Shown here piece after piece: positions 1-24,197 of a stretch of 24,197 bases of DNA. Source of the stretch: a virus. Taxonomy: Duplodnaviria > Caudoviricetes. How positions within the stretch are numbered: the stretch's first letter is position 1; each line of letters begins with the position of its first letter. The notes beneath the pieces were generated by a model, which was not told the DNA's origin, did no database searches, and saw only the letters and a list, made by a program, of their open reading frames with translations. The DNA is taken from positions 1-24,197 of the IMG/VR virus record IMGVR_UViG_3300031951_001175; one strand, 5' to 3'. The position numbers and the translations under genes were made by a program.

Positions 1-1
1 G

Positions 2-622
2 GGCCGCGCGGTCAAATCGGCGGATACCAACATCAACCAGACCAACCTTGCCGGCCGTTCCACGGATCTCGCTCGCGACCGTGCCGAGCTGGCTACGATG
101 GCAGGTGTTCCGTCCGTTGCGACAGCTACCAGCGCGCTCGACAAGCTGAAGACGCGCAAGGGGTGGGCTGAGACAAGCGGCTGCGCCACACCTGGCAGCT
201 ACCGCGTTCTCTGTCGCCAGGTGGCCGACGCCAACGCCGTGATCGGCCGGGCTCAGGCTAAAGAGCGCCTCGAGGCCCGCATTGCTGCGGCTCAGACTGC
301 CAACGAGCGCACCAAGGGCACCGCCATCGCTGCCGCCGATCCCATGGCTACGCTCATTGCAGGCAAGCTCGGGAGCACAGAGGCTGAAGCTCAGCTCATG
401 ATTGCCGTGTTCAGCGCCGTGACAATGATGCTGCTCGGCATGTTCGGGGTGCACTTCGGCCTGCTGGTCTACGGCATGGAGCACGACACCGCCCCGCAGC
501 ACACTGCTGAGGTGGTCCCGCTTCGTCCGGCTAATGACAGCGTTGCACGTGAAACAAAGCCGGAGCCGCTGCCGTCTGTCCTTACAGTCGGGAAGGCAAT
601 CATCCCAGCGCGGGCTGCGTAG
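2..622 (+). CDS. Membrane protein with coiled coil and Cys pair, 5'-truncated by the window edge
   Basis: The frame of ORF 98..622 stays open back to position 2 (GRAVKSADTNINQ...). It contains a C-x9-C segment (CATPGSYRVLC), a coiled coil, then the hydrophobic stretch LMIAVFSAVTMMLLGMFGVHFGLLVYG. Confidence 0.75.
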   Translation, partial: GRAVKSADTNINQTNLAGRSTDLARDRAELATMAGVPSVATATSALDKLKTRKGWAETSGCATPGSYRVLCRQVADANAVIGRAQAKERLEARIAAAQTANERTKGTAIAAADPMATLIAGKLGSTEAEAQLMIAVFSAVTMMLLGMFGVHFGLLVYGMEHDTAPQHTAEVVPLRPANDSVARETKPEPLPSVLTVGKAIIPARAA

Positions 623-625
623 CCC

Positions 626-660
626 TTTGATTTGTAAATCAAAAAAATCAGAGTAAATCA
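626..660. promoter_or_regulatory. AT-rich palindrome and phased AAATCA repeats upstream of terS
   Basis: Perfect inverted repeat TTTGATTT-GT-AAATCAAA (626-643), with AAATCA at 636, 645 and 655 in otherwise GC-rich DNA. Confidence 0.5.
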
Positions 661-1020
661 ATGCGAGGCGGAAAAAGGGAAGGGGCTGGACGGCCGAAGG
701 GATCGACCACCACTAAGACGGCCATCGATCGAGCTGTCATTGACGAGCGGGTGGCGTCGATCAGGGACGCAGGTGTCACTCCGCTTGAGGTGCTGTTGGA
801 GATCATGCGCAGCAGCAAAGACCAAGCCACGGTCATTGACTGCGCCAAGGCCGCGGCCCCGTACCTGCATCGCAGGTTAGCCGCCATCGAACACACCGGC
901 GACCCTGAAAACCCGATTGAGCAGCATTCGCGCGTTGAGATGGTCATAGTGGATGCCCAACACGATACGAGCTTCGGTGCCGAGGAAGCTGGCGCCTTTG
1001 CTCAAACCCGCCCGATATAA
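661..1020 (+). CDS. terS: Terminase small subunit (putative)
   Basis: N-terminal RGGKREGAGRPKGS, TPLEVLL and AKAAAPYLH motifs, and a C-terminal EHTGDPENPI segment typical of TerS. Lies directly upstream of and overlaps TerL. Confidence 0.8.
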   Translation: MRGGKREGAGRPKGSTTTKTAIDRAVIDERVASIRDAGVTPLEVLLEIMRSSKDQATVIDCAKAAAPYLHRRLAAIEHTGDPENPIEQHSRVEMVIVDAQHDTSFGAEEAGAFAQTRPI

Positions 1021-2365
1021 GGGGGCCTACGGCGGCCGAGGCGGGGCCAAGTCACACTTTTTCGCTGAGCAGATCGTTCTGCGCTGCTACGCCAAGCCCA
1101 CCCGCGCGGTGTGCATTCGCGAGGTGCAAGACACCATCAAGGATTCGGTCAAGCAGTTGCTGGAAGACAAGATCCAGCGGCTTGGCATCGGCGCATCGTT
1201 CGACGTGCAGCGCGATGCGATCATAGGCAAGGGACGCGCATCGGGCTCGCTGATCATCTTTAAGGGTATGCAGACGTACAACGCCGAGAACATCAAATCA
1301 CTGGAAGGGTTTGATGTGGCGTGGGTTGAAGAAGCGCAGACGCTAAGCGAGCATTCGCTGCGCTTGCTTCGACCCACCATCCGCAAAGAGGGTTCTGAAA
1401 TCTGGTTTTCGTGGAATCCCCGGCACGATACGGACGCGGTAGACAAGTTTCTGCGTGGCGCTGAGCCTCCGCGCAACTCGACCGTGGTGCGCGTGAACTG
1501 GTACGATAACCCGTGGTTTCCCGAAGTGCTGCGGCACGAGATGGAAGACGACTACCGCGCTGACCCCGAGATGGCCGAATGGGTATGGGGTGGTGGGTAT
1601 CAGATCGTCTCGGAGGGAGCCTACTACGCCCGCTTGATCGCGCAGGCTGAAAAGGAAGGCCGCGTCGGCAGCTTTCCGCCGGTCACTGGCCTTCCAGTTA
1701 AGACGGCCTGGGATCTCGGCGTGGATGACTACACTTCGGTTTGGTTCGTTCAGGAGCAGCCGCACAACGGCATTCTGCGGCCGACCGTGGTCGATTACTA
1801 CGAAGCCGGCGGGGATGGAGCACCGCAGATCGTGTCAACCTGTATGCCGGAGGTGTTCGTTCCGCCCACGTGGGACGATGCTTTTGCAGGGTGGAACAAG
1901 GCCAAAGCTCTTGAGACGCTTGGCCGGCATGTGCCGTTTCGGTACGCGGACAGCTACCTCCCGCACGATATCCGAGTGAGGGAGTGGGGCGGTGGCGCCA
2001 GGTCGCGCGTCGAAGTGGTGCAGCGCATTGGCGTGCCGAACGTTCGTAAGGGCGTTCCGGCCAACCCGGAGGACAGAATTGCGGCTGTGCGCGAGTTGCT
2101 GCCGATCGTGCGCTTTCACATGACGCCGCGCGTCAAGATCGGTCTGCAGCGGCTTCAGCGCTATCGCCGCAAGTTCAACGACACGCTGCAGAGCTACACG
2201 ACGCCGGAGCACGACATCAATTCGCACGCCGCTGACAGCTTCGGAGAGTACGCCATTAACTGCGGTCTGACTGCGCTCGACGCGGCCCCCAAGCCAGACC
2301 CCATCAAGGCCATGCTCAAGCCTGTGACGCTCAACGACCTCATGGACGAAGCCGATGCCGAGTGA
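953..2365 (+). CDS. terL: Terminase large subunit (PBSX/terminase_3-like)
   Basis: Walker A-like GGRGGAKS, IKSLEG, Walker B WVEEA, WFSWNP, nuclease motifs AWDLGVDD and HDINSHAADSFGY-like. Confidence 0.95.
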   Translation: MPNTIRASVPRKLAPLLKPARYKGAYGGRGGAKSHFFAEQIVLRCYAKPTRAVCIREVQDTIKDSVKQLLEDKIQRLGIGASFDVQRDAIIGKGRASGSLIIFKGMQTYNAENIKSLEGFDVAWVEEAQTLSEHSLRLLRPTIRKEGSEIWFSWNPRHDTDAVDKFLRGAEPPRNSTVVRVNWYDNPWFPEVLRHEMEDDYRADPEMAEWVWGGGYQIVSEGAYYARLIAQAEKEGRVGSFPPVTGLPVKTAWDLGVDDYTSVWFVQEQPHNGILRPTVVDYYEAGGDGAPQIVSTCMPEVFVPPTWDDAFAGWNKAKALETLGRHVPFRYADSYLPHDIRVREWGGGARSRVEVVQRIGVPNVRKGVPANPEDRIAAVRELLPIVRFHMTPRVKIGLQRLQRYRRKFNDTLQSYTTPEHDINSHAADSFGEYAINCGLTALDAAPKPDPIKAMLKPVTLNDLMDEADAE

Positions 2366-4325
2366 CGCCGGCTCCGGTGATCTCGACAAAGCGAACGACC
2401 AGCGCCGCGTGTCGCCTGAAGCGTCCGCGCGCTTTTGGGTCATGCAGCTTTCTATCTCCGACCGCGAGCATCGTGATTGGGTGAAGGAAGGCGAGCGGAT
2501 CGAAAAGCGCTACAAGGCCGAGAAGAACGCTGCGGCCAAAGTGTCGAAGTCGTCAAAGCGGCTGAACATCCTGTATTCCAACACCGAGACACTGACCGCC
2601 GCGCTGTACGCTCGCACGCCCAAGCCTGATGTTCGCAGGCGCTTCGCAGACCGCAACCCCGTGGCCCGCATGGGCGCCGACATTATCGAGCGCTCGCTGG
2701 TCTATTGCTCCGACACATCCGAGCATGATCGGGTCTACAAGCGCGGTGTCAAGGATCTGGTGTTGCCCGGTCGTGGCGTAGTGCGGCTCGACTATGAGCC
2801 CAAGATGGGCCAAGTGCCGGTCATTGATCCAATGACGGCAGCGCCCGCCGTTGACGAGACCGGCCAGCCCGTCACCGAGGAAGCCGTCGTCGATCAGAAG
2901 GTCGTCGAGAAGTATATCTACTGGAACGATTTCCGGCACAGCGCCGGCCGCACGTGGGAAGACTGGTGGTGGATCGCGTTCCGCCATCGCATGACGCGGG
3001 AAGATCTGCGCGAAAACAGGTTCGCAGACCCTGAAACAATTCCGCTGAACTGGTCGCCGGAGATGGACGACGCGCGCACGTCAGACAGGGACATCCCCGA
3101 CGACATGAAGCGCGCGGAGGTTTGGGAGATCTGGGACAAGCGGGACCGCTCGCGCGTGTGGGTGGTCAAGGGCCATTCCAGAGTGCTGCGCATGGACGAT
3201 GACCCCTATGGCCTCGAGGGGTTCTGGCCTATTCCGTGCCCGCTGTTCGCGACGACGGGCAACGACAATTGCATGCCCACGCCTGACTACCTGCAGTACG
3301 AGGACCAGGCCGACGACCTCGACGAACTCGAGGCGCGCATTTCGCATTTGACCAAGCAGCTCAAGCGGCGCGGCGTCTATGATGCCTCGATCGAAGCTTT
3401 GAAGCGACTAGCGCGGGCCGGCGACAACGAGTTTATCCCGACCAAAGACATGCAGATGCTGGCGAGCAAGGGCGGCCTGCCGGCAGTGTTCCAGGTGGAG
3501 GACGTGTCCGCGACGGCGGCCATTCTTTCTGAACTGTACAAGCAAAAAGAACAGCGTGTTCAATCGATCTACGAGGTGACGGGCATCTCCGACATTATGC
3601 GCGGCGCGACCGATGCCAGCGAGACCGCGACGGCGCAGAACATCAAGGCCCAATTCGGGAGTATGCGCCTCAAGGATCGGCAGCGCGAGGTGCAGCGGTG
3701 GGTCCGCGACGCATACCGGATCAAGGCTGAACTGATCTGCGAGCACTTTGAGCCGCGCAAGCTGGCGGAGATGACCGGCCTTCAGCCGGATGAGACGTTT
3801 GCTGCCGCCGTCGAGATGATCCGGTCCGACCGTGCGCGTGGCTACTCGATCGATATCGAGACCGACAGCACGGTGTTTGAGGATGCCGAGGCAGAAAAGC
3901 AAAGTCGCGTCGAGCTGCTCACAGCCATGGGTGGATTCGCTCAACAGTGGATGCCGCTGGTGCAGGTTGCGCCGGAAATGATGCCGCTGGTGGGTGAGAT
4001 GCTGGCGTTTGGCGTGCGCGGCTTCAAGGCCGGGCGCCAACTCGAGGACGCCATCGATCAGACGATGCAGGCTATGCAGCAGCGCTTGTCCGCGCCACCT
4101 CAGCCGCCGCCGCCTGATCCGGCCGTGGTCAAAGCTGAGGCTGAGATGCAGCGCGATCAGCAGTCCCACGAGATGGACATGGCCGGCAAGCAAATGGACT
4201 TGCAGATGAAGCAGGCCGATATGGCCGTCAAGCAGCAGAGCGCGGTCATCGATGTGCAGAAGGCGCAGGCGATGGCAGACGCCAAGGTGGCCAGCGTCGG
4301 CCCTGACGGAAGGATGCTGCAGTGA
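2355..4325 (+). CDS. Portal protein
   Basis: 656 aa directly after TerL. Motifs NILYSN, IYEVTGISDIMRG, ETATAQNIK, and a C-terminal Gln-rich helical barrel as in P22-type portals. Confidence 0.9.
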   Translation: MPSDAGSGDLDKANDQRRVSPEASARFWVMQLSISDREHRDWVKEGERIEKRYKAEKNAAAKVSKSSKRLNILYSNTETLTAALYARTPKPDVRRRFADRNPVARMGADIIERSLVYCSDTSEHDRVYKRGVKDLVLPGRGVVRLDYEPKMGQVPVIDPMTAAPAVDETGQPVTEEAVVDQKVVEKYIYWNDFRHSAGRTWEDWWWIAFRHRMTREDLRENRFADPETIPLNWSPEMDDARTSDRDIPDDMKRAEVWEIWDKRDRSRVWVVKGHSRVLRMDDDPYGLEGFWPIPCPLFATTGNDNCMPTPDYLQYEDQADDLDELEARISHLTKQLKRRGVYDASIEALKRLARAGDNEFIPTKDMQMLASKGGLPAVFQVEDVSATAAILSELYKQKEQRVQSIYEVTGISDIMRGATDASETATAQNIKAQFGSMRLKDRQREVQRWVRDAYRIKAELICEHFEPRKLAEMTGLQPDETFAAAVEMIRSDRARGYSIDIETDSTVFEDAEAEKQSRVELLTAMGGFAQQWMPLVQVAPEMMPLVGEMLAFGVRGFKAGRQLEDAIDQTMQAMQQRLSAPPQPPPPDPAVVKAEAEMQRDQQSHEMDMAGKQMDLQMKQADMAVKQQSAVIDVQKAQAMADAKVASVGPDGRMLQ

Positions 4326-4543
4326 CCAAGCATAACATCATTCGCGATGTCGCGATGACCTACGATTACAGCAGTAGACGGATATATGGCCGCGCTCCTT
4401 TGGGTCGGGACGCCACGCAAGACGAGCGGCAACGGATTGCTGAGAAAGCCATCGCGGAGTTTGACGCCAGCGACGAGCTGGATGTTAACACGCGAATGAA
4501 AGACGCTCTGCTGAAGGCTGAAAAGGCGGTTCTATACCCATGA
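4322..4543 (+). CDS. Small hypothetical protein
   Basis: GTGA overlap with the portal stop and ATGA overlap with the next ORF indicate translational coupling. Confidence 0.55.
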   Translation: MTKHNIIRDVAMTYDYSSRRIYGRAPLGRDATQDERQRIAEKAIAEFDASDELDVNTRMKDALLKAEKAVLYP

Positions 4544-4740
4544 ACCCGCACCTCGAAACCCGCCGCGAGAACAGCGCCCCGAAGTGCGCGACCTGCCGGG
4601 AATGGGACGGCCGCGACACAGGCAAAAGCGCGGCGACGTGCGAGCGGCACAAGGTCGTGACGCTCGATCTTGCCGTGTGCAGCGCGTGGGAGCAGCACGA
4701 GGTGCTGCATGGTCAGATCATTAAGCCCGACGACGAATGA
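4540..4740 (+). CDS. Small four-Cys (metal-binding) hypothetical protein
   Basis: CATC..W...CERH...CSAW pattern; ATGA-coupled at both ends. Confidence 0.65.
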   Translation: MNPHLETRRENSAPKCATCREWDGRDTGKSAATCERHKVVTLDLAVCSAWEQHEVLHGQIIKPDDE

Positions 4741-5675
4741 GCAATCAGAGCGGCGTACAAGCCGCAGTCCGCGCCATCACCGGCACCACGCTCGACTACA
4801 ACGGCGACTGGTCCGCACTGTTTGATGCTGACGGCATCGCGGCAGGCGATTGGAACGGTCGGATGCTCGCGTGGATCAACCAGACGCTTGGCACAAGCTA
4901 TTCGGGGCTTCCCGGCGCGATGAATGCCTTTGCCGTTGATCAGGGGTTCTCGTCTTGGTCGGCCATGAACACGTTCGAGCTGTTCGCGCCGGGCGATCTG
5001 TTCGCTGGTTTTTCGGGCGATTGGTGGAACGCTGACGACCTGTCCAAGCTGTCCCAGGACACAGGCGGGGCAACGCCGGTCACGGCCAACAACGACCCGG
5101 TGGGGCGGTGGCTGGGCAACGTCAACAGCACGGCGCTCACGCAATCGAGTGCCACGCTCAAGCCGCTCTACAAAACCGGCGGTCATGTTCAGACAGACGG
5201 CACAGACGACTTCATGAGCGTGGCGCTGTCGATTACGACGTACCCGATGACGATTGCAGTCGTGTTCGACGCGACGACAACGACATCAGGCAGTGGTCTT
5301 GGGCAGATTATGAGCATGTCGGCCAGCGACAGCGACTATCGCGGGCTGTGCTTGCAGCCGGCCACCGGCGGCGTGGCTATCGATCGCAACGCGACCAACG
5401 CAATCAGCAGCCCCGGCAAGGTGGTCCCGACTACGAGCACGCGACAGTCTGCCTGGGCGCTGTTCGAGTCGGGCAGCGCGACGTTTTTCTTCACCGAAGG
5501 TAACACGGGCACTATTGCCCATTCCAACACCCACGGCGCTGGCACGCTGTTTTTTGGCAAGGGCCGACCGGCGGGCCTGTTCTGCGGCGCCAAAATGCGG
5601 GAGTTGTTGATCATCAACCGCCTGCTCGATTCAACGCAGCGAGGAAAATTGCGGGACTATTGGGGGGCCATCTGA
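4737..5675 (+). CDS. Putative virion accessory protein with C-terminal ConA/LamG-like beta-sandwich
   Basis: Thr/Gly/Ser-rich. It has the DPVGRW, LTQ..ATLKP, DGTDDFM and RELLIINRLL...LRDYWG patterns seen in phage lectin-like domains. Confidence 0.6.
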   Translation: MSNQSGVQAAVRAITGTTLDYNGDWSALFDADGIAAGDWNGRMLAWINQTLGTSYSGLPGAMNAFAVDQGFSSWSAMNTFELFAPGDLFAGFSGDWWNADDLSKLSQDTGGATPVTANNDPVGRWLGNVNSTALTQSSATLKPLYKTGGHVQTDGTDDFMSVALSITTYPMTIAVVFDATTTTSGSGLGQIMSMSASDSDYRGLCLQPATGGVAIDRNATNAISSPGKVVPTTSTRQSAWALFESGSATFFFTEGNTGTIAHSNTHGAGTLFFGKGRPAGLFCGAKMRELLIINRLLDSTQRGKLRDYWGAI

Positions 5676-5935
5676 TGGCACGAGAAACCTACGTTATCCG
5701 TGACGGCAAGCTGGTGCCGAAGCACTTGGCTGCACCATTGGAAGGCCGGCGCGATCATCGCTTCATGCCTGACATGGCGCAGATCGATTTGCCGGGCGGC
5801 AAACAACTGACCAGCCGCAGTCAGCTCCGCGAGCACGAGCAGCGATACGGCATCAAACAGTGTGGCGACGACTGGACCGGCAGCACCAAGCCGGTCTGGT
5901 GGGACGCATGGAAACGAGGGGAATTGCGTGGCTGA
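5675..5935 (+). CDS. Small conserved-type phage head-region protein
   Basis: ATG at 5675 overlaps the upstream TGA. Sequence ETYVIRDGKLVPK...MPD...ITSRS-like...REH; positioned before the scaffold. Confidence 0.75.
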   Translation: MARETYVIRDGKLVPKHLAAPLEGRRDHRFMPDMAQIDLPGGKQLTSRSQLREHEQRYGIKQCGDDWTGSTKPVWWDAWKRGELRG

Positions 5936-7046
5936 TCCTATGGACGTGATTGCAGACGAAATCCCCGCGCTCGACGACACGCCGGACACGCCGGTCACGG
6001 AGGCGCGGCCGTCGCTCGACGATGTAATCAGCAAGGCACTGGATGAGGCCGAAAGCGAGCCATCCAGCGACCGCGCACGAGACGAGAAGGGCCGCTTTGC
6101 CCCGAAGGCAGGCGAGCCCACCCCATCCGAGGCCGGCGAGGCTCCCCCCGAGGGGACATCCGAGACCGCGCCCGTTGTAGCGAGTACCGCGCCAAAGCCA
6201 GAAGCCCAGCCGGAGATTTCCGAGGGGCACTTCCGGGGATGGGCGCCGGAGCAGGTGCAGCAGTTCAAGGCGTTGCCCCCGGAGGCGCAGAAGATCGCGC
6301 TCGACGTGGTGCAGGGCCGCGACCGTTTCTATTCCGAGCGCATTGCCGAGTATGAGCAGGCCGTCAACGCCGCCCGCCCGCTGGTCAACGCGCTGCAGCC
6401 CCATGAACATCGCATTCGCCAAGTGACGCCAGATCCGGCGGCCTACGTGGCGCACGTGCTCGACATGGATCACCGGCTGCAGTTCGCGCCCTATGCGGAG
6501 AAGGTGCAGCTGTTCGCGCAACTTGCCCAGCAGATCGGCGTTCCGTTCGCCCCTCCCGAGCAAGACCCGTTCGCCGATCCCATGTCACCCATGGGGCAGG
6601 CTTACCCGGTCGTTCATGACCTGCGCAATCAGGTCGTTCAACTGCAGGCGAGACTGCAGCAGTTTGAGTCGCAGAACAGCCAAGTCGAGCAGCAGAAACT
6701 GGCTTCCACCATCCAGGCTTTCACCTCCCAGACCAACGCCGATGGATCGCCCAAGTATCCTCATTTCAATGAGGTTCGCGCGACCATGGGTCAGCTTCTG
6801 AAGGAGGGCAAGGCCAACACGCTGGAGGATGCCTACAGCATCGCCGTGAAGCCGATCGAGGATCGCATCTCGCAGGAGATCACCCGCCGGCTGAGTGCTG
6901 CTGAAGCTGCGAAACAAGCCGCATTGTCCAAAGCCAGGAAGGCCGCTCCCGTTCGCACGAACGGCGTGGCCCCAGGCGGCGTGACCAAGGCGGGCGGGCT
7001 GGACGCGATCATATCTGCGGCGCTCGACCAAGCAGGCATCCAATAA
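5928..7046 (+). CDS. Capsid scaffolding protein
   Basis: GTG at 5928 after a GAGGGG RBS. Acidic, disordered N-terminus with RDEKGRF, a helical body, TLEDAY; located immediately before the capsid gene. Confidence 0.8.
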   Translation: MADPMDVIADEIPALDDTPDTPVTEARPSLDDVISKALDEAESEPSSDRARDEKGRFAPKAGEPTPSEAGEAPPEGTSETAPVVASTAPKPEAQPEISEGHFRGWAPEQVQQFKALPPEAQKIALDVVQGRDRFYSERIAEYEQAVNAARPLVNALQPHEHRIRQVTPDPAAYVAHVLDMDHRLQFAPYAEKVQLFAQLAQQIGVPFAPPEQDPFADPMSPMGQAYPVVHDLRNQVVQLQARLQQFESQNSQVEQQKLASTIQAFTSQTNADGSPKYPHFNEVRATMGQLLKEGKANTLEDAYSIAVKPIEDRISQEITRRLSAAEAAKQAALSKARKAAPVRTNGVAPGGVTKAGGLDAIISAALDQAGIQ

Positions 7047-7059
7047 GGACCACTGAGCT

Positions 7060-8022
7060 ATGCCGTCACCGAACTCATCCTTCACCGACCTCATCACCAC
7101 GACCTTGCAGGGCTACTCCGGCGAGATCGCGGACAACATCACCAACCACAACGCTTTGCTCAAGCAGATCGAGCGCAAGGGCAACGGCAAGGAAGCGACT
7201 GGCCGCACCATCGTCCAGGAACTCGAGTACGCCGAGAACCCAAACGTCATGTGGTACGCGGGCGCCGAGCCGCTGCGCATTGACGCCTCCGAGACCATGA
7301 CGGCGGCAGAGTTCAACTACAAGCAGCTCGCTGGCAACGTCACGATCACGGGCCTCGAGGAAATCCAGAACAGCGGTCGCGAGGCGGTGCACAATCTGCT
7401 TTCGGCCCGCATGAAGAACCTCAAGAAATCGCTCACGAACACTGTGGCGACGGCGATCTATGCCGATGGGACGGGTTCGAGCGGCAAGGAGTTCGGCGGG
7501 CTCCAGCTGCTCGTGGCCGACACCAACACCAACACGGTCGGCGGCATCAGCGGCACGACCTACGCGTGGTGGCGCAACTACGTCTATGATTTCTCGACCC
7601 TCTCAATCACGGCGTCGTCCACCACCATCCAGCGCGCCATGAACACCGCATGGATCAACACGATCCGCGGCACCGACTCGCCCGACATCATCACCGCCGG
7701 GCAGACCTACTTTCTGTACTACCTGGAGAGCCTGCAGGCGAACCAGCGGTTCACTGACACCAAGGGCGCGGGCGCCGGCTTCACCAACATCGCCTATGCC
7801 TACGGCGGCAATACCCCGGTGGTCTACGACGACCAGTGCGCCGCGACGCGGATGTACTTCCTGAATACGGATTACATCTTCATGCGGAAGGCACGTGGTC
7901 GGTGGATGAAGCCCGCCCCGGACAAGGCGAGCGTGAACCAGGACGCCGTGGTCATGCCGATGTACGCGGCCGGCAACATGACGATCAGCAACCGCGAGCG
8001 GCAGGCTGTGATCTGCGCTTGA
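7060..8022 (+). CDS. Major capsid protein (HK97 fold)
   Basis: 320 aa with AAGGA RBS and strongly biased codon usage. Motifs IADNITNHNALL, GLQLLV, GTVGGI-like, WWRN, QANQRF, MYFLNT. Confidence 0.9.
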   Translation: MPSPNSSFTDLITTTLQGYSGEIADNITNHNALLKQIERKGNGKEATGRTIVQELEYAENPNVMWYAGAEPLRIDASETMTAAEFNYKQLAGNVTITGLEEIQNSGREAVHNLLSARMKNLKKSLTNTVATAIYADGTGSSGKEFGGLQLLVADTNTNTVGGISGTTYAWWRNYVYDFSTLSITASSTTIQRAMNTAWINTIRGTDSPDIITAGQTYFLYYLESLQANQRFTDTKGAGAGFTNIAYAYGGNTPVVYDDQCAATRMYFLNTDYIFMRKARGRWMKPAPDKASVNQDAVVMPMYAAGNMTISNRERQAVICA

Positions 8023-8052
8023 TCCAGCCCCACGCTACAGGAGAACACCACC

Positions 8053-8523
8053 ATGATGCTTTCAAGCATTGACGTTACGGCTGTTCATTCGTCAGCCGAA
8101 TTCGCGCTCGGCACACTCGCGGCCCTGACCACGAGCCAGGGAACAAAGCGTTACAAGTACGTCCAGTATGATACCGGCGCGGGCTCTGTCGCAGCCGTGG
8201 CCGGCAATGTCTGCTACGTCTACGCTGTGTCCGGCACGTCGGCCGGGCAGGTGCACGTCGTCACGTCGGACCTGTCGGACTCGGCAGAGGTCGGCGCTGG
8301 TGTACTGCAGTCGGCTCCCACCGATGGTCAGTACTGCTGGATACAGGTGCGCGGCCAGGCGACTTTGACCACGGCGCTCACGGCCGGCGCTGACGGCGAC
8401 CCGCTCACGCCGACCGGCGCGACGGACGGCACGCTCGACGTGACCACGGCGAGCACCGATCACATCTGCGCCGTCGCCATCGATGCGTCGGCGAAGATCG
8501 TGCTTTGCATGTTCCCCGACTGA
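8053..8523 (+). CDS. Capsid decoration/cement-like protein
   Basis: AGGAG RBS; small Ala/Gly/Thr-rich beta protein (YKYVQY, GQYCWIQVRG) directly after the capsid gene. Confidence 0.7.
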   Translation: MMLSSIDVTAVHSSAEFALGTLAALTTSQGTKRYKYVQYDTGAGSVAAVAGNVCYVYAVSGTSAGQVHVVTSDLSDSAEVGAGVLQSAPTDGQYCWIQVRGQATLTTALTAGADGDPLTPTGATDGTLDVTTASTDHICAVAIDASAKIVLCMFPD

Positions 8524-8531
8524 CGACAACC

Positions 8532-8558
8532 GGCCGGGCAGGATGGTCCTGCCCGGCC
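8532..8558 (+). terminator. GC-rich hairpin after the capsid/decoration genes (attenuator or mRNA-stabilising stem)
   Basis: Perfect 12-bp stem GGCCGGGCAGGA-TGG-TCCTGCCCGGCC with no U-tract. Confidence 0.55.
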
Positions 8559-8574
8559 ACAACCGAGGTGACAC

Positions 8575-9018
8575 ATGAGCGAAGTGCTCGGCAAAGTGCG
8601 TGCCAAATTCTTCCGCGGCGAGTCCGGCCGCGATTACATCGAGATCAGCATCATCGGTGATACCAACACCGTGGTTCGCAAGGTGACGCCAGCCGACACG
8701 GAGCGGTTCGCCAAGGATTGGGCCGCCTACAGCTCCGGCAATCAGGAGATCCCCATCGAGGGCTCGCCGCTGACGGACGTTCCTGGCGTCGATAACAACG
8801 TCGCGCTCGGCTACCGCTTGAAAGGCGTTCGCACGGCCGAAGAACTGGCCGCGCTCGACGAAGCGGCAGCCAAGTCGCTCGGCATGGGCGGGTTGACCTC
8901 TTGGCAGGCGGCTAAGAACCTCATTCGCATGCGCGAGTTGGAGGCGCTGCAGGCTGTTGCTGCTCCGCGCCGTGGGCGGCCGCCGAAAGATGCCGCTGAC
9001 GAGCCCGTGAGCACCTGA
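8575..9018 (+). CDS. Phage protein with HhH-like domain and AT-hook-like tail
   Basis: GAGGTG RBS. PLTDVPGV...L..KGVRTAEELAAL resembles a helix-hairpin-helix; C-terminal RRGRPPK. Confidence 0.7.
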   Translation: MSEVLGKVRAKFFRGESGRDYIEISIIGDTNTVVRKVTPADTERFAKDWAAYSSGNQEIPIEGSPLTDVPGVDNNVALGYRLKGVRTAEELAALDEAAAKSLGMGGLTSWQAAKNLIRMRELEALQAVAAPRRGRPPKDAADEPVST

Positions 9019-9022
9019 CCAC

Positions 9023-9727
9023 ATGAGCCTGCTGACCATCATCCAGGCGGCAGCCGATCGGATCGGCATCCCGAGCCCGACAGCGGTCATTTCGTCGAGC
9101 GAGCCTAACGTTCGCATGATGCTCTCGCTCTCCAATCAGGAGGGTGTTGAGCTGGCCCGCCGGCACGCTTGGCAGCGCATCACCAACGAACACACGTTTG
9201 CGACCGTCAACGGCACGGTCGCCTATGCCCTTCCGACCGACTTCGATCGGCTGTTGGAAGGCACGATGTATAATCGGACCCAAGACCGGCTGGTGGTGGG
9301 TCCGATCACGCCGCAGCGCTGGCAGCAGATGCAGGCCAACTTGACTGTCGGCACATGGACGGCGGTCTACATCCGCGGCAACTATTTGCGGCTCACGCCC
9401 ACGCCAACAGCAGCCGAGACGATCGCCTACGAGTACGTGTCGAAGTACTGGTGCGGGCTCGCCGCTGACACGTCGGCCACGGCGCTCAAATGGGCCAACG
9501 ACGACGACATCACGTTTCTGGACGAGGAACTGGTGTCGCTCGGTGTCGTGTGGCGATTCCTGCGGGCTCGCGGTCTCGACTACTCCGAGGCATTCCGCTC
9601 GTATGAGGAAGCTGTCAGTGAGCGCAAGGCGAATGACGGCGGCATGCGCATTCTCGATCTCGGCAACCAGCCCGGCACAACGCTTTCCGATCCTTCCATA
9701 GCCGATGGAAATTGGTCGCTCACCTGA
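9023..9727 (+). CDS. Head-tail adaptor (tail tubular A-like)
   Basis: MSLLTIIQ, YALPTDFDR, YEYVSKYW and LGVVWRF..ARGLDY motifs; expected position after the head genes. Confidence 0.75.
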   Translation: MSLLTIIQAAADRIGIPSPTAVISSSEPNVRMMLSLSNQEGVELARRHAWQRITNEHTFATVNGTVAYALPTDFDRLLEGTMYNRTQDRLVVGPITPQRWQQMQANLTVGTWTAVYIRGNYLRLTPTPTAAETIAYEYVSKYWCGLAADTSATALKWANDDDITFLDEELVSLGVVWRFLRARGLDYSEAFRSYEEAVSERKANDGGMRILDLGNQPGTTLSDPSIADGNWSLT

Positions 9728-11364
9728 TGCTGCAGCGCGCCCCGCTTCGCCCTAACGCCAAACGCCGCCCCGTCGCCCGGACCCGTCCTTTGCCGTTCCC
9801 GGTGGGTGGCTGGGACGCCGCGTCGCCGCTGTCCGCCATGCCTGAAGACCGGGCGGTTCAGCTCAAGAACTGGTTTCCGCGCCCCGGCTATGGCGAGATC
9901 CGGCGCGGGTACGTTCGGCACGCCTATGACGTCGGCACGGACACGTCATCGGTTGAAAGCTTGATGGCGTGGCGCGGACCTGCATCGTCCAAAATGTTCG
10001 CGGCGGCAGGCACGGCCATCTATGACGTGACGACGCCTTCAACGGCGGCCAGTTCGTCGCTGACGGGGCTCAACAACGCGCGCTGGCAGCACGTCAACAT
10101 CACCACGGGCGCCGGCCATTACCTTTGGATCTGCAACGGTGCTGATGATCCGAGGCACTTCAACGGCACGGTGTGGGCCACGCCATCGCTCACTGGAGTG
10201 ACGGCCACCAGCATCGTGCACGTCAACAGCCACAAAAAGCGGCTGTGGTTTACGATCAACGACAGTCTCACGGCTTACTATCTCGCCACTGATGCGGTAG
10301 CCGGTGCGGCCACGTCGTTCGCGCTCGGGAGCGTGTTCACGCGCGGCGGGCACCTCGTGGCCATGGGCACGTGGTCGCGTGATGGCGGCTCCGGCCCCGA
10401 TGACTACGCGGTGTTCATCTCGAGCGAAGGGCAGGTTGCTCTATACCAGGGCACAGACCCGGCCAGCGCTAACACGTGGTCCCTCGTTGGCACCTACGAC
10501 GTGCCGGCCCCGATTGGCCGGCGGTGCTTCGTCAAGTACGGCGCGGATTTGGCACTCATCACGCTGGAAGGCGTGTTTCCGCTGTCTCAGCTGCTCTCGG
10601 TCGATCAGAGCCAAGCCGGCCGGGTCGCGCTCACGGCCAACATCTCGCCGGCCTTCAACAGCGCGGCGCGCTCCTACGCGTCGGTGTGGGGCTGGGAGGC
10701 GATCGTCTATCCGCGCGGAACGCGGCTCATCGTCAACATTCCGAGCAGCGAGAATAGCGCGTCGGGTCAGTATGTCATGAACACCCTGACCGGCGCGTGG
10801 TGTGAGTTCGACAGCCACAACGCCAACTGTTGGCTGGTCTATGACGATAACCTGTACTTCGGCGGCAATACTGGAACCGTATTCAAGGCCGACACCGGCT
10901 CGCTTGACTTCGATCAGCCCATCACGGCCACGGGACAGACCGCCTACACAGCGCTCGGCACGGCGCAGACAAAGCGCTGGCTTCAGTGCCGCGCGCTGCT
11001 GACCGGGACGGGCGCCTACCGGCCACAGATCGGCATCAGCACGGATTTCTATGAGACCTCGGTACTCTCGCCGGGGTCGTTCGCGGCGCTTCCGTCGTCG
11101 GCGCAGTTCGGCACAGCCTTGTTCGGCACCGCGGTGTTCGGCTCATCCGTCAACGTGTCGTCCGATTGGATCGGAATGGCCGGCATTGGCGCGTTCGGGT
11201 CAATCAAGTTCGTCGGCCGGGTGGGCTTCGACGCCAGCATTGCCGGTGGCGAGTGGAGCACGGCCACGTGGGGCGCGTCCACGTGGGGCGCCAACGGTTC
11301 GGTAGAGGAAAGCCTTGTGATCAACGGGTTTCTGGTGATGGCAGAGACCGGGGGCGCGCTCTGA
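9727..11364 (+). CDS. Tail nozzle / DNA-stabilisation protein (tubular B, P22 gp10-like)
   Basis: ATG at 9727 overlaps the upstream TGA. About 545 aa, beta-rich, with PVGGW, AVQLKNWFP, YQGTDP and QYVMNTLTGAWC. Confidence 0.8.
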   Translation: MLQRAPLRPNAKRRPVARTRPLPFPVGGWDAASPLSAMPEDRAVQLKNWFPRPGYGEIRRGYVRHAYDVGTDTSSVESLMAWRGPASSKMFAAAGTAIYDVTTPSTAASSSLTGLNNARWQHVNITTGAGHYLWICNGADDPRHFNGTVWATPSLTGVTATSIVHVNSHKKRLWFTINDSLTAYYLATDAVAGAATSFALGSVFTRGGHLVAMGTWSRDGGSGPDDYAVFISSEGQVALYQGTDPASANTWSLVGTYDVPAPIGRRCFVKYGADLALITLEGVFPLSQLLSVDQSQAGRVALTANISPAFNSAARSYASVWGWEAIVYPRGTRLIVNIPSSENSASGQYVMNTLTGAWCEFDSHNANCWLVYDDNLYFGGNTGTVFKADTGSLDFDQPITATGQTAYTALGTAQTKRWLQCRALLTGTGAYRPQIGISTDFYETSVLSPGSFAALPSSAQFGTALFGTAVFGSSVNVSSDWIGMAGIGAFGSIKFVGRVGFDASIAGGEWSTATWGASTWGANGSVEESLVINGFLVMAETGGAL

Positions 11365-11795
11365 TGCATCTCGTGCTCGGCCATGACGCGACCGTCAACG
11401 CATGGGTCGCGCTTCGCTACGGCGTCCACGTTCAGCAGCAGCCGTCTGTTTCCATGGGCGTCATCAACCGAGACGGCGTGCTGGTCGGGGCGTTTGTGCT
11501 GACCGCCAAAAACGACACGACGGCCGAGCTTCACCTGTACGGCAAGACCAGCAACGACACATGGCGGGAGATGTTCGCGCGCGTGTTCGGGTCGGGCGTC
11601 TACCGCCTCGAGATCCGCACGGCCAAGAGCAACCGCGCGGTTAAGAAGGCCGCGCCGAAGTTCGGGTTCAAGTTCGAGGGCGTTGAACGCGACTACTACG
11701 GGCGCGGACAGGACGCGCTGCGGTTCTACATGACGCCGGAGGCTTGCCGGTGGCTCAAGAGGGGTGACGATGGGCTCGCTGTTCAAATCTCCTAA
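11364..11795 (+). CDS. GNAT-fold acetyltransferase-like virion assembly protein
   Basis: ATG at 11364 is coupled to the upstream stop. SNRAVKK...KFGFKFEGVERDYYG is a RimJ/RimL-type C-terminal motif. Confidence 0.75.
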   Translation: MHLVLGHDATVNAWVALRYGVHVQQQPSVSMGVINRDGVLVGAFVLTAKNDTTAELHLYGKTSNDTWREMFARVFGSGVYRLEIRTAKSNRAVKKAAPKFGFKFEGVERDYYGRGQDALRFYMTPEACRWLKRGDDGLAVQIS

Positions 11796-12552
11796 AGCGC
11801 CGGCACCAATCAACGTCGCCGCGGTCGGCCAACAGCAGGCCGCCGAGAACACGCGAACGGCGCAGCAGCAGGCGGCCTACAATCGGCCGAACCAGACCGA
11901 CGCCTTCGGCAACACCGTGAACTGGAGCCAGAACGGAACCGATGCCAACGGCAACCCGGTGTTTCAGGTCAACCAGCAGCTCGGCGCCAAAGGCCAGCGC
12001 ATGGCCGGGGGGCTCGGTGGGCTGGCCGATCGCTACTTTGGCCAGGCCGGCGAGTCCACCGGCATCGATCGCGCGCTTGGCATGTACGATCAAACCATGG
12101 ACCCGCGCAACGAGCGCATGCGGGCCGCAGCGGAAAGCCGACTGCGGAACCAAGGGTTCGACCCGTCGAGCGAGGCGTTCCGTTCGCAGATGGGCGATGT
12201 TGCCTTGCAGCAGAACGAGGCCCGCAACAACTTCGCCACGGGCGCTTGGGGGCAGGCCATCAACGAGCGCGGCCAGCAAATGCGCGAGCTGTCGCCGGGC
12301 GTCCAGTTCGGCATGGGCACGGTGTCGCCCAACATGGTCAACGCACCGGGCGTCAACGTCGGCACGGTGGATTACATAGGGCTCAACAAGGCCAACTATG
12401 ACGGCCAAATGAACCAGTACAGCCAGCAAATGCAGCAGCGCAACGCGATGCTGGGCGGGCTTGCCGGCATCGGTGGCGCGATGCTCGGTGCGCCGCTCGG
12501 TGGCGGGGCTAGCGTCGGCGGAAGCCTGTTCTCAAGAATGTTTGGCAAATGA
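11770..12552 (+). CDS. Internal virion / DNA ejection protein 1
   Basis: MGSLFKSPKAPAP start, Gln/Asn/Gly-rich body, C-terminal glycine-rich hydrophobic segment (GGLAGIGGAMLG). Confidence 0.7.
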   Translation: MGSLFKSPKAPAPINVAAVGQQQAAENTRTAQQQAAYNRPNQTDAFGNTVNWSQNGTDANGNPVFQVNQQLGAKGQRMAGGLGGLADRYFGQAGESTGIDRALGMYDQTMDPRNERMRAAAESRLRNQGFDPSSEAFRSQMGDVALQQNEARNNFATGAWGQAINERGQQMRELSPGVQFGMGTVSPNMVNAPGVNVGTVDYIGLNKANYDGQMNQYSQQMQQRNAMLGGLAGIGGAMLGAPLGGGASVGGSLFSRMFGK

Positions 12553-14333
12553 GCCAGCCCCTTACGCTTCGCTACAACAACCCCGGTGCGGTCGAGTTCA
12601 AGCCCTGGATGGGCGCCTATGGCGCCACGCTGGGGCCCAACGGGCGCTATGCGCAATTCGAGACCCCAGATCAGGGGTATTCGGTCATGGGGCGGATACT
12701 CGACACCTACCAGAACAAGCACGGCCTCAACACCGTGTCTGGCATCGTCAATCGGTGGGCGCCGGCCGACGTCGATAACAACTCCACCGGCAGCTACATC
12801 AACAGCGTGTCTCGCCGGCTGGGGATTGATCCAAACGCGCCGCTTGCGCCGGAGCACCGCACGCCGCTGATTCAGGCCATGGCCGCCTATGAGGCTGGCC
12901 GCGCGCCTGCGCCGATGGGTGGTGCAGCACCCCCCGCATCCTCTACGCCCCCCGCATCGCCAGGAGCCGCACCAATGAATCCAATGGGAGCCGCGCCTAG
13001 CGCCAATGGGTGGACGCCGGAGTCGGTTGGGTCCAGCCGGCAGCTCGGGGCGCGACTGCTCAACGCTGGCATGGACACCGGGCCGGCGCAGCACTGGACG
13101 CAGGCGCTTGCGCGCGTGCTGCAGGCCGGCAGCGGCGCCGCATGGACACAGCAAGCCAACGAAGGCGAGCGCGCCGGCAATCAAGCCGTGGCCGACATCT
13201 ACCGCCAGGGGCTGCAGGGGAACGTTCCGGTCAAACAACTGGCTGCACAGTTGATGGACCCCGCGCGCGGCGGCGGGTTCGGCATGGAAGACGGCAAAAA
13301 CATCGCCCGCGCGGTCATTGCGCAAGAGGTGAAGGGGCCAGAGCAGACAGAAGCGCAACGCAACTTCGCCTATGGCCAGCGAAACCCTGACTTCGCTCGG
13401 CGCGAGATCGAGCTGAAGCAAGCCGGCCGGCCACAGACCACCGTCGAGATGAAGCAAGAAGGGGCGGAATCGCAGGCGATTGGCAAGGCCAGCGCAGAAG
13501 CGCAGGTCGAGGCATTCAAAGCCGCAGGATCGGCCCAGCAGCAGCTTCAGCAGCTTGCGGGCCTACAGGCGCGGCTTGAACGGCTGAAGACGGGCGCCAG
13601 CGCTCCGGCCGTGCGGACTGCGGCGGCGTGGGCCAAGGATCTCGGTGTATCGCCCGACGTGCTCAAGCAGTTCGGCATCACAGACAACTTCGTGGGCGAT
13701 GCTCAGGCATTCGAGGCGGCGACGGCTGGCATGCTGGTCAACAAGCTCGGATCCGGTGGCTTCCCAAGCAACAACTTCAGCAACGCCGACCGCGAGTTCC
13801 TCGAGAAAACGCTGCCGCGGCTCAGCAACGACCCGCGTGCCAACCGCATCATGGTGGAAGCGGCGCGGCGCGTCGAACAATCGAAGATCGACAAAGCCCG
13901 CTCGTTTCAGGAGTGGCGGAAAGCGCCGGAGAACAAAAGCAAGTCGTTCTTTGACTTCGATATCGACTATGCGCAGAAGGTCGGCAACCGCTTTGACGAT
14001 CTGGTGCAGGAAGCGCGCGGCATGATGGACAGCGCGGGGCAGGGGTTCATGCCGCAACCGACCGCGCCGGGCCAAGCCGCGCCACAGCAGAACGGCGGCG
14101 GCGGGCAGGTCATCCAAGGCGCCCGCCAGATGATTCCGCCACCGGCAGCGGCAATCGAGCGCCTACGCGCTAACCCGGCGGAAGCGGCGCTATTCGATCA
14201 AGTGTTCGGGCAAGGCGCGTCCTCTGCCATTCTCGGCCAAGGGCAGCCGCAACAGCCGATGACGCCGGAGCAACCGGCACCAGTGCAGCCGCGTCGCAAC
14301 ACGATGCCGCGCGAGGTGTTCCGCAATGGCTAA
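12549..14333 (+). CDS. Internal virion / ejection protein 2 with N-terminal lysozyme-like domain
   Basis: RYNNPG...F.T..G...RWAP..DN.T.SY...AMA.YE pattern of virion muralytic-like domains, followed by a Pro-rich linker and a helical body with SNADREFL. Confidence 0.7.
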   Translation: MSQPLTLRYNNPGAVEFKPWMGAYGATLGPNGRYAQFETPDQGYSVMGRILDTYQNKHGLNTVSGIVNRWAPADVDNNSTGSYINSVSRRLGIDPNAPLAPEHRTPLIQAMAAYEAGRAPAPMGGAAPPASSTPPASPGAAPMNPMGAAPSANGWTPESVGSSRQLGARLLNAGMDTGPAQHWTQALARVLQAGSGAAWTQQANEGERAGNQAVADIYRQGLQGNVPVKQLAAQLMDPARGGGFGMEDGKNIARAVIAQEVKGPEQTEAQRNFAYGQRNPDFARREIELKQAGRPQTTVEMKQEGAESQAIGKASAEAQVEAFKAAGSAQQQLQQLAGLQARLERLKTGASAPAVRTAAAWAKDLGVSPDVLKQFGITDNFVGDAQAFEAATAGMLVNKLGSGGFPSNNFSNADREFLEKTLPRLSNDPRANRIMVEAARRVEQSKIDKARSFQEWRKAPENKSKSFFDFDIDYAQKVGNRFDDLVQEARGMMDSAGQGFMPQPTAPGQAAPQQNGGGGQVIQGARQMIPPPAAAIERLRANPAEAALFDQVFGQGASSAILGQGQPQQPMTPEQPAPVQPRRNTMPREVFRNG

Positions 14334-16029
14334 TCCCTACGAGCAATTTGTTCAGCCAGTTTCGACGAACCCCTACGCTCAATTTGCGCAGCAGCCCGCG
14401 CAAGAGCCCGTGAGCGTCGGCTACGACATGGGCAAGAGCTTCGCTTCTGGCATTGTCAAAGGCGGCATCGGGCTGGCCGCACTGCCCGGCACTGTCGAGC
14501 AATTGGGCCGCATCGGCGTCAACTACGTGGGCCGGCAGTTCGGCGCCGAAGGCAACACGGTCGCGCCGGAGGCGGCGTTGCCGCAGTTCTCCGACATCAA
14601 AGGCACTGTCGAGCGCAACGTCACGGGGCCGCTGTATGAGCCGCAGACGACGGCTGGCCAATATGCCGGCACGATTGCGGAGTTCCTGCCCGGCATGCTG
14701 TTTCCGGCAGGTGGCGTCGGGGCGCATCTCGGTCGCCGGGCGGCAATGAACGTCATTGCGCCGGCCGTCACTAGCGAGACCGCGGGCCAGTTGACAAAGG
14801 GCTCGGCTGCCGAACCTTACGCCAGGGCCGGAGGCGCCATCGCCGGCAGCATTGCGCCGCAGATCATCGGCCGAATGATTTCGCCGGGGGCAATCAACAC
14901 CAGCACGGCCAAGGGGGCAGAGCGCGCGCGCGATGTGGCGGTGATGCGTCAAGAGGGCGTGCCGCTGTCGGCCGGCGACGTGAGCGGCAATCGCTCAATC
15001 CGGTGGGCGGAAAGCGTGGCGGCTGATACGCCGCTGGCGGCAGGGCGCGCGGCTGCGCTCAAGGATACGCAAAGCGAACGATTCGTCGAGGCGACGCTGC
15101 GCCGGGCTGGCATCAATGCCCGTGCGGCGACGCCGGAGGTCATGAACGATGCATTTGACCGCATTGGCAATGAGTTTAACCGGGCGGCAAATCGCATCGC
15201 CGTGCCCCTAAGCATCACGCCGGTCGGCCGGCAATTGACGCAGGACGTGAGCCGCATCGCTGCGAACTACGAGCGCATCACTGAGCCGTCGCTACGCAGT
15301 TCGTTGCCGCGCGCCATCAATGATGATCTGGCGCAACTTGCTCGACAAAATCAGTACATGAGCGGCGACGTTTACAATGTATGGCGGTCCCAGCTAGGCG
15401 CGGCAGCACGCGGTGCGCAAGACCCCAGAACGCGGGACGCTCTCTATTCGATTCAGAACACGCTCGACGACGCCGCCGAGACGTGGTTGCGAAGTGCCGG
15501 CCGGGGCGATGTTGCTACTTCGTTGAAGAACGCGCGCCGCGAATATCGCAACCTGCTGGCAATCGAGCGCGCGGCTATTGGAGCCGGCGAGAACGCGGCG
15601 CTTGGCACGTTCTCGCCGCAGCAATTGGCGCAGGCAGTAAAGACGGTTCACGGTCAGCGCAACTATGCGCGTGGCCAAGGGGATCTCGTTGACCTTGCGC
15701 GGGGCGGGGCCGCGCTGATGGCCCCGCTGCCCAACTCCGGCACGCCGGCACGGCTCGTCATGTCGGCCATGGGTGGTGCTGCTGGTGCTGCTCTTGGTGG
15801 AGCGCCCGGCGCCGCTGCTGGTGTGGTGGCGCCCATCATCGGCCAAGCCGTCGCCAGCCGCGCGGTGCTCAACCCAACCATGCAACGCTACCTCGGCAAT
15901 CAAGTTGCGTCGCCCATGGTCAGCATGGCGCCGGGCAACCGCGAGGCCGCCCGGATCAACGCCGCCGCTCAGTTCAATGAAACGCAGTCCGAACGTGACC
16001 GGCTGGCGCGTGCCCTCCAGCAGCGATGA
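14326..16029 (+). CDS. Internal virion / ejection protein 3
   Basis: Repeated NPY.QF at the N-terminus, YEPQTTAGQY, LPNSGT..R and Gly/Ala-rich hydrophobic segments; third gene of the ejection trio. Confidence 0.7.
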   Translation: MANPYEQFVQPVSTNPYAQFAQQPAQEPVSVGYDMGKSFASGIVKGGIGLAALPGTVEQLGRIGVNYVGRQFGAEGNTVAPEAALPQFSDIKGTVERNVTGPLYEPQTTAGQYAGTIAEFLPGMLFPAGGVGAHLGRRAAMNVIAPAVTSETAGQLTKGSAAEPYARAGGAIAGSIAPQIIGRMISPGAINTSTAKGAERARDVAVMRQEGVPLSAGDVSGNRSIRWAESVAADTPLAAGRAAALKDTQSERFVEATLRRAGINARAATPEVMNDAFDRIGNEFNRAANRIAVPLSITPVGRQLTQDVSRIAANYERITEPSLRSSLPRAINDDLAQLARQNQYMSGDVYNVWRSQLGAAARGAQDPRTRDALYSIQNTLDDAAETWLRSAGRGDVATSLKNARREYRNLLAIERAAIGAGENAALGTFSPQQLAQAVKTVHGQRNYARGQGDLVDLARGGAALMAPLPNSGTPARLVMSAMGGAAGAALGGAPGAAAGVVAPIIGQAVASRAVLNPTMQRYLGNQVASPMVSMAPGNREAARINAAAQFNETQSERDRLARALQQR

Positions 16030-16939
16030 GCGAGATCATCACGTGCCGCCCGGCCCGACGAGTGTTGACGACGTTTGCCACTTCCCGGCGCCGTTTGGTG
16101 GCTTCGCCGTCGCACACGCCCATCATTCTTGCCAGCTCCCCGTTGGTCAGTGGCCGACCGGCCCGGATAAGAGCATCGATGACGGGGTGGGGTGCCGAGT
16201 TTGCTGCGACGTTTGCCAGGGTTTCCGGCTTTGCCAGGGCCGGCAAATGTTGCCTAACCGGCTGAACAGGGGCGGCGCCAGGGTGCCAGCCGTACATGGC
16301 AGCGGCAAACGCGGACAGCTCCAGGGTGAGGCCGAGAAGGCAAGGGGCAAGCAACGCCACCAGATCGGCGGCAAACGTCGCCTCGAGGCCAAACACCAGC
16401 GACAAGAGAGCGGCAACCCGCTGCTCTCCGGCTTGCGGGGTGGCAACGGTGAGGCCAGCAATCTGCCGCTCAAGGCGCTCGATCTCGAGTTGATGCATGC
16501 CGAGCAGGCTGCGGGTGCTTTCGTGACACGCGCGGCCGGTGCCGCAACGGTTCAGAGCGTCCTGCCGGCGCAGCTTCTCCGCGTCGAGCGCTACCGTGAG
16601 GGCGGCGCGCTGTTGCTCAATCACCGTGGCCGACTGCACCGCAGCATCACGAGCCCCGGCCTGTCGGCCGATCGTCGCGTTGAGGGTGTAGACGCTGCCC
16701 ATGATCGCGGCCAGCCACAGGAGCGCGGTAGCGAGCCACATGCGGTCGTGGCGAGCATAGGTGCTGAGCACCGGCAGGGCGAGGATCACGCCCCAGACGA
16801 CCGGGGTAGCGCAGATCACGACCCAATCCGGGGACGCGGCTTGCCATTCGTGACGAAGTAGATAAGCGGAGCCGACTGCCCAAAGGGCAATAGTCGCAGC
16901 TCTAGCGACACGGCGCGGAGCCGTGATAGTATGGGTCAT
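15974..16939 (-). CDS. Moron: multi-pass membrane protein with coiled coil and C-terminal winged HTH
   Basis: AGGAG RBS before the ATG. Three N-terminal hydrophobic helices, a coiled coil with C-x5-C, a further TM region, then VIDALIRAGRPLTNGELARMMGVCDGEATKR...RRAGRHVMISL. Confidence 0.8.
   Translation of the reverse strand: MTHTITAPRRVARAATIALWAVGSAYLLRHEWQAASPDWVVICATPVVWGVILALPVLSTYARHDRMWLATALLWLAAIMGSVYTLNATIGRQAGARDAAVQSATVIEQQRAALTVALDAEKLRRQDALNRCGTGRACHESTRSLLGMHQLEIERLERQIAGLTVATPQAGEQRVAALLSLVFGLEATFAADLVALLAPCLLGLTLELSAFAAAMYGWHPGAAPVQPVRQHLPALAKPETLANVAANSAPHPVIDALIRAGRPLTNGELARMMGVCDGEATKRRREVANVVNTRRAGRHVMISLIAAGGHAPAGHVRTAFH
16924..16932 (+). promoter_or_regulatory. Extended -10 element for the antisense RNA, embedded in the first codons of the moron gene
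   Basis: TGa-TAGTAT (16924-16932), with TAGCGA 18 nt upstream as a weak -35. Confidence 0.55.
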
Positions 16940-17010
16940 GACTGATCTCCTGGGTTCATCAGGGGTGATGTCGAGGCCCGGCCGGTGTTAGCGCACCTGT
17001 CGGGCCGCTT
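16936..17010 (+). ncRNA. SymR/PtaRNA1-like cis-antisense RNA (putative)
   Basis: Complementary to the start codon and RBS of the moron gene. A small stem CTGAT...ATCAG encloses the anti-SD CTCCT, followed by the hairpin GGCCCGGCCGGTG-TTAGCG-CACCTGTCGGGCC, whose GTGTTRGCGCAC apex matches my recollection of the SymR 3' hairpin. Confidence 0.65.
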
Positions 17011-17097
17011 CATATGTAGTGTGATTTGCGTTGAAAATCAGTAACCTTCACGCAACAGTTACAGCGTTGTGCGCGCGTACCCACCTAACGGCGCGAC

Positions 17098-18834
17098 ATG
17101 GCACGCAATGGTTCTGGCACCTACGCCATTCCCAACACCTACTCGGACGGCCAGACCATCACGGCGGCCGTCGTCAACGCGAATTTCTCGGATATCGGCT
17201 CCGAGCTGACCAATTCCGTCGCGCGTGACGGCCAGACCAGCATGACCGGCCCGCTTAAAGCAGCGCCAGGGTCGGCGGCTGCGCCGTCGCTGACGTTCGC
17301 GGCTGACACTGACACCGGGTTTTTCCGCAAAGCGGCCAACGCGATCGGCATTGCGGTGGGTGGCTCCGAGGTCGCCTACATTGACGAATACGGCCTGTCC
17401 GATGCCACCACCGGCACGACGGTTATCAACGTGTTGCGCTACATCCCGACAAGCGAGCACGCGGCCATTGAGGCTTACACCTCCACCACCAACGTGGCTA
17501 CGTACATTCAAGCCGCGATTGACGCCGCAGCGACTGCCCCGCGCGGCGTGGTGTTCCTCCCAGCAGGCCGATATCGCTGCACCGCCGACCTGACCGTTCC
17601 ATGCGGCGACCCTGCCGGATGGCGCGGCGCTGTGGATCTGGTCGGCCAAGGCATGCTTGGCAACACGGAAATCGAACTGTCCGGCGCGTCGATCGTCAAC
17701 GGGGTCTACTTCAACGGCTCCAACTATTCCAAGGCCGGCGCGATTCGCAACTTGGCGATCATCGGCGCCAATAGCGCAGTGCGCGGGGTGACGTTTTCCA
17801 ATTGCGCGCAACCGCTGTTGGAGCGCGTGCTGGTCTGGGGCTTTGTCGGCCACGGTCTCAAGATCCAGTCTTGCGTTATGCCGACGATCCATTCAGCGCT
17901 GATCTATTCGTGCGGCACTGCCAGCCTTGCACAGGTGCTTGTCACGGGCGACGGCGGCTCGCTCACGACCACGACCCACTCGTTCACCGCGCTCTATCTC
18001 GGCGGCGGTCGCAGCGGGTGCAAGGCTTCGCTCGAGTTCCGGCAGGCACAAAACGGCGTGATGAACGGCGGGGCCATCGAAAGCGCCGGCGTTTCGATCA
18101 TGATCGACAACGATGCCACGTTCGACGGGGACTATTCAACCGACCTGGCGTTCGTTGGGGTCAGCATGGAGAACCCAGCGACGCACTTCATTGACATCGG
18201 CTACGGCAACAGCAGCGTGGCCAGCGGGACGCGGCAGATTTATTTTTTGAACTGCTCCGGGACGACCAGCAGCAGCACCACGGTCGCCTATTTCGCCAAG
18301 ATCAAAAACTCGATCGGCGTCACCTTCAACAACTCGGCCGGCGGGCTGTCGAGCGGCGCGGAGGTGGCCTATTTTGAGCTTGAAGGCACGTGCCAGGGAA
18401 TAGAGATCACGCCTAACCGGGCATCCTACGGCACAATCCCGTGGGTGCGCGAGGGCGGCACGCAGCGCAACGACGCCACGCCGCTTGCGTACTGGTACAG
18501 CGATCACATGAACTATCTGGAAGTCAAAGACCCTACGTCCAAATCCGGGACCAGCATTGATTGTCGCATCTCGGCGCAGGGAGGCATTCTGAAGTTCATC
18601 ACGCTCGACAACGCGAGCGCCACCGATCTCGACACGATCACGGGCGGGATGGCCTACGCAGAAATCATCCTATTCAGCATCGGCGCCGGCACGACCACGT
18701 TGAAGCATTCGGCGGCCAACACGGCGAACAAGATCAAGACGCTGACGGGCTCCGACATTGTGATGACAGGCGCCAAACAGTATCACCTGCGCTGGCGTCC
18801 TGATTTCCAAATGTTTTTCGTGCAGACGAGCTGA
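17098..18834 (+). CDS. Tailspike with pectate-lyase-like right-handed beta-helix
   Basis: N-terminal anchor MARNGSGTY...DGQTSMTGPL, PSLTF..DTDTGF, then IQAAIDAA...GVVFLPAGRY and beta-helix-type repeats. Confidence 0.85.
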   Translation: MARNGSGTYAIPNTYSDGQTITAAVVNANFSDIGSELTNSVARDGQTSMTGPLKAAPGSAAAPSLTFAADTDTGFFRKAANAIGIAVGGSEVAYIDEYGLSDATTGTTVINVLRYIPTSEHAAIEAYTSTTNVATYIQAAIDAAATAPRGVVFLPAGRYRCTADLTVPCGDPAGWRGAVDLVGQGMLGNTEIELSGASIVNGVYFNGSNYSKAGAIRNLAIIGANSAVRGVTFSNCAQPLLERVLVWGFVGHGLKIQSCVMPTIHSALIYSCGTASLAQVLVTGDGGSLTTTTHSFTALYLGGGRSGCKASLEFRQAQNGVMNGGAIESAGVSIMIDNDATFDGDYSTDLAFVGVSMENPATHFIDIGYGNSSVASGTRQIYFLNCSGTTSSSTTVAYFAKIKNSIGVTFNNSAGGLSSGAEVAYFELEGTCQGIEITPNRASYGTIPWVREGGTQRNDATPLAYWYSDHMNYLEVKDPTSKSGTSIDCRISAQGGILKFITLDNASATDLDTITGGMAYAEIILFSIGAGTTTLKHSAANTANKIKTLTGSDIVMTGAKQYHLRWRPDFQMFFVQTS

Positions 18835-18846
18835 AGGGGGGCCACC

Positions 18847-19389
18847 ATGCCACGCACCACCGGCACCTACGCCGCGCCGTCGTCGAGCTTCAACCCAGCG
18901 GTCGCCGGCACGAACATTGACGAAGCCGACTGGAACGCGCTGCTCGACGACGTGGAGGCGGCGCTCACCGAAAGCCTTTACACCTCGGGGCTTGGCGCGA
19001 CCGACAACCGGCTGGTGCGCACGGACGGAACCGACACGAAGAAAGTGCAGGGCTCCGGCATCACGGTCGATGACAATGCCGTCATGAGCGGCATCGGCGG
19101 GCTGGTCGGCTCGGTGCAAAGTCTGTCGGGGGCTGGTGCCATCAACCTCACGACGTTGACCACGACGCTCACCACCACGGGCGCCAACGCGCTTACGTTG
19201 GCCGATGGCGCAGTCGGCCAGATTAAGCACGTCGTCATGATTGCTGATGGCGGCGACGGGACGTTGACCCCGACGAACCTCGCCAACGGCACCACGCTGA
19301 CGTTCGCGGACGTGGGAGACGCTGTGACCCTGCAATTCCTCGGCACGAAGTGGTGGGTCATCAGCAACAACGGCGCGGTGCTCGCGTGA
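18847..19389 (+). CDS. Short tail fibre/spike protein with paralogous N-terminal anchor
   Basis: MPRTTGTY...WNALLDDVEAALTES resembles the tailspike N-terminus. TDNRLVRTDGT..K.VQ.S and LTLADG..GQIK...GDAVTL.F...W patterns. Confidence 0.7.
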   Translation: MPRTTGTYAAPSSSFNPAVAGTNIDEADWNALLDDVEAALTESLYTSGLGATDNRLVRTDGTDTKKVQGSGITVDDNAVMSGIGGLVGSVQSLSGAGAINLTTLTTTLTTTGANALTLADGAVGQIKHVVMIADGGDGTLTPTNLANGTTLTFADVGDAVTLQFLGTKWWVISNNGAVLA

Positions 19390-19709
19390 GCCAGTTAGCC
19401 AAAGCAGACGGCACGATCGTTGATCATGCCGCGCTGTTGCTCGAGCTCATCCCGCCGCACAAGCGGCACCACTTCACAACGGTGGAGGGGCGTGCCGCGC
19501 TCAACGGGTTGGCGTCCGGGTTGGCGGCGCCTGCCTACGATGACACGGCATTAAGAGCCCACGTGCAAGCCCTGGAACAGACGGTGCAGCATCTGGCGGC
19601 GCAGATCGCCCAAGTCATCGCGCACCTGAAGCAGCATGAGGCGGACTTGCTGTCCGTGCACCATGCCGTGACCCATCACACTCACGAGACCATCCGACAG
19701 GTGGCATAG
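19386..19709 (+). CDS. His-rich coiled-coil protein
   Basis: GTGA overlap with the upstream stop. YDDTALRAHVQALE followed by heptads and a terminal HHAVTHHTH. Confidence 0.65.
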   Translation: MSQLAKADGTIVDHAALLLELIPPHKRHHFTTVEGRAALNGLASGLAAPAYDDTALRAHVQALEQTVQHLAAQIAQVIAHLKQHEADLLSVHHAVTHHTHETIRQVA

Positions 19710-20900
19710 ATGGCAACGCTATCGCAAGGTCCGCAGCCGCAGTTTCGCAACATGCTCGCTGACGCGATTCGGAACCACACCCCGACGCTGGCGAACCGTC
19801 TCAACGATCCGACCAGCGGCGCTGGCCTTGCTGTTGATGCAGTCGGCGGGCTGGCCGACATGCTGATAGGTCAGCCATATCGCTCCATGGCCAACCTGTT
19901 GAGCCGGCCCTACGTGTCCGGCGACCCGCAGGCGGCAGAGGACGCGTTCAACGTCGCCGGGGCTGCGATGACAGGCGGATTGCTGGCGCCACGGCCGCGC
20001 AACAGCCTGGGGACGGGCGGGCGGCCGGAGGCGCCGAACCAGTCCGCTGGCATTCGCGCCTATCATGGATCACCCCACGACTTCGATCGCTTTGACATGA
20101 GCAAGATCGGCACGGGGGAAGGCGCGCAGGCGTATGGGCATGGGCTTTATTTTGCGGAAAGCGAAGGCGTAGCGAAAAGCTACCGAGACAAGCTGACGCC
20201 AGCAGCGGGCAACGACACGGCACATGCGGCGTCGGTTGCGGTCAAGGGATACGGCGAACAAGCGGCCTTGGCGCAGGCGGAAAGCGCATATCGGCAAGCC
20301 GTTGCGTCGGGGGATGCGGCGGAAGCGCAGCGATTGGCTGGCGTGGTCGATCACATCCGCAATGGAACCTACAAAACAGCCGGCCGCATGTACGAGGTGA
20401 ACATCCGCGCCAACCCCGACGACTTCCTCGACTGGGATGCGCCACTCAGCCGGCAGAGCGAGAAAGTGCGGACGGCTGTCGAGCCGGTCGTGCGCCAGGA
20501 AGCAGCAATCGAATTGGAACGGAGGGCGGCGCAAGGTCGAATGGCAGACATGCGAATCCGAGAAATGGGCGTTGAGCCGAAGCCGCGCCCCGCGCCTCCG
20601 TCACGTGACGATATGGTTCGTAACTTTACCCCGGATCTGTTCGCGAAGGGTCGAGAGGACGAACTGAGAAGGCTTGGAATCCCCGGCATTCGCTACCTCG
20701 ACCAGGGCTCCCGTGGGGCTGGCGAAGGCTCCCGCAACTACGTCGTTTTTGACGACAACTTGATAGAGATTCTGCGCAAGTACGGGCTCGCCGGCCTGAT
20801 GGCGGGCGGTGCGGCAACCGGCATGGTCCCGCAGGCTCCGAGTCAGCCAAACCAGCTCGCCCAAGACTGGACCCGCAACCTCCGGCCGGGGGATATCTGA
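19710..20900 (+). CDS. ADP-ribosyltransferase-like protein (ART-PolyVal-type domain)
   Basis: AYHGSPHDFDRFD..KIGTGEG...YGHGLYFAE, MYEVNI, GIPGIRY and NYVVFD are the strand motifs of ART domains in phage polyvalent proteins. Confidence 0.75.
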   Translation: MATLSQGPQPQFRNMLADAIRNHTPTLANRLNDPTSGAGLAVDAVGGLADMLIGQPYRSMANLLSRPYVSGDPQAAEDAFNVAGAAMTGGLLAPRPRNSLGTGGRPEAPNQSAGIRAYHGSPHDFDRFDMSKIGTGEGAQAYGHGLYFAESEGVAKSYRDKLTPAAGNDTAHAASVAVKGYGEQAALAQAESAYRQAVASGDAAEAQRLAGVVDHIRNGTYKTAGRMYEVNIRANPDDFLDWDAPLSRQSEKVRTAVEPVVRQEAAIELERRAAQGRMADMRIREMGVEPKPRPAPPSRDDMVRNFTPDLFAKGREDELRRLGIPGIRYLDQGSRGAGEGSRNYVVFDDNLIEILRKYGLAGLMAGGAATGMVPQAPSQPNQLAQDWTRNLRPGDI

Positions 20901-21595
20901 TGAGCCTATCCCCCCGCTCGCTCGCCGCGCTCGACGGCGTGCACCCGGCGCTCGAACGGCTGGTGCGTGCCGTTGCCGAGCGCGCGCCGCCGTTCCTCAT
21001 CACCGAGGGCCGCCGATCACGCGAGCGCCAGGCGCAGCTGGTGAAGGCCAAGAAGTCGAAAACGATGAACAGCCGGCACATCACCGGCCACGCGATCGAC
21101 TTCGTGGCTGTGATCGACGGCGGCCGGATCTCCTACGACAACGCGCACATGCGGCCCATAGCCGATGCCTTCCGCGATGTGGCGGCCGAGATGGGCATCA
21201 AGATCACGCGCGGCATAGATTGGGGCTGGGATTCGCCGCACATTGAGCTTGACAGGGCAGCGTACCCGGCCGGGGCTCAGCCCGCAATGGCCGAAGCCCT
21301 TCCCCCATCCACGCCCGAAGCCCTTCCAGCATCAGCGCCAAACCCGCTCCCGAAGTCCGGAACCGTGTGGGGCACGATGGCCGGAGCGCTCGCCGGAGTG
21401 GCTGCCTACGTCCACGAGACGCTGGCCGGGCTGTTGGAGTGGTCCGCCAAGCTAACGGAGATGGCCCCCGTACAGGCCGCGCTCGCGTCGGCCGGCGGCA
21501 ACGTCAAATCGATCACCCTAGGCCTTGGCATCGGGGCTGCGGTCTACGTCGTGAGCCGGCGCGTCAAGGCGAGCCAGGAGGGCAAACCCGGATGA
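20900..21595 (+). CDS. Endolysin, peptidase M15 (L-Ala-D-Glu type) with C-terminal membrane segments
   Basis: LDGVHP.L, ITEG.R..ERQ, SRHITGHAIDF and WDSPHIEL zinc-peptidase motifs; hydrophobic C-terminus. Confidence 0.9.
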   Translation: MSLSPRSLAALDGVHPALERLVRAVAERAPPFLITEGRRSRERQAQLVKAKKSKTMNSRHITGHAIDFVAVIDGGRISYDNAHMRPIADAFRDVAAEMGIKITRGIDWGWDSPHIELDRAAYPAGAQPAMAEALPPSTPEALPASAPNPLPKSGTVWGTMAGALAGVAAYVHETLAGLLEWSAKLTEMAPVQAALASAGGNVKSITLGLGIGAAVYVVSRRVKASQEGKPG

Positions 21596-21846
21596 CCTGG
21601 CTTGCGCAATTTTTCGCCGCCCGTGGGCTCGTGGTCTCGCTCATCGCGGGCCTTGGTATCATGGTGGTGACATGGGACCATCGGCGTATGAGTGCGGCCA
21701 AAGAGGCCGGGAGACAGGAGGTGCGCGTCGAAGCGGAGACAAAGGGACGTGAGAACGCAAAAAAGGCCGACGCTGCTCGCCGCGATGTTGAGCGCATCCC
21801 TGCTGACAGGCTGCGGGACAGGTTCTGTCGGGACTGTGATCGATAG
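21592..21846 (+). CDS. Inner-membrane spanin (Rz-like)
   Basis: ATGA overlap and GGAGG RBS. N-terminal TM, charged helix, ending RLRDRFCRD. Confidence 0.75.
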   Translation: MTWLAQFFAARGLVVSLIAGLGIMVVTWDHRRMSAAKEAGRQEVRVEAETKGRENAKKADAARRDVERIPADRLRDRFCRDCDR

Positions 21847-21988
21847 CTCGTGCTCGAGCTTCAAGCCGATCTCAATGTCGAAGCTCGACACCACCGAGAC
21901 CAAGCGCCAGATCGTCGGCCACAACCGCGCATTCGAGGCCGTGTGTGGGGCTGGGGGGGCGCCTCAGAAAGTGGCGCTTGCACCATGA
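21749..21988 (+). CDS. Outer-membrane lipoprotein spanin (Rz1-like)
   Basis: Overlaps Rz in the +1 frame. Probable GTG start at 21749, signal peptide ending in lipobox LTGC, then C..FKPI..S..DT.ET.RQI..HN....C. Confidence 0.8.
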   Translation: MRTQKRPTLLAAMLSASLLTGCGTGSVGTVIDSSCSSFKPISMSKLDTTETKRQIVGHNRAFEAVCGAGGAPQKVALAP

Positions 21989-22270
21989 ATGAGCCAGCTC
22001 AGCGACTATATCAGTGGCCAGACGCAGCAGAGGCTGCACTCGATCGAATCCGCGCAGAGCAGCGCGCTCGTCAAGATCGATCGCGTCGAGATCAAGCAGG
22101 ACGAGATATCCGACAAGATCGACGAGCTGACGGTCAAAGTCGATTCGGCCTTGACGTGGGCGCAACGGCTCGTCCTGCTTGGGCTGGCGATCTCGGGGGC
22201 ATTCGGCCTCAACTACAGCCCGGACAAATTGGGGGAAGCCCTGGCAGCCGCCGTCAAGGCGCTAAAATGA
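21989..22270 (+). CDS. Holin-like protein (coiled coil plus single TM)
   Basis: 93 aa in the lysis cluster; N-terminal coiled coil and hydrophobic LVLLGLAISGAFGL. Confidence 0.55.
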   Translation: MSQLSDYISGQTQQRLHSIESAQSSALVKIDRVEIKQDEISDKIDELTVKVDSALTWAQRLVLLGLAISGAFGLNYSPDKLGEALAAAVKALK

Positions 22271-22365
22271 GCAAGCGGCTGTGCCATTGGCTGCTCGCCT
22301 GCGCTTTGCTGGCCATCTGCTTCGGGCTGGGCCAGACGCTCTGGTGGTTCTGGGTAGCATTGTAG
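22267..22365 (+). CDS. 32-aa hydrophobic peptide
   Basis: ATGA-coupled to the holin candidate; MSKRLCHWLLACALLAICFGLGQTLWWFWVAL. Confidence 0.45.
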   Translation: MSKRLCHWLLACALLAICFGLGQTLWWFWVAL

Positions 22366-22411
22366 TCTCGCCCGCACCGCGTGGTGGGTGGTCATGCACC
22401 TGTAGCGGCCT

Positions 22412-22648
22412 TCATCCACTCTTGCGGATTGGCTGCATCAGATCGCAGCGAGTGAGCGCCTGCCGCGCCGCTTCGTGACATGCATCGATGTCGCCAAGCT
22501 CTGCCGCTTCCATGATCGTGCGCAGTGTGCGGCCAAGCTCGGCTAGGTCATCCACGGCCATCGACATGACGTTCAGCGCTTGCGCGCTAGAACCTGCCAG
22601 CACGGCTGCCGGCACCGTCTTGTCCCAATCTTCTGGCTTGCGGTGCAT
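22412..22648 (-). CDS. Small hypothetical protein
   Basis: GAGAGGA RBS-like sequence upstream; helical 78-aa product; follows the ORF ending at 22672 on the same strand. Confidence 0.6.
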   Translation of the reverse strand: MHRKPEDWDKTVPAAVLAGSSAQALNVMSMAVDDLAELGRTLRTIMEAAELGDIDACHEAARQALTRCDLMQPIRKSG

Positions 22649-22671
22649 CGGCCTTCATCCTCTCGCTGGTG

Positions 22672-22890
22672 TCAATCGCCGTCGCGGCTCATGATCTCGA
22701 CAATGACATCGCCCTTAACTGACGCGTCGTAGCGCTGCCACCGGCCGAAGTCGGCGGGAAGATCGGCCGCAGCAATTTCGCGGCGGTCGAGGCTAAACGC
22801 ACCGGGGATATCATCTGCGTCGCGGGCTGTCGAAACAGCGATCCGGCGGTGTCCGTCGACGGTGGCGTCGTAGTAGCGTGTCGTATCCAT
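22672..22890 (-). CDS. Small acidic hypothetical protein
   Basis: Better start at ATG 22890 (MDTTRYY) after a GGGAGAG RBS; downstream of a TTGACC-N17-CAATGT promoter candidate. Confidence 0.65.
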   Translation of the reverse strand: MDTTRYYDATVDGHRRIAVSTARDADDIPGAFSLDRREIAAADLPADFGRWQRYDASVKGDVIVEIMSRDGD

Positions 22891-22917
22891 CGTCTGCTCT
22901 CCCGTGTCTGATGTTGT

Positions 22918-22973
22918 GGACATTGCCACCGATTTGCGTTGCGGTCAAATGAAATCAGTGCTACATAAAAATT
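22918..22973. promoter_or_regulatory. Overlapping divergent promoters
   Basis: Plus strand: TTGCGG(22939)-N17-TACATA(22962), with the ATG 6 nt later (leaderless). Minus strand: TTGACC-N17-CAATGT. Confidence 0.55.
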
Positions 22974-23594
22974 ATGCACAAGCCGAAGCCTCCAACGACT
23001 GTCTCTTGGGTCCGCCACGTCGGCCGGACCAGTGATGATGCGCAGGTTGCCGCGCACCTAGCCCATGGGGTGCCTGCGAACATGATTGTCGTGGACGGGC
23101 GCCGCGTCGGCCAGCGCAAGCCGGAGGATTGGGGCTACCTGTTGCGCAAGCTACGGCCCGGCGACGAGCTGACCGTGACCACGCTGCGCACTCTCATCAT
23201 GCCCCGGCCACGGGAGACGCCGCACCATGCTCTGGTTCGCGCTTTGCAGGAGGTCGAGACGGCGGGCGCTGTGCATGTCGTCGAGATCAGCACCGGCCGG
23301 CGCACATCTCTGCCGCGCGACCGTGATACGATGATCGCGGATGCTGTAGCCGCGCACCGCCGTGGCGACGTGGGGCGCCCGCCGCAGGGCTGGGCAGAGG
23401 CCGGGCGGGAAATAATCGAGCGGCATTGGCACTCGACACGGCACGAGACCAACGCCGCCGCGCTGGCGGCGATACGCGAGGACGCGCGAGCGGCGGGACT
23501 GACAGAGCTTGCGCGGGTCAGACATCCGCAGGCGATCGGAAACCGCTTCGGGCCGAGCGGCCGGGCGGGCAAATCGAAGTCAAAGAAACGGTAG
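22974..23594 (+). CDS. Serine recombinase (resolvase)-like protein lacking the catalytic serine
   Basis: Follows the resolvase pattern (Q..A....G...I.VD; LL..LRPGD.L.V..L..L; GRP before a helical C-terminus), but Y-x-R-V-S reads WVRHV and LDRL reads LRTL. Confidence 0.65.
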   Translation: MHKPKPPTTVSWVRHVGRTSDDAQVAAHLAHGVPANMIVVDGRRVGQRKPEDWGYLLRKLRPGDELTVTTLRTLIMPRPRETPHHALVRALQEVETAGAVHVVEISTGRRTSLPRDRDTMIADAVAAHRRGDVGRPPQGWAEAGREIIERHWHSTRHETNAAALAAIREDARAAGLTELARVRHPQAIGNRFGPSGRAGKSKSKKR

Positions 23595-23619
23595 GAGGCC
23601 ACCGGTTCAGCGCGACGAT

Positions 23620-23847
23620 CTGTTGGCCGTACCGTTGGCAACTCCGACACTGCGACTAAGCGACAGGGTCGAAAGTGTAAGAATTTTAGTTGGTTAGTTG
23701 GTCGGAGCGGCGAGATTCGAACTCGCGACCCCTTGCTCCCGAAGCAAGCACGCCGGGTCGCAAACCGCGATGTTCCGGGCTTTTTGAGGCACTTGACGCC
23801 AACAGAACCCGGCTCGATTCGGCTCAATCGTTGGCAATCGTTGGCCG
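23620..23847. repeat. Five YGTTGGC repeats flanking the att core (candidate integrase arm-type sites)
   Basis: CTGTTGGCCG 23620, CCGTTGGCAA 23632, inverted CGCCAACAG 23797, TCGTTGGCAA 23828, TCGTTGGCCG 23838. Confidence 0.7.
23699..23748 (-). other. att core: 3' fragment of tRNA-Pro(CGG)
   Basis: Minus strand reads CTTGC-TTCGGGA-GCAAG GGGTC GCGAG-TTCGAAT-CTCGC CGCTCCG A CCA (anticodon arm, T arm, 3' acceptor strand). There is no proper D arm or matching 5' acceptor strand. Confidence 0.9.
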
Positions 23848-24197
23848 CCTCATCATCTGGGCCAAGTCGTCGTCCGTGTCGCCCGGCTCCAGCATTTCGC
23901 AGCCGATCGCCTCCATCTGGTCTATGCCGTAGGGGTAGCCGCGACATACTTTCGGCCGTGTGTCGTAGATCGTGCACGTGTAGCGATCTGTTCCGCGGAT
24001 CTTCCGCACGAACGGGCATTGCTTGACCTCGTTGCCTGACTTCGTGAACCATGCGTCAGCCCACGGGTCAGCTTTGGTCAGGCCCATGACCTCAATGCGG
24101 GCCAGGATGTCGGTTCGACCCTGACGGCGCCACCGTTTCACGTCCACACCGTCGATCTGAAGCGTGTTCATGTACATGCTGTCTTTGCAGCACTTGC
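23824..24197 (-). CDS. YkgJ-family (CxxCxxCC) cysteine-cluster protein, 5'-truncated
   Basis: The frame is open to the window edge (..KCCKDSMY). CPF, CTIYDTRPKVCRGYP motifs. Confidence 0.85.
   Translation of the reverse strand, partial: KCCKDSMYMNTLQIDGVDVKRWRRQGRTDILARIEVMGLTKADPWADAWFTKSGNEVKQCPFVRKIRGTDRYTCTIYDTRPKVCRGYPYGIDQMEAIGCEMLEPGDTDDDLAQMMRRPTIAND

Follow-up and report, generated by a model that had tools for sequence, protein, structure and literature searches.

Setting of a backward-facing gene

The locus described here raises the questions of how a gene that faces backwards in a phage late operon is controlled at its translation start and what the membrane protein it encodes does. 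The gene lies in a 24,197-nucleotide stretch of DNA, hereafter the window, from a virus of the Caudoviricetes (IMG/VR record IMGVR_UViG_3300031951_001175, positions 1 to 24,197). This stretch is a phage late region, with terminase (PF04466), P22-like portal, virion, tail and endolysin genes on the plus strand. A previous sequence-only reading had proposed that a SymR-like antisense RNA controls this gene, hereafter the target gene, and that its product is toxic or conditionally released. Two features define the setting:

15974 to 16939, minus strand: target gene, 321 aa, facing backwards in the late operon
23702 to 23777, minus strand: tRNA-like fragment, a degenerate 5′ half and the sole Rfam match in the whole-window search

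On its 5′ side, the target gene is neighbored by a tail spike/fibre-like gene starting at 17098 (plus strand). A flanking 567-aa gene may encode an ejection protein, an assignment taken from its position and with weak library support (phrog_1047, E 0.009). The tRNA fragment is likely an attachment site, and an alphaproteobacterial metagenome-assembled genome (L023) carries a full-length homologue of the target protein.

Three other genes of the window are of note. Positions 1 to 622 (plus strand) hold the truncated 3′ portion of another membrane-protein gene, which has a Cys pair and is located before the terminase genes; it has 64% identity to L187:15032-15961 of the complete phage G002, had no family match, and showed no detectable homology to the target family (probability 2.7%, and 1.5% for its full-length relative). 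A 396-aa gene between the tail genes and the endolysin (19710 to 20900, plus strand) has a weak ART-PolyVal match (PF18760, below cut-off). Finally, a 206-aa open reading frame at 22974 to 23594 (plus strand), divergent from two small minus-strand genes, resembles by eye a degenerate serine-resolvase fold and had no library match.

A predicted antisense RNA over the ribosome-binding site

The following features were located around the start of the target gene:

16902 to 16908, plus strand: predicted −35 element, CTAGCGA, written by codons V11-A12-R13
16924 to 16932, plus strand: predicted extended −10 element, TGA-TAGTAT, in codons 3 to 6
16940 to 17010, plus strand: predicted antisense RNA of ~70 nt, with predicted ends
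16940 to 16972, plus strand: hairpin 1, with the anti-Shine-Dalgarno (anti-SD) CUCCUG paired with CAGGGG and a variable 5-nt loop at 16954 to 16958
16975 to 17006, plus strand: hairpin 2, GC-rich, with cap GTGTTAGCGCAC; predicted antisense terminator and mRNA 5′ stem
16947 to 16951, minus strand: Shine-Dalgarno (SD) AGGAG of the target gene, from the sequence
17013 to 17041, minus strand: predicted sense promoter, CTGATT-17-TACATA, convergent to the antisense promoter
17023 to 17032, minus strand: spacer motif AACGCAAATC, a possible operator conserved in the sense-promoter spacer

The minus-strand frame (16939-15974) starts MTHTI and its first codons write TGA-TAGTAT on the opposite strand, as the sequence-only reading had noted; that reading saw the −10 element and missed both the −35 element and the convergent sense promoter. 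To place these elements in a comparative frame, 24 homologous loci were found and 14 kept, one standing for the window, after dropping duplicates (L005, L006, L007, L011, and L012), loci truncated at the 5′ end (L015, L018, and L021), and weak partial matches (L022 and L024). The antisense strand of all 14 loci reads CT[TAG]GC, 18 nt, a TA hexamer, 7 nt to the start-codon complement, and then hairpin 1, and because the loci are mutually related, the 14/14 counts overstate independence. When synonymous codons were re-drawn 20,000 times, TA at the −10 offset (14/14 loci) had a mean of 2.9 and CTnGC at the −35 offset (14/14) a mean of 1.0, and none of the 20,000 draws reached 14 in either case. 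The full hexamer TAnnnT was present in 9/14 loci, as was a TGn ahead of the hexamer (9/14). Arg13, which writes the −35 element, is encoded by AGA or AGG in 14/14 loci, compared to 20 of the 292 other Arg codons. Codons 2 to 14 show no general excess of codon conservation (0.45 versus 0.42-0.47), and the constraint is confined to a few positions within them. A generic promoter and terminator scan of the window reported neither the antisense promoter nor the terminator.

Downstream of this promoter, the segment 16938 to 17012 folds with a z score of −3.57, and none of 200 shuffles folded as well. Hairpin 1 starts at the first (12/14) or second (2/14) base upstream of the start codon, 7 nt past the −10 element, and overlap of the RNA with the AUG is therefore unlikely. 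Thus, the earlier proposal of a transcript from about 16938 stands for coverage of the ribosome-binding site (RBS) and probably not for the AUG, with a predicted start at ~16940, just upstream of it. Hairpin 1 is rich in G-U pairs and reaches z < −2 on the antisense strand in 11/14 loci and on the sense strand in 0/14; the window's own copy is modest, among the weakest of the 14 (z −1.56, 12/200 shuffles). The same reading had the anti-SD (CTCCT, 16947 to 16951, plus strand) exposed in a small CTGAT/ATCAG stem-loop, and this stem was rejected (pairing probability 0.0). Instead, UCCU and CAGGGG pair at 96% in the window, and the pairing probability of the anti-SD is 0.75-1.0 across the 14 loci (0.96 in the window). 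The loop of hairpin 1 is the variable part of the antisense RNA, and the predicted duplex of mRNA and antisense RNA, which includes these variable loops, amounts to −75 kcal/mol for cognate pairs versus a mean of −37 kcal/mol for non-cognate ones.

Hairpin 2 is the GC hairpin that had been recognized before, and its GTGTTAGCGCAC cap (16985 to 16996) is the only exact copy in the window. Its U-tail is poor in the window (UUCAUAUG) and moderate on the antisense side across loci. It folds on both strands. The cap (GTGTT) reads in the antisense direction in 4/14 loci and in the sense direction in 7/14; judging from these strand counts, it has flipped repeatedly while the stem was kept. The consensus consists of two hairpins in which 13 of 21 pairs have changes on both sides, the paired fraction is 95.6% (35-48% in slid controls), and none of 500 shuffles reached any of five covariation measures. 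Among homologues, the hairpins covary and the embedded −10 element is conserved (TA in 14/14 loci), two points that the sequence-only reading had named as checks.

An alternative explanation is that there is no separate RNA and that the element combines an mRNA leader with a terminator for late read-through. The folding of hairpin 2 on both strands with its mixed cap directions would fit this, as would a 4-bp CCUG/CAGG stem that covers part of the SD in the mRNA. However, this explanation leaves the Arg13 codon constraint and the fixed-offset TA unexplained, together with a G-U-rich hairpin 1 that folds far better as antisense and starts exactly at the predicted +1, and we consider it very unlikely. 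Weighing against an antisense unit in the window itself are its own weak hairpin 1, U-tail, and sense promoter. Taken together, conservation, codon constraint, and covariation strongly support, computationally, a predicted SymR-like cis-antisense RNA over the RBS of a non-SymE gene, which was the core of the sequence-only reading.

The sense promoter lies just upstream of the cassette, where most relatives have a TTGAAA-17-TATAAA-like sequence; the window's own version is weak, and the best score there went to another pair close by. Two LexA patterns were found in 0/14 promoters, while the symE control does have a LexA-type box, and a CtrA pattern was likewise found in 0/14.

Relationship to known antisense RNAs

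In E. coli SymR, the hairpin cap GTGTTGGCGCAC and a −10-like site inside the symE codons, both named in the sequence-only reading, were checked in the sequence and found as described. The two systems share a promoter embedded in the target coding sequence, a length of ~75 nt, two hairpins, 7 nt between the −10 element and the start, and a cap identical at 11/12 positions (GTGTTGGCGCAC in SymR). For SymR, published reports state that a synonymous change in the embedded −10 element abolishes the RNA (PMC1891008) and that such a mutation raises SymE seven-fold (PMC4147584). There are also differences. SymR covers the AUG and shows part of its anti-SD in a loop, while the window RNA, with its predicted +1 one base upstream of the AUG, would cover the RBS and leave out the AUG, and its anti-SD is buried. 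The target is unrelated to SymE, which has an AbrB fold, and there is no LexA box. The RNA model of the window family does not find SymR; nevertheless, one locus (L137) scores 41 bits with this model and 49 bits with symR, bridging both.

The sequence-only reading had also pointed to the Rfam models of SymR and PtaRNA1, and neither claims the window RNA. The SymR model (RF01809, gathering cut-off 61 bits) had no match in the window at E <= 5 or <= 10, while a SymR control sequence scored 95.3 bits. PtaRNA1 (RF01811) was the sole Rfam match in a 241-nt search, at 17.5 bits versus a cut-off of 47 bits (E 0.32) and over its full length (1-72/72); one other PtaRNA1 search gave no match. PtaRNA1 resembles the window RNA in its CCU...CAGG core, which buries the anti-SD in hairpin 1, and in its two-hairpin plan. 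Its partner is a putative membrane protein. A difference is that the window cassette is phage-borne and has no plasmid match.

An Rfam search of ten related loci returned nothing relevant. Sub-threshold matches across other cassette loci were to symR, Plasmid_R1162, and ctRNA_pGA1, with RF00043 and RF00236 at 28.5-38.6 bits in cassette loci L137, L042, L145, L106, L109, and L090; these two models had no match in the window. The R1162 antisense RNA and the ctRNAs belong to the same class of ~75-nt counter-transcript and act in plasmid copy-number control, and their targets are not known to be toxins. The predicted antisense RNA of the window is thus of the same kind as SymR and PtaRNA1 and a member of neither Rfam family.

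The target protein and its family

The target protein has 3-4 predicted membrane helices, a Cys-closed helical hairpin, and a C-terminal winged helix. The structure model (mean pLDDT 75.8, pTM 0.43) places three N-terminal helices, a long helical hairpin, a further hydrophobic helix, a disordered linker, and a well-predicted winged helix in this order:

16670 to 16918, minus strand: N-terminal helices, aa 8-90 (model helices H8-33, H39-64, and H68-)
16445 to 16666, minus strand: long helical hairpin, aa 92-165, with C132/C138, from the model and conservation
16286 to 16381, minus strand: last membrane helix, aa 187-218, from the model and hydropathy
16028 to 16192, minus strand: winged helix-turn-helix, aa 250-304, with a MarR/ArsR-like fold (pLDDT 91-95, blocks 251-300)

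Hydropathy gave three clear hydrophobic segments, with peaks beginning at aa 37-43 and 68; the first N-terminal helix is weaker and stays under the 1.6 threshold. C132 and C138 are invariant in 49 sequences, and of 137 full-length distant representatives, 134 retain a Cys pair. Should the winged helix face the cytoplasm, the modeled helical hairpin would likely be periplasmic and the two cysteines would then likely form a disulfide. The winged helix gave weak Foldseek matches to ArsR/MarR repressors, and family relatives have HTH Pfam matches. The description of the product as a 321-aa membrane protein holds for the window, while relatives are ~304 aa long (median 303) and the last 17 residues are private; the closest relative, L002, ends at 304 aa without them. 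Through this private extension (15974-16029), the target gene shares 56 nt with the 3′ end of the convergent gene. The target gene is under purifying selection (pN/pS 0.034/0.287 against L002).

There are 77 close homologues, and the whole family comprises 684 clusters at 50% identity. The target protein had 0 matches in PADLOC, PHROGs, and NCBIfam and no curated family match, and family members match solely HTH/regulator-type models in low counts and once, weakly, DUF4407. No BFVD or PDB match was found at E <= 0.001, and a wide fold search returned generic helical hairpins only (best Z 9.8, rmsd 1.9, 73 aligned). The family had no tblastn match in annotated phages or plasmids and a full-length match in 1 of the 244 bacterial genomes searched. 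It is a family absent from Pfam, PHROGs, NCBIfam, and PADLOC, and a literature search limited largely to open-access papers found no paper on this protein family or cassette.

Neighboring terminase, tail-fibre, and antiterminator genes are on the strand opposite the target gene (many neighbors were recognized by eye and are uncounted), and the insertion site varies among loci, many of which lie before the endolysin or beside the terminase. A tyrosine integrase match was found in 6/10 carrier records, one of them below cut-off, and a serine recombinase match in 1/5; three carriers are proviruses, and in the complete carrier genome G002 neither an integrase nor a resolvase match was found. Of the 10 examined carrier records, 8 belong to a distant clade.

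A MarR/ArsR-like winged helix raises the possibility that the protein is a membrane-anchored regulator, in which case the hairpin on the outside would respond to an envelope signal and the winged helix would recognize an operator, with the RNA only damping the level. A candidate operator would be AACGCAAATC, which lies in the spacer of the gene's own promoter, is present in 12/14 loci allowing <=1 substitution, and occurs exactly twice in the window (17023-17032 and 22931-22940, minus strand), both times in leftward promoter-like spacers; the two copies are possibly a shared operator. However, two matches at <=1 mismatch are not above chance (48/100 window shuffles), although both are exact. 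In addition, the HTH type varies, L026 having a C-terminal HTH different from that of other members, and some relatives seem to have none, which suggests non-specific DNA binding. We regard such a regulator as unlikely. An example that seems to be without a winged helix is L019:1275-2273 (minus strand), a distant family relative (hhalign probability 88%) whose match is limited to the N-terminal half; its phage also has an antisense-controlled copy, from which it is divergent.

Spread of the cassette and the question of a toxin

Searching with a distant sub-alignment returned 30 loci, of which 28 are distinct. The RNA model built solely on near loci had 17 matches in these 30, with L026 at 42 bits. 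With presence defined by fixed criteria (both hairpins and a TA 6-7 nt inside the gene), the cassette was present in 14/14 near loci, in 8/15 distant loci with the gene directly following, and in 10/13 peptide starts; it was present at 0/13 large-gene starts behind a peptide, and no control had it (0/20 other window genes and 0/63 other ORFs, 0/83 in total). The −35-like TTGC of distant loci is written by other codons. It also occurs in L165 and L168, where the cassette sits further upstream, and it may partly be a codon by-product.

The peptides are 34-39-aa ORFs with a single hydrophobic helix. Of 14 distant loci examined, 13 have such an ORF (L165, L168, L171, L173-L178, and L180-L183), placed directly behind the cassette and ~100-120 nt upstream of the large gene, whose start is overlapped or abutted by the peptide stop. 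They align together, with pN < pS in 3/4 close pairs and a fourth pair that is nearly identical, and gave no meaningful Pfam or PHROG match. Candidate roles for these peptides are those of a type I toxin, a membrane partner, or a coupling leader; the lineage of the window is without them.

The cassette also precedes unrelated genes. A cap scan gave 102 viral loci, and the RNA model matched 21 of 100 of them, partly by construction since the loci were chosen for the cap. The best two matches (43 and 37 bits, full length), L049 and L090, lie before tyrosine recombinases and have TAnnnT at 7 nt into the gene; L035, the third, precedes DUF6907. A second scan (15 loci) found the cassette before an HNH nuclease (L145). 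With an embedded −10-like site, it stands before the HNH genes L143, L145, L149, and L151 (Pfam checked for L145). Many further integrases and Mu-like AAA genes have just the cap in front of them. Because the cassette fronts recombinases, an HNH nuclease, and DUF6907 as well, it is no sign of a toxic product; it is a mark of limited dosage. Toxicity of the target protein, and with it the type I toxin-antitoxin (TA) module of the sequence-only reading, hence does not follow from the presence of the RNA.

In its own terms, the TA or abortive-infection explanation would have the protein harm the cell and the unstable RNA act as an antitoxin that is lost with the prophage or when host transcription stops. 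A cis-antisense RNA over the translation start region, as expected of such systems, is predicted here, in a SymR-like layout, and the difference between cognate (−75 kcal/mol) and non-cognate (−37 kcal/mol) duplexes would fit allele-specific neutralization, although allele specificity is expected of any diverged cis-antisense pair. A four-helix DNA-binding membrane protein, SpdB2, is described as forming pores (PMC4447253). However, the target protein is a winged-helix protein of 304-321 aa, five times the typical size of a type I toxin, where a small single-helix one would be expected. Other points against this explanation are the presence of the cassette before integrases, an HNH nuclease, and DUF6907, the lack of a plasmid match, the full-length match in only 1/244 bacterial genomes searched, and the lack of a LexA-type box in the 14 promoters, such as the symE control has. 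Type I toxin size is reached solely by the 34-39-aa peptides that 13 distant sister loci have between the cassette and a coupled large gene, so the idea fits better in that lineage than in the window, whose lineage has no peptide. For the window, we consider it improbable.

A proposed role at the inner membrane

Our preferred explanation, to which we assign a probability of roughly 0.4 as a whole, is that the target gene is a backward accessory gene whose product, an antisense-limited inner-membrane protein, blocks incoming phages in the lysogen. The proposed sequence of events is as follows: (i) a host sigma-70-type promoter (17041-17013) would make the target mRNA in the lysogen; (ii) the embedded promoter would make the antisense RNA from ~16940 to hairpin 2; (iii) pairing would start at the variable loop of hairpin 1, because the anti-SD is buried, and spread over the leader, blocking ribosome loading, a mode of action reported for SymR (PMC1891008 and PMC4147584); (iv) in lytic growth, late transcripts reading through on the opposite strand would add to the silencing of the target gene; and (v) the protein would sit in the inner membrane with the disulfide hairpin outside and the winged helix inside, and hinder DNA entry or hold the DNA of a superinfecting phage. 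We consider the first three steps, with convergent promoters, a ~70-nt antisense RNA, and pairing over the leader that blocks ribosome loading, highly probable as predictions, while the exclusion of superinfecting phages at the inner membrane is put forward tentatively.

Exclusion is favored because the target gene is optional, faces backwards, encodes a membrane protein, and is carried by mostly temperate phages; here it is located in the slot that sieA, sar, and ant occupy before the tail gene of the P22-like late operon (PMC2629481 and PMC10883804), a P22 sieA/immI-like position. The window resembles P22 in having, by prediction, independently expressed cargo before the tail gene, antisense control, and an inner-membrane protein, while in P22 sar controls ant and not sieA, and SieA is a protein of 162-164 aa described without a winged helix or a DNA-binding domain. 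An inner-membrane protein in a moron of a temperate-phage late operon, as in the case of SieA, is what is predicted here. Membrane-anchored DNA binders can also act at injection, as PMC13190303 describes for SNIPE, which needs a GIY-YIG nuclease; this nuclease is absent from the target protein, and no homology to SNIPE was detected. On the other side, synteny with sieA is not family-wide, the insertion site varies, and library searches of the target protein found no similarity to SieA or any other curated exclusion or defence family. On balance, we think it more likely that the target protein guards against other phages than that it acts as a classic toxin. General background is given in PMC5415839 and PMC3300014.

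A further explanation is that the protein is an SpdB2-like tether or channel for the phage's own DNA at the membrane, its dosage limited by the antisense RNA. PMC4447253 describes for SpdB2 a shared list of parts (four helices, a coiled coil, and non-specific DNA binding), reports homologues on some actinophages, and makes it a membrane-anchored DNA binder that acts where DNA crosses the membrane. No homology, at the level of sequence or fold, was detected to the target protein, however, and the coiled coil of SpdB2 is at the N-terminus; moreover, the lytic operon runs in the opposite direction to the target gene, which is optional. We hold this explanation to be highly improbable.

Phage exclusion by a dosage-limited protein, our preferred reading, can be extended to a bolder and rather doubtful form: a large family of phage-borne membrane defence effectors held in check by an allele-specific RNA that acts like a type I antitoxin. 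An incoming phage that shuts off host transcription would let the RNA decay, and the protein, in one lineage with its coupled peptide of type I toxin size, would then block infection or abort it. In this form, the cassette would be a portable module that joins SymR, PtaRNA1, and the plasmid counter-transcripts in one structural class.

What the locus adds

The predicted antisense RNA belongs to a family absent from Rfam, yet it is of a known kind. The new parts are the protein family, with its 684 clusters at 50% identity, and the peptide-coupled variant. The SymR layout emerges as a portable dosage limiter for mobile elements, and it is no sign of a toxin. Should the protein exclude phages, or should the peptide be toxic, the family would add a defence or a type I system to phages whose hosts are probably alphaproteobacteria.
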